Of a DNA stretch of 64,000 bases, positions 1 through 64,000 are shown piece after piece (position 1 is the stretch's first letter; each line of letters starts with the position of its first letter). This DNA comes from an uncultured Alphaproteobacteria bacterium (GTDB lineage: Bacteria; Pseudomonadota; Alphaproteobacteria; Rs-D84): contig CANSHD010000002.1 in assembly GCA_947646585.1 (NCBI GenBank), forward strand, positions 136,997 through 200,996, given 5' to 3'. The notes under the pieces were generated by a model. The model made no database searches, was not told the DNA's origin, and was given only the letters and a program-made list of their open reading frames with translations. The translations under genes were made by a program, and so were the position numbers.

Positions 1-1077
1 CGTTGTGCCGTATCCGACGCGCTCGCCGGCCGATACGACGCGGCCCGGTGCCACGGCCATTAACTCTGTTCCGATTTTGCCTGCAAAGTCAATGCCGCGG
101 TGACGTTTCTGCTTGCCGTCAAAAGGGTCTTTGCGCATGCCGTAATTTGATGTTATGCGCATCTGGGCCACAGGCGCCCCAAGTGGCAGTATCGTGCGCA
201 GGCGCGCCAGACCACTCCATAATTCCAAATCATCAGCCAGTTTCTGGTATTTCGGGTCAAGCGTTTTGTCTATCTCCAGCGGGCTAAACGCGGCGCCGAC
301 CAGCGGGTTTGTGTATCTGTTGGCCGCGGTTACCAATGCGCGCTCGCTAAGTCCCAGTGATGCAATCGTGCCGTTGATTTTCTTTAAATCCTTGCGCAGT
401 TCGTCCGTCTTGTCGGCGGCAAGTGTGCTGACCGTATCGACTATTTCCGTGTCGGCGGCGACAATCGCCTGCATGGATTCAACAATTGCGATATTGCGCT
501 TTTTTAATTCCTCGTTCTCGGCGCGTGTCAATTCGTATTCCGCGGACAGCTCAGACAGTTTTACGTATTCCGGCGTGTATTCGTCGTCGGTAAATATTTC
601 AGATACGCGCGTGCGCAGAAAATCCAGCTCGCCCCACGTTTTTAAGCGCGCGTTCATCAGGTTTTCTTTTTCCGCATCGGTTAGTTTTTTCGCGTTTAAA
701 ATCTTGTCGTCGGTGACGTTTAGGTTGCGTGTCAATTCGTTGAATTTTTCCAGATACACGCGCAGGTCCGTCATCTGGCGCGTGTGTTGGGCGCGGGCCT
801 GTTCCAGTTGCTGGGTGCGTTTCTGCAACAGCGGTCTGTGATACACGAAAACATATGTCGACCACGATGCCCATATAACCAGTCCGACCTTGCCGCAGAA
901 TTTTGTGAAACGCCAAAAGCTGCTCTGTTTAAATGTGTAAACGTTGCCGCGTGGCGTGTCCATTACGGTAAATTCACGCGGCGGGAATATGCGCACTATG
1001 ACGCGCCAAATTGCGCGGAACGGCGACGTTATCAGCGCCCACAGTGATGTAAAATGTCTTGTTATAAAGTTTATCAT
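1..1077 (-). CDS. M23 family peptidoglycan metalloendopeptidase, EnvC/NlpD-like. An N-terminal TM segment and coiled coil precede the LytM domain. The C-terminus runs off the window start.
   Basis: Hand translation of the minus strand from ATG at 1077 is open to position 1. The C-terminal sequence ...NYGMRKDPFDGKQKRHRGIDFAGKIGTELMAVAPGRVVSAGERVGYG matches the M23 (LytM) signature. The ORF is not in the supplied track because it lacks an in-window stop. The antisense plus-strand ORF 155..841 is low-complexity. Confidence 0.8.
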   Translation of the reverse strand, partial: MINFITRHFTSLWALITSPFRAIWRVIVRIFPPREFTVMDTPRGNVYTFKQSSFWRFTKFCGKVGLVIWASWSTYVFVYHRPLLQKRTQQLEQARAQHTRQMTDLRVYLEKFNELTRNLNVTDDKILNAKKLTDAEKENLMNARLKTWGELDFLRTRVSEIFTDDEYTPEYVKLSELSAEYELTRAENEELKKRNIAIVESMQAIVAADTEIVDTVSTLAADKTDELRKDLKKINGTIASLGLSERALVTAANRYTNPLVGAAFSPLEIDKTLDPKYQKLADDLELWSGLARLRTILPLGAPVAQMRITSNYGMRKDPFDGKQKRHRGIDFAGKIGTELMAVAPGRVVSAGERVGYGTT

Positions 1078-1078
1078 G

Positions 1079-1795
1079 TCAGCTAAGTGTAGACAATGCC
1101 GCGGCAATAGTCAAGCCGTCGCGTAAAACGGCCTCTGTGTTCATTGACAGGCCCGCGTGAATCAGCGTCGGGCCGCGCGTGCCCAGGCGGCCGCGCAATA
1201 ATACCCGCTCTGCTGTTTTGCGGGCGCCGAACAGCGGCATTATTTCAATGTCGCCGCATTTTTCCGCCATTTGGGCGACAATTGTTGCGGCGGCGGCCGC
1301 ATCGACGACGATTACAAATGTGCCGCGCGGCTTTACGCGTGCCAAGCATTTGCGGGTCCACAGCCCCAAATCCGCATTATGATGCGCGTTATGTTTGGCC
1401 GGCGTGCCCTTGAAATACGGTGGATTTGTAATTACCAAATCAAAAGTGCGGTTTGTGCGCCATGTGGTGATGTCGGCCTTAATCAGTTCAATGGCGTGGC
1501 CGTTTAATTCGGCGTTGGCGCCGCATTCGGCCAGCATTTCCGGTGAAACATCCACCCCCGTGACGGCGGCGCCCGGGTTGTTCGCCATCAGGCATAACGC
1601 CGCCCCGCCCGTTCCGACGCCGGCATCCAGCACGGTTTGTGCGCGCGTGTCCGCCGCCATCGCCGCCAGCCATACCGCGTCGGATGTCGGGTTGTAATGG
1701 CCGCGCCAAAGTCGCACACGGCCGCCCATCAGGGTAAAAATATCTTGTTTTTGCGCCATAGGCATATATAATAATTCATCAAAATTAAAAGGCAA
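1079..1795 (-). CDS. SAM-dependent N6-adenine methyltransferase, TrmN6/YfiC-like. The true start is possibly near 1762.
   Basis: 238-aa ORF with SAM-binding motif I (LDAGVGTGGAAL) and the NPPY motif IV. The stop lies 1 bp from the peptidase start. Confidence 0.6.
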   Translation of the reverse strand: MPFNFDELLYMPMAQKQDIFTLMGGRVRLWRGHYNPTSDAVWLAAMAADTRAQTVLDAGVGTGGAALCLMANNPGAAVTGVDVSPEMLAECGANAELNGHAIELIKADITTWRTNRTFDLVITNPPYFKGTPAKHNAHHNADLGLWTRKCLARVKPRGTFVIVVDAAAAATIVAQMAEKCGDIEIMPLFGARKTAERVLLRGRLGTRGPTLIHAGLSMNTEAVLRDGLTIAAALSTLS

Positions 1796-1799
1796 GATT

Positions 1800-2810
1800 A
1801 TGTTTGATGAGACATTGGTCGTTCAAAGTGCGATAAGTGCGTTTAATAATGCGGCACTGGTGGCGCCCACATTTTTCTGGGTTGGGGTGCTGGCGCTGCC
1901 GCTGATGGCGCTGGCGTATTTTTATGGTGCCGATTTTATGCGCCGCATCGGTTGGCGCCGTCCTGATTTGATGCAGAACAGCTGTGTTCTGACGGTGGCG
2001 ATAACGCTGATATGGCTGATTTCATTCGGTGGAAATTACGACGTGCTGCGTGACGGGCGCTCGGTTTTGCCGTTTTGTATTGCGGGCGTGGTGTTTGTGT
2101 GCTGTGGCCTGCTGGGGGCGGCGTCGCGCACGGTTCCGTTGCCGCGGTGGCGCGGAACCACCTTGCGGCATCGCGCGGTTGTTGTGGCGGCGACGGCGGC
2201 GCTGGCGTTTTTTGTCGGGCTTTCCGGCGTGCATACCTGGTGGGGTGCGGCGTTGCAGATTGCGGTGTTTGGCGGCGGACTGGCGCTGGGGCGCACTATG
2301 CCGCGGTATGCGCGGACGGCAATTATATGCCCGGTTGTGATTTTGGGCGTTACGACGCTGATTCTGATGCAGCCGGAATTTTTCCGTTTCGGCCAGCTGG
2401 GGGCGCTGGGGGCGCTGCATATGCTGGCGCTGCTGGCGGTTGGTGGCGCGATTGCGGCGGCATTGGCGGTGCGTTATGTGCGCCCGGCCGGCCGCATTCA
2501 TCACAGTGCGTACGTAAAGCTGAAATGGATGCTGCGCTTTGTGTCAATGCTGGCGATTGTGCTGTTTCTGCTGACCGAGTCCGTGCCGGTGTTCCTGGGG
2601 GCGATTGGGGGGGTATTTGCAATGTTTGCCATGTCCGTGTGGCATGCGAACGCGGTGCCTAAAAATCTGGACGTGCATTTCTGGGCGATTGTCCTGGGGG
2701 CATTCGGGCTGATTACCACACTGCCGGTGATAAGTGCGCTGGGCGTCATGTTGTGGGCGGATACGGATGCGGACAGCGGCAAATTTGCCGACGCAAAGTT
2801 CTTGTTATAA
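1800..2810 (+). CDS. Polytopic inner-membrane protein, function unknown
   Basis: 336-aa ORF that is highly hydrophobic with multiple predicted TM helices. No motif recognised. Confidence 0.5.
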   Translation: MFDETLVVQSAISAFNNAALVAPTFFWVGVLALPLMALAYFYGADFMRRIGWRRPDLMQNSCVLTVAITLIWLISFGGNYDVLRDGRSVLPFCIAGVVFVCCGLLGAASRTVPLPRWRGTTLRHRAVVVAATAALAFFVGLSGVHTWWGAALQIAVFGGGLALGRTMPRYARTAIICPVVILGVTTLILMQPEFFRFGQLGALGALHMLALLAVGGAIAAALAVRYVRPAGRIHHSAYVKLKWMLRFVSMLAIVLFLLTESVPVFLGAIGGVFAMFAMSVWHANAVPKNLDVHFWAIVLGAFGLITTLPVISALGVMLWADTDADSGKFADAKFLL

Positions 2811-2895
2811 TTCGTTATATTTATTTAATACCAATCAAACGGCGTATGGTGTATTATTCCCAGCGAAATGATTATTAAATAAAGCGAGTAATCTT

Positions 2896-3696
2896 ATGAG
2901 CGTACATCCGACAGCCATTATTCACGAAGGCGCCGTTCTGGGCGCCGATTGTAAAATTGGCCCAAACTGCATTATCGGTCCGAATGTCGTCTTGGGCGAC
3001 CGTGTGGAGCTGATTTCCAACGTCATAATCGACGGGCATACGACAATCGGCGACGATTCCATCGTGTATCCGTTCGCCGTTCTGGGCGTAATGAGTCAGG
3101 ACTTAAAGTGGCAGGACGAGGCGGCGATGACCGGTCTGCGCATTGGAAAGCGCTGTCGTATTCGTGAATACGTGACCATTCATTCCGGCACGCCGGCGTC
3201 CGACGGAACGGTTATCGGCGACGACTGCCAGATTATGGTAAACGCCCATGTCGGTCACGACTGCAAAATCGGTAACAGTGTCGTCATGTCCAATCTGGTT
3301 CAGGTTGCGGGCCACGTTGAAATCGAAGATTTCGCAATATTGTCGGGCGGCGTAATGGTGCTGCAGTTTGCGCGCATCGGTCGCAATGCCTTTATCGGCG
3401 GCATGTCCGGTGTCGGAAACGATATCCTGCCGTATGCGATATATGACGGAAATCCGCGCGCGGTTTATCGCACGATTAACCGTGTCGGCCTGATGCGCCA
3501 CGGGTTTACCAACGAAGACATGCATGCGATTCACAATGTTTATTCGGCTGTTTTCCGCGACAGCGAGGGGACGGTGACGGAACGCCTGAACCGTGTTCGC
3601 AAGGAAGTTAAAAACAACAAATATGCCATGGACGCCATAGATTTTATTGAAAATCGTTCAAAGCGCGGAATCGGCACGTCTAAAAATGCAGAATAA
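2896..3696 (+). CDS. lpxA: UDP-N-acetylglucosamine O-acyltransferase
   Basis: 266 aa. The N-terminus MSVHPTAIIHEGAVLGADCKIGPNCIIGPNVVLGD and the hexapeptide repeats are typical of LpxA. Confidence 0.9.
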   Translation: MSVHPTAIIHEGAVLGADCKIGPNCIIGPNVVLGDRVELISNVIIDGHTTIGDDSIVYPFAVLGVMSQDLKWQDEAAMTGLRIGKRCRIREYVTIHSGTPASDGTVIGDDCQIMVNAHVGHDCKIGNSVVMSNLVQVAGHVEIEDFAILSGGVMVLQFARIGRNAFIGGMSGVGNDILPYAIYDGNPRAVYRTINRVGLMRHGFTNEDMHAIHNVYSAVFRDSEGTVTERLNRVRKEVKNNKYAMDAIDFIENRSKRGIGTSKNAE

Positions 3697-4831
3697 ATCC
3701 AAAATATTTATTATTGCCGGCGAAGTTTCGGGCGACGTTTTGGGCGCCCGAATAATGTCTGAAATGCCGGATGCGGAATTTTACGGCATCGGTGGCGAAA
3801 ATATGACGGCGGCGGGATTGCGGCCGTTGTTTGACATGTCCGATTTGTCCGTTATGGGCGTGATGGAGGTTTTGGCTCATGCGCGCACATTAACGCGCCG
3901 TATCCGCCAGACGGTTGATGAAATTGTCCGCGTGCGTCCGGATATCGTTTTGACGATTGATTCGCCCGGATTTGCGCGCAGTGTTATCAAGGGACTGCGC
4001 CGTTCTGCGGCGGGACGTGCACTGATAGACGGCGGATTGCGCTTTCATCATGTTGTCGCCCCCCAGGTTTGGGCTTGGCGCCCGGGGCGCGCGAAAAAGT
4101 ATGCCCGCACGTTTGACAAGCTGTACGCGTTTTTTGATTTCGAGGTGCCCTATTTCACCAAATTCGGCCTGGATACGGTTGCGGTCGGGCATCCGATTGC
4201 GGACGGGATAATCGGCAAATACGGCCGCGGGAAAAAGGCGGTGGATGACAAGATTATAACCCTTGTCCCCGGCAGCAGAATGTCCGAGGTTCGTCGCCTG
4301 ATGCCGCTGATGCGCGAGGTGGCCGGTATTATCGCGCGCTCGGGCTATCGCGGATACAGGTTTGCAATTCCGACGGTTGAAACCACGGCCGATTACGTCG
4401 CGGCCGAGACGGCCAAATGGGGCGTGCAGGTGGAACTGGTTCCGTCGGCGGACAGGTATGATTTGTATTCAAGAACATATATCGCAATCGCCGCCAGCGG
4501 CACCGTTTCGGCAGAGTTGGCTATGATGCATGTTCCGGCGATTATTGTTTACAAGATGAATCCTATAACGACATGGCTGGTCCGCCAGGTTATAAATGTC
4601 AAATGGGTGTCACTGGTTAACATTTTGCTGAAACGTGGCGTGTATCCCGAATTTTTGGGGCCTGCGGCGCGTTCGGATTGTGTTATGGAGGCCTTCGGCC
4701 AGTTAACGATACCGCGTGTGCGTGAAAAGATGATTGCGGATTTGAAATCAGCTGACAAATTATGGTGCCGCGGCGACGGCGGTGCGGCCGCGATGATTGC
4801 CGACGGTGTTCGCGGTGCGATTGGCAAATAA
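3686..4831 (+). CDS. lpxB: Lipid-A-disaccharide synthase
   Basis: The N-terminus MQNKSKIFIIAGEVSGDVLGA matches the LpxB IAGExSGD motif. ATG at 3686 overlaps the lpxA stop by 11 bp. The longer ORF-track start at 3647 is unlikely. Confidence 0.9.
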   Translation: MQNKSKIFIIAGEVSGDVLGARIMSEMPDAEFYGIGGENMTAAGLRPLFDMSDLSVMGVMEVLAHARTLTRRIRQTVDEIVRVRPDIVLTIDSPGFARSVIKGLRRSAAGRALIDGGLRFHHVVAPQVWAWRPGRAKKYARTFDKLYAFFDFEVPYFTKFGLDTVAVGHPIADGIIGKYGRGKKAVDDKIITLVPGSRMSEVRRLMPLMREVAGIIARSGYRGYRFAIPTVETTADYVAAETAKWGVQVELVPSADRYDLYSRTYIAIAASGTVSAELAMMHVPAIIVYKMNPITTWLVRQVINVKWVSLVNILLKRGVYPEFLGPAARSDCVMEAFGQLTIPRVREKMIADLKSADKLWCRGDGGAAAMIADGVRGAIGK

Positions 4832-4860
4832 GCAATAATGTTATTAAATTATTAAAAAGC

Positions 4861-4890
4861 AAAAACCCGCCGTTTTGGCGGATTTTTTAT
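4861..4890. terminator. Bidirectional intrinsic terminator between lpxB and the convergent large secreted gene
   Basis: aaaaacccgccgttttggcggatttttt: a GC hairpin flanked by an A-run and a T-run. Confidence 0.5.
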
Positions 4891-4922
4891 GCCGTATTGG
4901 TTCTCCGGGGTTCAGGCCGTTT

Positions 4923-7553
4923 TTAATCCATTCCGGCCGGCATATTTTTTAAACTGTCGCATTCGGATTTCTTTATGCAAAGGTTTTTGTCTTTGCCACG
5001 GAATGTTGGCGGAATTATACACCAGTTGTCAATCGGATGGTCTTTTTTCAAATCCGTGATATTCGGTTCTTCTTTTATTACACCATCTTCTTCTTTGCAG
5101 TACCCGTCTATTGCGTCGTCGCGTTCAACCGGAATTTCGGCAACGCATTTCGCGCTTTTGCCCCATTTGCTGCGCCGCCCCCCATTTTCCCAGCACAGGC
5201 ATGCACCCCATGACTGTGTTTGAACATTCAGTCCATAATCGCGCGGGCACATGTCTTCGCCGTCGCCGATTCTGAACAGGCTTTTTAAGTCTTTATAAAG
5301 CCCTTCTCCGAAATTAGATACGCAGAAATTGTCCTTGTCATACACATTCGGACGTATGAACTGGTATTCGACAAAACGGCCCTGCAGATTGCCGCACTGC
5401 GTTGTTAAGGTGTCGATTATCTGGTTATAGATTTCTGTTGCAACGCCGGTCGGACGCAGATAACGGTGCTTTATCGCATTGGGTTCCGGTTTTTTGTTAA
5501 TCTGCTGGGTTGATATCAGACCGTAAATATTTGTGGCGTCGGTCGCATTGTTGTTGGCAACCCATACCTGGCCGCTGTTGTCGTCTTTTGCCATCGTTGC
5601 CTTATATTTATCAAATCCGCCGAATGCTTGCTCTATTATTTTGGGGTCGCTGCAGGCGGGGATTGTGGTTAACTGTTTCGCGCATTCGGATTTGTATGCC
5701 GCGGTTTTCTGTGTAGTTGTTCCGTCTTTGTTTTCATATTCAACTGTCAAAGGGCCGTCTTCTGCGGTCGTGTCATACAGTGTGAACCAATCCGGCGCAC
5801 TGTTCTCGTCTGCGAACAGGCCGCTGTACGGATAGTAAAAGTTTTCATAGCGGCTGCCGCCGTACTTGTCAAAACACTGTTTTACAACGGCGCGGCACGC
5901 GGTCAAAGTATCCGTGTCGGTGCGCTTGTTGATATATTCCTTAACAATATCCTCGTCAAACATGTTGTTGCACGAATTCACATAATCCGTGCACAGTTTG
6001 TCGTTTAAGACGATACGGTGCGGCTGGACCAGTACGCTGGCGTCGCCGGTTAATTCTTTCATTGCGTCGGTAATCGATGTGTCGCCGTTCATATAGCATG
6101 CGGATACGAAATCAAAGCAGCCCTGGCGAATCTGGGCCACTTTTGCCTTTTGGGCATAGTATATGTCCAGCATGGCTTTGTCCAAGTATTCGGACCAGAC
6201 CGTGTCGGCCTGTTCGGTGCATTTGTCCAATGCGGGTTGCGCAAATTTTTTTACGCGTTTTTCAAAATTCTGAACAAAAATGCGGTTGCTGTAAACCTTG
6301 GTTAATTTTTGATCCGCAGCATCCACCCCGGACGGGAACGTCAGCAGCTTTTCCAGCTCGTAAAAATTGGCGACGCCCGCAATCGGCGCGCCCGTGCTGA
6401 TGTCTATGAATTCGCCGTTGTCCAGGCACTTGTGATATCCGGCGCCGCAAACCTCTTCGCTAAGAATTGCGTTCTCTACATTTGTCAGGCAGGACGAGAT
6501 ATCGTCCGAATTGTGTTTTTGCCGATTTTCAACACGCGCCAGGTCCAGCATCGCACTGCCCTCGCGGACGGCGGATTTCATCTGCTTTTGCTTTTCAGCT
6601 ATCGCTGTTTCCACCGTGTTGCAGTCCTGCTCTATCGCCATAAGATATGCGGTAATCGCACGCTGCAGCGATGCGTCGTTACAGTCCGCCTTGACCGCGT
6701 TCCGGCACTGGGGATATACGGCGGAATACAGGTTCTGGCCGTTGTATGCGGCGATGGCTTGGCCGGCGTCGGTCATGCCGAACGCGTTCGCCGTGTCAAA
6801 TGAAATGTTTATGCTGTTTAAATCGGAGTATTTGCCGCCGACCGTACTGTCCGTGCCGCGAATAGAGTTCATGATTGCCTGCAGCAGCGCCTTGGATGCG
6901 GACGTGTCCGACGTTAATGCGTTTTCCCCCTCCGATGCGGTTTTCATGGCGCCGGCCTGGGCGGCGGTCATGCCGACAACGTTCAGGTTTTCCGTGAACA
7001 CGGTCAGCTGTTCGCCCGCGTCCTGTAATATTTTGCGTGTTTCGGCCAAATCATATACGCGGTTGCTGCACGAACAGCGGCGATAGTCGTCGTTCTTTAG
7101 CGTACAGAACTGGTCCATGCAGGTAAAGTATGCGTTTTTGCACTGCTCGTATGCGGCGCCGGTGCGGGTCTCCGACATTGTTGTCGCCGTGGCGGCGGCG
7201 CGCGCGGTATTCGGCGCGGCGGCTGTGCGTGCGGATACCCTGGGGGCGGTTGAACTGCGCGGCGCGGTCGTGGCGGTGCGCGCGGCGGTCGGCGTTGCGG
7301 CTGTTCGGGCGGTGACGTTTTGGGCGGACGATTTGTTTGATGCCGTCACGCGCGATGCGGTTGTGCGACCCGGCAGTGCCGTCGTGCGTGCGGTTTGCGC
7401 TTTATCGGTTGTTGTCGCGCGCTGAACCGTGCCGGTTGTCTGGCGCACGGTGGCGTTTCCATCACGAACAGCACCCCGGGCCAGACCCGCGGATGCCAAG
7501 AGATATGTCGCAAAAATCAGAATTCTCTTCATCTCTGATAAAAATGTTAGCAA
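4923..7553 (-). CDS. Large secreted protein. Signal peptide, about 100-aa Thr/Ala/Arg/Ser low-complexity region, then a Cys-rich domain. Paralog of 54886..57279.
   Basis: 876 aa. N-terminal signal peptide. The motif AYEQCKNAYFTCMDQFCTLKNDDYRRCSCS is shared with the 797-aa paralog (GYAACREAYATCMDQFCAKANDTYRRCYCS). Many conserved Cys. No known domain recognised. Confidence 0.7.
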   Translation of the reverse strand: MLTFLSEMKRILIFATYLLASAGLARGAVRDGNATVRQTTGTVQRATTTDKAQTARTTALPGRTTASRVTASNKSSAQNVTARTAATPTAARTATTAPRSSTAPRVSARTAAAPNTARAAATATTMSETRTGAAYEQCKNAYFTCMDQFCTLKNDDYRRCSCSNRVYDLAETRKILQDAGEQLTVFTENLNVVGMTAAQAGAMKTASEGENALTSDTSASKALLQAIMNSIRGTDSTVGGKYSDLNSINISFDTANAFGMTDAGQAIAAYNGQNLYSAVYPQCRNAVKADCNDASLQRAITAYLMAIEQDCNTVETAIAEKQKQMKSAVREGSAMLDLARVENRQKHNSDDISSCLTNVENAILSEEVCGAGYHKCLDNGEFIDISTGAPIAGVANFYELEKLLTFPSGVDAADQKLTKVYSNRIFVQNFEKRVKKFAQPALDKCTEQADTVWSEYLDKAMLDIYYAQKAKVAQIRQGCFDFVSACYMNGDTSITDAMKELTGDASVLVQPHRIVLNDKLCTDYVNSCNNMFDEDIVKEYINKRTDTDTLTACRAVVKQCFDKYGGSRYENFYYPYSGLFADENSAPDWFTLYDTTAEDGPLTVEYENKDGTTTQKTAAYKSECAKQLTTIPACSDPKIIEQAFGGFDKYKATMAKDDNSGQVWVANNNATDATNIYGLISTQQINKKPEPNAIKHRYLRPTGVATEIYNQIIDTLTTQCGNLQGRFVEYQFIRPNVYDKDNFCVSNFGEGLYKDLKSLFRIGDGEDMCPRDYGLNVQTQSWGACLCWENGGRRSKWGKSAKCVAEIPVERDDAIDGYCKEEDGVIKEEPNITDLKKDHPIDNWCIIPPTFRGKDKNLCIKKSECDSLKNMPAGMD

Positions 7554-7656
7554 AAAAACGAAATTCAGGGCAAGCGAAATAATATATTGTCCGGCGCTCT
7601 ATTTTAAGATTTTGTTCCCGTGGCGGGCGCGCCGTTGCGGGCTTTATAATGGCGGC

Positions 7657-8268
7657 ATGAGAAAATCAAGACTAGAGGCTTTTAGTGACGGCCTGTTTGC
7701 CGTGGCGATAACCATAATGGTGCTGGCGCTGGCCGTGCCGCGTGACGTTTCTTTCGGGGCGCTGGGGCAGATGGTGCCGGTGTTTTTAAGTTATGTATTA
7801 AGTTATATCTACGTCGCGGTGTTTTGGATAAACCACCACCATCTGCTGGCGGCGACACGGCGCATAAACAGCGCGGTTTTGTGGGGGAATCTGCACTTTT
7901 TATTTTGGGTGTCATTGATTCCGTTTTTTACGGCGTGGGTTGATGAAAATCATGCTGCCCCGGTACCAGTTGCCGCATATGGCGTCGTTTTAATGATGTG
8001 TTTTGTGGCGTATCGCGTGCTGGAGATACTGTTGATTCGCGCCCATGATTCAAATTCCGTGATTGTGCGCGCACTGCGTCCCGGTCGACGTGAAAATCCG
8101 ACGATAATCGCGTTTGTTGTGGCGATACTGATGTCCGCCGTGCACCCGTTTTTATCACTGGCGGTGTATATTGTCATTGCGATTATATGGGTGCGACCGC
8201 ATCCGCGTCTGGAAAGACTGCTCGGATATGACGATATATGCGACGCATCGAAAGATGCAGAAAAATAA
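7657..8268 (+). CDS. DUF1211 / TMEM175-like putative K+ channel
   Basis: Starts MRKSRLEAFSDGLFAVAITIMVLAL, the RxxxFSDGxxAIxxT signature of DUF1211. Multi-TM. The ORF-track start at 7429 is an implausible N-extension. Confidence 0.75.
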   Translation: MRKSRLEAFSDGLFAVAITIMVLALAVPRDVSFGALGQMVPVFLSYVLSYIYVAVFWINHHHLLAATRRINSAVLWGNLHFLFWVSLIPFFTAWVDENHAAPVPVAAYGVVLMMCFVAYRVLEILLIRAHDSNSVIVRALRPGRRENPTIIAFVVAILMSAVHPFLSLAVYIVIAIIWVRPHPRLERLLGYDDICDASKDAEK

Positions 8269-8290
8269 TTTGCCAATATGAATTTTCTTG

Positions 8291-8319
8291 TTGCAAAACG
8301 AGCAAAGTTGATATAATAT
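8291..8319 (+). promoter_or_regulatory. Sigma70-like promoter for the tRNA cluster
   Basis: TTGCAA-N15/17-TATAAT (ttgcaaaacgagcaaagttgatataat), 12-15 nt upstream of tRNA-Leu. Confidence 0.5.
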
Positions 8320-8330
8320 GTTTCTCGCCT

Positions 8331-8417
8331 GCGGATATGGCGGAATTGGTAGACGCGCTAGTTTCAGGTACTAGTGGCAGCAATGCCTTGGAAGTTCGAG
8401 TCTTCTTATCCGCACCA
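8331..8417 (+). tRNA. tRNA-Leu (anticodon CAG)
   Basis: Cloverleaf folded by hand. Long variable arm (class II). Anticodon loop tt-CAG-gt. 3' CCA encoded. Confidence 0.9.
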
Positions 8418-8423
8418 CGTTTT

Positions 8424-8499
8424 GGGGTTGTAGCTCAGTTGATAGAGCGCTACGTTCGCATCGTAGAGGTCGTGGGTTTGAGTCCCATCAGCTCCACCA
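8424..8499 (+). tRNA. tRNA-Ala (anticodon CGC)
   Basis: Acceptor stem ggggttg/cagctcc with a G3:U70 pair. Anticodon loop ttCGCat. CCA encoded. Confidence 0.9.
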
Positions 8500-8511
8500 A
8501 AATTTAAAAAC

Positions 8512-8537
8512 AAGGCCACGAAAGTGGCTTTATGTTT
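8512..8537 (+). terminator. Hairpin with U-run inside the tRNA cluster, between tRNA-Ala and tRNA-Leu
   Basis: aaggccacgaaagtggctttatgttt. Confidence 0.4.
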
Positions 8538-8544
8538 ATCTGCC

Positions 8545-8631
8545 GGGGATATGGCGGAATGGTAGACGCTGAGGACTTAAAATCCTTTGGTTATTGCAAC
8601 CGTGTGGGTTCGAGTCCCACTATCCCCACCA
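8545..8631 (+). tRNA. tRNA-Leu (anticodon TAA)
   Basis: Acceptor ggggata/tatcccc. Anticodon loop ctTAAaa. Long variable arm. CCA encoded. Confidence 0.9.
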
Positions 8632-8640
8632 AGCGTTGAC

Positions 8641-8717
8641 GGATGTGTAGCTCAGCTGGTTAGAGCGCTTCGTTCACATCGAAGAGGTCGTTGGTTCGAG
8701 TCCAATCACATCCACCA
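8641..8717 (+). tRNA. tRNA-Val (anticodon CAC)
   Basis: Acceptor ggatgtg/cacatcc. Anticodon loop ttCACat. CCA encoded. Confidence 0.9.
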
Positions 8718-8723
8718 GAAATA

Positions 8724-8747
8724 ACCGCCCATAAAGGGCGGTTTTTC
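8724..8747 (+). terminator. Intrinsic terminator ending the tRNA operon
   Basis: accgcccataaagggcggttttt. Confidence 0.6.
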
Positions 8748-8800
8748 GTGTGCGGACACGTTTGTGGTGGGAAATAAGAAAACGCCCGAATGGGCGTTTT

Positions 8801-9118
8801 TTATCTTAAACCCTTTGCACGGCAACAGCTTGAGGCCGCAGTTTTCCAATCAGAGTACTGTTTTGACGGGTCGCGCAGGTCACGCCAGGCCTGCCATCCG
8901 CTGCATCTTTTGTTTGCGCCCGTGCCGGTGCATTTGGCATAGCGGCGCAGAGAACATGTCTGATTTGAAACTTTGCCCGTGTCGGTGGTGCATTTTACGA
9001 CAACGTTCTGGTTTTTTGCGTCGTTTTGCCCCAGTTCTTTGGACGACATTACCTGGTACGCATTTGCCGTGGTCAGTGCCGCGGCACAGATTAAAATTGC
9101 CGTTAATATTTTTTTCAT
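8801..9118 (-). CDS. Small secreted Cys-rich protein (105 aa)
   Basis: Signal peptide MKKILTAILICAAALTTANA and 8 Cys. A terminator hairpin (aaaacgcccgaatgggcgtttttt) lies just 3' of it. Confidence 0.5.
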   Translation of the reverse strand: MKKILTAILICAAALTTANAYQVMSSKELGQNDAKNQNVVVKCTTDTGKVSNQTCSLRRYAKCTGTGANKRCSGWQAWRDLRDPSKQYSDWKTAASSCCRAKGLR

Positions 9119-9183
9119 GGCGACGTCCTTCCTTTGTTACATACAAATTATAAGTAATTTTACTACAAAATACAACGGGTATT

Positions 9184-18366: not shown

Positions 18367-18623
18367 ACAAGCGTGTGCTTTCAATATATAATTTATTACG
18401 TCGGCGGGTGTTCCGTCGGCGGGGTGTCAGAACCTCTGCTTTGGCGTCAGACAAAAGTGGCGCGACGCGCCTTTTTTGATATGACGAAAAACAAACTCCT
18501 GAACCGCGGGTCAGGAGGGTTGCGAATATATTGAATAAGCACACAATTCCAAAGATTGTTCTGAACCTCCTGACCACCAAATTTTGGTGGTTTTTTCGTT
18601 TCGAAAAACAGGAGAAAAGAATA
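18366..18623 (+). promoter_or_regulatory. Type A structured leader, copy 1: candidate riboswitch or attenuator
   Basis: Promoter-like tatataat, then three mutually exclusive hairpins. P1 is ctcctgaaccgcgggtcaggag (18497-18518). The antiterminator pairs ggtcaggagg with cctcctgacc (18567-18576). The terminator is ccaccaaattttggtgg followed by T6 (18576-18596), about 12 nt before the RBS caggag. The element is about 90% identical to 60599..60865. Confidence 0.65.
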
Positions 18624-19112
18624 ATGAAACCAAAACTTTTTATGTCGGTCATATTATGTTCGACCGCCGTTAATACATGTTACGCACTTGGTACCACAAA
18701 ACTGTGCTGTGATATGGTCCATGTGGAGGGGAGGCCATGTAAATGTTATGCAGACTCGTCCGGCAGTTGTGCGCACTGCTCTGTCAGTGGCGGTGGTTGT
18801 ACAGACTGTGACAGTACCGATTGGGCGCCGACCGGCACCGCCGGATATGAATCCAGAATCAACGCGCTGTGCATGCTTATGACCGGAAAGTGCAACAAAA
18901 CGACAGAATATCGGTGCGCCGCCGGGTATTATGGGAAAAGCATGAACGGAACGTCCGGGTGTACGCGCTGTCCGTCGTCGGGCGGCGTATATGGTACAAA
19001 TACGGCCGGCGAGAATACCGACATAACGTCGTGCTGTATCCCTGCGAACAGGACAATGACCGATACAAAGGGAACATTTACGTTTACCGATGAATGCTGT
19101 TATTCAAATTAA
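18624..19112 (+). CDS. Small secreted Cys-rich protein, family member A1 (GCC2/GCC3 or ephrin-receptor-like C-terminal module)
   Basis: Signal peptide MKPKLFMSVILCSTAVNTCYA. Conserved C-terminal EYRCAAGYYG..NGTSGCTRCPSSGGVYGT...C shared with five paralogs in the window. Confidence 0.7.
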   Translation: MKPKLFMSVILCSTAVNTCYALGTTKLCCDMVHVEGRPCKCYADSSGSCAHCSVSGGGCTDCDSTDWAPTGTAGYESRINALCMLMTGKCNKTTEYRCAAGYYGKSMNGTSGCTRCPSSGGVYGTNTAGENTDITSCCIPANRTMTDTKGTFTFTDECCYSN

Positions 19113-19137
19113 AAAAACGCCGCAAGGCGTTTTTTAA
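19111..19137. terminator. Bidirectional terminator
   Basis: aaaaaaacgccgcaaggcgtttttt. Confidence 0.6.
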
Positions 19138-20018
19138 ACTATTCTGCGGCGGATGCTGGCGTACATTGCGTATCCAATCAGCAGCGCCATTATCAAAACA
19201 AAAATAACCCATCCAATTCGGCCGTCGTCGGCAAACGGTAATTTTACGTTCATTCCGTAATAACCGACCACAATCGTGGGCGCAATTAATATAATGTTCC
19301 ACATGGTCAAACGGTTAATGTAAGTGTTCGAGTCCATGTTAATCACGCTTTCAAATGTTTCCTTGATGGATTTCAGCATCTTGCTGTAACTGGTCACGAC
19401 CTCGGTCGCCTGGGCCAGCTCGATACGGGCATCCTCGGCCAGTTCCTGGGCGTCTTCGGTTTTTACAAAGCCGCGGACTTTTTCCAGTTTATCCAGCACG
19501 GCGACATTGCCCTTTATACCCGCCATATACAGGGTATAGCTGTTTTCCACCTCAAGCAACGCCATCAAATCTTTCTTGCGAATGCGTTCCTGCAGGGCCT
19601 TTTTGGACTCAACCACGCGCTTGTTCAATTCTTTTAGAAAGCGCAGGTATGATTCCGCGATATAGTAGATTATGTTTAAAATAAACTCTTCGCGGGACGT
19701 CTTTTCCGATTTTTTTATCTTGTCCAACAGGTCACAGCGCTTGCGACATACAGTTATAACGCGGTTTGACGAATAAATGATTGACAAGGGCTCCGTATGC
19801 CAAACGGTGTCCGTTTCGCGGTTTATAATTGGAAAGCGGACGATTATAACCTTGTAATCGTCTTCGATTTCCAGGCGCGGCTGTTCGTCCGGGTCCAAGA
19901 TGTCCAGGATATTATCCTCGTCAATCTTGTATTCCGTGCGCAGCTTTTCAAAATCATGATGATCGGGATTGCCGACATTTACCCAAGAGAATGTCTTTAA
20001 TTTTTCCGTCACAAACAT
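19134..20018 (-). CDS. corA: CorA-family Mg2+/Co2+ transporter
   Basis: 294 aa. GMN motif within the C-terminal two-TM region (GYYGMNVKLP). Noticeably more AT-rich than its neighbours. Confidence 0.85.
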   Translation of the reverse strand: MFVTEKLKTFSWVNVGNPDHHDFEKLRTEYKIDEDNILDILDPDEQPRLEIEDDYKVIIVRFPIINRETDTVWHTEPLSIIYSSNRVITVCRKRCDLLDKIKKSEKTSREEFILNIIYYIAESYLRFLKELNKRVVESKKALQERIRKKDLMALLEVENSYTLYMAGIKGNVAVLDKLEKVRGFVKTEDAQELAEDARIELAQATEVVTSYSKMLKSIKETFESVINMDSNTYINRLTMWNIILIAPTIVVGYYGMNVKLPFADDGRIGWVIFVLIMALLIGYAMYASIRRRIV

Positions 20019-20160
20019 TTCATTCTCCTTTGGTTAAAAGCCTTTGTATTTTACCCCCGAAAAAAGAAAAAATCAACAAATGGTGGGAATAAAAAACCGT
20101 TCACGCCAATATTGTAAAAATGCTAGAATATTTGTAATATCAAACGAAGGAGAGACTCTT

Positions 20161-20607
20161 ATGGCGTATCAGACAAATTCTTTTTCCATTGCGCATTACA
20201 TACTGCTTATATGCATGGTTGTCCTGTGCGGGGGCGTTGTCGCATATGCGATAATACATGACACCGGCCGCCATGACGAGAATATCGTTCCCATGCCGAT
20301 GCCGACCCAGCCCGCCGCCCCGGCGGCGACCCAGCCAGATACCTGCGCCCAGACCGTTACCAACGCGGTCGCCCAGATGTGGGCGTACAACCCCGACGTT
20401 ATTCCGGTAAAATACAAGGACATTGCCATGGCGTATTACACCGGGCCGGTTAACACCACCATACGCGGCGAATGCAACGGCGTACGATTTGTATGCCGGG
20501 AGGGCGCACGCCGTGCGGACTGTGACCCGTGCGCGGCCGGCGGTGCGCGCGACTATGCGATATCACTGCAGACGCGCGATATGATAAAAAAGCACTGTGG
20601 CGAATAA
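20161..20607 (+). CDS. Membrane-anchored Cys-rich hypothetical protein
   Basis: Start taken at MAYQTNSFSIAHYILLICMVVLCGGVVAYAII (N-terminal TM). C-terminus has 6 Cys. Confidence 0.5.
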   Translation: MAYQTNSFSIAHYILLICMVVLCGGVVAYAIIHDTGRHDENIVPMPMPTQPAAPAATQPDTCAQTVTNAVAQMWAYNPDVIPVKYKDIAMAYYTGPVNTTIRGECNGVRFVCREGARRADCDPCAAGGARDYAISLQTRDMIKKHCGE

Positions 20608-20653
20608 AAAATATTGTTTTTAATAATATTATCGGTTATATTATCCGACATGT

Positions 20654-20730
20654 CGGGGTGTAGCTCAGTCTGGTAGAGTACTTGCATGGGGTGCAAGGGG
20701 TCGTAGGTTCGAATCCTGTCACCCCGACCA
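20654..20730 (+). tRNA. tRNA-Pro (anticodon GGG)
   Basis: Acceptor cggggtg/caccccg. Anticodon stem cttgc/gcaag with loop atGGGgt. T-loop ttcgaat. CCA encoded. Confidence 0.85.
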
Positions 20731-20770
20731 AAAATTAAATCGGCCTTGTGCCGGTTCCAACCAAAAATTC

Positions 20771-20797
20771 AACCGTCGCGCCTGCGGCGGTTTTTCT
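20771..20797 (+). terminator. Terminator after tRNA-Pro
   Basis: accgtcgcgcctgcggcggttttt. Confidence 0.5.
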
Positions 20798-20897
20798 GTG
20801 TGGAATACATGCATATTGTTGTTTTGGGGACCGTGCGGTAAAATTGGTGCTGTCCGGACACAAACAAAATCAACACTTAAACCAAAAGGAAAAAAAT

Positions 20898-21005
20898 ATG
20901 TGTAATTGTGATAAAAAACAATGCAAGAACTGTAGCAGTGCCATGGGCGAAAAGAAAAACAAAACACCTGAGAACAGTAAAAAAACGTCCTGCGACCACA
21001 AATAG
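20898..21005 (+). CDS. 35-aa Cys-rich peptide, metallothionein-like candidate
   Basis: MCNCDKKQCKNCSSAMGEKKNKTPENSKKTSCDHK. RBS aaaagga lies 8 nt upstream. A strong terminator follows immediately. Confidence 0.45.
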   Translation: MCNCDKKQCKNCSSAMGEKKNKTPENSKKTSCDHK

Positions 21006-21013
21006 GCAAGAAG

Positions 21014-21042
21014 ACACCGGCGGAAAACGCCGGTGTTTTTTG
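21014..21042 (+). terminator. Intrinsic terminator
   Basis: acaccggcggaaaacgccggtgtttttt. Confidence 0.7.
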
Positions 21043-21122
21043 CGTTCCATTTTCTGCTTGCACGAATCGGAAAATTGTTATTAGTATGCGCGAGAAGCAC
21101 TTAAATCAAAGGAGCTTATCGA

Positions 21123-21500
21123 ATGATAATTGGCATTGGGATTGATTTGGTGGAATGCGGCCGCTTTTTGGACTGGTCCGCCTTTAAAAAACAGCGGATT
21201 TTTACAAAAAAGGAATTGGAGTATGCCGACGCTGACAGCGCGAATGCGGAAAAGCATCTGGCGAATTGCTGGGCCGCGCGCGAGGCGTGTCTGAAGGCGC
21301 TGGGGACCGGGTTCGGCGAAGACATTGCGTTTTCCGATGTGTCGGTGACACACAATGAGGCGGGATGCCCCGAGTTGTTGATTGCCGGCGGCGCCCGTGC
21401 AAAATTAAAAGAATTGGCCGGCGGGGATGCGCGTCTGCATCTGTCGATTACCGACCAGGACGATTATTCCGCCGCAATAGTGGTAATTGAAAAGATTTAA
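21123..21500 (+). CDS. acpS: Holo-[acyl-carrier-protein] synthase
   Basis: MIIGIGIDLVECGRF... The 125-aa length and N-terminus are typical of AcpS. Confidence 0.85.
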   Translation: MIIGIGIDLVECGRFLDWSAFKKQRIFTKKELEYADADSANAEKHLANCWAAREACLKALGTGFGEDIAFSDVSVTHNEAGCPELLIAGGARAKLKELAGGDARLHLSITDQDDYSAAIVVIEKI

Positions 21501-21505
21501 CAAAA

Positions 21506-21536
21506 ATCCCCGCGTCCGCGGGGATTTTTAATTTTA
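21506..21536. terminator. Bidirectional terminator between acpS and adk
   Basis: atccccgcgtccgcggggattttt. Confidence 0.7.
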
Positions 21537-22097
21537 CTTCACTTTTTGAGATTTCATTGCGTTTAAGATGCGCGCGAAATTCTCGTCAACGGGGCCGGTG
21601 ACGTCCACGTCCGAGAACTTGATTCTCGGTGCGGTGCGCAGCCATTCAATCGCCGGCATCGTAATCTGCCAGAACGTATCCAGACGACGACGTACCGCGG
21701 CGGCGTCCGCATCATCGGCACGACCGCCACCCTCGTTGATGCGCTTGTTAATGCGCTTTATCATGATTTCTTCGGGCACGTCCAGATACAGAATATGAAT
21801 TGCGAATTTGTCCGCATAATTCCGTACCAGCCACTGGGCCTGGGGCGTGGTGCGCGGAAAGCCGTCAATCAACAGGTCTTTTTCATCGGTAATCTTTGAT
21901 GCGACCAGTTTGTACAGCTCTGCGTCCGGGACCAGATTGCCCGCCGCAATCAATTTTGCAATCGCGGAATCTGCCGGCAGAGAACGGAACATTGCGCCCG
22001 TTTCAATATAGTTGTAATCGTGACGGTCGCGCAGCATTTTTGAAAAAGTGCCCTTGCCCACTCCCTGGCCCCCCATCAGCACAATCATGTCTTTCAT
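21534..22097 (-). CDS. adk: Adenylate kinase, short form without zinc lid
   Basis: P-loop GGQGVGKGT, TGAMFR, and DGFPRTTPQAQ (the DGFPRT motif is specific to Adk). Cytidylate kinase is the less likely alternative. Confidence 0.7.
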   Translation of the reverse strand: MKDMIVLMGGQGVGKGTFSKMLRDRHDYNYIETGAMFRSLPADSAIAKLIAAGNLVPDAELYKLVASKITDEKDLLIDGFPRTTPQAQWLVRNYADKFAIHILYLDVPEEIMIKRINKRINEGGGRADDADAAAVRRRLDTFWQITMPAIEWLRTAPRIKFSDVDVTGPVDENFARILNAMKSQKVK

Positions 22098-22140
22098 TTT
22101 GTTCGCCTTTGGAATTTAAAAGGGGCGGATGCCCCTTTTA

Positions 22141-23829
22141 TTATTTTTTGCTGTTCTCTATCGCAGCGCCCAAGATGTCGCCCAGAACCGAGCCGCTGTC
22201 GGCCTGGTTGGCGTATTCTTTGACCGCCTGCTTTTCCAGCGTTACCTGCAACGCGCGGATAGACAGCTTTACCGTGTTGCCCTCAACGGAAACAACAGAC
22301 GCTTCCACCGTGTCGCCGACATGGAACTTGTTTGTGTCCTGTTCGGCTTTTTCACGCGACAGGTCCGTGCGACGGATAACACCGCGGATTTCGTTCGGCA
22401 GAGCCAAAATCAGCTCGTCCGGGGTTACCTCGGAAACGGTGCCGGAAACAACAGCGCCCTTCTTGATGGCGATGTTCTTGCTGTCCGCGCTTTCCGTCAG
22501 CTGCTTGATACCCAGTGTGACGCGTTCTTTTTCCGGATTGATGTCCAGAATCTTTGCGGTCACTTCCTGGCCGCGAACGAACTTTTTCAGTTCTTCTTCG
22601 TCCAGCTTGTTCCAAGACAGGTCGGAAATGTGAACCATACCGTCCAGTTCCGGTGTCAATGCAACGAACAGACCGAATTCGGTTGTGTTCTTAATCGGGC
22701 CCGTGACAACGTCGCCGACATTGTGTGTTTCAGCAAACTGTTTCCAGGGGTTCGGCTGCAACTGCTTGTAACCCAGCGAGATGCGGCGCTTTTCCTGGTC
22801 GATGCCCAGAACCACAACGTTCACATCCTGGCCGTTCTGCAGAACCTTGCTCGGGTGAATGTTTTTGTTTGTCCAGGACAGTTCAGACATGTGAACCAAG
22901 CCTTCGATATTGTTGCCCAGGTCGATGAATGCACCGTAATCCGTCAGAGAAGATACCTTGCCGGAGATTGTATCGCCAACGTTGAACGCGCGGGACGCCG
23001 TATCCCACGGGTCCGCTTCCAACTGTTTCGCGCCCAGGGAAATACGATGGGATTCCGGGTCAAACTGAATAACCTTAACCTTAATCTTCTGGCCGACGTG
23101 AACCAGTTCACGCGGGTGGTTAACGCGCTTCCAGGACAGGTCTGTGACGTGCAGCAGGCCGTCGATTCCGCCCAGGTCAACAAACACACCGTAATCCGTG
23201 ATGTTCTTAACAGTCCCCTCGATAACCGCGCCCAGTGTGATGTTTTTCATCGCTTCTTTCTGGGCCGCCGCGATGGAGTCAGACTGAATCGCGCGACGGG
23301 AAACGATTGCGTTTGTGCGCAGCGCGTCCATTTTCAATACGCGGAACTTGTCCTTCAGACCGATTAACGATTTCGCATCGCGAACCGGTTTGTGGTCAAC
23401 CTGAGAAGACGGCATGAATGCGAATACGCCGCCCAGGTCAACTGTAAAGCCGCCACGAACAACGTCGATAATCGTGCCCTCGGGGTCGATACCCTCGGCA
23501 ACTGTCTTTTCCAGGTCTTTCCATGCTTTTTCGGCGCGCGCCTTGGTATAGGACAGAACAGCCGTGCCTTCGCGGGATTCATAGCGTTCTACGAAAACGT
23601 CGATGATATCGCCGACAGAGGGAACGGATGCGCCGAATTCTTTCAACGGAACGCGACCTTCGGATTTGAGCCCTACGTCAACCATTGCGAAATCACCGCG
23701 AATGTCTTTGACAGTACCCTTGGTTGCATAACCCTGCAGCGTTTCCTGAGCGCCATAGTTCGCGTCGAACATTTTGACGAAGTCTTCGCCGGACAGGGGG
23801 TTAAATAAATCTTTGGATAAATCTTTCAT
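22141..23829 (-). CDS. rpsA: 30S ribosomal protein S1
   Basis: 562 aa with repeated S1 domains. Confidence 0.95.
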   Translation of the reverse strand: MKDLSKDLFNPLSGEDFVKMFDANYGAQETLQGYATKGTVKDIRGDFAMVDVGLKSEGRVPLKEFGASVPSVGDIIDVFVERYESREGTAVLSYTKARAEKAWKDLEKTVAEGIDPEGTIIDVVRGGFTVDLGGVFAFMPSSQVDHKPVRDAKSLIGLKDKFRVLKMDALRTNAIVSRRAIQSDSIAAAQKEAMKNITLGAVIEGTVKNITDYGVFVDLGGIDGLLHVTDLSWKRVNHPRELVHVGQKIKVKVIQFDPESHRISLGAKQLEADPWDTASRAFNVGDTISGKVSSLTDYGAFIDLGNNIEGLVHMSELSWTNKNIHPSKVLQNGQDVNVVVLGIDQEKRRISLGYKQLQPNPWKQFAETHNVGDVVTGPIKNTTEFGLFVALTPELDGMVHISDLSWNKLDEEELKKFVRGQEVTAKILDINPEKERVTLGIKQLTESADSKNIAIKKGAVVSGTVSEVTPDELILALPNEIRGVIRRTDLSREKAEQDTNKFHVGDTVEASVVSVEGNTVKLSIRALQVTLEKQAVKEYANQADSGSVLGDILGAAIENSKK

Positions 23830-24003
23830 AAAGAATGTTATACAAAGCTTGCCATCGCCAAATTATTTTTGAAACAGCGAGGTCTTGTGGGGTTAATCGG
23901 ACTGATTCTGCGCCCACCCGCAAAATCTGAGTAATTATACGGACCTTTTTATGAAAAAGCAAGAATTTTGTTGACAAATACTATGCGTGCCGTATGCATA
24001 AAT

Positions 24004-24029
24004 AAAAAACGCCATGCGGCGTTTTTTTA
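24004..24029. terminator. Bidirectional terminator
   Basis: aaaaaacgccatgcggcgttttttt. Confidence 0.6.
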
Positions 24030-24662
24030 ATTTTTGTAATAGCAGTCGCCGGTATAAGTGCCGGAGCCAGCGGCGTCACTGAACGCGGTTCCCGATGGCA
24101 GATAGCATGCGGTTATGGCCGTGCTGCCTGCGGCGGACGTGCCGTAAATGCCGCCGGATGCCGGACAGCGCGTACAGCCGGACGTGCCGTTTGACGTTGT
24201 GCCGTAATATCCCGCCGCACAGCGGTATTCCGTGCCGGTGGTTAACGTACCGTTGCAACTGCATTTCTTGACGGTGCGCTTTTCATATCCGGTACTGTGT
24301 GCCGTCCATGCGCCCGTGCTTGCGCCGCTGCAGCTTTTGCATTTCGCACAGCGGTTGTTTATACAGCCATATGATATACTGCCGCCACAGTCGCTGTCGG
24401 AATAGCAGCCGCATGTGAATGTAATTGTTTTGTTGAACTGTGCGTCAATACAGTTGCATGAATATGACCCTCCTTTGCCGCTGCCGCACATGAATGTGCC
24501 CAGGGTATCATCCCATGTCTCGTCCAGACAGGCGCCGGTATCGCATATGCAACTGCCGCTGCCACCGTCCGAGCATGGAATGTTATATCCGTCGTATGCG
24601 CTTGCGGTCGCATTTATACATATTGCGCCCAGCGCTCCGATAAACACTGCCTTTGTATTCAT
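24027..24662 (-). CDS. Secreted Cys-rich protein, family member B1 (211 aa)
   Basis: Signal peptide. C-terminal TEYRCAAGYYGTTSNGTSGCTRCPASGGIYGTSAAGSTAITACYLPSGTAFSDAAGSGTYTGDCYYKN, nearly identical to the C-terminus of 25860..26363. Confidence 0.7.
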   Translation of the reverse strand: MNTKAVFIGALGAICINATASAYDGYNIPCSDGGSGSCICDTGACLDETWDDTLGTFMCGSGKGGSYSCNCIDAQFNKTITFTCGCYSDSDCGGSISYGCINNRCAKCKSCSGASTGAWTAHSTGYEKRTVKKCSCNGTLTTGTEYRCAAGYYGTTSNGTSGCTRCPASGGIYGTSAAGSTAITACYLPSGTAFSDAAGSGTYTGDCYYKN

Positions 24663-24950
24663 TATCCCAACTCCTTTTTTCCTTTTGTGTTGATAAAGAA
24701 AAAAACCGCCAAGGAAATGGCGGTCGGGGAGTTAAGAAAATCATAATTGAAAATGACCCCGGCGGTCTTTGGGCGCGTATGCGCCCTGTTCTATAACCGA
24801 CGGCTCCCCGACCGGTTAAGGACAGGGTATGTACAATAAAAGGCGCCAATGCGCCGCAACTGTACCTTGCGGATTCAGCCGGTTGCCCGACCGTTCAATT
24901 ATGGGTTTTCTTACGACCCCGAACCCAATATCCCTTTGGATTCGTTTATG
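24663..24950 (-). promoter_or_regulatory. Type B structured leader, copy 1 (inverted relative to 25560..25859)
   Basis: The reverse complement aligns with 25560-25859 at about 85-90% identity. It carries the same hairpins: ccccga/tcgggg, ggtcggggag/ctccccgacc, and the terminator accgccatttccttggcggtttt. Confidence 0.6.
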
Positions 24951-25018
24951 ATTATAAATTATGCGGGCGGGGTTTGCAATATAAAAACACCCGCCGGACG
25001 GCGGGTGCAATCGTGTGT

Positions 25019-25474
25019 TTATCGCGGGATGATTCTGGCGCGGTCGCCATAATTCGCGTCCAGGACATACACCGCCTGGCCGACCGAGAATTTTACGTCG
25101 GCGCCCTGGGTTAATGTAATCGCCTTGCCGGTGTCCAGTTTTACGATATATTCATATCCGTTTTGTGCGGACAGGCCTTCCTGGGCCTTGGCACCCAACG
25201 CGCCGCCCAAAACCGCGCCGCCAACCGCGCCGATAATGTTCACCGCGCTGTTGCCGCCAATCATGGAACCGGCCGCCCCGCCCGCGATTCCGCCGGCCAG
25301 CGACCCGACGCCGCCGTTTTCGGTTGCAACGCGAACCTCGCGCACGTTGATAATGGTGCCCTCTTGTACAGAGTTAATCTGTCCCGTGGCCGATGTCTGA
25401 TAACGGTTTGTATCCAAATTCGCCGCGCATGCGGTTAATGCAACGGTGCAAAATATAGCCAGAACTTTTTTCAT
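25019..25474 (-). CDS. Outer-membrane lipoprotein, SlyB / 17-kDa-antigen-like glycine zipper
   Basis: Lipobox LTAC. Gly-zipper GSLAGGIAGGAAGSMIGG...GAVGGAVLGGALG. Confidence 0.7.
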   Translation of the reverse strand: MKKVLAIFCTVALTACAANLDTNRYQTSATGQINSVQEGTIINVREVRVATENGGVGSLAGGIAGGAAGSMIGGNSAVNIIGAVGGAVLGGALGAKAQEGLSAQNGYEYIVKLDTGKAITLTQGADVKFSVGQAVYVLDANYGDRARIIPR

Positions 25475-25559
25475 TTATTCGCTCCTTTTCTGATAAAATT
25501 ATAGCCGTGTTTTTATGTGATTGCAACCGACAAAAAATCACCGTATTTTAGATTGCCTT

Positions 25560-25859
25560 TATCGTGGTTATGCGCTATAATCTGCCTGAATTCAATAGGG
25601 ATATTGGATTCGGGGTCGTCAAAAAGCCCACACAAAAGCGGTATGTGAACGCATGCTGTATCCGCATATATTGCGGCGCGATTGCGCCCTTTATTGTATA
25701 TGCCCCGATTTTAACAGGTCGGGGAGCCGTCGGTTATATAACAGGACGCCATGCGTCCAAAGACCGCCGGGGTCATTCTTTTGTGTGATTTTTTGAACTC
25801 CCCGACCGCCATTTCCTTGGCGGTTTTGTGTTTGATATAAAACCAAGGGGTCAAAAATC
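25560..25859 (+). promoter_or_regulatory. Type B structured leader, copy 2
   Basis: Contains hairpin ggacgccatgcgtcc. The antiterminator pairs ggtcggggag with ctccccgacc. The terminator is accgccatttccttggcgg followed by a T-run, about 25 nt before the ATG. Confidence 0.6.
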
Positions 25860-26363
25860 ATGAAAAAATTAACAACATCGGTATTGCTGGTTTTCGCCGG
25901 TATGTTGGGCGATGCGCATGCTGAGTTTAGCTGCTGTGGCGGTGCCAATGTGCCGGTTGGTGCGAATCCGACATACGACAGCAGCTGTACAACCAAGGTC
26001 AGTGGCGAAACATTGTTTGATAATGCGGGATGCTGCGCCTCCGGTTCGATAACCAGTACGACAAATGGTGTCATATCGACCAGAACATGTACAACAAGAG
26101 CCAGTTATAACAGTTTAACGAATACGGTCAGTGCAATCTGTAGTTGCGGTACGGCAACATATAAATGTGCGGTTGGATATTATGGCAGTCCAAAGAATGC
26201 CTCATCGGGTTGTACGCGATGCCCGGCGTCGGGCGGTGTTTACGGTACCACGGCCGCGGCCGGCGCCACGTCAATAACCAAATGTTATCTGCCGTCCGGC
26301 ACGGCGTTCAGTGATACCGCCGGCAGTGGCGAATACACCGGAAACTGTTATTATGTTGAGTGA
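25860..26363 (+). CDS. Secreted Cys-rich protein, family member B2 (167 aa)
   Basis: Signal peptide MKKLTTSVLLVFAGMLGDAHA. C-terminal module conserved with B1. Confidence 0.7.
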   Translation: MKKLTTSVLLVFAGMLGDAHAEFSCCGGANVPVGANPTYDSSCTTKVSGETLFDNAGCCASGSITSTTNGVISTRTCTTRASYNSLTNTVSAICSCGTATYKCAVGYYGSPKNASSGCTRCPASGGVYGTTAAAGATSITKCYLPSGTAFSDTAGSGEYTGNCYYVE

Positions 26364-26395
26364 AAAAAATCCCGCCATCAGGCGGGATTTTTTTG
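26364..26395. terminator. Bidirectional terminator between B2 and tig
   Basis: aaaaaaatcccgccatcaggcgggatttttttg. Confidence 0.7.
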
Positions 26396-26406
26396 ATGCT
26401 TATTTT

Positions 26407-27711
26407 TTAAGCCTGCTTAAACAGTTCTTCGGCCTTGACCTTTTTTTCTTTGGTCTTGACGTGGGCCAACATTGCGTCCAACGCCTTGCGTTCGAAAATC
26501 ATCCCGCGCAGCATCGCCAATGCATTCTGGTTTTTGTTATAGAATTCAAAAACCTGCTGCGGGTTCGGATAACGCGCGGCCTCGGCCCATACGGCCTGCT
26601 GCAGGTCGTCACGTGTGACCTCGACCTTGTTCTGGGTGCCCCATTCCGCCAGAACCAGCCCCAGCTTTACGCGGCGTTCCGCTTCCTTGCGTTCTTTTTT
26701 CTCGTCCCATTTGTGGTCGTCGGACTTGCAGTGGTCGTCACAGTGCGCGTGTGCACGGTCGTGTTCGGCTTTTGCCATTTCCAGTTCCTGGGCGACCAAT
26801 GTTTCCGGAACGTCCAGCTTTACCTTGTCCGCCAGAATGTCCAACAGTTCGTTGCGCATTTCACGCTGGGCTGCTTCTGTGTACTGCTCTTTCAAAATGT
26901 TTTCAATATGTGTGCGCAGTGCCGCGACGGATTCCTGGCCGACTGTTTTTGCCAGTTCGTCGTTCAATTCCGGCAGGATATGCTTGCGGATTTCGTGGAT
27001 TTCAACCTCGAAACGGGCGTCTTTGCCCGCCAGATGTTCGGCATGATATTCCGTCGGGAATTTTACGTTTACATCGAATTTGTCGCCGGTCTTGTGGCCG
27101 ATAATCTGGTCTTCAAAGCCCGGGATGAACGCGCCGCTGCCCAAAATCAGGTGGTGCTTTTTCGCCTCGCCGCCTTCGAACGCCGTGTCGCCGACAAAGC
27201 CCTTGAAGTCAATTACTGCAACGTCGCCGTCGGCCGCTTTGTATTTCTCGTCCTGTTTTTCAGCGGTGCTGCGGTTTTTGCGGATGTTTTCCAGCGATTT
27301 TTCAACCTCTGCCGGGTCCAAATCCGCAACTTTTTTTGTTACCGTGAACTTTTCCAGGTCGATGGCCGGCAATGTCGGCAGAATGTCGAATTCTAGGCTG
27401 TATTCGGCGTCTTTGCCGATTTCCCAGCCCGCCAGGTCCGCTTTCGGTGCGCCGGCCAAACGAATTTTCTTTGATGCGATATATTCGTTTAAGTCCTTGT
27501 TCATTAACTTGTCAATAGCCTCGCCGTATGCCGACGCATTGTATTTCTGGCGCAGAACGGACAACGGAATATGACCCGGGCGGAATCCCGGCATTTTCGC
27601 CTTTTTACCGTATTCTGTTAAAATTTCGTCCGCCGCCGCCTGCAAATCGTCCGCCGATATCAGGCCGGTCACGGAATAATGCAAATCTTTGATTTTTTCT
27701 TTTTTGAACAT
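26407..27711 (-). CDS. tig: Trigger factor
   Basis: 434 aa with N-terminal ribosome-binding, PPIase and C-terminal domains. Contains an unusual His/Cys-rich insert, HDRAHAHCDDHCKSDDHKWDEKKERK. Confidence 0.95.
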   Translation of the reverse strand: MFKKEKIKDLHYSVTGLISADDLQAAADEILTEYGKKAKMPGFRPGHIPLSVLRQKYNASAYGEAIDKLMNKDLNEYIASKKIRLAGAPKADLAGWEIGKDAEYSLEFDILPTLPAIDLEKFTVTKKVADLDPAEVEKSLENIRKNRSTAEKQDEKYKAADGDVAVIDFKGFVGDTAFEGGEAKKHHLILGSGAFIPGFEDQIIGHKTGDKFDVNVKFPTEYHAEHLAGKDARFEVEIHEIRKHILPELNDELAKTVGQESVAALRTHIENILKEQYTEAAQREMRNELLDILADKVKLDVPETLVAQELEMAKAEHDRAHAHCDDHCKSDDHKWDEKKERKEAERRVKLGLVLAEWGTQNKVEVTRDDLQQAVWAEAARYPNPQQVFEFYNKNQNALAMLRGMIFERKALDAMLAHVKTKEKKVKAEELFKQA

Positions 27712-27850
27712 ATTTTTCCCCTAAAGAACAGTGAAATTGCGCTGTGATTATACACGCTTTTTTTATAAACGCAAGTATGATAATTCTCTTTTTATTGACT
27801 TGAGGGTACGGGGCGTATAAACTGTGCCTGAAAAGGAAAAGGTATAAAAA

Positions 27851-28087
27851 ATGAAATTCAAAGATGAGTTGGACATGAGATTAAAAGCACAGGCCTGGGG
27901 CCAGATGCTGGCGACAGTTACAATGGCCGGAGTGCTATGTCTGGCGTATGCGTGCGGATGGTTGTCTGCGGATAAAGAGGACAAGACTGCGGACAAGGCG
28001 CCCCAGGAAAAAGTCAGAACCGTTTCAGACTCTGTGCCCACGCCCCATGCATGCAATATGTACAGCGCATCCCAAAAAGTACGATAA
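27851..28087 (+). CDS. Small membrane-anchored hypothetical protein (78 aa)
   Basis: RBS aaaagg. TM segment MLATVTMAGVLCLAYACGWL. A strong terminator at 28086-28121 follows. Confidence 0.4.
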   Translation: MKFKDELDMRLKAQAWGQMLATVTMAGVLCLAYACGWLSADKEDKTADKAPQEKVRTVSDSVPTPHACNMYSASQKVR

Positions 28088-28121
28088 AAAACACCCCGGT
28101 CAAAATCCGGGGTGTTTTTTT
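28086..28121 (+). terminator. Intrinsic terminator
   Basis: acaccccggtcaaaatccggggtgttttttt. Confidence 0.7.
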
Positions 28122-28149
28122 ACCTGTTTGGGTGCACAAAATCAAATAA

Positions 28150-28177
28150 AAAAAGACCCGCAATTCGCGGGTTTTTA
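28150..28177. terminator. Bidirectional terminator
   Basis: aaaaagacccgcaattcgcgggttttt. Confidence 0.6.
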
Positions 28178-28180
28178 TCA

Positions 28181-28573
28181 TTAGCGCAGTTTTATATCAT
28201 ATGCGGCTGCAATGATGTTAACAGTGCAGGTGTTTCTATCAATAAATTTTTGTGTATATTTCAGAATTTCTTCCTGCTTTTGTTTGCGGTCTGCGGTCAA
28301 AGAGTCGGCGACAGCTTTGTTTTCTATGTGTTTAATAATGTTAATTTCGTCTTCCAGCCAGGCTATCTTTTCGGTGTTGGCGGTTAACAGGCTGTCGGAC
28401 TGAAGGGCCAGTTTTTGCATGCATTCCAGAGCGACCTCCTGTTGTTTATGTTTTTTGTATTTACCTAATGCGTGGACCATGCCGCCCGCCCCGGCGCAGA
28501 TAATTGCTGTAAATAGTGCGCACAGTGCCAATTGTGTTTGCTTTGGATATTTGTGGTTAAAAATATTTTTCAT
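28181..28573 (-). CDS. Hypothetical membrane-anchored coiled-coil protein
   Basis: Start taken at MKNIFNHKYPKQTQLALCALFTAIICAGAGG. No motif recognised. Confidence 0.4.
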   Translation of the reverse strand: MKNIFNHKYPKQTQLALCALFTAIICAGAGGMVHALGKYKKHKQQEVALECMQKLALQSDSLLTANTEKIAWLEDEINIIKHIENKAVADSLTADRKQKQEEILKYTQKFIDRNTCTVNIIAAAYDIKLR

Positions 28574-28624
28574 TTTATGTTCTCGTTTTTTGGATTTTAT
28601 ATAACAAAAAATTGAAAAATCAAA

Positions 28625-28652
28625 TAAAAAACCGCCGTTTGGCGGTTTTTTG
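28625..28652 (-). terminator. Terminator of the rplM-rpsI operon
   Basis: aaaaaaccgccgtttggcggtttttt. Confidence 0.6.
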
Positions 28653-28671
28653 TTCGTTGCAAACAATACGA

Positions 28672-29160
28672 TTAACGCTTGCTGAACTGTGTCGAACGAC
28701 GAGCCTTGCGAACACCGTAGTGCTTACGTTCAACAACACGGCTGTCGCGTGTCAGGAAGCCCGCAGCCTTTAATGCAGCGCGCAATTCCGGTTCCGCTTT
28801 TTCCAATGCTTTGGAAATACCGTGCTTTACGGCGCCCGCCTGGCCGGACAGACCGCCGCCCAGAACGAATGCGTGAATATCGTACGCTGTTTCACGCTTT
28901 GTAACGGCAAACGGCTGAGCGATAATCATCTGCAACACCGGACGACGGAAATATTCGCCCATCGGTGTTTCGTTAACAAAGATGTTGCCCTTACCCGGAA
29001 CCATGTAAACACGGGCAACGGAATCCTTACGCTTACCGGTGGCATATGTCGCACCGTTCAGCTTAACCGATACTTTCGGCGCCTTTTTAGCGGCGGATTT
29101 CGCCGGGGCGGCTTTCTTGGTTGTTTTTGCCGCGCTTGCGGTCTTTTTTGTTTCTGTCAT
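28672..29160 (-). CDS. rpsI: 30S ribosomal protein S9, with a roughly 35-aa Lys/Ala-rich N-terminal extension
   Basis: C-terminal ...[21 protein letters not shown]. Confidence 0.9.
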
Positions 29161-29633
29161 TATTCGCCCCTTTTATTTTTACGGTTCAAAGAACCAAAAT
29201 CGATAACAACCGGTTTCTGAGCTTCGTGTTTGTGTTCTGCGCCCGCATATACGTGCAGTTTGGTCAAACGCTGGTTCGCCAATGCAACCGCTGTGCGACG
29301 GCCCATCATGCGCTTTACCGCGTTGAATACCAACTTTTCCGGTTTTTCATTGCGCATCTGGCCCAGTGTGCGTTCTTTCAAAGAACCGGTCCACAAAGAA
29401 TGCCAAAAGAACTTTGTCTTATCCGCTTTTTTGCCAGACAAGGCAACCTTGTCGGCGTTGATGATGATTACATGGTCGCCGCAATCCATATTCGGTGTCC
29501 ATGTCGGCTTGTTTTTGCCGCGCAGAATGTTTGCGGTGAATGCCGCCAAACGTCCCAGCGTGCAATCAGTTGCGTCAATCAGATACCATTTGGCCTCTAA
29601 TTCGCACTTTTTTAACGATTTTGTCGCTGCCAT
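29160..29633 (-). CDS. rplM: 50S ribosomal protein L13
   Basis: 157 aa, KWYLIDA... Confidence 0.9.
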
Positions 29634-29742
29634 TATTTATACCTTTTTATTATTAAAGCGTCGCCATTATGGCGCAACGTCCTGAAAAAGTCAAGAAAAA
29701 TCGATATGGTATTATCGTACCGCGTCTTGCCTGTGGTTTATA

Positions 29743-30036
29743 CTATGAATAGTGACAGTTTTCTGTCAGAACATAATTGCCGGTTGTGTCGCTGTATTCT
29801 CCGGCCGGCATATAGCATGCGCCGATATCGGTGCTGTTCTCGTTGTCACTGGTCGGAGAGCCGTGTACTTCGTTGCTGCCGTTTGGGCGCGGTGGCGGAC
29901 ATTGGCGGCATGTATTGGTATCCGTAAGATAGTACTTGCTTTTGCACTTTGTGTAATAATTTGTAAGTGTCACGCACTCGGCGATTGCGGTTGTCGGAAT
30001 GATGGTTGCAATAATTATACAATATATTGTTTTCAT
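29743..30036 (-). CDS. Small secreted Cys-rich protein (97 aa), distant member of the family
   Basis: Signal peptide. C-terminal CRQCPPPRPNG...GACYMPAGEYSDTTGNYVLTENCHYS echoes the family C-terminus. Confidence 0.5.
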   Translation of the reverse strand: MKTIYCIIIATIIPTTAIAECVTLTNYYTKCKSKYYLTDTNTCRQCPPPRPNGSNEVHGSPTSDNENSTDIGACYMPAGEYSDTTGNYVLTENCHYS

Positions 30037-30052
30037 GGTGTGGCCTTTTTGC

Positions 30053-30406
30053 TTATACCTGGTCCTGACAGGGGCACAATGGTAATGTTGTATCTGTTAC
30101 GACTTCATATCCGGTAAGGCCGGTTGTCGGCTCGCATGTACCGGAAGGATATGATGAATAATACCAGCCGCTGTTGTCTTCTGTTTGAGCTGTAGGGGCT
30201 GGCGGCCGTGCAGTGCATGTGTTGTTCCTTGACACAAATCCTGTCGGGCAGACTGGTCCGTAGACCCCTTTGCAGCGTTTGGTTTTATCATTACAAATGG
30301 TATTACAGCACGCTGTGGCCGTGGCATATGTGACGGCAATTGCGGGTTTGACGCAGTAAACGCATGCAATTATGCCAACTGTGCATGTATATGTAAAAAG
30401 TTTCAC
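30053..30406 (-). CDS. Small secreted Cys-rich protein (117 aa)
   Basis: GTG start with RBS aggag. Signal peptide. 12 Cys. Confidence 0.5.
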   Translation of the reverse strand: MKLFTYTCTVGIIACVYCVKPAIAVTYATATACCNTICNDKTKRCKGVYGPVCPTGFVSRNNTCTARPPAPTAQTEDNSGWYYSSYPSGTCEPTTGLTGYEVVTDTTLPLCPCQDQV

Positions 30407-30712
30407 TTTTTCTCCTCTTGATAAAAAACGACCGTTTTATTTCGGCATTTTTTAGTGTTGACACGAGTTGGTTTTCCGGGATAAAATGAATGCAGATACA
30501 CAATTGGGAAAACGGTCCTTTGCATTATGCATGGGATTTTTTTATATAACGCGTTAAATTTAGCCGAAAAATTACATGTAGTCGGCACGAAATTTTTATA
30601 TAAGAATATTTTGATTATTTCGGCGTAATACCCGGGAACGTGTGGGATGGTGATTTTTGGAAAGTATTGCTTTGGGCGTGTTAAATTCCGGGCAAAAAGC
30701 AAACGTCGCTGT

Positions 30713-31795
30713 TTATTGCTGATGTTTTGTATTTTTAGACTGCAACGCGTCGCTGTTTGCGACGATGCATGCCCTGAACTGGCCGACGCATGTGGTTATG
30801 TCGTTGCGGGTACTGCCGGATTGTATGGCCTTGTCGCAAGACTTGTTTTCCGCCAGCGCATTTTCACATGGCATGTTGACGCTGCAGTTGGGCTGGTTTT
30901 GGGCGCATGATATCGTCATGTTGTTAAAAGACAACAGTGCGGTTCTGTCCGTGGCCAGCTGGCGCCGTGCCGCGCCAATGTCGCCGGACGTGACGGCGGA
31001 TTGGATTTTTGCAACGTTTCGCAGCAGGCACTGCATGACCGCGGCACTTGTTGTGGCCGTGCCAATACAGTCTTCGGCGTTTGCCAGCCCCTGCTGTGTA
31101 CGGACCCCACCGGAACCGGAGCCGTATCCGTATGATCCGGCGCCGCCGCCGGAGTCGGCATCGCCCGATGCCGACGTTGCGCCCGCTGTCTGTAATTTTG
31201 TGGTAAGGACCGCTTTTTCCAGCTGGGTTCTAAAACGGCGTATCATCGCCTCCATGTAATCGTACTGTTTGTTCATCTGCTGGGCGATTACGGTTGTCTT
31301 AAGGGCGACCACGTCTTTCATCAATTGCTTGTCGGCGCCGGCCGGGTTTGTGTTTTGGCCGATGTTGTATGCATGAACACTGCACAGGGCCAGTGTCGGC
31401 GAAATGCGGTCGTTTTCTTCTTTGTCGCATCCGTCGCCGCCATCGGATGTGCGATGGCCGATAACGGTCACGTCGCCCAGCATTGTGGGGTTGTCTTGTA
31501 ATGTGATTGTCCGGCCGTTTAATTCGCTGGGCGAAAATGTTTGCGGGCTTGTCCCGATATAGCTTATTCGTACCGTTTTTGTTTCGTTCGGTACGTTAAA
31601 ATCAAATCTTCCGTCTATATCGGCCGCCGCACCGCCAATGTTCTTGGTTGTATCCGTTGCACTAAATGCCTGAATTGATGCACCGATGGCCGGTTCGTTA
31701 CCGTCTGCGGTGATAACGCGGCCATGAACACGCACCGCATTTGCGGCGCCAATGCTCATGATAAACAACAACAAAGACAGACAGATTTTATGCAA
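30713..31795 (-). CDS. Secreted protein with an N-terminal CarboxypepD_reg-like beta-sandwich and a Cys-rich C-terminus
   Basis: VRVHGRVITADGNEPAIGASIQAF...TKNIGGAAADIDGRFDFNVP...TVRISYIGTSPQTF fits the CarbopepD_reg pattern. The C-terminal Cys spacing resembles that of the 876- and 797-aa paralogs. Confidence 0.6.
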   Translation of the reverse strand: MHKICLSLLLFIMSIGAANAVRVHGRVITADGNEPAIGASIQAFSATDTTKNIGGAAADIDGRFDFNVPNETKTVRISYIGTSPQTFSPSELNGRTITLQDNPTMLGDVTVIGHRTSDGGDGCDKEENDRISPTLALCSVHAYNIGQNTNPAGADKQLMKDVVALKTTVIAQQMNKQYDYMEAMIRRFRTQLEKAVLTTKLQTAGATSASGDADSGGGAGSYGYGSGSGGVRTQQGLANAEDCIGTATTSAAVMQCLLRNVAKIQSAVTSGDIGAARRQLATDRTALLSFNNMTISCAQNQPNCSVNMPCENALAENKSCDKAIQSGSTRNDITTCVGQFRACIVANSDALQSKNTKHQQ

Positions 31796-31821
31796 AGCCC
31801 TCCTCCCCTCTTTGTATAAGG

Positions 31822-33540
31822 CTACATCTCTTCCGGTACGCGCAGGCCCATCAGGTCAATCGCCCGGGACAGCGTGCGTTGAGCCGCGCGTGCGACGTGC
31901 AGACGCGCGTTGCGCACGTCGGCGGGCACGTCTTCGCGCAGTATCGGACAATTGTGATAGAACGTGTTTATCTGCTGGCACAGGTCGTATGCGTAGTTGG
32001 CAAGCAGGTCTGTCGCGCGGCTGTCAAACGCACTGCGGACCGAGCGTTCAAAATCCAATATTTCAATTATCAGGTTCCGTTCGTCCGCGCATAATTCGGC
32101 GGGCATTGCGGCGACCGCGTCCGGTGCGTCCGCGCGCTTTAACACACTGTTCAGACGTACGGCGGAATACAAAATGTACGGACCGGTGCGTCCCTCGAAA
32201 CTGGTGACGGCGGCCGGGTCGAATATATAGTCGGACTTTACGTCATGCATTAAATCCGTGAATTTCAGCGCGGCCAATGCGATTGAGTCAATCGTTTCAT
32301 CGTCCAGTGTTTTGCTCGCGTCTTCGCAACGGCGACGAACCGCCGCACGCACCATTTCAATTATATCCAACAGGCCCGCCGCATTGCCGTCGCGTGTTTT
32401 AAAGGGCTGGCCCCCGGGACCGTTTATTGTGCCGAAATACAGGTGCTCCAGATTTTCCACCGGGAACAGGTCCAGCATTTCCGCAACGCGAAACACCTGC
32501 TTGAAGTGCAACTGCTGGCGGGCGTCGGTTAAATACCATATCTTGTCCGGGTTGTCTTCGGTCTTGCGGAACCATATCGCGGCCAGGTCGGTGGCCTCGT
32601 AAGTGTCGGCCCCGCGAGAGTTATAGAACATGAACGGCGGCATCGGTTCGGAATCCGTCTCTCTGCGAACCGTGACGATTTCGGCGCCGTCGCTGGGCTG
32701 CAACAGATTGCGTTCACGCAGCATTTTTTCAACCCGGTCCAGATGCATGGATGCATTTCTTTCGCCCAATGTTTTGTCAAACGGCATCATGTTTAATTTG
32801 GCGATAATGTCGTCCATCATGTCCAGCGACACTTTCAGGAACAGGTTGTACAGCGCGGTGTATCCCGGGTGGCCGTTTTGCAGGTCCGCTGTGATTTCAC
32901 GGGCGTGGTTTAGAAAAGCCTCGTCCTCTTTGCCGCGGGCGGATGCCGCCGGATAATATGTGTCCAGTTCGGCCGCCGTTATCGGATAATCCGCCGGATT
33001 TATTTTTGACGCATCAAAATCAGCGGCAAAAAACGGCCATTCCGGGTGCAGGCTTTCGATATATGCGATAACCAGCCCCATCGGTCGGCCCCAGTCGCCG
33101 ATATGGTTGTACGATATTGTCTTGTGGCCTAAAAACTTTGCAATGCGGTTCAATGTGTCGCCAACGATGGATGTACGCAGATGTCCGATATGCAATGATT
33201 TCGCCACGTTGTATGAACCGTAGTCCATATCAATCGTCATTTGTGGCGTTTTCTCAATATCCGTTGCGGTGGCCGCCGCATTCCACAGAAAATCGTTTTT
33301 GATTTTTATGTTGATAAATCCGGGCCCCGCAATGGACGTGTCGGCGACAAAGTCCAATTCCGATATGCGGGCGGCGATGTCCGTGGCCAATTCGCGTGGG
33401 TTGCGTCCGGCGCCGCGCGCCATTACCATTGCGGCGTTTGTTGAAAAATCGCCGAAGTCGCGGTTGCGCGGCACCTCCAGATTTACGGGCGCGCCCAGTT
33501 TTTCATTTATTGCGTCTGATACGTATTTATACAGGTTCAT
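31822..33540 (-). CDS. argS: Arginine--tRNA ligase
   Basis: 572 aa with the HIGH motif (SLHIGHLRTSIVGD). Confidence 0.95.
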   Translation of the reverse strand: MNLYKYVSDAINEKLGAPVNLEVPRNRDFGDFSTNAAMVMARGAGRNPRELATDIAARISELDFVADTSIAGPGFINIKIKNDFLWNAAATATDIEKTPQMTIDMDYGSYNVAKSLHIGHLRTSIVGDTLNRIAKFLGHKTISYNHIGDWGRPMGLVIAYIESLHPEWPFFAADFDASKINPADYPITAAELDTYYPAASARGKEDEAFLNHAREITADLQNGHPGYTALYNLFLKVSLDMMDDIIAKLNMMPFDKTLGERNASMHLDRVEKMLRERNLLQPSDGAEIVTVRRETDSEPMPPFMFYNSRGADTYEATDLAAIWFRKTEDNPDKIWYLTDARQQLHFKQVFRVAEMLDLFPVENLEHLYFGTINGPGGQPFKTRDGNAAGLLDIIEMVRAAVRRRCEDASKTLDDETIDSIALAALKFTDLMHDVKSDYIFDPAAVTSFEGRTGPYILYSAVRLNSVLKRADAPDAVAAMPAELCADERNLIIEILDFERSVRSAFDSRATDLLANYAYDLCQQINTFYHNCPILREDVPADVRNARLHVARAAQRTLSRAIDLMGLRVPEEM

Positions 33541-33556
33541 TGTTGTGTCTTTCTCG

Positions 33557-34837
33557 TTATATTGGCAATACTATGCGAACACGCAGGCCGCCCAAGTCAC
33601 TGTTCTCCAAGAACAGCTGGCCGCCGTGGTTTTCAATCGCGGTCTGGGCGATGGACAGGCCCAGTCCCGTGCCGCCCGTGTCCATGCCGCGGGCATCGTC
33701 CAGGCGGACAAACGGGCGCATCGCGTCGCTTTTCTTGTCATCCGGAATGCCGGGGCCGTCGTCTTCTATTGTGACCTCTACCTGTTCGGGCGTGTCGCGT
33801 TCGGTTATCTTTATCGTTTTGTCCGCATAGCGGGCCGCGTTTTCAATGATATTCCCGAATGCCCGCGCCAGCGCCATAGAGCGCGCATAGAACTGAACCG
33901 GTTCGTCCGGGAAGTCGGTGATGATATTTTTTGTCGGCGCCGCATCACGCGCAATACGCGTCAGCATCGCGGGCAGCTCGGTCGCCTGCTCTATCTCCGG
34001 CATTTCGCCGCGCGCAAACGCCAGATATCCGTTGACCATTTCCGTCATGCGGTCAATGTCGCGCAGCATGTCTTTTTTCGTTGCGGCGCCCGTTTCAACC
34101 CCCAGTCTCATACGTGTCAGCGGTGCCTTTAAGTCATGGCTGACCGCGTTCAACATGTCCGTACGGGTGCGGTTGTAACGGTCCAGGCGCTCTTTCATCT
34201 TTATCATGGCGGATGCCGCCTCGCGTATTTCCTTGGAACCGGTCGGTTCAAATCCCGGCGCGTCCAGACCGCGGCCAAATCGTGACGCCGCGCGCGAAAT
34301 GCGGCGTATGCTGCGCGTATGCAGGATTATGAACGGCGCAATCAAAATGGATACAATCAGCAAGGAGCCCAGCAGCCATATCAAAAACACCTCGGTACTG
34401 GTGGAGTATATTCTGTACAGGGTTGTTGCAAATGTTGCGATTTTGCCGTCGTTGGTCGGAATGTCGATGAATATCAGGCGCTTGCCCTTGTCGATATAGA
34501 TGGAGGACGGACGCTGAACACGGCGGGACAGCTCGCCTGCCAGAGGGCCGGCTTCTTTGGAGTCGTTGTCGTTGTGTTTCGGGCGGTTCAGGTGTTCGTT
34601 AACCGTGACGTTAATCCCGATGCGCTGAGCCATGGAGCGGGTCGCGTCCGTGTCGCCGCGGTCCATAAAGTCCAGCATTGTCGCGATTTCGCCGGCCAGG
34701 CCGCGCGCCATTGTCGAATGAACGCGGTCCCAGTGGTTGCCAAAAAACACGTTGGCAACGATTGTCAGCGCAATAATCAGCGGTATCAGAATCATTAAAA
34801 TGGTTCGCCATAGAAAGCTGCGCGGAATAAGTCTCAT
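33557..34837 (-). CDS. Sensor histidine kinase: two TM segments, periplasmic sensor, HAMP, HisKA, HATPase
   Basis: H-box AVSHDLKAPLTRMRL. G-boxes GGTGLGLSI. Confidence 0.85.
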   Translation of the reverse strand: MRLIPRSFLWRTILMILIPLIIALTIVANVFFGNHWDRVHSTMARGLAGEIATMLDFMDRGDTDATRSMAQRIGINVTVNEHLNRPKHNDNDSKEAGPLAGELSRRVQRPSSIYIDKGKRLIFIDIPTNDGKIATFATTLYRIYSTSTEVFLIWLLGSLLIVSILIAPFIILHTRSIRRISRAASRFGRGLDAPGFEPTGSKEIREAASAMIKMKERLDRYNRTRTDMLNAVSHDLKAPLTRMRLGVETGAATKKDMLRDIDRMTEMVNGYLAFARGEMPEIEQATELPAMLTRIARDAAPTKNIITDFPDEPVQFYARSMALARAFGNIIENAARYADKTIKITERDTPEQVEVTIEDDGPGIPDDKKSDAMRPFVRLDDARGMDTGGTGLGLSIAQTAIENHGGQLFLENSDLGGLRVRIVLPI

Positions 34838-35493
34838 GCCATATCCTTGTTGTCGGTGCCGGGCGCCAGTACAACCATTTTATACCCGCGTCCCCGGATT
34901 GTGATAATATCTATGTTGGATAATACACTATTTAATTTCGCGCGCAAGCGTTTTGCAACCATCGGCGCGGCCGGCGCGATATTTCCCAGCGGGGTCGTCA
35001 AATGAATTAACAGTTTTTTCTCTTCCCCCGACAGCGGCAGTGTGCGCGGCGCATCCGGATTTTCCGGTGTGCGCACGAAAAATTCATCGTCCGCAAACAC
35101 CAGGCCCGCCGGCATCTGCGCGGTGCCGTCGTTCTTGCGGATTATGTTGTTTAAACGCAGCACCAGCTCGCGTAGCTGGAACGGTTTTGCCAGATAGTCG
35201 TTCGCACCCGCGTCCAGGCCCGCAATCGCGTTTTCAGGTCTGCTTAACGCGGTCAGCATTATTACCGGCGTCGCGTCGCCCATTGCGCGGCGGTCGCTTA
35301 AAAAGCCAAGTCCGTCGCGGCCGGTCATCATTCTGTCCAGCACGATTGCGTCAACCGTTAATTTATCGAGAATTTGGGCGCCCTGCTCGGCTGAGTCGGC
35401 GGTGACGACATTGAACCCTTCGGACCGCAGTCCCGCCGCCAGTGTGCGCCGCAGCATGTCGTCATCGTCAATAACAAGTACCGTTTTGTTCAT
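34834..35493 (-). CDS. OmpR-family response regulator
   Basis: Receiver domain (VLVIDDDD...LDRMM) and a winged-helix C-terminus. Overlaps the kinase by 4 bp. Confidence 0.85.
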   Translation of the reverse strand: MNKTVLVIDDDDMLRRTLAAGLRSEGFNVVTADSAEQGAQILDKLTVDAIVLDRMMTGRDGLGFLSDRRAMGDATPVIMLTALSRPENAIAGLDAGANDYLAKPFQLRELVLRLNNIIRKNDGTAQMPAGLVFADDEFFVRTPENPDAPRTLPLSGEEKKLLIHLTTPLGNIAPAAPMVAKRLRAKLNSVLSNIDIITIRGRGYKMVVLAPGTDNKDMA

Positions 35494-36416
35494 TATTTCT
35501 GCATTGGTTCAACCGCGTACTCGCCGGGCTGAATTGTACGCATCGCATTGCTGACGCCGTTTGATTCTATGTCGCTGTCAATGGCGGCGCGGAATTTCAT
35601 GCCGTTGGTTGTAAATTCTGTCTTAAACAGCGCGTATCCTGTACCGCCGCCGGTCGTCGGCCCCTGCAGCCCCAGAGAATAATAACCGCCCATAATGCCG
35701 TAATCCAGGTCGATATAGTCAATGTTCACCATCAGGGATACGTTTGTCATGCCATCGCTGGTCATGTTGCAGGCAAATTCACGGTTTGACAGTGTCGCCT
35801 GGGAATTTATCGGAACAACAATGTCCATAACGGTCGGTTCGCACCGGCGGTCGATGCCGTTGACCAGAAATTCGTATGTCATGCCGACCGTCGCCTTGGA
35901 CAGGCCGGTCGAGATGTTAACCTGTGAAATCGTGGCCTTGGGTATTTTAACCATTGCGTTGGCGATGCCGCTGCGAACGGGGAAAGATATCCCGGACTGC
36001 AGGCAATCGCGCGAGAACGGATCCGCCTCGCATATATATACGCGCGAATGAGAGTTCATCATGAACATGTTGGACAAACTGTTGAACAAAAATGTGCGCG
36101 TAATTTTATCGTTCAGGCGCGTGCATCCGAAATCGCGGCATATAACCATCGGGCGCGATGCAAACGACACACCCGGGTGCATGTAGTATTCGGCCGCCTG
36201 GGCGTCCAGGATTGCCTGGTCGTAATCCAGACTGTCGGCGCGGTCCATAAATTCCGTTTCCGGAATGAAATTCGGGTCGTCGGGGTACGCATAATAAGAC
36301 TGTACCGGCGTTTCGGTATAGATGGTCTGAAGGTTGTCAAGCATAACCTCCTCGGCGCCATGCGCCAGGCCGGTGCAACAAATTGCAAGGATTGCCGTTA
36401 AAATAAATCTAGCCAT
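35493..36416 (-). CDS. Secreted hypothetical protein, first gene of the two-component-system operon
   Basis: Signal peptide MARFILTAILAICCTGLAHGA. No known domain recognised. Confidence 0.55.
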   Translation of the reverse strand: MARFILTAILAICCTGLAHGAEEVMLDNLQTIYTETPVQSYYAYPDDPNFIPETEFMDRADSLDYDQAILDAQAAEYYMHPGVSFASRPMVICRDFGCTRLNDKITRTFLFNSLSNMFMMNSHSRVYICEADPFSRDCLQSGISFPVRSGIANAMVKIPKATISQVNISTGLSKATVGMTYEFLVNGIDRRCEPTVMDIVVPINSQATLSNREFACNMTSDGMTNVSLMVNIDYIDLDYGIMGGYYSLGLQGPTTGGGTGYALFKTEFTTNGMKFRAAIDSDIESNGVSNAMRTIQPGEYAVEPMQK

Positions 36417-36554
36417 ATCAACGCCTTTTATTCTCTCTTGAGAAATATTAGAACATTCGCCATATGCGTGTCAAAGCAAAAATATTTTTATTGAAAATCA
36501 AAACTCATTTGTTCTATAAGTAATGTAAAGAATTTATAACGAAAGGTGGAATGC

Positions 36555-37214
36555 ATGGTCGATATCATAATCACAGGTGAATCCGGAAAGCTGCACGCCG
36601 TGTATCACAAGGCGGCCACGCCCGCGGCGCCGCTGGCGGTGGTTCTGTCGGGGAATCCGCGGCAAAAATATCATATGAACGACCGCGTGTCGTATGCAAT
36701 GTTTCGTGCGTTTATGGATATCGGTTTTTCCGTTCTGCGCTTTAATTATCGCGGCGTGAACGATTCCGAAGGGGCCGTCGGCACAACCGCGGACAATATG
36801 CTGGATATCGCGACCGTAATCGACTGGATTCAGAATCACAACGAGGACAGCGATAAAATATGGCTGGCTGGACACGGTCTGGGTGCGTGGTATGTTCTGC
36901 AGGCGATGATGCGCCGGCCAGAGGTGTCGGGCTTTGCACTGGTCTCGCCCGATGCGTCGATTGCGGATTTTGCGTTCTTGTCGCCGCGCCCGAACCGCGG
37001 ACTGTTGCTGCAGGGAACGGGCGAATCCGACGATGCGAAAAGTTTCGGCACCCACTTGACCCAGGTGTTGAAAAAGCAGGCCCAGATTGATTTGGAGACA
37101 ATCCGTGTCCGTGGCGCCGATGCAAATTACAGCGCGCCGGCGGACCTGCGCCAGATGTATAATGATTTAAAGGCCTATGTCGGTCGCGAAAACGCCGAAG
37201 ACAAGTTGTTGTAA
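36555..37214 (+). CDS. Alpha/beta-hydrolase-fold protein with Gly at the nucleophile-elbow position
   Basis: Fold-like pattern; the expected GxSxG reads AGHGLGAW (Ser replaced by Gly). It occupies the position where ruvA normally sits. Confidence 0.55.
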   Translation: MVDIIITGESGKLHAVYHKAATPAAPLAVVLSGNPRQKYHMNDRVSYAMFRAFMDIGFSVLRFNYRGVNDSEGAVGTTADNMLDIATVIDWIQNHNEDSDKIWLAGHGLGAWYVLQAMMRRPEVSGFALVSPDASIADFAFLSPRPNRGLLLQGTGESDDAKSFGTHLTQVLKKQAQIDLETIRVRGADANYSAPADLRQMYNDLKAYVGRENAEDKLL

Positions 37215-37217
37215 GCC

Positions 37218-38213
37218 ATGCAGAACAATACAAACGACAGATTTTTTGACCCCAGCATTCCGGATGACATGGCGGCGTCAATTCGACCGCGCGCCCTGTC
37301 CGACTTTATCGGGCACGAGTCTTTGAAACAGAATCTGGGGGTGTTTATTTCCGGTGCGCGTTCGCGGTCCGAGGCGATGGACCATGTCTTGCTGTACGGT
37401 CCGCCCGGGCTGGGCAAGACGACGTTGGCGCATATTGTCGCAAACGAGCTGGGGACGAACTTCCGCGCGACGGCGGCGCCCATGCTGACCAAACAGGGGG
37501 ATTTGGCGGCGATTTTGACGTCGCTGGAGCCGATGGACGTTTTGTTTATCGATGAAATTCATCGTCTGCCGACGGCGATAGAGGAAGTGCTCTATTCCGC
37601 GATGGAGGATTTTAAGCTGGACATCATGCTGGGCGAAGGGCCCAGCGCAAAAAGCGTCCGCATTGACCTGCCGCCGTTTACTTTGGTCGGCGCAACAACG
37701 CGGACGGGACTGCTGTCCAATCCGTTGCGTGACAGGTTTGGAATTGATTTGCGCCTGTCGTTTTATTCGCCCGAAGACCTGGCAAAAATTATTCAACGCA
37801 GTGCCAATATTCTGGGCACGCCGATTGACGATGCGGGGGCGTTGATGCTGGCGCGCAGTGCACGCGGAACGCCGCGTATTGCAAACCGCCTGTTAAAGCG
37901 TGCACGCGATTTTGCGGCCGCACTGGGCAAAAGCGAGATTTCGGCCGACACGATAAAGACCACCCTGTTCCAGCTGCATATTGATGAAAGCGGCCTGGAC
38001 GAAATAGACCGCGAATACATGACGACAATCGTGCGCCATTATGCCGGCGGGCCGGTCGGTATTGAAAATCTGGCGGCCGCCCTGTCGGAACCGACGGACA
38101 CGATAGAGGATGTGATAGAGCCGTATCTGATGCAGCTGGGCTTTATTCAGCGCACGCCGCGCGGGCGCGTTATAACGGATGCGGGGTATCGGCATTTGGG
38201 GCTGGAAAAATGA
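37218..38213 (+). CDS. ruvB: Holliday junction ATP-dependent DNA helicase RuvB
   Basis: Walker [16 protein letters not shown]. Confidence 0.95.
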
Positions 38214-38584
38214 CGGCGCATAAATTTCCGTTTTCTATTTGCTATGCGGATACCGATGCGGGCGGCATCGTGTATCACGGCCGCTATATTGAAATTGCGG
38301 AACGTGCACGCATGAACTGGCTGCGCGGGCATTTTGCCGCGCCGGGCGACGTCGGGTTTGTGGTGCGCGCATTGGCGGTGCGGTATCTGGTGCCGCTGCG
38401 CCTGGGTGACGACTTTGTTGTCGAATCCGAGATTGTAAAGCGTGGCGCGGCCAGTCTGGATATAGAACAAAAGTTCGTGAAAGACGGCGACGTTTGTGCT
38501 ATAATCAATTTAACTGTCGCGTATTTGGGGGCGGATATGCATCCAAAGCGCATCCCGGACAGCATTCTGGGGGCGACGGAATAA
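38210..38584 (+). CDS. ybgC: Tol-Pal-associated acyl-CoA thioesterase YbgC
   Basis: 4HBT fold. [21 protein letters not shown]. Confidence 0.8.
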
Positions 38585-38613
38585 GTTTTTAATATCATAA
38601 GAAGGAAAGGAAT

Positions 38614-39108
38614 ATGACAAACAATTTTTCATTGTTATCTTTGTTCACGGCCGGCGACATAATGACGCTGGTTATATCGTTGCTGCTGGTCGCGGCCAGC
38701 GTAATGTCATGGGCGATTATTATTGAAAAGTTTCGCCTGTGGCGTGCGCAAAAACGCGCCGCGGCGTTCAAGATTGACGACCGCGACCCCGAATTGTCCG
38801 TCGACCGCATAATACGTCCGTTTGACCGCAATCTGTGGTTCTTGTCGATGGTGTCGTATGTTGCGCCGTTTGTCGGTCTGTTCGGCACCATATGGGGCGT
38901 TATGGATTCTTTTGCGTCAATCGGCGTAAACCAGTCCGTGTCAATCGGCGTAATCGCACCGGGATTGGCGACGGCGCTGGGAACGACCGCACTGGGGCTG
39001 ATTGCGGCGGTGCCGGCGGCGGTTGCGTACCAGTATTTTACACGTCGCGCGGACGATTTGTATGACGGCCTGATGGACAGGGTTCGTGAAAGTCGCATAA
39101 AAAAATAA
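38614..39108 (+). CDS. tolQ: TolQ/ExbB-family proton channel, minimal 164-aa form
   Basis: Three TM segments, with a MotA_ExbB signature in TM2-3. The cytoplasmic loop is truncated compared with the roughly 230-aa TolQ. Confidence 0.7.
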   Translation: MTNNFSLLSLFTAGDIMTLVISLLLVAASVMSWAIIIEKFRLWRAQKRAAAFKIDDRDPELSVDRIIRPFDRNLWFLSMVSYVAPFVGLFGTIWGVMDSFASIGVNQSVSIGVIAPGLATALGTTALGLIAAVPAAVAYQYFTRRADDLYDGLMDRVRESRIKK

Positions 39109-39125
39109 AACGGGGGCAAAAAGAC

Positions 39126-39527
39126 ATGTCTCGTAATGGACGCAGAAAAGCAGACGCCGCAATATCGTTAACGCCGATGATTGATATCATGACGGTGCTG
39201 TTGGCGGTGTTTATGGTAACAACGCCGATGATGACGACGGGTATTGACTTGAACCTGCCGAACGCGGGCAGCTCGGCCCTGACCGGCAACGACCACGCCA
39301 TTCAAATCAGTGTGGACGCCGCGGGCCGCTATTATCTGGGCGATGTTCAGATGACCCGGGACGAGGTTGTACGGCGCGCCGTCGCGATGCGCGGTGAAAA
39401 TCCGCAGCTGACGATTATGATAAACGGCGACCGCGCCGCGGACTATGGCGCGGTTATGTCCGTTATGGGTAAATTAAAAGACGCCGGGTTCCAGCGCGTC
39501 GGCCTGCGCACACAGTTGGACAAGTAA
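39126..39527 (+). CDS. tolR: TolR/ExbD
   Basis: ISLTPMIDIMTVLLAVFMV plus a periplasmic domain. Confidence 0.8.
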   Translation: MSRNGRRKADAAISLTPMIDIMTVLLAVFMVTTPMMTTGIDLNLPNAGSSALTGNDHAIQISVDAAGRYYLGDVQMTRDEVVRRAVAMRGENPQLTIMINGDRAADYGAVMSVMGKLKDAGFQRVGLRTQLDK

Positions 39528-39535
39528 TTGCGGAT

Positions 39536-40291
39536 ATGAAAAAATTTAATCAATTTTCGTCGGAAAACATGCTGATGTCCGTGGGCGGGCATCTGGCGCT
39601 GGTGGCGATAATGGTGACCTCGTTTGCCATTGTGGTAGAGCGTGCGCGCCTGGTCGCGCCCGACCGGGTTGAGATTACGGAAATCGATTTAAGCGCCGTA
39701 AAGGTGTCCGGTGACGAAACACGGCTGTATAACACGGCGGCGGCAAACAGCGACGTGCCGGATGCGACGCCCGAAACGCCAAAGCCTGCGCCAGAGCCGG
39801 TTCCCGTGCCCGAGCCGATAACGGAACCGTCCATGGCGGAGCCCGACCCCGCGCCCGAGCCGGCGAAAAAAGCGGAGCCCGAACAGCCCAAAGAAGACAA
39901 AAAGGTTGAAGATTTGCCGGCACCGCGAAAGCGTACGGTGGTGCGCGTAAATCGTGAGACGGTGTCGCTGGACCGCACGCTGACGATATCGGTTGTCGAT
40001 GCGCTGCGTGTGGCGATGACGCGCTGCTGGACCATTGATACGACGCGTGCGGATATTTCGGATATACGTGCGGTGGCGCATTTAACCATGCGCCCGAACG
40101 GCACGGTTCGCGACGTCTGGTTCGAAGGGGCCGCCGCGGCCGAGACGGACCCGGCGTTCGCATATGTTCTGGATACAATTCGCGCGGCGATAAACGTGTG
40201 CCAGCCGTTTAAAATGCTGCCGCCGAATGAATTTTCCAAATGGGAAAAAATTCAGTTAACTTTTTATCCGACCCAGGGTAAGGTTATGTAG
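39536..40291 (+). CDS. tolA: TolA-like (or TonB-like) protein: N-terminal TM, Pro/Glu-rich linker, C-terminal domain
   Basis: Positionally the third gene after ybgC-tolQ-tolR, matching the conserved alphaproteobacterial order. PEPxPxP linker. Confidence 0.55.
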   Translation: MKKFNQFSSENMLMSVGGHLALVAIMVTSFAIVVERARLVAPDRVEITEIDLSAVKVSGDETRLYNTAAANSDVPDATPETPKPAPEPVPVPEPITEPSMAEPDPAPEPAKKAEPEQPKEDKKVEDLPAPRKRTVVRVNRETVSLDRTLTISVVDALRVAMTRCWTIDTTRADISDIRAVAHLTMRPNGTVRDVWFEGAAAAETDPAFAYVLDTIRAAINVCQPFKMLPPNEFSKWEKIQLTFYPTQGKVM

Positions 40292-40340
40292 TTGTTCGCG
40301 GGGGGGCACGGCAGAGAGAATAATATAAAAAGGAACGCAG

Positions 40341-41453
40341 ATGCGCGACGATTATTATTCTGAAAACTGGTCCCAGGCAACGGAAAAATTTTACAAATCC
40401 GCCATGGCGCACGGTGATTTGCGGTGGTGTGTGGCGGCAGGCCATTCCTTTGATATTCCATATGTTAAAATCGGCGACGGCGACAATCATATAGTGATTA
40501 ACTCCGGCATACATGGTCTGGAGGGATATTTCGGCAGTGCGGCGCAACTGATGTTTTTAAATGAGTTTGTGCGAAATTTGCCGCCGCGCGCTTTGGAGAA
40601 ATACACGATTTCATTGATTCATATCATCAACGGGTGGGGAATGGAAAACCGCATGCGCGAAGTGCGCGACGCATCCGGCGGTTTGGTGGATTTGAACCGT
40701 AATTTCGGAATTGATTTTACGCGTCCGGATGCCCTGCCCCGGAATTCAAAGTATGAACTGTCGCATGATTTGCTGGTATCGCGCCCGGATGCGGTTGCGA
40801 AAAAGAACGCGATAAAGGAGTTTCGGCGTCTGCATCTGCGTGACGGCGTATGGGACGCAATCAGTCACGGCCAGTACGCGCATCCGGACGGATTGTTTTA
40901 TGGCGGCGCCGCCCCGACGGTGGAAAGCCGCATGGCATTGGGCATTTATGATGAAATAATGGCGAACGGGGCGCGGTCGCTGACATCGATTGGGCTGCAT
41001 ACGGGACTTGGGCGGTTTGACCGGCGCCGCGGGCGTGTCAGCGCACAGTTGCTGGTATCGCATCCGTCGTCGCACCCGAACACAAAGTATTTTGAAAACA
41101 TGTTCCCGGGGACCTGTGTCGCGTCGGATGAAAACGCGGTGTCGGGGCCGACGCTGCTGGGCGATTTGGTCGATTGTCTTGAGGCGCGTTATGCGCCGCG
41201 CGGGATTCCGGTTTATACGGCGGATTATGAAATCGGAACCGGTGAATTTCCAATAATGTCCCCGATATACAAGCGCATGGATATGGGCGATGCGCGGTAT
41301 GACTTGCGACATTACGGGCGTATTAGTCACCAGACGCATCGCAATTTGACGGAAAGCTGGTATCCGTCGTCGCCGGTATGGCGTGCGTCGGCACTGGGCC
41401 GGGCGTATGTTTTGTTCACGGAAATGATTGACAATATGCGCCGCCAGAAATAA
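40341..41453 (+). CDS. M14-like zinc carboxypeptidase / DUF2817-like protein. It sits where tolB-pal would be expected.
   Basis: GIHGLEGYFG resembles the HxxE zinc-binding motif of the M14/AstE-AspA superfamily. Confidence 0.45.
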   Translation: MRDDYYSENWSQATEKFYKSAMAHGDLRWCVAAGHSFDIPYVKIGDGDNHIVINSGIHGLEGYFGSAAQLMFLNEFVRNLPPRALEKYTISLIHIINGWGMENRMREVRDASGGLVDLNRNFGIDFTRPDALPRNSKYELSHDLLVSRPDAVAKKNAIKEFRRLHLRDGVWDAISHGQYAHPDGLFYGGAAPTVESRMALGIYDEIMANGARSLTSIGLHTGLGRFDRRRGRVSAQLLVSHPSSHPNTKYFENMFPGTCVASDENAVSGPTLLGDLVDCLEARYAPRGIPVYTADYEIGTGEFPIMSPIYKRMDMGDARYDLRHYGRISHQTHRNLTESWYPSSPVWRASALGRAYVLFTEMIDNMRRQK

Positions 41454-41575
41454 TTCCCCCGCCATACGGCGGGATTTTTTTGTGTAATTATTACTGGATT
41501 GCCGCGTCGGCGCAGGCGCCTCCTCGCAATGACAATGGGGATACAGAATAAAACAACCGCCCCCGCAGGGGCGGT

Positions 41576-41907
41576 GTGCAGATACACTATAAGCCGGATT
41601 CTGTACTGCCGCGGGCCCAGTCTTTTCACAACCACGCCCGGGTAGCGAACATAATTAATCTGCATTTCGTGTTGCCACGAATGTCAAGCCTTCTACCCGC
41701 CCCCAATCCTGGGACTGGTCACAGGGGGCCTATTTGAAGTTGCTGCGCATAGAGATTGGCCGTTTCACTCGAACTAAATCGATTCGTCACTGTTCCTCTA
41801 ATCGTCGGGTCGCCCCGCCCGGTCATTAGCCGGTATGCCGTCCCATGCAGTCCGGACTTTCCTCCGACCCATAAGGCCGGCTATGTTCCGTGCATCTTAC
41901 GCGTGCA
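41576..41907 (-). ncRNA. rnpB: RNase P RNA (bacterial type A, apparently reduced P12 region), followed by a terminator at 41549-41575
   Basis: The minus strand reads GGAAAGTCCGGACTGCATGGGACGGCATACCGGCTAATGACCGGGCGGGGCGACCCGACG ... CAAATAGG ... GGGTAGAAGGCTTGA ... ACAGAATCCGGCTTA. This tracks the E. coli M1 RNA P4/P5/P15 consensus. The 3' flank is accgcccctgcgggggcggt followed by a T-run. Confidence 0.8.
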
Positions 41908-42024
41908 ATACTAACAGCAATAAAAAAAAATTCAAATAAATTTGCGCCGCCGATATATTTTTTTGCTTGAACCGTTTCCATGATTTTTTCTATGATTAGT
42001 ATCAGAGAAAAAAAGTGGGGAATT

Positions 42025-45000
42025 ATGTCCAAAATTATACGCGTTTTTGCGTGCTTGTTCACGTTGTTTTTTGTAGGCTCAGCATATGCGGCGGGATATA
42101 CCTGTAATGATTTAAAGAAATACACGTCGTGTTCGTCCGGGTATTATATGACCAAGGGCGGTGTTTATAACGGCACAGCCCAGGTTGGCAATGCCTGTAC
42201 GGCGTGTGCGTCGGGCTGTACGTGCGCCGGCGGAACCGCGGCGCCGGTATGCGGCAAGACGTGTGCGGCGGGAACTTATTGGAACGGCAGTGCGTGCGCG
42301 ACATGTCCCAACGGATATTACTGTCCCGGATTTTCAAATGTTCAAAACCCGGAGACAAATTACGGGCGCAACGCGTGCCCGACCGCAAACTCGACAACTG
42401 CGGCGGCATCGTCGGCTTACCCGGATGTGTTTTATCCATATACGTCGACATCGGGTTCGGTGGATAAAACCACAGCGCCGACACGCAATTCAATCGGTAA
42501 TCAATCCTGGAACAGTTCTGGATCCGCCATTACGGATTGTAAGGCATATTATGGATTTAGTGGCGCCGGCGGTTATTTCCAAGCGGATAATGTGCGCTAT
42601 AATACCTCGACCGGCAAATACGATAACTTCTCCGGCGCTGATATATATTACAGCAGTGCCGTGGCCGGTTATTACCTGTACACCAAGTACAGCGATACAT
42701 ATTGCAACACAGGCACAAACCGCATGTTGTATAGAAAAGCGGTCGCCTGCCCTGCCGGGTCTTATTGCCCGGGCGGAAGTGTTCCGCAATGTAGTACCGG
42801 TACGCATAACAACGAATGGGGGCGTAATACTTGTCCGGCGGGTAAGTATTGTCCAGCCAAGTCTTCGGCAGGCACAAACTGTGCCGCCGGAACGTACCGC
42901 AGCGCGACAGGCGGTACCGCCGCCAGCAGCTGTACGGCATGTGCGATAGGTTCTTATAGTTCGGCCGGGGCGACCGGGTGTACGGCGTGTACCGGTGGCA
43001 AGACGACAACCGCCACGGGCCAGTTGTCATGTAACGCGACATGTACAAACGCCACCGGAGCCAGCACATGGACCGCCGCATCATGGTCGGCCAACAGTGT
43101 GACAAACAAGTGCGCAATTAATGCATGCGCGACCGGATACACCCGTGGCGGCACGGCCAGCAGTACCGGAACCAGCTCTTACACATGTTCGGCGAACTGT
43201 AATGCGATTACATTGAACGCAACGCAAAACGGCGGCAGCGGCACCGCAACGACGCTGTATAAAAAGTCCGGCTCAACAACGTGGTACAGCAATAATGCCT
43301 GCTCTACTACGATAACCACCCTGTCGTCGCGCCCGACCAAGACGCACGCGACATATGCGGGACATTATAACACCCGCGCCGCATCCGGCGGGACGCAGTG
43401 CGTGACCGCGACGGGCGCGCTTAGCACCTCGACCTCTTGCAACGTAACGGGCGCAACCACTTTTTATCCGCAGTTTACATGTAATACGGGTTGGACCAAT
43501 GCGGGTACGCGCATTTCAGGGACATGTACGGCGACAACGAACACGATAACGCTGAACAAAAACGGCGGTACGGGTACTTGTGGCGGTCAAAGCGGCACAA
43601 CAAACGGCAGCACGACATGTACCACGGGCAGCACCAAGTCCCTGCCGACATGGGACAGTAGCAGCTGCAGCATAACCAACGGAAACGAGATATTTAAGGG
43701 CTGGTCCACCAGCAGCAGCGCAACCAGTGGTTCAACGTCCATAACATGTCCGACGGGCGCCGCGACATACTATGCCGCGTGGACGACGCCGACATGCAGT
43801 GCGACGAACGGAACATGCGCGATAACCACGCCCAGCAGTAATGCGCCGCGTGGGACGATAAGCTGCTCCATGGGATACAGCCAATCCGGTGGCACAAATC
43901 GCACAACCAGCTTTACCGTCACGGGTAGCGCGGGCGGTACCAGCGTGTCCGGGACATGTTATGCTGTGACCAGCACCGTATCGTTCAATCTGAACGGTGG
44001 CAGCGGCAACCAGCCGAACAATGTTACGGCCACATACGGCAGCAATATGCCGGCGCTTAGCACCAGTGCCAACCCGTCACGCACAGGATATACTTTCGGC
44101 GGTTGGTATGACACCAGCGCTGCAACCGGCGGAACCCAGTATTATAATACCAGCCGCGGTTCAGCGCGTACGTGGAACAAGACGGATGCCAGTGTGACGC
44201 TGTACGCGCGCTGGACCGCCAATACATTCACGGTTGTTTATAACCTGAACAATGGAACCGGGACGAAGCCGGCAAATAAAACTTGTACCTATAATAGCGC
44301 GTGTGCACTGGATGCCGGAACCGGTACGGGTTATTATCGTAACGGATATGTATTAAAGGGTTGGAGCACCACCAGCAGCGCAACGAGCGGCTCGTTCGAC
44401 GGCAAGAATTTAGCGGCCAGCGGCACTGTAAACGTGTATGCGGTATGGACGCCTTGCGGCGCCGGCACCGCCAAGGCCGCCGGCACCGCTGCGGCAACCA
44501 CATGTACGACCTGTGCGGCGGGTACATATACAAGCACAACGGCTCAGTCCAGCTGTGCGGTATGCAGTGGCAATACATATAACGCAGAAACAGGCAAGAC
44601 ATCTTGTAGCGCATGTCCAGATGGATACGGCATCAGTGGCACGGCGGCCGCAGACCATGATGCCAAGGGCGACTGTAAGATTAGCTGCTCGGGCGGTAAT
44701 CGTGTTGCGACATCTGACGCAAAGTGCACGACCAGTGCCGGAACCGGATACTATATTGCAAATCATACGGTATCTGCAGGCACTACGTCACCGGCGGCAA
44801 CGCAGTGCCCGGTCGGATATCGTGACGGCGCGGCGACAGATGACCAGGGCAAGTGTGTAATGAACGTTGTAAAGGGTAAGTACGTTGCCAAAGCTAATGA
44901 TGAAGCGGCAACCAAGTGTGCGGCTGGCACGGCAAGGACGGCGCATACTGTGACATATGGTAAAACATCGTCATGCAGTGCATGTACGGGGCGTACCAAG

Positions 45001-46248
45001 TGGAGTGCGGAAGGGGCTGAGACCTGCAGCACGGTGTCAAATGGGTACTATACTACGGGTTGCACGAATAACAACAACTGTACCGGCCAGTCACAGTGTA
45101 CAGGCGCAACATACTGCAGTGGGGGTGTTCAGAACAATTGTCCGGCGGCGGAAAGCACCTGGACCCTGGGGACGGGAACCGGTTGGTCGGCGGTCACCAG
45201 CTGCTTTGAAACAAAGGCGGCCACAGCGGTCAGCACATATTGCAGCGAGGGCCAGTTGAAGAAAAATGCGACCAACACGACAACATGGGGCGCGGCGACC
45301 ATATCAAGTGCCTTTAAGGCAAAGGCGGGTTCGATAGTGTCCGGTCAGACATGTACGCAGTGTACCGGCGCGACATACAGTGCGGGTGGCACGGTGACGG
45401 AATGCGCCGCCTGTCCGACAGGGTATGCGTCAAACACAACGGCGGGCAAGACAGTCGTCGGCCAGTGCCAGGCGTCATGTGCGGCGGGATATGCGGTACA
45501 GACTGCGAACGAGGCCTGCAAGATAGTCGCCAGCGGTTATCAGACCGGCACTCACGTCGTCAGCTATGGTTCCAAGACTCCGACGGCGGCGGACAGCACC
45601 AGCCCGGCGGCGGGAACATGGTACAGCTGTCTGACGAATTATAGCGCGTCCGGCACGGCGGCCACAGACCATGACGCGCGCAGCGACTGTAAAATAAGCT
45701 GCGGCGCCGGTACACGGATTGCGTCCGCGAACGCGACCAGCTGCACCACCCCCAGCGGGAACTGGTATGTCGGCGCGCACAGCGTCGCGGCAGGCAGCGC
45801 GTCGTCGGTCAGCAGCTGTCTGACGAACTATACAATTGGCGGTAGCGCGGCAACGGACCACGATGCGGCGGCGGATTGCAAGATAAGATGTGGCGGCGGT
45901 GCGTATGTTGCCAAGGCAAACGATACGTCCTGTACGAATGTCGGTGCGGGATACTGGGCGGCGGCCTCGACCGTGTCGCAGGGAAGTGCCGGCAGTCGTA
46001 CGGCATGCGCGTCGGGTCTGACGACAATCGGGTACGGTGCGGGCGCGGACGAGGCGGCGGATTGCGGTCATATCCTGCATCTGGGCGACAGCAAGCTGTA
46101 TCTGCGCAGTACGAAAAAGACCACGCCGTCGTTGAATGTAAAGATTGGCGACAGCACCTTCTATGGCAACATGAGTACGGCGACCAAGGGCAAGCTGCGC
46201 GTCAAGAAAGACAACACTACCTACAGTGTTCACGACGACAGCATGTAA
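42025..46248 (+). CDS. Giant secreted Cys-rich protein (about 1400 aa) with tandem CxxC...GxY (GCC2/GCC3 or ephrin-receptor-like) repeats and Listeria-Bacteroides (Flg_new) repeats
   Basis: Signal peptide MSKIIRVFACLFTLFFVGSAYA. Many repeats of the form C.AGTY....G....C..C. The segments TGYTFGGWYDTSAATGG...VTLYARWT and YVLKGWSTTSS...VNVYAVWT match the Flg_new pattern. Confidence 0.75.
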   Translation: MSKIIRVFACLFTLFFVGSAYAAGYTCNDLKKYTSCSSGYYMTKGGVYNGTAQVGNACTACASGCTCAGGTAAPVCGKTCAAGTYWNGSACATCPNGYYCPGFSNVQNPETNYGRNACPTANSTTAAASSAYPDVFYPYTSTSGSVDKTTAPTRNSIGNQSWNSSGSAITDCKAYYGFSGAGGYFQADNVRYNTSTGKYDNFSGADIYYSSAVAGYYLYTKYSDTYCNTGTNRMLYRKAVACPAGSYCPGGSVPQCSTGTHNNEWGRNTCPAGKYCPAKSSAGTNCAAGTYRSATGGTAASSCTACAIGSYSSAGATGCTACTGGKTTTATGQLSCNATCTNATGASTWTAASWSANSVTNKCAINACATGYTRGGTASSTGTSSYTCSANCNAITLNATQNGGSGTATTLYKKSGSTTWYSNNACSTTITTLSSRPTKTHATYAGHYNTRAASGGTQCVTATGALSTSTSCNVTGATTFYPQFTCNTGWTNAGTRISGTCTATTNTITLNKNGGTGTCGGQSGTTNGSTTCTTGSTKSLPTWDSSSCSITNGNEIFKGWSTSSSATSGSTSITCPTGAATYYAAWTTPTCSATNGTCAITTPSSNAPRGTISCSMGYSQSGGTNRTTSFTVTGSAGGTSVSGTCYAVTSTVSFNLNGGSGNQPNNVTATYGSNMPALSTSANPSRTGYTFGGWYDTSAATGGTQYYNTSRGSARTWNKTDASVTLYARWTANTFTVVYNLNNGTGTKPANKTCTYNSACALDAGTGTGYYRNGYVLKGWSTTSSATSGSFDGKNLAASGTVNVYAVWTPCGAGTAKAAGTAAATTCTTCAAGTYTSTTAQSSCAVCSGNTYNAETGKTSCSACPDGYGISGTAAADHDAKGDCKISCSGGNRVATSDAKCTTSAGTGYYIANHTVSAGTTSPAATQCPVGYRDGAATDDQGKCVMNVVKGKYVAKANDEAATKCAAGTARTAHTVTYGKTSSCSACTGRTKWSAEGAETCSTVSNGYYTTGCTNNNNCTGQSQCTGATYCSGGVQNNCPAAESTWTLGTGTGWSAVTSCFETKAATAVSTYCSEGQLKKNATNTTTWGAATISSAFKAKAGSIVSGQTCTQCTGATYSAGGTVTECAACPTGYASNTTAGKTVVGQCQASCAAGYAVQTANEACKIVASGYQTGTHVVSYGSKTPTAADSTSPAAGTWYSCLTNYSASGTAATDHDARSDCKISCGAGTRIASANATSCTTPSGNWYVGAHSVAAGSASSVSSCLTNYTIGGSAATDHDAAADCKIRCGGGAYVAKANDTSCTNVGAGYWAAASTVSQGSAGSRTACASGLTTIGYGAGADEAADCGHILHLGDSKLYLRSTKKTTPSLNVKIGDSTFYGNMSTATKGKLRVKKDNTTYSVHDDSM

Positions 46249-46249
46249 A

Positions 46250-46278
46250 AGAAAACGCCCGAAACGGGCGTTTTTTAT
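46250..46278. terminator. Bidirectional terminator
   Basis: aaaacgcccgaaacgggcgtttttt. Confidence 0.7.
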
Positions 46279-46297
46279 TTAAGAAATAAGATTCTGA

Positions 46298-46513
46298 TTA
46301 TTTACCGGCACCCTGGCGGCGTGCCGCGGCCAGTGCCCGGCGCAGTGATTCTTCGGCGATTTGGCGTATTTTGGGCGCAAATGTGCGCATGTTCATGGTG
46401 TCGGCCACGCTGTCGGCGAAAAGTCTGGATATATATTCGATTTGGGTCGGCGCAACTACGAAAATGTCGCTGGTTATGTCGGAAGTATTTAGCTGCTGTA
46501 TAGGTTCTTTCAT
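46298..46513 (-). CDS. Small hypothetical protein (71 aa), divergent from secA
   Basis: Strong RBS ggggagga. Starts MKEPIQQLNTSDITSDIFVV... Confidence 0.4.
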   Translation of the reverse strand: MKEPIQQLNTSDITSDIFVVAPTQIEYISRLFADSVADTMNMRTFAPKIRQIAEESLRRALAAARRQGAGK

Positions 46514-46651
46514 AATAATCCTCCCCTGTTGGTATAATTTTCCTATAATTGCCCCTTGCATGCGTGCCTTGTGTTCATTATATCATAAAGTGCCTTGACC
46601 GCAAGGCGCAAAATTGCTATCGTCTGGCAGATAATAGAAGGAAAAACAAAC

Positions 46652-49270
46652 ATGTTAAACGTTATTAGTAAATTTTTGGGCTCGGCCAATGACAGACTGG
46701 TAAAGTCATATGACAAGACTGTGTCCCTGATTAACGATTTGGAGCCGAAATATCACGCGATGAGCGATGATGAACTGCGTGCCCAGACAGCGGAGCTGCG
46801 CGCGCGTCTGGCGGCCGGCGAAAAAGAGAAAAACATATTGCCCGATGCGTTCGCTTTGGTTCGCGAAGGCGCCCTGCGTGCGGTCGGCATGCGCCACTTT
46901 AATGTTCAGATGATTGGCGGCATGGTTCTGACCAACGGCCAGATTGCGGAAATGAAAACCGGTGAAGGTAAAACACTGGTTGCGACGCTGGCGCTGTTTT
47001 TAAAGGCGCTGCACGGCAAGGGGGCGCACCTGATTACCGTCAACGACTATCTGGCGTCGCGCGACGCGGAATGGATGGGGCGCGTGTATAAGTTTTTGGG
47101 GCTGTCCATCGGCATTATTCAGCACGACATGTCCGATGACGAGCGCCGTGCGGCATATGCATGCGATATAACGTATGTGACAAATTCCGAACTGGGTTTT
47201 GACTATCTGCGCGATAATATGAAATTCTCCAAAGACCAGCAGGTTCTGCGGCCCCTGTTCTTTGCGATTGTCGACGAGGTTGACAGCATTTTGATTGACG
47301 AGGCCCGCACGCCCCTGATTATTTCCGGCCCGGCCGAGGATACCAGCGAACTGTATGCAAAGGTTGACGCGGTTGTCGCACAGCTGGGGGCGGACGATTT
47401 CAAGAAAGATGAAAAAGACCGTCATGTTACATTGACCGAGGCCGGTGTCGATAACGCGACGCGTATGCTGAAAGAAGCGGGGCTGCTGGTCGGCGACAAT
47501 TTGTATGCGTCGGAAAACGCGACACTGGTCATGCATATTCAGCAGTCGCTGCTGGCGCATCATTTGTATCAGAAAAACGTAAACTATGTTGTGCGTGGTG
47601 GCGAAATTTTGATTGTTGATGAATTTACAGGCCGTGTTATGACGGGGCGCCGTTTCGGCAAAGGACTGCACCAGGCGATAGAGGCCAAAGAGCATGTGAC
47701 GGTTCAGCCGGAAAATCAGACGGTATCCAGCATTTCGTATCAGAACCTGTTCCGTTTGTATCCGACATTGTCCGGTATGACCGGTACGGCTATGACCGAG
47801 GCGGCGGAGTTTGAAGAAATTTACAAGCTGCGCGTTGTGTCCATTCCGACAAACCGTCCGGTTGCACGTATCGACCATCATGACGAAATATACCGCAACA
47901 AGGATGAAAAATATGCGGCGATTGTAAAGCAGATAAAGGAATGTCTGGATAGGAAACAGCCCGTTTTGGTCGGTACGGTGTCGATTGAAAAATCCGAAGA
48001 ACTGGCGGCGGTGGTTCGCAAAGAACTGCATATAGAGCCGGCGGTTCTGAACGCAAAGCATCACCAGTCGGAGGCAAAAATCGTATCCCAGGCGGGTGCG
48101 CCGGGCGCGGTTACGATTGCGACAAATATGGCTGGCCGCGGAACCGACATTAAGCTGGGCGGTAATGCGGAAGAGCTGATTGCGGAGCTGGACCCGCAGG
48201 CGCCGGATTTTGAAGAAAAAAAGAAAGAAATCTATGCGCGTATAGAGGCCAACAAGAAACTGGTTTTGGATGTCGGCGGTCTGTATGTTATCGGTACAGA
48301 GCGTCATGAGTCGCGCCGTATCGACAACCAGCTGCGCGGACGCGCGGGACGCCAGGGCGACCCGGGCGATTCCAAGTTCTTTTTGGCGCTGGACGACGAT
48401 TTGATGCGCATATTCGGCGCGGCGCGTCTGAACGGAATGTTAACGACGCTGGGGCTGAAGACGGGCGAGGCAATCACGCACCCGTGGATAACGAAGGCGC
48501 TGGAAAAGGCGCAAAAGCGTGTCGAGGCCCGTTATTTCGAATCTCGTAAAGAATTGCTGAAATACGACGACGTTATGAACGAACAGCGCGGCGTTATCTA
48601 TAAACAGCGCGATGATTTGATGACGTCTGAAGATTTGGCGCCGTTATCGCGAGAGTTAATCGGCGACGTGGTTGAAATGATTTGCGAAAACAACATTCCG
48701 GAAAAGTCCCATCCGATGGATTGGAATACGGCCGGAATACACGACGCAATGCTGCGCACGTTCGCGCTGGATATAACGGATATTGAAAACTGGAAGACGG
48801 ACGAATCCATTTCCGAGCGCAAGGCGTACGATGTTCTGTACAACCTGGCGATGCGTCGCTTTGACGGCCAGGCGACCAAATACGGCCGCGAATTGATGCA
48901 GACGGCGTCGCGCCAGATGATGCTGGGGGCGCTGGACGCGGTGTGGAAACGTCATCTGCAGCAGATGGACTATCTGCAGACGGCAATTGGCCTGCGCGGA
49001 TACGCCCAGAAAAACCCGCTGTATGAATACAAGCGCGAGGCGCTGGAGCTGTTCAAAAACACAATCAAGAACTTTAAGATTATGTCGGTTGCGTATATCT
49101 GCCGGATGGAGTTAACGCGCGAGGATGTCGATGCCCGTCAGCAGGAACAGGCCCAGCATGACGCGGCACTGAATGCGGCCGGCGCCGCGGCGGCGGAATC
49201 GCGCCGGAATGCGCCCTGCCCGTGCGGTTCCGGGTTAAAGTACAAGCATTGTTGCGGCAAGCTTAGCTAA
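46652..49270 (+). CDS. secA: Preprotein translocase ATPase SecA
   Basis: MLNVISKFLGSANDRLVK... C-terminal zinc finger CPCGSGLKYKHCCG. Confidence 0.95.
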   Translation: MLNVISKFLGSANDRLVKSYDKTVSLINDLEPKYHAMSDDELRAQTAELRARLAAGEKEKNILPDAFALVREGALRAVGMRHFNVQMIGGMVLTNGQIAEMKTGEGKTLVATLALFLKALHGKGAHLITVNDYLASRDAEWMGRVYKFLGLSIGIIQHDMSDDERRAAYACDITYVTNSELGFDYLRDNMKFSKDQQVLRPLFFAIVDEVDSILIDEARTPLIISGPAEDTSELYAKVDAVVAQLGADDFKKDEKDRHVTLTEAGVDNATRMLKEAGLLVGDNLYASENATLVMHIQQSLLAHHLYQKNVNYVVRGGEILIVDEFTGRVMTGRRFGKGLHQAIEAKEHVTVQPENQTVSSISYQNLFRLYPTLSGMTGTAMTEAAEFEEIYKLRVVSIPTNRPVARIDHHDEIYRNKDEKYAAIVKQIKECLDRKQPVLVGTVSIEKSEELAAVVRKELHIEPAVLNAKHHQSEAKIVSQAGAPGAVTIATNMAGRGTDIKLGGNAEELIAELDPQAPDFEEKKKEIYARIEANKKLVLDVGGLYVIGTERHESRRIDNQLRGRAGRQGDPGDSKFFLALDDDLMRIFGAARLNGMLTTLGLKTGEAITHPWITKALEKAQKRVEARYFESRKELLKYDDVMNEQRGVIYKQRDDLMTSEDLAPLSRELIGDVVEMICENNIPEKSHPMDWNTAGIHDAMLRTFALDITDIENWKTDESISERKAYDVLYNLAMRRFDGQATKYGRELMQTASRQMMLGALDAVWKRHLQQMDYLQTAIGLRGYAQKNPLYEYKREALELFKNTIKNFKIMSVAYICRMELTREDVDARQQEQAQHDAALNAAGAAAAESRRNAPCPCGSGLKYKHCCGKLS

Positions 49271-49385
49271 ACAAACAGCCCCCTTTTTACGGGGGCTGTT
49301 TGTTTATGTGGCTGTCAATCAAAAAATCGTATTTTTATAAAATATATGGTTGCCCCGGCGGGGCATTTTTTGCTATTTTTGCGAC

Positions 49386-52300
49386 ATGGAAAATCAATTC
49401 GTACATCTTCGCACTCATTCACGTTTTTCCGTTGGAAACGGAACCCTTACCATTAAGGCGATTCCAAAGCTGTGTGCGGCGGCCGGCATGACGGCGTGCG
49501 CGCTGACCGACACAAACATGATGTCGGGGGCGGCCGAGTTTTCAGATGTTATGCCCTCAAACAAGCTGCAGCCGATTATCGGCATAGAAATTTCTTTGAA
49601 CCACCATACGGCCGACCCAAAAATTTTACGGATGGAGTCGCTGTCGCGCATCGTGCTGCTGGCCCAGAATCACGAGGGGTATCTGAACCTGTGCGAGCTT
49701 AGCCGTATTATGTACATGCGCGGCGAAAATCATCATCTGGGGCCGTATATTTCATGGGATGAACTGGCAACGCACAGCGCCGGTCTGATTTGCCTGTCGG
49801 GGGCGCATACGGGGCCGCTGGGGATGGCGCTGCTGAATAATCAGGAGGCCGCCGCGCGCACATATGCCGTGCGCATGACAGAGGTATTCGGCGACCGTTT
49901 TTATATCGAGATTCAGCGTCACGGTCTGGAACCGGAAATAAAGACGGAACCAGGGTTCTTGAAAATCGCGCGTGATTTAAATATTCCGATTGTCGCGACA
50001 AACGACACGTGTTTTGCCGCCGACAGCGATTATGAGGCCGCCGACGCGTTAAGCTGCGTTCTGGGCCAGACCAAGGTTATCGACCCGTCGCGTCCGCGCA
50101 AATCGTCCGAACAATATTTCAAATCGCCCGAACAGATGGCGGAGCTGTTTTCAGATTTGCCCGAGGCGGTGGAAAATACGGTTATAATATCCCAGCGTTG
50201 CGGCTTTATGGTAAATGTTCATGAAAAGCCCCTGCTGCCGCGTTTTGGTGACGACTTGGAGACCGAGTGCCAGATGCTGCGTGACAACACGATGAACGGT
50301 CTGGCCGAGCGGTTGAAACAGCATAACATTACTGACACCAAACCATATTACGAGCAGGCGGAATTTGAGCTGCAGGTTATTATCGGCATGGGATTTCCGG
50401 GATACTTTCTAATCGTTGCCGATTATATCGAATGGTGCCGCAAGAACGACGTTTTGACCGGTCCGGGTCGCGGTTCCGGTGCGGGTTCCATTGTGGCGTG
50501 GGCGCTGGGTATCACCCACGTTGACCCGTTAAAGTACGGCTTGCTGTTCGAGCGATTCTTGAACCCCGACCGTATATCCATGCCCGACTTTGACGTTGAC
50601 TTTGAACCGACGGGTATCGAGCGCGTTTTGGCATATATCTGCGACAAATACGGCCATGATTCCGTGTGCCGAATCATCACGTTCGGCAGCCTTCAGGCAC
50701 GCGGCGCAATTCGTGATATCGGCCGCGTATACAGCATGCCCTATTCCAAGTCGGACCGCCTGTCAAAGCTGATACCGCAGGATGCAAAAACACTGAAAGA
50801 CGCAGTGGGTTCATCCAGTGAAATACAGGAAATTCTGGACAATGACGAGGATATGAACAAAGTTGTCCGCGTTGCCGAGGAGTTGGAAGGCAGTCTGCGA
50901 AACCTGGGCCAGCATGCGTGCGGCGTTGTTATCGGCGACCGTCCGACGACACAAATTGCGCCCGTTTACCGTGACCCGGCCAACCCGTTGCCGTCGTGCC
51001 AGTTCGACGGTCATTATCTGGAATCGGCGGGACTTATCAAGTTCGACTTTTTGGGATTGGAAACGCTGGTCGTGCTGAAATACGCGACGCGCCTGATTCA
51101 GCAGACGCGCGGAATCAACATCGACCTGGACAAGATTCCGACAGACGACGCAAAAACAATGAAATTGTGGCAGGCGGGTTTGACAGAAGGCATATTCCAA
51201 TTCGATGCCCCGTTTGTTCAGCAGACCCTGCGCAAGATGCGACCGACCAGCTTTTTGGAAATATCGGCGCTGAACGCATTGAACCGTCCGGGGCCCATCG
51301 CATTTATTCCACAGTTTATCGCCCGTATGCACGGCGAGGAACCGATTGAGTATGTTCACCCAAAGGCGGAGCCGATTCTTAAAGAATCATACGGAATTAT
51401 CGTTTACCAGGAACAGGTTATGATGCTGACGCGTGCCTTGGCCGGGTTTACGCGCGGCCAGTCCGATACCGTGCGCAAGGCCATGGGTAAAAAGAAGCTG
51501 GACCTGCTGGCGCAGTTGGAGGTCAAGTTTTTGGACGGCTGTGAACAGGAGCAAACCTTGGACCGTGCGACGGCAAAAGATTTATGGGAAAAGTTCAAGG
51601 AATTTGCAAAATACGCGTTTAACAAATCGCACGCGATTGCGTATTCCATCGTTGCGAACCAGTGCGCGTATCTGAAAGCGAATTACACGCCGGAATTTTT
51701 GGCGGCGTCCATGTCCAGTAATCTAAATGACACGGACCAGCTGTCGGTGTTTGTGGATGATGCCAAATCAAACTTTAACATTGCAATCGTTGCGCCCGAT
51801 ATTAACAAGAGCGAGTCGCTGTTCACCGTTCAAAACGGGAAGATAGTTTACGGTCTGGCCGCGATTAAGGGGGTCGGAACCGCCGCGACCGACGCCATTG
51901 TCGCCGAAAGAAACGCCAATGGAAAATTTAAAAACCTAACCGATTTCGCAAAGCGCTGTGCGCCGATTGTGAACAAAAGAATTTTGGAGGCTTTTGCCAA
52001 GGTCGGCGTTCTTGATTCGCTGGAGCCGAACCGCGCGGCGATATACATGAACGCCGACGCAATATTGTCTTATGCGTCCAAATCACGTGACGGCGGGAAC
52101 ACGCTGTCGCTGTTTGCAAACACGGTCGAAGACGACGTGGCCGAAGACCGCCTGCGCAAGAATCTGCCAAAGACGGCGCCGTGGACTTTCTCGCAGCGTC
52201 TGGAAAACGAATTGTCGGCGCTGGGGTTCTATATTTCCGCGCATCCGTTGGACCAGTACAAGCATTTGATTCAGTGCGCCGGAATCGCAACCAGCGCGAC

Positions 52301-52796
52301 CCTGGAAAATATGGGCGACAGAAAACCGGTACAGATTGCCGTAAATGCTGGCTCTTTTTCGCGGCGCCGCACCAAGACCGGCAAGGATATGATTACAATC
52401 GCCGCCACCGACAGTTACGGCAATATTGACGCGGTGGCGTTCGGCGAATCCGCGGCGGCGTTTGCACAGATACTGTCGGCCGACAACGTGGTGCTGATTT
52501 CCGGCAAGACGTCCGTGCGCGACGACCGTGTGTCGATATTTGTGGATTCGATAACACCGCTGAACCAGTGGGTGGCGAAAATCGCAAACAAAATAACGCT
52601 GGACATATGGGACGGCTCTACGCTGCCCGATGTTAAAAAGGTGCTGGGCGGCCTGGGGCGTGGCCGCGTTCGGGTTCAGTTGAACCTGCATACGGGGGAT
52701 AAAATTGCGACGCTGGCCCTGCCCGGCGGCGTGGAGCTGGGTGACAATACGGCGTCGGACCTGATAGGACTTGGGGTAAAGGTTGAAATAGAATGA
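49386..52796 (+). CDS. dnaE: DNA polymerase III alpha subunit
   Basis: MENQFVHLRTHSRFSVGNG (PHP domain), about 1136 aa. Confidence 0.95.
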   Translation: MENQFVHLRTHSRFSVGNGTLTIKAIPKLCAAAGMTACALTDTNMMSGAAEFSDVMPSNKLQPIIGIEISLNHHTADPKILRMESLSRIVLLAQNHEGYLNLCELSRIMYMRGENHHLGPYISWDELATHSAGLICLSGAHTGPLGMALLNNQEAAARTYAVRMTEVFGDRFYIEIQRHGLEPEIKTEPGFLKIARDLNIPIVATNDTCFAADSDYEAADALSCVLGQTKVIDPSRPRKSSEQYFKSPEQMAELFSDLPEAVENTVIISQRCGFMVNVHEKPLLPRFGDDLETECQMLRDNTMNGLAERLKQHNITDTKPYYEQAEFELQVIIGMGFPGYFLIVADYIEWCRKNDVLTGPGRGSGAGSIVAWALGITHVDPLKYGLLFERFLNPDRISMPDFDVDFEPTGIERVLAYICDKYGHDSVCRIITFGSLQARGAIRDIGRVYSMPYSKSDRLSKLIPQDAKTLKDAVGSSSEIQEILDNDEDMNKVVRVAEELEGSLRNLGQHACGVVIGDRPTTQIAPVYRDPANPLPSCQFDGHYLESAGLIKFDFLGLETLVVLKYATRLIQQTRGINIDLDKIPTDDAKTMKLWQAGLTEGIFQFDAPFVQQTLRKMRPTSFLEISALNALNRPGPIAFIPQFIARMHGEEPIEYVHPKAEPILKESYGIIVYQEQVMMLTRALAGFTRGQSDTVRKAMGKKKLDLLAQLEVKFLDGCEQEQTLDRATAKDLWEKFKEFAKYAFNKSHAIAYSIVANQCAYLKANYTPEFLAASMSSNLNDTDQLSVFVDDAKSNFNIAIVAPDINKSESLFTVQNGKIVYGLAAIKGVGTAATDAIVAERNANGKFKNLTDFAKRCAPIVNKRILEAFAKVGVLDSLEPNRAAIYMNADAILSYASKSRDGGNTLSLFANTVEDDVAEDRLRKNLPKTAPWTFSQRLENELSALGFYISAHPLDQYKHLIQCAGIATSATLENMGDRKPVQIAVNAGSFSRRRTKTGKDMITIAATDSYGNIDAVAFGESAAAFAQILSADNVVLISGKTSVRDDRVSIFVDSITPLNQWVAKIANKITLDIWDGSTLPDVKKVLGGLGRGRVRVQLNLHTGDKIATLALPGGVELGDNTASDLIGLGVKVEIE

Positions 52797-53641
52797 CGAA
52801 ACATATTCCCGTTTTATTGGGCGATGTTATGGCGGCGCTGGGGGATGTTCGCGGCATGCGCATAATTGATGCGACATTCGGCGCCGGCGGATATACGCGT
52901 GCGTTTTTGGACGCCGGGGCGGATGTGACGGCGTTCGACCGCGACCCGCATGTGGCGGATGATGCGGCGGCCGTGGCGAAAGAATACGGCGCGCGCTTTA
53001 CGTTTATTCCGCGGCCCTTTTCAGCAATGGCTGACTTGACCGGCGAGTATGATGCGATTGTTTTTGATTTGGGCATTTCGTCCATGCAGATTGATATTGC
53101 GGACCGCGGTTTCTCATTTCGCGCCGACGGGCCGCTGGACATGCGCATGTCCGGCAACGGGGACAGTGCGGCCGATTTGATTGCGAATACGGATGTGGCG
53201 GAGATGGCCCGGATTTTGCGTGACTATGGCGATATAAAAAAAGCCCCCGCATTGGCGCGTGCAATTCGTGATGCGCGGCCCCGTACGACCATGGAACTGC
53301 GCGACCTTATTTACAATCCGCGTGATATCGCGCCGGTGTTTCAGGCCCTGCGCATTGCGGTAAACGATGAAATGGGTGAGGTTCAGCGGGCGCTGGCCGC
53401 CGTGCCGAAATTGTTGCGCGTGGGGGGAAAATGCATTTGTGTGACGTTTCATTCGCTGGAGGACAGAATTGTAAAAAACACATTTCGCGCGTGGACGACC
53501 GCGCCCGGCGACCCGCGCATGCCGGTTGTTGCCGCGGCGCCGTTTTCGGCGATTGCGCCAAAGACGCCGGCGGCGGCCGAGTTGGCGCAAAATCCGCGTG
53601 CGCGCAGTGCGCACATGCGCGGCGTTATAAAATCATATTGA
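52793..53641 (+). CDS. rsmH: 16S rRNA (cytosine1402-N4)-methyltransferase
   Basis: HIPVLLGDVMAAL...IDATFGAGGYTRAFL. Overlaps the dnaE stop by 4 bp. Confidence 0.9.
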   Translation: MTKHIPVLLGDVMAALGDVRGMRIIDATFGAGGYTRAFLDAGADVTAFDRDPHVADDAAAVAKEYGARFTFIPRPFSAMADLTGEYDAIVFDLGISSMQIDIADRGFSFRADGPLDMRMSGNGDSAADLIANTDVAEMARILRDYGDIKKAPALARAIRDARPRTTMELRDLIYNPRDIAPVFQALRIAVNDEMGEVQRALAAVPKLLRVGGKCICVTFHSLEDRIVKNTFRAWTTAPGDPRMPVVAAAPFSAIAPKTPAAAELAQNPRARSAHMRGVIKSY

Positions 53642-53703
53642 CGGGGCGACGGCATATTTTGTACGATTTGCTAAATACTATGAAAGGAAAGGATTTTAGG
53701 GTT

Positions 53704-54213
53704 ATGAAAAAGTCTTTATTGACCGCATTCTCGGCATTTGTGATGGCGATTTTGACTCTGCCGGCGGCGTGGGCCGTATGCCCGGTATGCACGGTTGCCG
53801 TCGGTGCCGGACTTGAAGGGGCGCGCCTGCTAGGGGTGGATGATGTGATAACCGGAATTTGGGCCGGCGGGCTGACGCTGTCGCTGTTTTTCTGGACGGC
53901 CGGCTGGCTGAAAAAGCGCGGTGTGACCAGTGTCTGGTTGCAGATTGTCGCGCCGCTGGTCGTATGCTATGGCCTGCTGGCGGCGGTGTATCTGATGCCG
54001 GGCGTGACGTTTGGCGCCCAGACCTTGTGGGGTGTTGACAAGTTCCTGCTGGGCATCATTGTCGGTACGGTGGCGTTTTATCTGGGCGCGCGCTGGTACA
54101 TTAAAATAAAGCGCGACAATGGCGGACACGCACGCTTTCCGTTTCAGAAAGTGATTGTGCCGTTGAGCTTTTTGCTGGTCGCAACGGTTGTGTTCTGGCT
54201 GATAACGAAATAA
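53704..54213 (+). CDS. Hypothetical polytopic membrane protein with a CPVC motif
   Basis: Start taken at MKKSLLTAF. Four or five TM segments. Confidence 0.5.
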   Translation: MKKSLLTAFSAFVMAILTLPAAWAVCPVCTVAVGAGLEGARLLGVDDVITGIWAGGLTLSLFFWTAGWLKKRGVTSVWLQIVAPLVVCYGLLAAVYLMPGVTFGAQTLWGVDKFLLGIIVGTVAFYLGARWYIKIKRDNGGHARFPFQKVIVPLSFLLVATVVFWLITK

Positions 54214-54231
54214 AAATTAGAGGTATATATC

Positions 54232-54855
54232 ATGAAACGTACAAGCACAAAGAAACCGGCGGCAAAAAAGCTGACGCTGGAAGAATTGGTTGAACAGGCC
54301 GATGCGGCAAAAAAAGTCAATCCGCTGGATTTGTCCTCGGACCAGGACTTGTCCATCGCGCTGATGAATCTTATTTCGTTGGAAGAACACTTTTTCTTCA
54401 GCGGCGCCAAGACCCGCAAGACAGGCTTTTATGACATGATTAACACCGTTCGTGAAATGCGCAAGGAGCTGATGGAACGTATCGTTCAGAAATCCAGTGC
54501 GGAAAACGGCGAAGTTTGGTGCATATCCAAGCATCTGTTGGCGGCCTCTATGCGGCTGATGGAGGTTGGCACAAAGGCCTTGGGCGCCGGTAATACAAAG
54601 GACGCATACGCCATGTTTGATAAGGCGTACGACCTGTATTCCCTGTTCTGGGGGATTAACATGAATTTAATTGATTTGACCGGGGTTCAGCAGGCCGTGC
54701 CGGAATTCTATGCCGGCGCGACAAAGGAGTGCAAGCTGAAATCCGCGGCAAATCCGGTGGCCGCCACGGACGCGGCCGATGCAGGCGCTTCGAAATCGAC
54801 GGTTCGCCGTTTGGGCAACTGGGTTAAAAATGCGGTGAATTGCTGTATAGAATAA
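54232..54855 (+). CDS. Hypothetical cytoplasmic protein (207 aa)
   Basis: No motif recognised. Good coding character. Confidence 0.45.
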   Translation: MKRTSTKKPAAKKLTLEELVEQADAAKKVNPLDLSSDQDLSIALMNLISLEEHFFFSGAKTRKTGFYDMINTVREMRKELMERIVQKSSAENGEVWCISKHLLAASMRLMEVGTKALGAGNTKDAYAMFDKAYDLYSLFWGINMNLIDLTGVQQAVPEFYAGATKECKLKSAANPVAATDAADAGASKSTVRRLGNWVKNAVNCCIE

Positions 54856-54885
54856 AAATTCGGTATTGATTCCGTTTGCCGAAAC

Positions 54886-57279
54886 GTGATAGAATACCAG
54901 CAGAGAGATGTAAGTTTGAGCATTTGTTCTGCGCAAATTTTTAAAGTTTCATTGTTTGTTGCGGCATTGATTGGCGGCGGCAATGCCTTTGCTGCCCAGG
55001 CGCCCAATCCGCGCGGCGGTGCGGCATCGGCCACAACAGCGACGGCCAGTGCGCGTACCGACGGCCGTGATGTGCGTCGCGGCTCCGTTCAACAGGCGCC
55101 GTCCGCAACCGTATCACGCAGTGCGACGCGGCGTCCGGCCACAACGGTTGTTCGCACCGCCACGGGCAAGACGTCAAGCGCGGCGTCGAATGTTTCGGCG
55201 CGCAGTGCGACGGCGACACCGCGTACGGCGGTATCCGCGACAACGGCAACGCATACAACGGCGGGACGCGCCGCGTCATCGAATGTTGTACGCAGCGCCA
55301 CCGGCGCATCGTCTGCGCGCAGCGCAACGACCGCGAACGTATCGCGTGCGGCAACGGCGCGTGCGACGGCGGTGTTTGAGGATATTTCGGCCATCGGCGG
55401 CGGATACGCCGCATGCCGCGAGGCGTATGCCACATGCATGGACCAGTTTTGCGCCAAGGCGAACGATACGTATCGCCGCTGTTATTGCAGTTCCAAATTT
55501 ACGGAATTTCGTGACACGGAAAACGCCCTGGAGCAGGCAAAGACCCTGTTGATGCAGTTTGAGGATAATAATCTGAACGCCGTTGACAAGACCGCGGCTG
55601 AGGTCAATGCAATGTACAGCGCCACGGTCGGCGAATTGGCGATTAAAAAGGATACCAGTGCGGCCGCAAACACGCTGAATGAAATCGGCGACCTGTTGTC
55701 GGGAAAGAAAAAGGCCACAACATCCAACAGCTCGACAACGTCTTTGGGTATCATGTCGTTTGATTTTACCGAAGATGTCGATGACATATGGTCCGGCGGC
55801 GGCAGTTCTATATTCAATACCTCGTCGGGCGAGGATTTAAGCCAGCTGGAGGGCCAGAAACTGTATGATTCCGCCAATTCACAGTGCTTAAAGATTATTG
55901 CGGAATCGTGCGAAAACAACGCGGTCTTAACAATGGCGCGCAGTGCGTACAACATCCTGATAACCCAGGACTGCAACGCATATGAAAAGAAAATAAACAA
56001 TCAAAAGGAAGCGGTAAAGCAGACCGTGCGCCAGGCGGAAAAGATTTTGCGCGATGCGCGTCTGGAGGAATATCGTGCGCATAATTCCGCAGACGTTAAC
56101 GAATGTTTGGACAAGGTTCGCACCGCCCTGACCCAGGATACGGCATGTGGCGCCAACTATAAAAGATGTTTGGACTACAGCGGCGTTTATATCGAACAGA
56201 ATACCGGCGACCCGATTTACAGCCCTCGCCTGTTCCAGCTGGTTGAACAGATAAATCTGGACGGCTCGTCGGACGTTCTGGGGCGGAACGCACAATTCAA
56301 CCAGTTCCTTGATTCAAAGAAAATGTTTGCGACAACCGCGCTGGATTCATGCCGCGATATTTCCGACATCGTTTGGACCGAATTTAAGCGCAGCGCCCTG
56401 ATTGAAATCGCCCAGGCCCAGGACGCCAAGATAGAAGAAGTAAAGATGTCGTGCGTCAGCACGATGGCCGACTGCTATGACACACAGTCGAACGCCCTGA
56501 AAAGCTTTGACAACACGACGTCACAGTATTCCGGTGCAACCGCCGCATACGCCGCGCGCACCATGTGCCAGGACAAGGTTGCCGCATGCGCCGCATTATA
56601 TGCGGGACCGAACGATGTCCAGTGCCAGTTTGACGCCAACGGTCGCCTGACAAACGGTGCGGTATGCGGTTTGACGGCGTTGGTCAGCTTTGTGCAGACG
56701 GTTGACGACGTTCGTGTGGCCGAGGGGTGCGCGACGGCGCTGGAGAACAAGCTGAAAGATACGTGCACGCCGCAAACCGGCGACAAGGGATATCCGTGGA
56801 ATTGCCGCGGCATGTCGGCCAGCCAATTGCGCGCCACCGTTCAGCAATATGCGCAAATGTATTGCGCCGACCCAACAACGCAGACTTTGGCGGCGGAAAC
56901 GGAATCGACCGTAAACAAGACCGTTCAGGACCTGTATGAAGAGCTGGACTATCAGTTGATGGAGGCCTGTGAAGAGGTTGACGGATACTGGCTGGATAAC
57001 GATGCCACGATGCCGGACGGCGTATCGGGCAAGTTGGTTACGGCGTTTTATTCGAACACGTTTGGCGGGCGCCAGGGTGCGGACGAACTGTCGTGGGGCC
57101 AGTGTGTCCAGAATGACACGATGATTCAGTGCCTGTCGTACAATGGCGACAAAGACGAGCCTGTTGCGACATACGACAGAAACAAGGACGAATGCACATT
57201 TACCGATGCGTGGTATGAAAATCACTGCACGCTGATGAACGGTTATTATGAAGGCGGCATCTGCTATGTTGCGCCATAA
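54886..57279 (+). CDS. Large secreted Thr/Ala/Arg/Ser-rich plus Cys-rich protein. Paralog of 4923..7553.
   Basis: Non-ATG start (GTG at 54886, or TTG at 54915). Low-complexity region ARSATATPRTAVSATTATHTT... Shared motif CREAYATCMDQFC...YRRCYCS. Confidence 0.7.
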   Translation: MIEYQQRDVSLSICSAQIFKVSLFVAALIGGGNAFAAQAPNPRGGAASATTATASARTDGRDVRRGSVQQAPSATVSRSATRRPATTVVRTATGKTSSAASNVSARSATATPRTAVSATTATHTTAGRAASSNVVRSATGASSARSATTANVSRAATARATAVFEDISAIGGGYAACREAYATCMDQFCAKANDTYRRCYCSSKFTEFRDTENALEQAKTLLMQFEDNNLNAVDKTAAEVNAMYSATVGELAIKKDTSAAANTLNEIGDLLSGKKKATTSNSSTTSLGIMSFDFTEDVDDIWSGGGSSIFNTSSGEDLSQLEGQKLYDSANSQCLKIIAESCENNAVLTMARSAYNILITQDCNAYEKKINNQKEAVKQTVRQAEKILRDARLEEYRAHNSADVNECLDKVRTALTQDTACGANYKRCLDYSGVYIEQNTGDPIYSPRLFQLVEQINLDGSSDVLGRNAQFNQFLDSKKMFATTALDSCRDISDIVWTEFKRSALIEIAQAQDAKIEEVKMSCVSTMADCYDTQSNALKSFDNTTSQYSGATAAYAARTMCQDKVAACAALYAGPNDVQCQFDANGRLTNGAVCGLTALVSFVQTVDDVRVAEGCATALENKLKDTCTPQTGDKGYPWNCRGMSASQLRATVQQYAQMYCADPTTQTLAAETESTVNKTVQDLYEELDYQLMEACEEVDGYWLDNDATMPDGVSGKLVTAFYSNTFGGRQGADELSWGQCVQNDTMIQCLSYNGDKDEPVATYDRNKDECTFTDAWYENHCTLMNGYYEGGICYVAP

Positions 57280-57296
57280 CAAAATATGGAACGGAT

Positions 57297-58499
57297 ATGA
57301 AGAAGTATTTTGCGACTTTTGTGATGATGTTTGCGATAATGCCGGCGTTTGCGATAAACCTGGTCGGGGATACCGCGCGCGGGTGGTGGAATATAGGCAC
57401 GGGTAATGTAACCGGCGGGCCGGAGGAGTTTATTATTGACGGATGCATCGGCAAGAACTGTTCGCACGGTACATATGGTGATGAATGGGGTGCGGTTGCA
57501 ATGATTGCCGTTCAAATTGTTGAACACGGCGGTTATTTTTGCCCGTATCAGGTACAATGTGCGAATAAACGCAAAAAGAAGAGAACTTGGACGGTGTATT
57601 ACCGGCCGAGCGGTTATTCCAAAGATAAATGTGCATGGTTGTGTGAGCCCGGATATAGTGGTACAAATTGTGCGCCGGCCGAGAATATTCCGTTGGCATG
57701 CGATGAAAAACCGCAAAAGAAAACCTCGGGCGGACGTTTTTCCGGCTTGAGTTTGAAGACATGGGGCGGCGATTCCGAAGGTGTGGAGAGCGAAGTCTGG
57801 GGATTTAGCCAGTGGGGAAGCGACCCCGAATGCGATACGTTGCTGGGTATTGTTAAGTATTTGGAGCATGGCGTAATTGCGGGTGCGGTTAATGTGTGCT
57901 GTGGACGCGATAATTGGAAGGGTATCGATTCTTTTATCGGTAGTATCGGCACCTCGCAGGTAAGCCAGAAATTATTGTGTGCCGAAGGCTATACCGCCAA
58001 TGCGGGTGCGAATGACTGTGTGCCGGTCGATGCTGATTTTTGCGCGGTGCAGAATATGTCGTTTTGTCAGAATTTCGACCGTGGCGGATATGATAAAACA
58101 ATTCATTATCTGGATTCCAGCAGCGGTTGTGTAAAGTATTTGTGCAGCGAAACAGGAACGGCATTCCCGGCGGTGGGCGATACGACATGCGCGCCGTGCG
58201 GCACGGGCGCCAAGGGCGGTCCGAGTCCCAAAAACGGCGTTTGCGTTGTATGTCAAACCGGTCAGATTTTTGATTCCGAGAGCGGTACGTGCGTGTCCGC
58301 GGCCGCCTATTCCAAAAGTGACCTGCAGTACGGCAAGGCACAGACCAAAAATTCGATAAGCGTGTCCAAGCAGTGCTGGACGTTAACCACGCCGGAAGAA
58401 TATACGGTATGCGTTACCAGCGGCGGCGCCCGCACGCCGGCGGGCGCCGCCTCGTCCGGCGCGACGGTTCGCGCCGCGCGACAGCCGATACGTCGATAA
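57297..58499 (+). CDS. Secreted Cys-rich protein with an EGF-like motif
   Basis: Signal peptide MKKYFATFVMMFAIMPAFA. CAWLCEPGYSGTNC fits the EGF spacing. Confidence 0.6.
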   Translation: MKKYFATFVMMFAIMPAFAINLVGDTARGWWNIGTGNVTGGPEEFIIDGCIGKNCSHGTYGDEWGAVAMIAVQIVEHGGYFCPYQVQCANKRKKKRTWTVYYRPSGYSKDKCAWLCEPGYSGTNCAPAENIPLACDEKPQKKTSGGRFSGLSLKTWGGDSEGVESEVWGFSQWGSDPECDTLLGIVKYLEHGVIAGAVNVCCGRDNWKGIDSFIGSIGTSQVSQKLLCAEGYTANAGANDCVPVDADFCAVQNMSFCQNFDRGGYDKTIHYLDSSSGCVKYLCSETGTAFPAVGDTTCAPCGTGAKGGPSPKNGVCVVCQTGQIFDSESGTCVSAAAYSKSDLQYGKAQTKNSISVSKQCWTLTTPEEYTVCVTSGGARTPAGAASSGATVRAARQPIRR

Positions 58500-58505
58500 A
58501 GTGCA

Positions 58506-58540
58506 TAAAAAATCCCGCCGTTTGGCGGGATTTTTATTTT
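58506..58540. terminator. Bidirectional terminator
   Basis: aaaaaatcccgccgtttggcgggatttttatttt. Confidence 0.7.
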
Positions 58541-58549
58541 GAGATTCTT

Positions 58550-58963
58550 TTAAGCGGCGCCGTTCAATGTTTTCATAAGTTTCATTATCATCTGGCGCGT
58601 TTCGTCGTTCGGCAATTTCCAGTACAGGTTGATAAGTTGTAACGACTCGTTCTTGCCCAACGGGTCGTTGGCGGTCTGTTCCGCCACGTGTAATGAACGA
58701 CTGGCCTTTGTTTCTTCGGGCATGTTCCCGGGCAGACCGGTAAAAAAGAATGATACCGGCGTTTCCAAAAGAGTGCTAAGTTCAAACAGGCGGGCCGCAG
58801 AAACGCGGTTGCCGGCCGTTTCATATTTTTGAATCTGCTGAAAAGTGACACCGCATTTTTTTGCCAAATCTTTCTGGGACAACCCCATCATGGTTCGACG
58901 CAGTTGCAGTCTTTGGCCGATATGTTCATCTACGGCTGTCGGGGTAAATGCTTTACCGCTCAT
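58550..58963 (-). CDS. XRE-family helix-turn-helix transcriptional regulator
   Basis: IGQRLQLRRTMMGLSQKDLAKKCGVTFQQIQKYETAGNRVSAARLFELSTLL. Confidence 0.75.
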   Translation of the reverse strand: MSGKAFTPTAVDEHIGQRLQLRRTMMGLSQKDLAKKCGVTFQQIQKYETAGNRVSAARLFELSTLLETPVSFFFTGLPGNMPEETKASRSLHVAEQTANDPLGKNESLQLINLYWKLPNDETRQMIMKLMKTLNGAA

Positions 58964-59091
58964 TTTTTTCCTCTCCAATGCAAGACCTAACATATGATAT
59001 TTATCCTATTTATACATGTTTTCTTTTTCTTTTGCAATCAAAAAACTGTTGTGATATCGTTCGCTTTGAATTTGAAAAACAGGGGAAAAGT

Positions 59092-60567
59092 ATGACAAAA
59101 CCAGTTGTTTTATGCATTATGGACGGGGTTGGAATTAATCCAAATTCAGCGCATAACGCAGTGGCGATGGCAAATATGCCATTTTTTGACAAATTGTTGA
59201 AACAGTATCCGCATTCCGTGTTGGATGCCAGTGGTCCGGCGGTGGGATTGCCGGTGGGTACGATGGGAAATTCAGAGGTCGGTCATATTACAATGGGAGC
59301 CGGTCGCGTGGTAAACCAATTCCTGCGCCGTTTTCAGATTGAAAACTGGGACAAAAATACTGCTTTGCGTGATTTTATCGCCGATGTTCGGGTGCGTGGC
59401 GGCATTGTTCATTTTGCGGGCATGATGTCCGACGGGCGCGTGCATTCGAATCTGGACGACATGCTGCTGATAATGCGGCGCGTGCTGGATGCGGGGCTGC
59501 GCGTGTGCATTCACTTTATTGCGGACGGGCGCGATACCCTGCCCCAGTCTGCGCCGGAATACGTGGCAAAGATACAGACCGAACTGGCGGCGTATCTGGC
59601 CGACGGGCGTGCGTTCTTTGGAACGCTGTCGGGGCGTTATTACGCAATGGACCGCAATCAGAATATGGACCGCACAGAGTTGGCGTTTGATGCGATTGCG
59701 TGCGCGAAATCAGAATTTACCACGCCGACGATTGACGCGGCGTTGGCGGATGCATATGGCCGCGGCGAGACGGACGAATTTATCAAGCCGATTGTTATCA
59801 ACGGCGACGTGGCGATTACGGATAAGGACGGTTTTCTGTTCGGCAATTACCGCAGTGACCGCGCGCGCCAGATTGTTCGCGCAATGCTGAAAACAGGCGC
59901 ACGCATGTTGTGCTTTTCCCAGTATGGCGAAGGGCTGAACGAACACTGTCCGGCCCTGTTGCCGGACGAGGCTGTTTTGAACACGCTGGGCGACGTGCTG
60001 GCGGCGGCCGGCAAAAGCCAGCTGCGCATTGCGGAAACGGAAAAGTACAATCACGTAACATATTTCTTTGATGCCGAACGGAACATTGATTTCCCGCATT
60101 CGGACAAGGTTCTGATTGCGTCGCCGGCCGTTGCAACGTTTGATATGAAGCCGGAAATGTCGGCGGTGGAAATTACAGACGCGCTGTTGCCGAAACTGTC
60201 GAAATTTGACGTGGTTATTTTGAATTATGCCAACGGCGACATGGTTGGTCATACCGGCAATGAACAGGCCACAATCAAAGCCATGGAAACATTGGACGCC
60301 CAGCTGGCGCGTCTGGTGCCGGCGGTGCTGGCGCTGGATGGGACGGTGCTGATTACGGCCGACCACGGAAATGCGGAAAAGTTGTGGGATGACGAGAATA
60401 ATCTGCCTTGGACGGCGCACACGACCAATCCTGTGAATTTCATCGTGGTGTCCAATGAAGAACATTGTGCGCATGACGGCGGCCTGGCCGATATTGCGCC
60501 GACGGTTCTGAAACTGGCGGGGGTTGCGGCGCCGGCGGATATGACCGGAAAATCACTGGTTGATTAA
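59092..60567 (+). CDS. gpmI: 2,3-bisphosphoglycerate-independent phosphoglycerate mutase
   Basis: MTKPVVLCIMDGVGIN...GNSEVGHITMGAGRVV. Confidence 0.9.
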   Translation: MTKPVVLCIMDGVGINPNSAHNAVAMANMPFFDKLLKQYPHSVLDASGPAVGLPVGTMGNSEVGHITMGAGRVVNQFLRRFQIENWDKNTALRDFIADVRVRGGIVHFAGMMSDGRVHSNLDDMLLIMRRVLDAGLRVCIHFIADGRDTLPQSAPEYVAKIQTELAAYLADGRAFFGTLSGRYYAMDRNQNMDRTELAFDAIACAKSEFTTPTIDAALADAYGRGETDEFIKPIVINGDVAITDKDGFLFGNYRSDRARQIVRAMLKTGARMLCFSQYGEGLNEHCPALLPDEAVLNTLGDVLAAAGKSQLRIAETEKYNHVTYFFDAERNIDFPHSDKVLIASPAVATFDMKPEMSAVEITDALLPKLSKFDVVILNYANGDMVGHTGNEQATIKAMETLDAQLARLVPAVLALDGTVLITADHGNAEKLWDDENNLPWTAHTTNPVNFIVVSNEEHCAHDGGLADIAPTVLKLAGVAAPADMTGKSLVD

Positions 60568-60568
60568 A

Positions 60569-60598
60569 CAAATGCCCCGAACGGGGCATTTTTATTTC
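60569..60598 (+). terminator. Intrinsic terminator, duplicate of the one at 18338
   Basis: aaatgccccgaacggggcatttttatttc. Confidence 0.7.
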
Positions 60599-60865
60599 TT
60601 GTTTTTGCGGCCCGTATATTATATACTGAGAATGTCGGCGAGAGTTTCGCCGACGGGGTGTCAGAACCTCTGCTTACGCGTCGTTGATTGGTGGCGCATT
60701 GCGCCTGTTTTTATATCGCGACGAAAAACAAACTCCTGAACCGCGGGTCAGGAGGGATGCGAATATACTGAATAAGCACACAATTCGTAAGATTGTTCTG
60801 AACCTCCTGACCACTCAAATTTTGGGTGGTTTTTCATTTCGAAAAAAATACAGGAGACAAGAATA
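60599..60865 (+). promoter_or_regulatory. Type A structured leader, copy 2
   Basis: -10-like tatattat. P1 is ctcctgaaccgcgggtcaggag (60733-60754). The antiterminator pairs ggtcaggagg with cctcctgacc (60803-60812). The terminator is accactcaaattttgggtggt followed by T5. RBS caggaga. Confidence 0.65.
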
Positions 60866-61372
60866 ATGAGATTAAAACTTTTTCTGCCGGTCATATTGTG
60901 TTTGACCGTGTTTAACCATGCCATGGGTGCCACAAGTGTATGTTGCGACCAAAAAGTTATAGATGGGCAGCCTTGCCAATGCTATTCTGATGCGACCGGC
61001 AGCTGTGCTGGCTGCAGTAGTGCATCAGGGAGTGGTTGCACAAACTGTACCGGTACGGATTGGACGCCGGCCAGTACCACCGGGTACGAGTCTAGAAAAA
61101 AAGCGATATGTATGACGGGAAGCTGCTCTCAGTTACTTGAGTTTAGGTGTTCCGCGGGCTATTATGGCGAAAGTACTAATGGAACGTCTGGTTGTACACG
61201 GTGTCCAAGGCTTCTTGGTAAAAGTTTTTGGGTGTATGGTATTTCGCCGGCCGGTGCCGCTGCAATAACACAGTGCTATTTCCCAAAGGGCACAACAAAT
61301 GACACCGGCCCCTTGGACCAAAGTGGGACATATGTTTTTACTGCTGATTGTTATTACAACGGCGGGCTTTGA
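60866..61372 (+). CDS. Secreted Cys-rich protein, family member A2 (168 aa)
   Basis: Aligns along its full length with A1 (18624..19112). The conserved C-terminal module carries an RLLGKSFW insertion. Confidence 0.7.
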   Translation: MRLKLFLPVILCLTVFNHAMGATSVCCDQKVIDGQPCQCYSDATGSCAGCSSASGSGCTNCTGTDWTPASTTGYESRKKAICMTGSCSQLLEFRCSAGYYGESTNGTSGCTRCPRLLGKSFWVYGISPAGAAAITQCYFPKGTTNDTGPLDQSGTYVFTADCYYNGGL

Positions 61373-61796
61373 AAAAATCGCGCAACATTTGGGCGGATTC
61401 TGCGGCGTGGTCCGATATTTGGGTAACCCCGGGGTGCCACAAGTGGCGGTCTGTGTCAAATATGCGCGCATTGGTCGTTATGCCACCGCCCTTTTCGTCT
61501 GTGGCGGCAAAGTATATGTGGCGCATGCGCGCAAAAGATATCGCCGTGGCGCACATTGCGCACGGCTCCAATGATACATATATGTCGCATTCGTACAAAA
61601 ATTTTTGCCCCAGTTTTTTGCAGGCGCGGTTGATTGCGACGATTTCTGCGTGCAGTGTCGGGTTCTGTTTTTGTTGCACCTTGTTTTCACCGCGCGCGAT
61701 TATTTTCCCGTCACAGACAATAACGGCGCCAATCGGCACGTCGCCATGTTTGGTGGCGCGGCGGGCTGAAATTAAAGCTTGTTTCATAAAATCCAT
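61338..61796 (-). CDS. tadA: tRNA-specific adenosine deaminase
   Basis: HAE and PCAMC zinc ligands. 152 aa. 35-bp convergent overlap with A2. Confidence 0.85.
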   Translation of the reverse strand: MDFMKQALISARRATKHGDVPIGAVIVCDGKIIARGENKVQQKQNPTLHAEIVAINRACKKLGQKFLYECDIYVSLEPCAMCATAISFARMRHIYFAATDEKGGGITTNARIFDTDRHLWHPGVTQISDHAAESAQMLRDFFKARRCNNNQQ

Positions 61797-61813
61797 ACGT
61801 TAAAGTATATGGC

Positions 61814-62356
61814 ATGGATTCAAAATTGCAAATTATTTCCGGGGAATTTCGCGGGCGTAAATTACGCCTGCCGACGGGGGCACGTCCGACACAAAACCGC
61901 GCCCGTATTGCCCTGTTCAATGTTATGCAGTCCATGGGGCTGCAGCCCGGCATGGTTTGGGATGCATTCGCGGGCAGCGGCGCGTTCGGCATTGAATGCC
62001 TGTCGCGGTGGCCGGAATGCAACGCGGTGTTTTCAGATTTTGCGCCGACCACGGTGCGCGGCAATTTGGCGGCGATGAATATCGGCGCGCGCGCAACGGT
62101 TGTGACGGGCGATGCGATGTCGTATATTGACCGGTACGGCGCGGCGGCCGATTTGATTTTTGTTGACCCGCCATATGCGGACGCGGATGTCGGCGCGGCG
62201 TTTGTAAAAAAAGTCGGCGCGGTTGCGCGGCCGGGCACGATACTTATTTGGGAACAGGACGGGCAAAACGCCACCCTGCCCGATTTAACAGTGTGGGAAA
62301 TTGTGCGGGACAAGCAATACGGGCGCGCGCGTTTTCTGTTTTTGTGTAAAAAATAA
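61814..62356 (+). CDS. rsmD: 16S rRNA (guanine966-N2)-methyltransferase
   Basis: IISGEFRGRKLRLP...DAFAGSGAFGIE...VDPPY. Confidence 0.85.
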   Translation: MDSKLQIISGEFRGRKLRLPTGARPTQNRARIALFNVMQSMGLQPGMVWDAFAGSGAFGIECLSRWPECNAVFSDFAPTTVRGNLAAMNIGARATVVTGDAMSYIDRYGAAADLIFVDPPYADADVGAAFVKKVGAVARPGTILIWEQDGQNATLPDLTVWEIVRDKQYGRARFLFLCKK

Positions 62357-62459
62357 ATAAAAACCTTGATTTTTGCATGTTTTTAATAAATAATTGCGTT
62401 CGCGCGGCACCCTTGGAGGTCGCGTGAAACATAAAAACATGCTATAAAAGGATAAAAAA

Positions 62460-63083
62460 ATGGCAATAAACTTGAATGCAGAAATTCGCGCGAATACTGG
62501 CAAGGGGGCCAGCCGCAGCATCCGCAATAATAAAAACGTCCCCGCTGTTATCTATGGTGAAAAGAAAGAACCGGTGGCGATTGTTCTGGACGGTCATGAC
62601 TTTGACATGTTGCTGAAGCGCCCGTCCTTGCGGACAAAACTGTTCCAAATTAAAACTCCGAACGGCACCGAAGACGCCATGCTGATGGATATTCAGTATC
62701 ATCCGGTAACCGACGCGGTTGTTCATGCGGACTTTAAGCGCATTGACGTTAAAAAGCCGGTCAACGTTGTCGTTCCGGTTGAGGTTGTCAATGTTGAAAC
62801 GTCCAAGGGTCTGAAACTGGGCGGTGTATTGAACTTTGCTGTACGTAAGGTTGCCCTGCGCGGTTTGGTTGATGTGATTCCGGAAAAAATCACGGTTGAT
62901 TTGTCGAATTTGACAATCGGCGACGTGGTTCACGGAACGGACTTGGTTCTGCCGGCCGGCATTGAACTGGGCCTGCACCAGGCGGAATTGGCGTTCGTAA
63001 CAATCGGCGGTAAGATGCCGGAAGAAGCGGATGCGGCGCCGAAAGCGGCGGCTGCGCCGGCCGCGGCACCTGCAAAGAAATAA
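62460..63083 (+). CDS. rplY: 50S ribosomal protein L25 / general stress protein Ctc
   Basis: MAINLNAEIRANTGKGASR... Two-domain Ctc form with an Ala/Pro/Lys tail. Confidence 0.9.
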   Translation: MAINLNAEIRANTGKGASRSIRNNKNVPAVIYGEKKEPVAIVLDGHDFDMLLKRPSLRTKLFQIKTPNGTEDAMLMDIQYHPVTDAVVHADFKRIDVKKPVNVVVPVEVVNVETSKGLKLGGVLNFAVRKVALRGLVDVIPEKITVDLSNLTIGDVVHGTDLVLPAGIELGLHQAELAFVTIGGKMPEEADAAPKAAAAPAAAPAKK

Positions 63084-63106
63084 TATTTTTTGCAAACACA
63101 AATCAA

Positions 63107-63132
63107 GTCGCCCCCGCGTGGGGCGATTTTTT
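63107..63132 (+). terminator. Intrinsic terminator
   Basis: tcgcccccgcgtggggcgatttttt. Confidence 0.7.
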
Positions 63133-63215
63133 CGTGTTATTTTTTTCCTGTGGTCTTGAAATGCTTTTTCGTGTTCACTATATCTGAGGCAAACAGAGTT
63201 ATAAGGAGTGAAAAA

Positions 63216-64000
63216 ATGGGAAAAGTATTAGGTATCGACTTGGGTACAACCAATTCCGCCATGGCGTTCATGGACGGAAACGACCCCAAGATTATCGAAA
63301 ATGCCGAAGGTCAGCGCACCACGCCGTCTGTTGTCGCATTGACGGCCAATGGCGAACAGCTGGTTGGAATTACCGCCAAGAACCAGGCGGTGACAAATCC
63401 GGAAAATACAATTTATGAAATCAAGCGTCTGATGGGCCTGCGCTACGACAGCCCGGCGGTCAAAGAAATCGCAGCGCGCGTACCGTATAAAATCGTACGT
63501 GGCGACAATGGCGACGCATGGGTTGAAATGGAGGGCAAAAAGTACGCCCCATCCCAGATTTCGGCCATGATTTTGGCAAAGCTGAAGAAAGATGCCGAAA
63601 ATTATCTGGGCGAACCGATTACAGATGCTGTTATTACCGTGCCGGCATACTTTAACGATTCCCAGCGCCAGGCGACCAAAGACGCGGGCCGTATCGCGGG
63701 CTTGAACGTACTGCGTATCGTTAACGAGCCGACCGCGGCGGCGCTGGCATATGGTCTGGAAAAGGACAAGAACGGTATTGTCGCCGTGTATGACTTGGGC
63801 GGCGGAACGTTCGACGTGTCCATCTTGGAAATCGTTGACGGCGTGTTTGAGGTAAAATCCACAAACGGCGATACACAGCTGGGTGGTTCCGACTTTGACG
63901 CGCGTATTTTGGAATATCTGATTTCCGAATTCAAAGGTCAGACGGGCATTGATTTAAAGAATGATAAACTGGCGCTGCAGCGTTTGAAAGAAGCCGCGGA
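63216..64000 (+). CDS. dnaK: Chaperone DnaK (N-terminal part; runs off the window end)
   Basis: RBS taaggag. [18 protein letters not shown]...[17 protein letters not shown]...[12 protein letters not shown]. Confidence 0.95.

Follow-up and report, generated by a model that had tools for sequence, protein, structure and literature searches.

Inverted 5' leaders of Cys-rich protein genes in an Rs-D84 alphaproteobacterium: a candidate two-state RNA element resembling sRNA-Xcc1

What is the role of an inverted repeat that brackets a lipoprotein gene, when each of its arms also lies immediately upstream of a gene for a Cys-rich protein? Such an arrangement was found in a 64,000-nt stretch of a contig from an uncultured Rs-D84 alphaproteobacterium, referred to here as the window. 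An earlier note on this DNA had described the arms as structured 5' leaders ('type B'), a variant of the architecture of the 'type A' leaders elsewhere in the window, and had also raised the idea that recombination between them inverts the intervening gene. The reading favoured here, with a probability of roughly 60%, is that each arm consists of a promoter and a 270-280-nt 5' leader acting in cis as a two-state switch of premature transcription termination, and probably of ribosome access as well.

An inverted pair from a larger leader family

A blastn comparison of the B2 leader with the window matches 25576-25856 to 24956-24675 on the opposite strand (76.3% identity over 287 columns, E 3.9e-53), and a repeat search of the window aligns the arms in three ungapped inverted blocks (84, 79 and 39 nt; identity 84-85%). 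This bears out the description of the leaders as imperfect inverted copies, each directly 5' of a Cys-rich ORF, with the correction that the promoters, sigma-70-like in both arms, also lie inside the repeat (24979..24951 minus; 25553..25581 plus). The two flanking genes are paralogs with 45% identity, and the genomic context is chromosomal, between rpsA and tig. The gene between the arms is a separate transcription unit outside the switch. Its label 'slyB-like' derives from a Pfam match below the cutoff (Rick_17kDa_Anti, 23.5 bits against 24.2) and a lipobox-like N-terminus, LTAC, in the translation.

24027..24662, minus: Cys-rich ORF behind leader B1, 211 aa
25019..25474, minus: glycine-zipper lipoprotein ('slyB-like') gene, 151 aa, with its own promoter (25526..25498) and terminator (25008..24987)
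25860..26363, plus: Cys-rich ORF behind leader B2, 167 aa
about 18398..18623, plus: type A leader A1, of the same architecture, before Cys-rich ORF 18624..19112
about 60632..60865, plus: type A leader A2, before Cys-rich ORF 60866..61372

Searching with nhmmer extended the family to 78 homologous full-length leaders, of which 47 are type A and 31 type B. They come from 79 loci in alphaproteobacterial MAGs from the gut (Rs-D84/Enterousia-like), with at least about 8-10 copies per MAG. Rs-D84 genomes measure only 0.75-1.0 Mb, and their gut hosts are homeothermic. Almost all of the leaders (72 of 78) precede an ORF of the Cys-rich family in the same orientation, and four of the remaining six are truncated where the locus ends; most leaders outside the window are solitary and do not form inverted pairs. 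Plain blastn detects no match between type B and type A, their kinship being visible only through profiles, structure and the joint alignment. At gathering thresholds, Rfam identifies RNase P RNA and tRNAs alone in the whole window and nothing in the leaders, while no sub-threshold Rfam family recurs in the type A leaders of 12 further loci. The literature on sRNA-Xcc1 and Enterousia yielded no published description of the leader. These sequences are an undescribed RNA family placed before genes for Cys-rich secreted proteins in gut bacteria with tiny genomes.

Two alternative folds of the leader

Two folds of the leader were compared. Fold I combines two long-range helices, P1 and P2, with the hairpin s1:s2 and the terminator; Fold II is defined by the pairing s2:s3, which closes a three-way junction and takes up 4 nt of the terminator stem together with the anti-SD stretch. 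The strings quoted in the earlier note for the 'antiterminator' (ggtcggggag with ctccccgacc, here s2 and s3) and for the terminator are located in both arms. The hairpin it gave as ccccga/tcgggg, and named P1 (here s1:s2), is literal in B2 (25703-25708), while B1 reads CCCUG/CGGGG (24823-24827). The parts of leader B1, in order of transcription, are as follows.

24951..24979, minus: promoter-like site TTGCAA-17-TATAAT, with 10/12 consensus matches
near 24944, minus: transcription start predicted from the sequence
24921..24943, minus: hairpin Pa at the RNA 5' end, GAAUCCAA / UUGGGUUC, from fold prediction and covariation
24906..24920, minus: GGGG (24917-24920) and P1 5' strand UAAGAAAA (24906-24913)
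24894..24903, minus: P2 5' strand CAUAAUUGAA, partner 24742-24751
24842..24893, minus: inner hairpins P3 (24887-24893 with 24876-24882) and P4 (24842-24855; GGCGC-AUUG-GCGCC, then UUUUAUUGUA; listed as terminator-like)
24823..24827, minus: s1 CCCUG, the anti-antiterminator strand, which competes for s2
24804..24813, minus: s2 GGUCGGGGAG (ggtcggggag), the SD-like switching strand, with s1 or s3 as partner
24722..24803, minus: remainder of the sRNA-Xcc1-like three-way junction after s2
24796-24803 with 24759-24766, minus: P5, internal loop UUAUAGAACAGG...CCAAAG
24753-24757 with 24740-24744, minus: P6, whose loop is the P2 3' strand (24742-24751)
24733-24740, minus: P1 3' strand
24722-24731, minus: s3 CUCCCCGACC (ctccccgacc)
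24699..24725, minus: intrinsic terminator GACCGCCA-UUUCCU-UGGCGGUU and U-run (as DNA, GACCGCCATTTCCTTGGCGGTT at 24725..24704, then T-runs)
24660..24676, minus: SD site AAGGAG (24671-24676) and start codon (24660-24662) of ORF 24027..24662

Leader B2 has the corresponding parts on the other strand.

25553..25581, plus: promoter-like site TTGCCT-17-TATAAT
near 25588, plus: probable transcription start, placed likewise
25588..25611, plus: hairpin Pa, GAAUUCAAUA / UAUUGGAUUC
25612..25638, plus: GGGG (25612-25615), P1 5' strand UCAAAAA (25619-25625), local CCC (25627-25629) and P2 5' strand CACACAAAAG (25629-25638)
25639..25688, plus: hairpins P3 (25639-25645 with 25652-25658) and P4 (GGCGCGAUUGCGCC, 25675-25688)
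25703..25708, plus: s1 CCCCGA
25717..25807, plus: sRNA-Xcc1-like junction, including s2 (ggtcggggag, 25717-25726) and s3 (ctccccgacc, 25798-25807)
25727-25734 with 25763-25770, plus: P5, internal loop UUAUAUAACAGG / CCAAAG
25772-25776 with 25785-25789, plus: P6; P2 3' strand 25778-25787; P1 3' strand 25790-25796
25804..25827, plus: intrinsic terminator GACCGCCA-UUUCCU-UGGCGGUU, then UUGUGUUU (as DNA, GACCGCCATTTCCTTGGCGGTT at 25804..25825, then T-runs)
25845..25862, plus: SD site AAGGGG (25845-25850) and start codon (25860-25862) of ORF 25860..26363

The proposal that type B leaders are structured RNAs is supported by their folding z-scores, which are -5.7 and -6.3 for the two copies and range from -4.9 to -6.3 over the B and A leaders, and by their covariation. 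For Fold I, type A is 94.4% paired, with a covariation score of 0.402 against 0.169 in shuffled alignments (none of 500 shuffles reaches 0.402) and at most 0.092 with slid partners; type B is 87.1% paired, with 0.390 against 0.184 and at most 0.163. These values uphold the claim that selection acts on the structure. An unbiased mutual-information scan places pairs of P1, P2, Pa, P3, P5 and the terminator at its top ranks, the strongest covariation being carried by P1 (columns 72/287, AU14 CG13; 73/286, GC15 AU12; 67/292, GC13 AU12) and P2, most of whose pairs change on both sides. Both helices appear in the unconstrained energy-minimum fold of B2, as does P2 in that of B1. Changes on both sides are likewise found across the type B family in 7/8 pairs of Pa and 6/7 pairs of P3, and the -10 box is conserved over the 31 type B leaders. 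The earlier architecture was incomplete in lacking the long-range helices P1 and P2, which define the fold compatible with the terminator. In B1, the GGGG and P1 5' strand have alternative partners, either the local CCC (24903-24905) or the long-range 24733-24740 and the CCCC of s3.

The helices that had been proposed earlier were found in both types with compensatory changes. The terminator helix is 94-95% paired in both, with GC/AU exchange (type B column 300/316, GC15 AU13), and s2:s3 is 95% paired across all 78 leaders, three of its positions switching between AU and GC in the joint alignment (42/29, 54/16 and 21/46). The hairpin s1:s2 is 99% paired in type A, and s1 is complementary to s2 in about 29 of 31 type B leaders. 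All three strands shift jointly between types A and B, and they also change together in individual leaders, reading CCCGGCC / GGCCGGG / CCCGGCC for s1, s2 and s3 in L026 and CUCCAA / GGUUGGAGG / CCUCCAACC in L038, L039 and L003. Within type B alone (31 leaders), s2:s3 is 93% paired, with 6/29 cells unpaired in column 210/292, P6 is 96% paired and P5 has changes on both sides in 7/8 pairs. The helices specific to Fold II (s2:s3, P6 and the local GGGG/CCC hairpin) vary little, and their covariation stems from few evolutionary events.

As to whether folding favours the alternative helices, which the earlier note had named as a test that could refute it, the answer is mixed: s1:s2 and the terminator lie at or near the energy minimum, Fold I being within 1.8-3.2 kcal/mol of it, whereas the s2:s3 fold is mostly about 3-8 kcal/mol worse (3-6 kcal/mol for the full leader and 0.6-8 kcal/mol before the 3' arm of the terminator is made). 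In truncated A1 the two folds are nearly isoenergetic, with a gap of 0.6 kcal/mol. This ranking, with Fold I lowest and Fold II worse, fits a switch that is off by default and needs an effector. By topology, the two folds are mutually exclusive: P6 has the P2 3' strand as its loop, the junction uses the P1 3' strand as its linker, and s1 and s3 share s2 as their partner. A pseudoknot in which P1 and P2 coexist with s2:s3 appears untenable on the same topological grounds, as the 2-nt link between the P1 3' strand and s3 would have to span about 18 bp, and so does the closing of P6 over a fully paired P2 3' strand.

Likeness to sRNA-Xcc1

The earlier note had missed that its 'antiterminator' closes a conserved three-way junction resembling the Rfam family sRNA-Xcc1 (RF02221), which in Xanthomonas campestris was reportedly described as a trans-acting sRNA encoded by an integron, and which has been filed as trans-acting since 2011. 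Against a gathering threshold of 53 bits, the model scores 34.4 bits in B2 (25717-25815 plus, model positions 1-87) and 32.2 bits in B1 (24714-24813 minus, full model), both below the threshold. The full model matches all 12 type B leaders of 12 scanned loci, at 56.4 bits (above the threshold) in L013, 46.5 in L047, 42.0 in L064 and 31-36 in the remaining nine. Neither RF02221 nor any other Rfam family matches the type A leaders. A model built from the 31 type B junctions only, R1, scores 97.6 bits on B1 and 97.2 on B2 and also finds both type A junctions (29.0 bits at 18509-18578 in A1 and 26.4 bits at 60746-60815 in A2). It recovers the genuine Xcc1 members L081 (45.6 bits, E 2.5e-8), L082 (35.8) and L083 (27.4), where Rfam gives 69-73 bits, and does not find a further genuine member, L080. 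The new observation is that the type B Fold II junction shares the consensus fold of sRNA-Xcc1 and that the two models recognise each other's members, with the window copies themselves under the Rfam threshold.

The shared features are a G+C-rich closing helix of 9-10 bp, hairpins A and B, a U-rich linker and a CC-rich tail, with an internal loop in hairpin A that reads AUACAAnA on one side and GAA/AAAG on the other. Genuine members likewise lie shortly upstream of a gene on the same strand (symE, ORF6N or Bro-N), and in 3 of 4 members examined the strands of the closing helix are GGGAG and CUCCC, SD-like and anti-SD-like. By contrast, the junction studied here belongs to a leader some three times longer, in which the upstream strands P1 5', P2 5' and s1 complement three distinct stretches of the junction and break its fold open; inspection by eye of the four genuine members revealed no such upstream domain. 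A canonical U-run terminator follows the junction here, while L081, L082 and L083 are without a U-run. The downstream genes also differ, being KilA-N/ORF6N/Bro-N/SymE genes of mobile elements in sRNA-Xcc1 and Cys-rich secreted proteins here, where the leaders are chromosomal and the host is a gut alphaproteobacterium of reduced genome. Because the members of sRNA-Xcc1 are described as trans-acting and, in L080, a promoter-like site intervenes before the next gene, the link provides by itself no argument for a mechanism in cis. A tentative extension, which seems possible but is put well below an even chance, is that the junction serves an undescribed riboswitch-like class as its sensor, either an aptamer or a site for protein binding. 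The Rs-D84 leaders, with a dedicated 5' 'anti-junction' domain and a terminator, would be the most elaborate form of this class, and sRNA-Xcc1, widespread before KilA-N/ORF6N/Bro-N/symE genes of mobile elements, a minimal form of the same cis element.

A candidate switch and its alternatives

The arrangement is best read as a riboswitch-like attenuator that would be off by default and switched on by an effector stabilising Fold II. In the default state, the 5' part of the leader would pair over a long range with its 3' part through P1 and P2, the 5' GGGG would pair with the CCCC of s3 and s1 with s2, and the terminator would form in full. In the alternative, s2 would pair with s3 and close the sRNA-Xcc1-like junction of P5, with its conserved internal loop, and P6; the terminator stem would lose 4 nt (GACC) and the anti-SD stretch of s3 would be occupied, so that RNA polymerase would read through and the SD site would be left free. 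An effector, whether a small molecule or a protein, would stabilise this state by binding the junction or the 5' domain; the gene context suggests no ligand or binding protein. That the leaders switch in vivo is likewise proposed from their architecture.

The features expected of an attenuator are present: a terminator lies after the promoter and ahead of the start codon, part of its 5' arm can enter an alternative helix, and a third segment co-varies with the antiterminator strand for which it competes. In both arms s3 shares GACC with the terminator stem; in B1 these are the last 4 nt of s3 and the first 4 of the terminator. Only 4 of 8 terminator pairs are overlapped by s2:s3, and a shortened terminator, CGCCA/UGGCG, could still form; the overlap is expected to destabilise the hairpin. 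As the start codon follows the terminator after just 32-36 nt in both arms, the gene is presumably expressed only by read-through, and the sole promoter-like match in this interval overlaps the start codon. When a longer B1 transcript is folded, the energy minimum has the s3 region paired to the SD site. Like riboswitch and attenuation leaders, these have successive s1, s2 and s3 segments and then an intrinsic terminator overlapping s3, a large conserved structured domain upstream, default termination, and many copies per genome heading one regulon-like set. No Rfam riboswitch or leader family matches type A or B, and the competitor differs in being elaborate, with three upstream strands set against three parts of the junction in place of one alternative hairpin. 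Unlike a trp-type attenuator, the leaders are without a conserved leader ORF. Ribosome-mediated attenuation through a leader peptide was rejected. In type B no ORF is positionally conserved, and the ATG that is frequent in type A lies inside the Pa stem, has no SD site and is missing in both copies of the window; the codons after it vary with the RNA pairing.

The geometry of the locus invites the explanation that the repeat is a DNA device: by recombining, the arms would flip the slyB-like gene or exchange the promoters of the two Cys-rich genes, a form of phase or antigenic variation. Two roughly 280-bp inverted arms surround a 0.6-kb segment, their longest identical run of 32 nt is in principle enough for homologous recombination, and the flanking genes come from a multi-copy family resembling surface proteins. 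Multigene surface-protein families, such as mycoplasma variable lipoprotein genes, vary their expression by changes in DNA (inversions, repeat slippage and recombination); they share with this system the multi-copy secreted or surface proteins, the reduced genome and conserved upstream regions, sometimes in inverted pairs, but the region studied here contains a terminator and covaries in the manner of an RNA, and inversions are not observed. The orientation of the slyB-like gene relative to its neighbours is identical in all four genomes compared (the window, L001, L005 and L023), which lends no support to the inversion suggested earlier, and L023 carries the gene with one arm only. Orthologous arms are 85-98% identical between genomes and the arms within a genome 71-75%, so there is no gene conversion and the arms evolve independently; by these comparisons they are old paralogs. 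Given also that most of the 78 leaders are solitary and that the covariation tolerates G-U on the transcribed strand, as expected of RNA, a DNA device seems very improbable. Slightly less credible still is that the arms are similar only because their genes were duplicated recently, the leader itself being functionless: the flanking genes are indeed paralogous and their upstream regions were duplicated along with them, but the leaders have been kept over many species while the coding regions diverged to 30-50% identity, and this view is already contradicted by the covariation controls; the dozens of compensatory base-pair changes and the folding z-scores also speak against it.

Two further explanations accept a functional RNA, and both appear unlikely, though to a far lesser degree. 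The leaders could be free-standing genes for trans-acting sRNAs, like published sRNA-Xcc1, and their location in front of Cys-rich genes a secondary matter. In favour of this, every unit comes with its own promoter and strong terminator, the 3' domain has its relatives in a family filed as trans-acting, there are about 8-10 copies per MAG, and with Fold I and its terminator at the energy minimum, short terminated transcripts of about 245 nt should abound. This sits poorly with the finding that 72 of 78 copies directly precede, on the same strand, a member of one gene family, with a distance to the start codon too short for another promoter, and with the complementarity between s3 and the SD site that follows it; Xcc1 members, both published ones and those newly examined, also lie just upstream of same-strand genes. 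A dual role, as attenuator in cis and source of a trans-acting terminated product, may also be envisaged. The other explanation is a structured 5' UTR without an effector switch, either an RNA thermometer or an element that stabilises the RNA or tunes translation, in which competition between s2:s3 and s3:SD sets expression at a level that is fixed or varies with temperature. The mimicry of an SD site by s2, the ability of s3 as anti-SD to pair with the real one, the 5'-terminal hairpin Pa, genes that hint at no metabolite and the small gap between the folds of truncated A1 are all consistent with it. Set against this are the conserved intrinsic terminator within the leader in all copies and two elaborate folds whose approximately 50 conserved base pairs and conserved loop nucleotides exceed the usual needs of a thermometer or stabiliser; hosts that inhabit homeothermic guts argue further against a thermometer.

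If this reading is correct, an order with small genomes, Rs-D84, keeps many copies of a regulatory RNA of ~250 nt that all head one family of Cys-rich secreted proteins, and these proteins would be a set co-regulated by a single signal, probably central to the interaction of these uncultured gut organisms with their surroundings. The resemblance to sRNA-Xcc1 opens the way to a testable new reading of an annotated trans-acting family whose members also lie just upstream of genes, and about 80 natural variants of a two-state RNA, with evolutionary traces of both states, provide material for the study of RNA switches. Concerning the Cys-rich proteins themselves, Pfam and NCBIfam contain no family for them, and a Foldseek search of the PDB with the B2 protein gives no match (best E 1.9) from a weak AlphaFold2 query, in which the mean pLDDT is 65 and the C-terminal half reaches 77-88.

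The inverted type B pair and its relatives

As the earlier note described, the two type B leaders, B1 on the minus strand and B2 on the plus strand, are inverted copies preceding divergent genes for Cys-rich proteins. Local blastn of B2 against the window finds a single strong second copy, on the opposite strand (25576-25856 against 24956-24675; 76.3% identity over 287 columns, E 3.9e-53), and a repeat search recovers ungapped inverted blocks of 84, 79 and 39 nt with 84-85% identity. The arms point outwards, each ending at the start codon of a Cys-rich ORF; promoters and terminators come from a consensus scan.

24027-24662, minus: Cys-rich ORF after B1, 211 aa
24725-24704, minus: B1 terminator, hairpin and U-run
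24979-24951, minus: B1 sigma-70-like promoter
25019-25474, minus: slyB-like ORF between the arms, 151 aa, with sub-threshold glycine-zipper matches and a lipobox-like N-terminus
25553-25581, plus: B2 sigma-70-like promoter
25804-25825, plus: B2 terminator, hairpin and U-run
25860-26363, plus: Cys-rich ORF after B2, 167 aa

Having its own promoter, leader, terminator and Shine-Dalgarno (SD) site, each arm is a complete unit, and the same scan gives the slyB-like gene a promoter and terminator of its own. The transcribed leaders, of approximately 282 nt (B1) and 272 nt (B2), are much more stably folded than their shuffled counterparts (z -6.3 and -5.7 respectively). The terminator lies just 32-36 nt before the start codon, which implies that expression of the Cys-rich gene depends on read-through.

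The suggestion that recombination between the arms might invert the slyB-like gene is not supported. Its orientation relative to the B2-type gene and tig is the same in the window and at three homologous loci (L001, L005 and L023, the last with one arm only). Arms within a genome are 71-75% identical, whereas orthologous arms of different genomes are 85-98% identical, indicating old paralogs that evolve separately. The longest exact run common to both arms is 32 nt, covering the leader segment s3 and the terminator, so recombination between them is not impossible; nothing suggests that it takes place.

None of the four Cys-rich proteins of the window matched a Pfam or NCBIfam model. They have at least 386 relatives, and all of those with a source name come from uncultured alphaproteobacterial MAGs. 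A scan of species-representative genomes gave 79 loci, nearly all from gut MAGs that carry the label Alphaproteobacteria, Rickettsiales or Candidatus Enterousia; according to the literature, Enterousia and the order Rs-D84 are gut bacteria with genomes of 0.75-1.0 Mb. Profile searches with the window leaders identified 47 type A and 31 type B full-length leaders at these loci, with 8 and 10 copies counted over the fetched loci of single MAGs. An ORF matching the Cys-rich family profile lies directly 3' of 72 of the 78 copies, and four of the other six reach the end of their locus. This association marks the leader as a conserved, family-specific upstream element and rules out a remnant of local duplication. 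The total of 78 is a lower bound, as the full-length nhmmer filter had missed a type B-like junction at L079 4973-5056 (minus strand), which scores 54.5 bits with R1, a model built from the 31 type B junctions alone.

The regulated proteins themselves offer no clue: they have signal-peptide-like N-termini and 6-12% cysteine, and a weak structure model matches no solved fold. Further relatives found by tblastn are a 97-aa ORF at 29743-30036 (minus) and a long, repeat-rich coding stretch at about 42000-46030 (plus); no leader homolog was found before either, nhmmer and R1 matching only four places in the window.

Two mutually exclusive folds

The leader comprises the following elements.

Pa: hairpin at the extreme 5' end
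GGGG and P1 5' strand: after Pa; local closure on the following CCC/CCUC is also possible
P2 5' strand: 3' of the P1 5' strand
P3, P4: inner hairpins, 3' of the P2 5' strand
s1, loop, s2: in that order, 3' of P4
P5: conserved internal loops in type B; short stem with conserved loop in type A
P6: its loop is the P2 3' strand
P1 3' strand, s3, terminator, SD site: in that 5'-to-3' order after P6

P4 (GGCGC..GCGCC, longer in type A) lies at 24842-24855 (minus) and 25675-25688 (plus), and in columns 105-135 of the type A alignment. After it comes a conserved U-rich run (UUUUAUUGUA; UUUUAnUAU in type A), and the scan classes the hairpin as terminator-like; together they may form an early pause or termination site within the leader.

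Fold I, the proposed off state, combines P1, P2, s1:s2 and the terminator, while in Fold II, the proposed on state, s2:s3 closes a three-way junction resembling that of sRNA-Xcc1. The folds exclude one another for three reasons: s2 has complementarity to s1 as well as to s3, the P6 loop consists of the P2 3' strand, and P6 is linked to s3 by the P1 3' strand, which lies only 2 nt from s3. Fold I divides s3 between the 5' GGGG and the terminator stem; Fold II pairs it with s2. The three segments have changed together at least three times.

Segments s1 / s2 / s3
Type A: CUCCUGA / GGUCAGGAGG / CCUCCUGACC
Type B: CCCCGA / GGUCGGGGAG / CUCCCCGACC
L026: CCCGGCC / GGCCGGG / CCCGGCC
L038, L039, L003: CUCCAA / GGUUGGAGG / CCUCCAACC

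When all 78 switch domains are aligned jointly, s2:s3 pairing reaches 95.1%, and the compensatory changes previously proposed between types A and B are evident as A-U/G-C alternation at three s2:s3 positions (42/29, 54/16 and 21/46). Column 292, in type B s3, co-varies with s2 (GC16 AU7) as well as with the 5' GGGG/GGGA (GC13 AU12), the pattern that two alternative partners would predict.

The pair counts below come from alignment A4 (47 type A leaders) and alignment A3 (31 type B leaders). For Fold I they take in Pa, P1 (including the GGGG extension), P2, P3, P5 and the terminator in both types, together with P4 and s1:s2 for type A and P5b for type B; those for Fold II covered the local hairpin, s2:s3, P5 and P6.

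Pairing and covariation scores of the two folds
Fold I, type A: 94.4% of cells paired; score 0.402; shuffled 0.169 (0/500 reach the score); slid partners ≤0.092
Fold I, type B: 87.1%; score 0.390; shuffled 0.184; slid partners ≤0.163
Fold II, type A: 93.4%; score 0.268; shuffled 0.145
Fold II, type B: 87.9%; score 0.289; shuffled 0.169

An all-against-all mutual information scan, assuming no structure, ranked pairs of P1, P2, Pa, P3, P5 and the terminator highest, and the first 11 type A pairs all fall within modelled helices. The strongest signal comes from the long-range helices P1 and P2 (for example type A columns 68/245: GC17 CG12 AU11 UA7). The earlier note was largely right that the RNA is structured, yet its architecture omitted these helices. 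The helices specific to Fold II are nearly invariant, so that support for them rests on few evolutionary events. A base beside the 5' GGGG, just 3' of it in type A and just 5' in type B, also co-varies with the base that opens the 5' strand of P6 (A4 columns 63/225, UA41 CG4; A3 columns 63/262, CG22 UA5). This pair, which neither modelled fold contains, may reflect a tertiary contact or shared ancestry.

Constrained-folding energies for the four leaders in the window (kcal/mol)
B1: Fold I -112.7; Fold II -107.1; minimum -114.5
B2: Fold I -107.4; Fold II -103.4; minimum -109.7
A1 (type A): Fold I -82.0; Fold II -78.9; minimum -85.2
A2 (type A): Fold I -78.3; Fold II -74.1; minimum -80.9

For transcripts ending before the terminator 3' arm, the gap between the folds is 8.0 (B1), 6.8 (B2), 0.6 (A1) and 4.6 (A2) kcal/mol. 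As P1, P2 and the terminator are already present in the unconstrained minimum-energy folds of B1 and B2, the predicted default is termination, and Fold II would require extra stabilisation.

Resemblance to sRNA-Xcc1 and proposed mechanism

No Rfam model matched within the leaders at curated thresholds. In E-value mode, the whole sRNA-Xcc1 model (RF02221, threshold 53 bits) aligned to the two B copies at 34.4 and 32.2 bits, over exactly the junction closed by s2:s3. The match recurs at the same place in all 12 type B leaders present at 12 other loci, that of L013 exceeding the threshold at 56.4 bits. For the reverse test, four accepted Xcc1 members (69-73 bits in Rfam) were taken from plasmid-collection records of Neisseria, Nitratidesulfovibrio, Aeromonas and Pseudomonas (L080-L083). 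R1 recovers three of them in the right place (45.6, 35.8 and 27.4 bits). In the window its hits are confined to the leader junctions, including the two of type A (29.0 and 26.4 bits), and over all loci it detects 30 type B and 26 type A junctions, all at leader positions. The resemblance therefore runs from Xcc1 through type B to type A.

The published view of Xcc1 is of a trans-acting sRNA, although a preprint puts it before symE and a separate paper before an ORF6N gene. Of the four members examined here, three are followed after approximately 40-50 nt by a same-strand ORF (encoding hypothetical, ORF6N and Bro-N proteins), and the fourth has a KilA-N ORF approximately 250 nt downstream. KilA-N, ORF6N and Bro-N are related DNA-binding domains typical of mobile elements. 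In three of the four, one strand of the closing helix is SD-like (GGGAG) and the other anti-SD-like (CUCCC). Unlike the leaders, however, none of the four has, by eye, an obvious upstream 'anti-junction' domain. The Aeromonas member has a CCACCAU..AUGGUGG hairpin after the element, like the leader terminator but without a U-run, which is lacking in L081, L082 and L083 alike; in L080 a promoter-like site separates the element from its gene.

The best-supported reading is of the leader as an attenuator acting in cis, off by default, and with an additional layer at the level of translation, in which s3 would act as an anti-SD and s2 as an SD mimic. A putative effector would switch it on by favouring the Xcc1-like junction, or alternatively by keeping the 5' strands off it. 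Ribosome-mediated attenuation is excluded because no leader ORF is conserved. An effector-free thermometer or stabiliser is improbable, as it would leave both the conserved terminator and the elaborate competing fold unexplained; the terminated product may possibly serve additionally as a free-standing sRNA. The attenuating, structured RNA first proposed largely stands, with a fuller architecture, while the inversion is unsupported. Taken as a whole, the element represents a leader family that has not been described before and whose mechanism is of a known kind, and its tie to the existing Rfam family sRNA-Xcc1 is unexpected.

Other observations in the window

A near-identical terminator-like hairpin, AAAUGCCCCG-nn-CGGGGCAUUUUUAUUU, precedes both type A units (18338-18365 and 60570-60597), and differs between them in its central loop (GUUC versus GAAC), so the block that was duplicated reaches upstream of the promoter. 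A TTG-initiated ORF (18531-19112, plus) passes in frame through s3, the terminator and the SD site and continues as the A1 Cys-rich gene, and at several other type A loci GTG- or TTG-started frames begin within the terminator 3' arm, probably a chance feature of an A/U-rich spacer. Upstream of A1, the coding region (17600-18335, plus) is very Pro/Glu/Ala-rich, with repeated PEPEP-like stretches and a short Cys-rich tail at its end (CCGDEVY...CCSQSSGDCYPPMF). A bacterial class A RNase P RNA (41574-41899, minus, 180.8 bits) wholly lacks an internal 43-position model segment and has an insertion near its 3' end; it may be a reduced variant fitting a small genome.

Follow-up and report, generated by a model that had tools for sequence, protein, structure and literature searches.

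A Cys-rich repeat protein with a conserved cap and tail, encoded between rnpB and secA in an uncultured gut alphaproteobacterium

The open reading frame at 42025..46248 (+) of the analysed window (the whole stretch of 64,000 nt) is a real gene, encoding an exported, Cys-rich repeat protein of a lineage-specific family. The family is defined by an N-terminal cap (N-cap) and a C-terminal tail of about 60 aa; we show that the ends of the giant protein are conserved and that its middle rapidly gains, loses and swaps modules. With a probability of roughly 60%, we read the product as a Sec-exported, probably disulfide-rich, modular cell-surface stalk or adhesin whose tail serves in sorting or anchoring. 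An earlier, sequence-only reading of this DNA had missed the cap, the tail, a Tyr-rich domain and the synteny of the locus.

The gene and its locus

The frame is open without a break at 41980..46248 (+). The start consistent with the family is the ATG at 42025, which gives an intact 4.2-kb coding frame and a product of 1407 aa, in agreement with the approximately 1400 aa proposed earlier; the NCBI and ENA records hold the identical product. Its composition is dominated by T (17%), A (14%), G (12%) and S (12%), with 86 Cys (6.1%), of which 85 belong to the mature protein after removal of the signal peptide. The protein sequence is repetitive and of low complexity. Comparison with the closest ortholog gave a dN/dS of 0.16, indicative of purifying selection, and the gene is therefore not a chance ORF.

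As determined with the Rfam model RF00010 (180.8 bits vs. a gathering score of 100), a class A bacterial RNase P RNA gene, rnpB, lies at 41574..41899 (-). The two genes are thus divergent, the rnpB 5′ end lying 125 nt from the ATG, and the giant gene is not downstream of rnpB, contrary to the earlier statement. Of 9 related loci, 8 have a minus-strand rnpB directly ahead of the gene. The spacer holds two sigma-70-like promoter matches that overlap (TTCAAA-17-TATATT and TTGAAC-18-TATGAT; consensus matches alone) at 41931..41996 (+), and a purine-rich GGGGA at 42017-42021 stands shortly before the start codon. On the other side, a terminator scan gave a GC-rich palindromic hairpin at 46252..46274 with a 10-bp stem (AAAACGCCCG...CGGGCGTTTT) flanked by A and T runs, a probable bidirectional terminator serving both the giant gene and a convergent small ORF. 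The latter (46298..46561, -; 87 aa, no Pfam match) is conserved between the giant gene and secA, and according to tblastn it adjoins secA in about 40 related loci. The order rnpB(-), giant gene, small ORF(-), secA is conserved in relatives, and the giant gene, flanked by promoter-like sites and a terminator hairpin of its own, appears to be a stand-alone transcription unit.

Modular organization of the product

The signal peptide predicted earlier was confirmed by inspection: aa 1-22 (42025..42090, +) read MSKIIRVFACLFTLFFVGSAYA↓AG, of signal peptidase I type, and form the single hydrophobic stretch of the protein (KD19 above 1.2 at residues 1-9 alone). The cleavage site AxA↓AGY(S/T)C is retained in homologues. 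A lipobox reading was rejected, the Cys at position 10 not being conserved in homologues. No membrane anchor is present, as hydrophobic segments are absent beyond the N-terminus. Pfam and NCBIfam domain searches for an outer-membrane export signature gave no autotransporter barrel, T9SS CTD, RTX/T1SS signal or lipobox, and no partner gene conserved beside orthologs or paralogs was found. Nor did the window show a Dsb gene. A load of 85 Cys to oxidise sits awkwardly with an anaerobe devoid of a respiratory chain; this point and the missing export signature count against the surface-stalk reading.

The mature protein begins with a Cys-rich region (42091..42375, +; aa 23-117, 11 Cys). Its first ~60 aa constitute the family-wide N-cap, seen in an alignment of 36 diverse homologues, AGYTCxxxKKYTSCxxGYYMT...GNACxxC...CAGGTAxP, which is retained even in the minimal, 153-aa member P0209. 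The region is followed by a conserved, uncharacterised, Tyr-rich and Cys-poor globular β domain of ~125 aa (42376..42759, +; aa 118-245), found in 1-3 copies at varying positions in 108 family proteins of the set examined. AF2 modelling of aa 108-262 gave seven β strands with a mean pLDDT of 89 and pTM of 0.82. No match to this domain was obtained in Pfam (best E 0.066), in a profile search of PDB (0.16), in Foldseek PDB (8.9), in BFVD (3.2) or in phage genomes. We consider it a candidate ligand-binding head.

TNFR/ephrin-receptor-like Cys-rich modules occupy 42760..43200 (+; aa 246-392, 15 Cys), with weak Pfam matches to NCD3G (E = 0.0023), Ephrin_rec_like (14.6 bits) and TNFR_c6 (E = 0.43). 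On the whole protein, Ephrin_rec_like (PF07699) scored 23.8 bits vs. a cut-off of 23.1, so that the ephrin-receptor-like assignment made earlier holds by a marginal score. The "dozens" of C-x2-C/GTY repeats placed in the N-terminal third do not: there are 4 CxxC motifs before aa 470 and 10 in the whole protein, along with 11 G-x-[YW] motifs.

Flg_new repeats make up about 30% of the protein and are set between the Cys-rich rods; several copies contain cysteines. Both PF09479 (51.5 bits vs. a cut-off of 27, in three stretches) and TIGR02543 (35.5 bits vs. 20.95) match the whole protein. The copies were placed by a Pfam scan of protein fragments, which detected repeat 2 (43543..43776, +; aa 507-584; 16.3 bits, profile positions 2-64 of 65), repeat 3, the best copy (43975..44208, +; aa 651-728; 46.8 bits, E = 3.2e-12, with a TIGR02543 match at aa 684-734), and repeat 4 (44227..44442, +; aa 735-806; 25.6 bits, E = 1.3e-5). 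A degenerate Flg_new-like repeat 1 (43201..43485, +; aa 393-487) gave no Pfam detection and has a core motif in common with repeat 3 (BLASTP E = 2e-6). The at least two repeats proposed earlier for the middle of the protein are therefore three detected copies and a degenerate one.

Cys repeats resume C-terminal to the Flg_new block, as the sequence-only reading had it, with 39 Cys in aa 811-1333. The second Cys-rich array proper (44455..45627, +; aa 811-1201) contains 30 of these Cys and, at aa 833-867 (nt 44521-44625), the best Ephrin_rec_like match (PF07699 31.2 bits, E = 2e-7, as a fragment). It also includes the first ~63-aa "SGTAAxDHDAxxDCKIxC" module (44620..44829, +; aa 866-935), whose DNA provides the reference copy of repeat family D1 (44638-44720). 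Two tandem "DHDA" modules follow the array (45628..46023, +; aa 1202-1270 and aa 1265-1333), with D1 copies at 45652-45734 (73% identical) and 45841-45923 (61% identical) spaced by 189 nt; the protein copies were aligned by eye. AF2 modelling of the module preceding the tail was poor (pLDDT 38-72).

The family-defining tail (46024..46245, +; aa 1334-1407) consists of a linker, GLTTIGYGAGADEAxDCG, and a six-strand β domain (aa 1347-1403). No other part of the family is as conserved (24 invariant columns in alignment A1), and AF2 modelling of the ~60-aa domain gave a compact and confident fold, with pLDDT 88-92 across the six strands. Searches of Pfam (best E 0.015), PDB by profile (0.29) and Foldseek PDB (3.1) returned no match; in Pfam and PDB, the tail domain and the Tyr-rich domain thus match nothing described.

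The giant protein had also been named the flagship of a Cys-rich family. In the window, five small secreted Cys-rich proteins are homologues of each other (BLAST E 6e-5 to 1e-51), yet they have no detectable homology to the giant by BLAST or by HMM, all domain scores being negative.

Family distribution and evolution at the rnpB–secA slot

The source organism is a diderm gut alphaproteobacterium and a close relative of Candidatus Enterousia (GTDB order Rs-D84). LpxA and LpxB score over their cut-offs, TolQ and a TonB/TolA-like protein are encoded nearby, and SecA is 81-99% identical to that of related genomes. Members of Rs-D84 are without biosynthesis and respiration, and a life as obligate symbionts or parasites has been proposed for them (PMC12306168). 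Genomes of the Rs-D84/Enterousia lineage are smaller than 1 Mb, and its members are thought to live off partner cells.

We found 475 homologues of 1075-2455 aa with a common cap and tail; among the matches listed, Ephrin_rec_like was precomputed on 11 of 120. The tail is carried by 605 cluster representatives and by 95 loci in reference genomes (GTDB species genomes), nearly all labelled as uncultured Alphaproteobacteria, Ca. Enterousia or "Rickettsiales" and originating from gut or rumen. In reference genomes, the family is confined to Enterousia-type alphaproteobacterial MAGs from gut and rumen. The tail is C-terminal in 71 of 98 domain matches in the loci and in most of the best 150 of the 605 representatives, and some members extend 100-300 aa beyond it. 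Such extensions weaken a model in which the tail is strictly a C-terminal signal. The same tail also terminates proteins with other extracellular architectures, e.g., P0253 and P0309.

Proteins encoded in the rnpB–secA slot range from 153 aa to ~2750 aa, the shortest (P0209) comprising a signal peptide, cap and tail. The closest ortholog has 1896 aa vs. 1407 aa here; the two SecA proteins are 99.1% identical. The differences are two blocks of 80 aa and ~200 aa and a third one, of 290/480 aa, that is replaced; part of the second Cys-rich array is replaced or indel-rich. For this pair, dN is 0.065 in the giant gene vs. 0.005 in secA (13 times), and dS is also raised (0.41 vs. 0.21), which could stem from module recombination. 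A dN/dS value of 0.16 points to evolution that is relaxed or rapid and falls short of demonstrating positive selection.

Proposed function and alternative readings

A surface or host-interaction role, as proposed earlier, is the most reasonable reading because the protein has binding-type repeats and no enzymatic domain (Pfam, NCBIfam), evolves fast by modules and belongs to a presumably partner-dependent host with a reduced genome; the adhesin function itself we infer. From the N-terminus, the protein is built of a signal peptide, cap, Tyr-rich domain (the candidate head), TNFR/ephrin-like rods, four Flg_new repeats, more rods with three "DHDA" modules, and the tail. After Sec export, disulfides would form in the periplasm. 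Probably a sorting or anchoring module, the tail would bring proteins of this type to the outer surface and hold them there, and the variable array may set their reach and surface variability and let the cell attach to a partner cell, to host mucus or to epithelium.

Parts of this architecture resemble known systems. Among Flg_new (PF09479/TIGR02543) proteins are the InlB B-repeat and numerous surface proteins of Bacteroides and Treponema. Like these secreted Listeria-Bacteroides repeat proteins, the giant carries tandem extracellular repeats, scoring over both curated cut-offs; it differs in the repeats being a minor share set between Cys-rich rods, in its alphaproteobacterial host and in the absence of the usual anchors (LPXTG, GW modules, T9SS CTD, lipobox). 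The short modules with CxxC and G-x-Y motifs recall ephrin-receptor/TNFR-like families (PF07699, PF00020, PF23091 ELAPOR1-like). Those are mainly eukaryotic ectodomains, whereas the giant has no kinase, transmembrane segment or death domain, and its sequence match is marginal. A functional analogy is offered by T9SS CTD cargo of Bacteroidota, in which a Sec signal and diverse extracellular cargo are likewise combined with a small conserved C-terminal β domain lineage-wide. The tail of the giant, however, matches no CTD model, is shorter (~60 aa, six strands) and is sometimes followed by further domains; its host belongs to Alphaproteobacteria, and no secretion machinery was found.

Sca autotransporters belong to Rickettsiales, which are host-dependent alphaproteobacteria with small genomes. 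Together with the T1SS RTX adhesins (LapA, SiiE, MpIBP), they are, like the giant, large, repetitive and length-variable surface proteins. RTX adhesins have RTX repeats and no Sec signal, and Sca proteins end in a ~300-aa β-barrel; both repeats and barrel are absent here. Giardia VSPs, Cys-rich variant surface proteins of protists, share with the giant abundant CxxC motifs, high Thr/Ser/Gly/Ala content, a variable body with conserved termini and multi-copy families. They contain ~12% Cys and a C-terminal transmembrane helix, whereas the giant has 6% Cys, no such helix, no Pfam VSP match and a bacterial gene and synteny.

Among the alternatives, a structural, S-layer-like coat that would cover the outer membrane as protection or as a spacer has perhaps the most in its favour and is still rather unlikely. 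Here cap and tail would self-assemble or polymerise head-to-tail instead of attaching to a foreign partner, with the middle serving mainly antigenic or phage-receptor variation. The single copy in a housekeeping locus conserved clade-wide, the dispensable middle between conserved termini (as in the P0209 ortholog in the same slot), the T/S/G/A/N-rich composition typical of coat proteins and the several paralogs per genome (2-3) agree with such a layer. Against it, Pfam and NCBIfam detect no S-layer or SLH-type domain in the giant, and tail-bearing relatives with Flg_new repeats and, by eye, carbohydrate-binding- or discoidin-like domains (e.g., P0253 and P0309, which end in the same tail) point to external ligands. 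Less probable again is a released effector, secreted to the medium or delivered to a partner cell, on its surface or inside it, as a soluble binder, e.g., of host receptors via the Cys-rich modules. The signal peptide without membrane anchor, lipobox or barrel would suit it, as would ephrin-receptor/TNFR/ELAPOR-like modules of a mostly eukaryotic extracellular type. Yet a tail highly conserved across paralogs and species is more readily explained by interaction with a conserved part of the producer than with a variable external target, extreme variation in length at a single locus is what surface stalks typically show, and no toxin or enzyme domain was found.

We regard as very improbable that the product is periplasmic or non-functional, from a decaying gene or from an assembly artefact of collapsed repeats, the latter having been raised in the sequence-only reading. 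No outer-membrane route was found, the assembly is metagenomic and the sequence is of the repetitive, low-complexity kind noted above. Nevertheless, the frame is intact and constrained relative to the ortholog, and hundreds of intact homologues occur in independent assemblies. None of the internal DNA repeats exceeds 83 nt, and at 61-95% (mostly 61-86%) identity they are too diverged for collapse; TRF gave just two short low-scoring arrays, with 12- and 9-nt periods, nothing able to collapse. In addition, an independent Logan assembly contains a 1768-aa relative with the same ends.

The giant gene and its genomic setting

The window contains an uninterrupted reading frame at 41980..46248 on the plus strand. 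As the homologues all start with MS(K/R)..., ATG 42025 was taken as the start of the giant (42025..46248); NCBI and ENA list an identical product of 1407 aa, encoded on a contig of 270,857 bp. The sequence-only reading had proposed an ORF of about 1400 aa with a signal peptide; this was confirmed by the length of the product and by hydrophobic residues 1–22 (MSKIIRVFACLFTLFFVGSAYA↓AG), the sole hydrophobic stretch of the protein. Since the AxA↓AG site is conserved, within an AxA↓AGY(S/T)C junction kept across the family, and the Cys at position 10 inside the hydrophobic core is not, the signal peptide was assigned to the signal peptidase I type and not to a lipobox. The composition is extreme: 55% of the residues are T, A, G or S, and 86 (6.1%) are Cys. 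Two promoter-like sites and a terminator hairpin shared with the neighbouring small ORF flank the gene, and this layout appears monocistronic.

The order of genes around the giant is ruvB, ybgC-like, tolQ, tolR-like, TonB/TolA-like, DUF2817, rnpB, giant, 87-aa ORF, secA, dnaE and rsmH. The gene had been described as lying immediately downstream of rnpB, which does not hold: as rnpB (41574..41899) lies in minus orientation, the two are divergent. The order TolA-like/rnpB(−)/giant(+)/small ORF(−)/secA(+) was found in approximately 38 of 80 related loci, with rnpB confirmed in 8 of the 9 loci checked; the remaining loci represent dispersed paralogs, 2–3 per genome. When all ORFs of the 80 related loci were clustered, no dedicated partner or secretion gene was found, and only housekeeping synteny recurs. 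The 87-aa ORF (46298–46561, minus strand), without a Pfam match, is kept between the giant and secA in about 40 related loci (49–100% identity), and the hairpin at 46252–46274 probably serves as a bidirectional terminator for both genes. The DUF2817 (M14-like) gene at 40341–41453 (+), which separates rnpB from the TolA-like gene, is missing in L001, the locus of the giant's closest ortholog, and present in the more distant locus L010, a difference that marks a recent gain or loss of the gene.

Comparison with L001 gave 99.1% identity for SecA (dN 0.005, dN/dS 0.02). The giant of L001 has 1896 aa vs. 1407 aa in the window, and the blocks shared by the two are 78–94% identical; the L001 protein differs by an 80-aa block, by a block of about 200 aa made of additional Flg_new-like units and by a segment of 290/480 aa that has been replaced. 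The giant has a dN of 0.065, 13-fold the SecA value; at a dN/dS of 0.16, the frame is under purifying selection relative to its closest ortholog. Complete syntenic orthologs reach about 2750 aa. At the other extreme is P0209, a 153-aa family member consisting of signal peptide, cap and tail and nothing else, which in another genome sits in the giant's slot, followed by the small ORF and secA (locus L081, 4001–4462); at that slot the entire repeat array was lost and both ends were kept. Thus, judging from slot occupants of 153 to about 2750 aa and from the block changes, the protein keeps its ends and can lose its middle, which is highly plastic.

Repeat modules and conserved parts

The domain content had been mostly rightly recognised in the sequence-only reading, although some details were wrong and the family-defining features were overlooked. 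The Flg_new repeats it named are clearly present (PF09479, 51.5 bits vs. 27; TIGR02543, 35.5 bits vs. 20.95). Scanning of fragments located copies at aa 507–584, 651–728 and 735–806, each with nearly full profile coverage, and there is a degenerate fourth Flg_new-like unit at aa 393–487, so that the tandem repeats of ~65–80 aa by which membership is defined are found in the giant. The ephrin-receptor-like Cys modules were recovered only marginally, PF07699 scoring 23.8 bits on the whole protein vs. a cut-off of 23.1; the best module (aa 833–867) gave 31.2 bits (E = 2e-7) when the fragment aa 808–1010 was scanned. A single Cys-rich module modelled with AF2 reached a pLDDT of only 38–72, with a faint Foldseek hint to CD40 (E = 8.7). 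On these profile scores the giant is a bona fide Flg_new carrier and a marginal Ephrin_rec_like carrier. The dozens of C-x2-C/GTY repeats said to fill the N-terminal third could not be found, as there are 10 CxxC motifs in the whole protein and 4 in that third. Self-BLAST with composition correction returned no internal matches, and the repeat modules were delimited from Pfam, DNA repeats and inspection. By sequence, the whole giant had no significant match among solved structures.

At E < 1e-5, 475 homologues were collected, and those listed (120) range from 1075 to 2455 aa. Their common plan consists of three conserved parts, the N-cap, the tail and a Tyr-rich domain, around a shuffled middle, in which Cys-rich rods, Flg_new units and, in the giant, a 'SGTAAxDHDAxxDCKIxC' module of ~63 aa that occurs three times fill the space. 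The N-cap comprises about 60 aa directly after the signal peptide (AGY(S/T)CxxYKKYTSCxxGYY...GNxCxxC...CxGGT). The tail consists of a linker, GLTTIGYGAGADExxDCG, and then about 60 aa forming a β domain with the motif DCGRxLxxGxxKxYLRSxKKTTPSLNV...TTYSVxDDS; its alignment has 24 invariant columns, and the window ORF reaches 122 bits against its HMM. As seen in the alignments, the giant carries all the sequence features of the family, namely signal peptide, N-cap and C-terminal β domain. AlphaFold2 predicted the tail as a compact six-strand β domain (pLDDT 88–92), with strands of 5–8 residues within about 60 aa. No significant match to it was obtained in Pfam, in the PDB by profile sequence search or in Foldseek-PDB. 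A faint likeness to a glucansucrase (Glucosyltransferase-S) region, which we take to be the YG glucan-binding repeats, was not significant (E 0.3–1.3; Pfam GH70, E 0.015).

The Tyr-rich, Cys-poor domain of about 125 aa (aa 118–245 of the giant) occurs in 108 of the collected family proteins, in 1–3 copies and at varying positions. It was predicted with a mean pLDDT of 89 and pTM of 0.82, and had no match in Pfam, the PDB (profile), Foldseek-PDB, BFVD or phage genomes. For neither the tail nor the Tyr-rich domain did tblastn find a phage match, and a phage origin was rejected. The family is thus far undescribed and clade-specific, with two uncharacterised conserved domains; no description of it was found in the literature searched.

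Comparison with known surface proteins showed that a membrane anchor, lipobox, β-barrel, T9SS CTD and RTX/T1SS features are all absent from the giant (Pfam, NCBIfam, hydrophobicity). For type V autotransporters, classical or trimeric, the C-terminal β-barrel translocator PF03797 and the YadA-type anchor PF03895 gave no match at E ≤ 1 on either the whole giant or the tail. The Por_Secre_tail profiles of type IX cargo, TIGR04183 and PF18962, were not matched in NCBIfam and Pfam, and the host is an alphaproteobacterium, not a member of the Bacteroidota. Unlike type I secreted RTX adhesins, the giant has a Sec-type signal peptide and no RTX/HemolysinCabind match, and in place of a lipobox ([LVI][ASTVI][GAS]C) the signal peptide ends in a signal peptidase I site. 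As one defining feature of each class was looked for and not found, the giant is not an autotransporter, T9SS cargo, RTX adhesin or lipoprotein. Like the giant adhesins found in other host-dependent bacteria, it is large, repetitive and polymorphic in length; its resemblance to protist Cys-rich variant surface proteins is confined to composition, and its tail resembles the T9SS CTD in logic, not by homology.

The tail in other proteins and its carriers

An exhaustive profile search retrieved the tail in 605 cluster representatives, 408 of them at E ≤ 1e-10, with lengths of 109–6644 aa. Among the best 150 of the 605 representatives it lies mostly at the very C-terminus; a minority of members continue for a further 100–300 aa with a 'CWCR' Cys domain or a CBM-like or lectin-like domain. 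By eye, the tail also closes proteins with jelly-roll/carbohydrate-binding or discoidin-type parts (P0253 and P0309), of which P0253 is complete with its own signal peptide. The tail also offers a simple sequence marker with which the clade's predicted surface proteome can be listed. The short profiles A1 (tail alignment) and A3 returned from the protein database mostly contig-end fragments or a single match; they surfaced P0209 and were uninformative on architecture.

Domains of carbohydrate-binding, discoidin or lectin appearance were noted by eye in loci L051 and L054 (after the tail) and in proteins P0253, P0272, P0309 and P0351, and one of these examples has the motif 'YIEGTGTQWINTG'. The post-tail Cys domain (...G.CWCR(I/M)..P....W(V/T)(F/Y)......C...C...CA.N....) was noted in some family members and in a stand-alone 244-aa secreted protein, which contains a tail-like domain in its interior (E = 5.6e-7 with the HMM); the loci concerned are L035, L036 and L007 (14084–14818, minus strand) and the proteins P0048 and P0354. 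Another large secreted Enterousia family (L064 4798–8652, L072 4936–8484, L057 9421–11202, L061 11412–13193) has a tail-like stretch near the N-terminus (aa ~85–150), recognised by eye; the tail HMM does not support the likeness, with E values of 0.13–20, not significant.

A scan for the tail in one genome per GTDB species gave 95 loci, nearly all labelled uncultured Alphaproteobacteria, Candidatus Enterousia or 'Rickettsiales' and derived from gut, faecal or rumen MAGs; their SecA proteins are 81–99% identical to that of the window. These labels, together with a weak GcrA-like match (83.5 bits vs. a cut-off of 280), point to an alphaproteobacterium, and since LpxA and LpxB score above their cut-offs, the host is a lipid-A-making diderm. 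Several records with the family are labelled Muribaculaceae or Bacteroides fragilis (L049, OZ246409.1, a 716,531-bp chromosome; L034; P0108), and these are probably taxonomic misassignments. In L049, SecA is 82% identical to that of the window and the rnpB/giant/secA synteny is the same; it would be a 0.72-Mb Rs-D84-type chromosome.

Enterousia belongs to the GTDB order Rs-D84, and these bacteria are widespread in the guts of humans and animals. Their genomes of < 1 Mb are without respiration, most biosynthesis and standard transporters (PMC12306168). Because respiration and most biosynthesis are missing, dependence on a partner, as an obligate symbiont or parasite, was proposed (PMC12306168). 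The same study mentions 'hypothetical membrane-bound proteins'; it does not describe the giant family and names no contact-mediating molecule (PMC12306168).

Proposed role of the giant, and other proteins of the window

With a probability of about 0.6, the giant is a surface stalk sorted or anchored by its tail, with the Tyr-rich domain and Flg_new units binding a partner. Its modules are binding-type or structural only. It would be exported by the Sec-type signal and stand on the outer surface as an extended stalk stabilised by disulfides; the tail would act as a common sorting or anchoring module, and the Tyr-rich domain and Flg_new units may contact the partner surface. A difficulty for the stalk reading is that 85 cysteines would need oxidation in a non-respiring anaerobe. 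We consider it rather unlikely that the giant is instead a self-assembling coat protein, in which the cap and tail, the very parts left in P0209, would serve polymerisation. Quite improbable is a released soluble effector.

That the product is periplasmic, decaying or artefactual seems very improbable. The sequence-only reading had itself raised a collapsed repeat assembly, which was rejected: no internal DNA repeat exceeds 83 nt, identities are mostly 61–86%, and TRF detected only two short low-scoring arrays. An artefact is unlikely given these short, diverged repeats, the dN/dS of 0.16 and the hundreds of intact relatives from independent assemblies.

Returning to the surface stalk, the giant would be a very large surface protein or adhesin-like protein of modular build, a kind already known, from a family not described before. 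Family copies of 3–20 kb are present several times per genome, one of them at a fixed housekeeping locus, and evolve far faster than the neighbouring genes; because of this copy number, location and fast evolution, together with the binding-type modules, the family is a concrete contact candidate. It may provide a plausible molecular handle on partner contact by reduced-genome gut alphaproteobacteria. It also yields two conserved domains with confidently predicted structures and no detectable relatives, a candidate sorting/anchoring signal and a candidate ligand-binding head. More tentatively, and with doubt prevailing, the tail and N-cap could mark a new Rs-D84 surface sorting/anchoring system, comparable in function to the T9SS CTD or Gram-positive wall anchors, with the Tyr-rich domain a new partner-binding fold and the family an attachment apparatus. 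If so, this would be the apparatus of an epibiotic or parasitic lifestyle so far inferred only from metabolic gaps.

The giant had also been called the flagship of the Cys-rich family, which our comparisons contradict. Five small secreted Cys-rich paralogs of 97–211 aa (18624–19112(+), 24027–24662(−), 25860–26363(+), 29743–30036(−) and 60866–61372(+)) constitute a separate family, with no BLAST match to the giant at E ≤ 0.01 and negative HMM domain scores throughout. They are homologous to one another (E 6e-5 to 1e-51) and have in common a C-terminal motif of ~65 aa, C.AGYYG...SGCTRCP..GG.YGT...CY.P.G...D..G...CYY; the four scanned with Pfam (29743–30036 left out) had no match.

Further genes of the window were noted as well. 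At 9184–15240 (−), four or five genes for signal-peptide proteins lie in a run, almost without Pfam matches; the product of 9184–10854 ends in GH108 lysozyme-like and PG_binding_3 domains, and another gene of the run gave a sub-threshold SseC-like match. Adjoining the GcrA-like gene, 16278–18335 (+) encodes a 685-aa protein without a Pfam match. Its N-terminal part is coiled-coil-like, and it has a long low-complexity stretch rich in Pro, Ala and Glu, a single transmembrane segment and, at the C-terminus, a short cluster of Cys.
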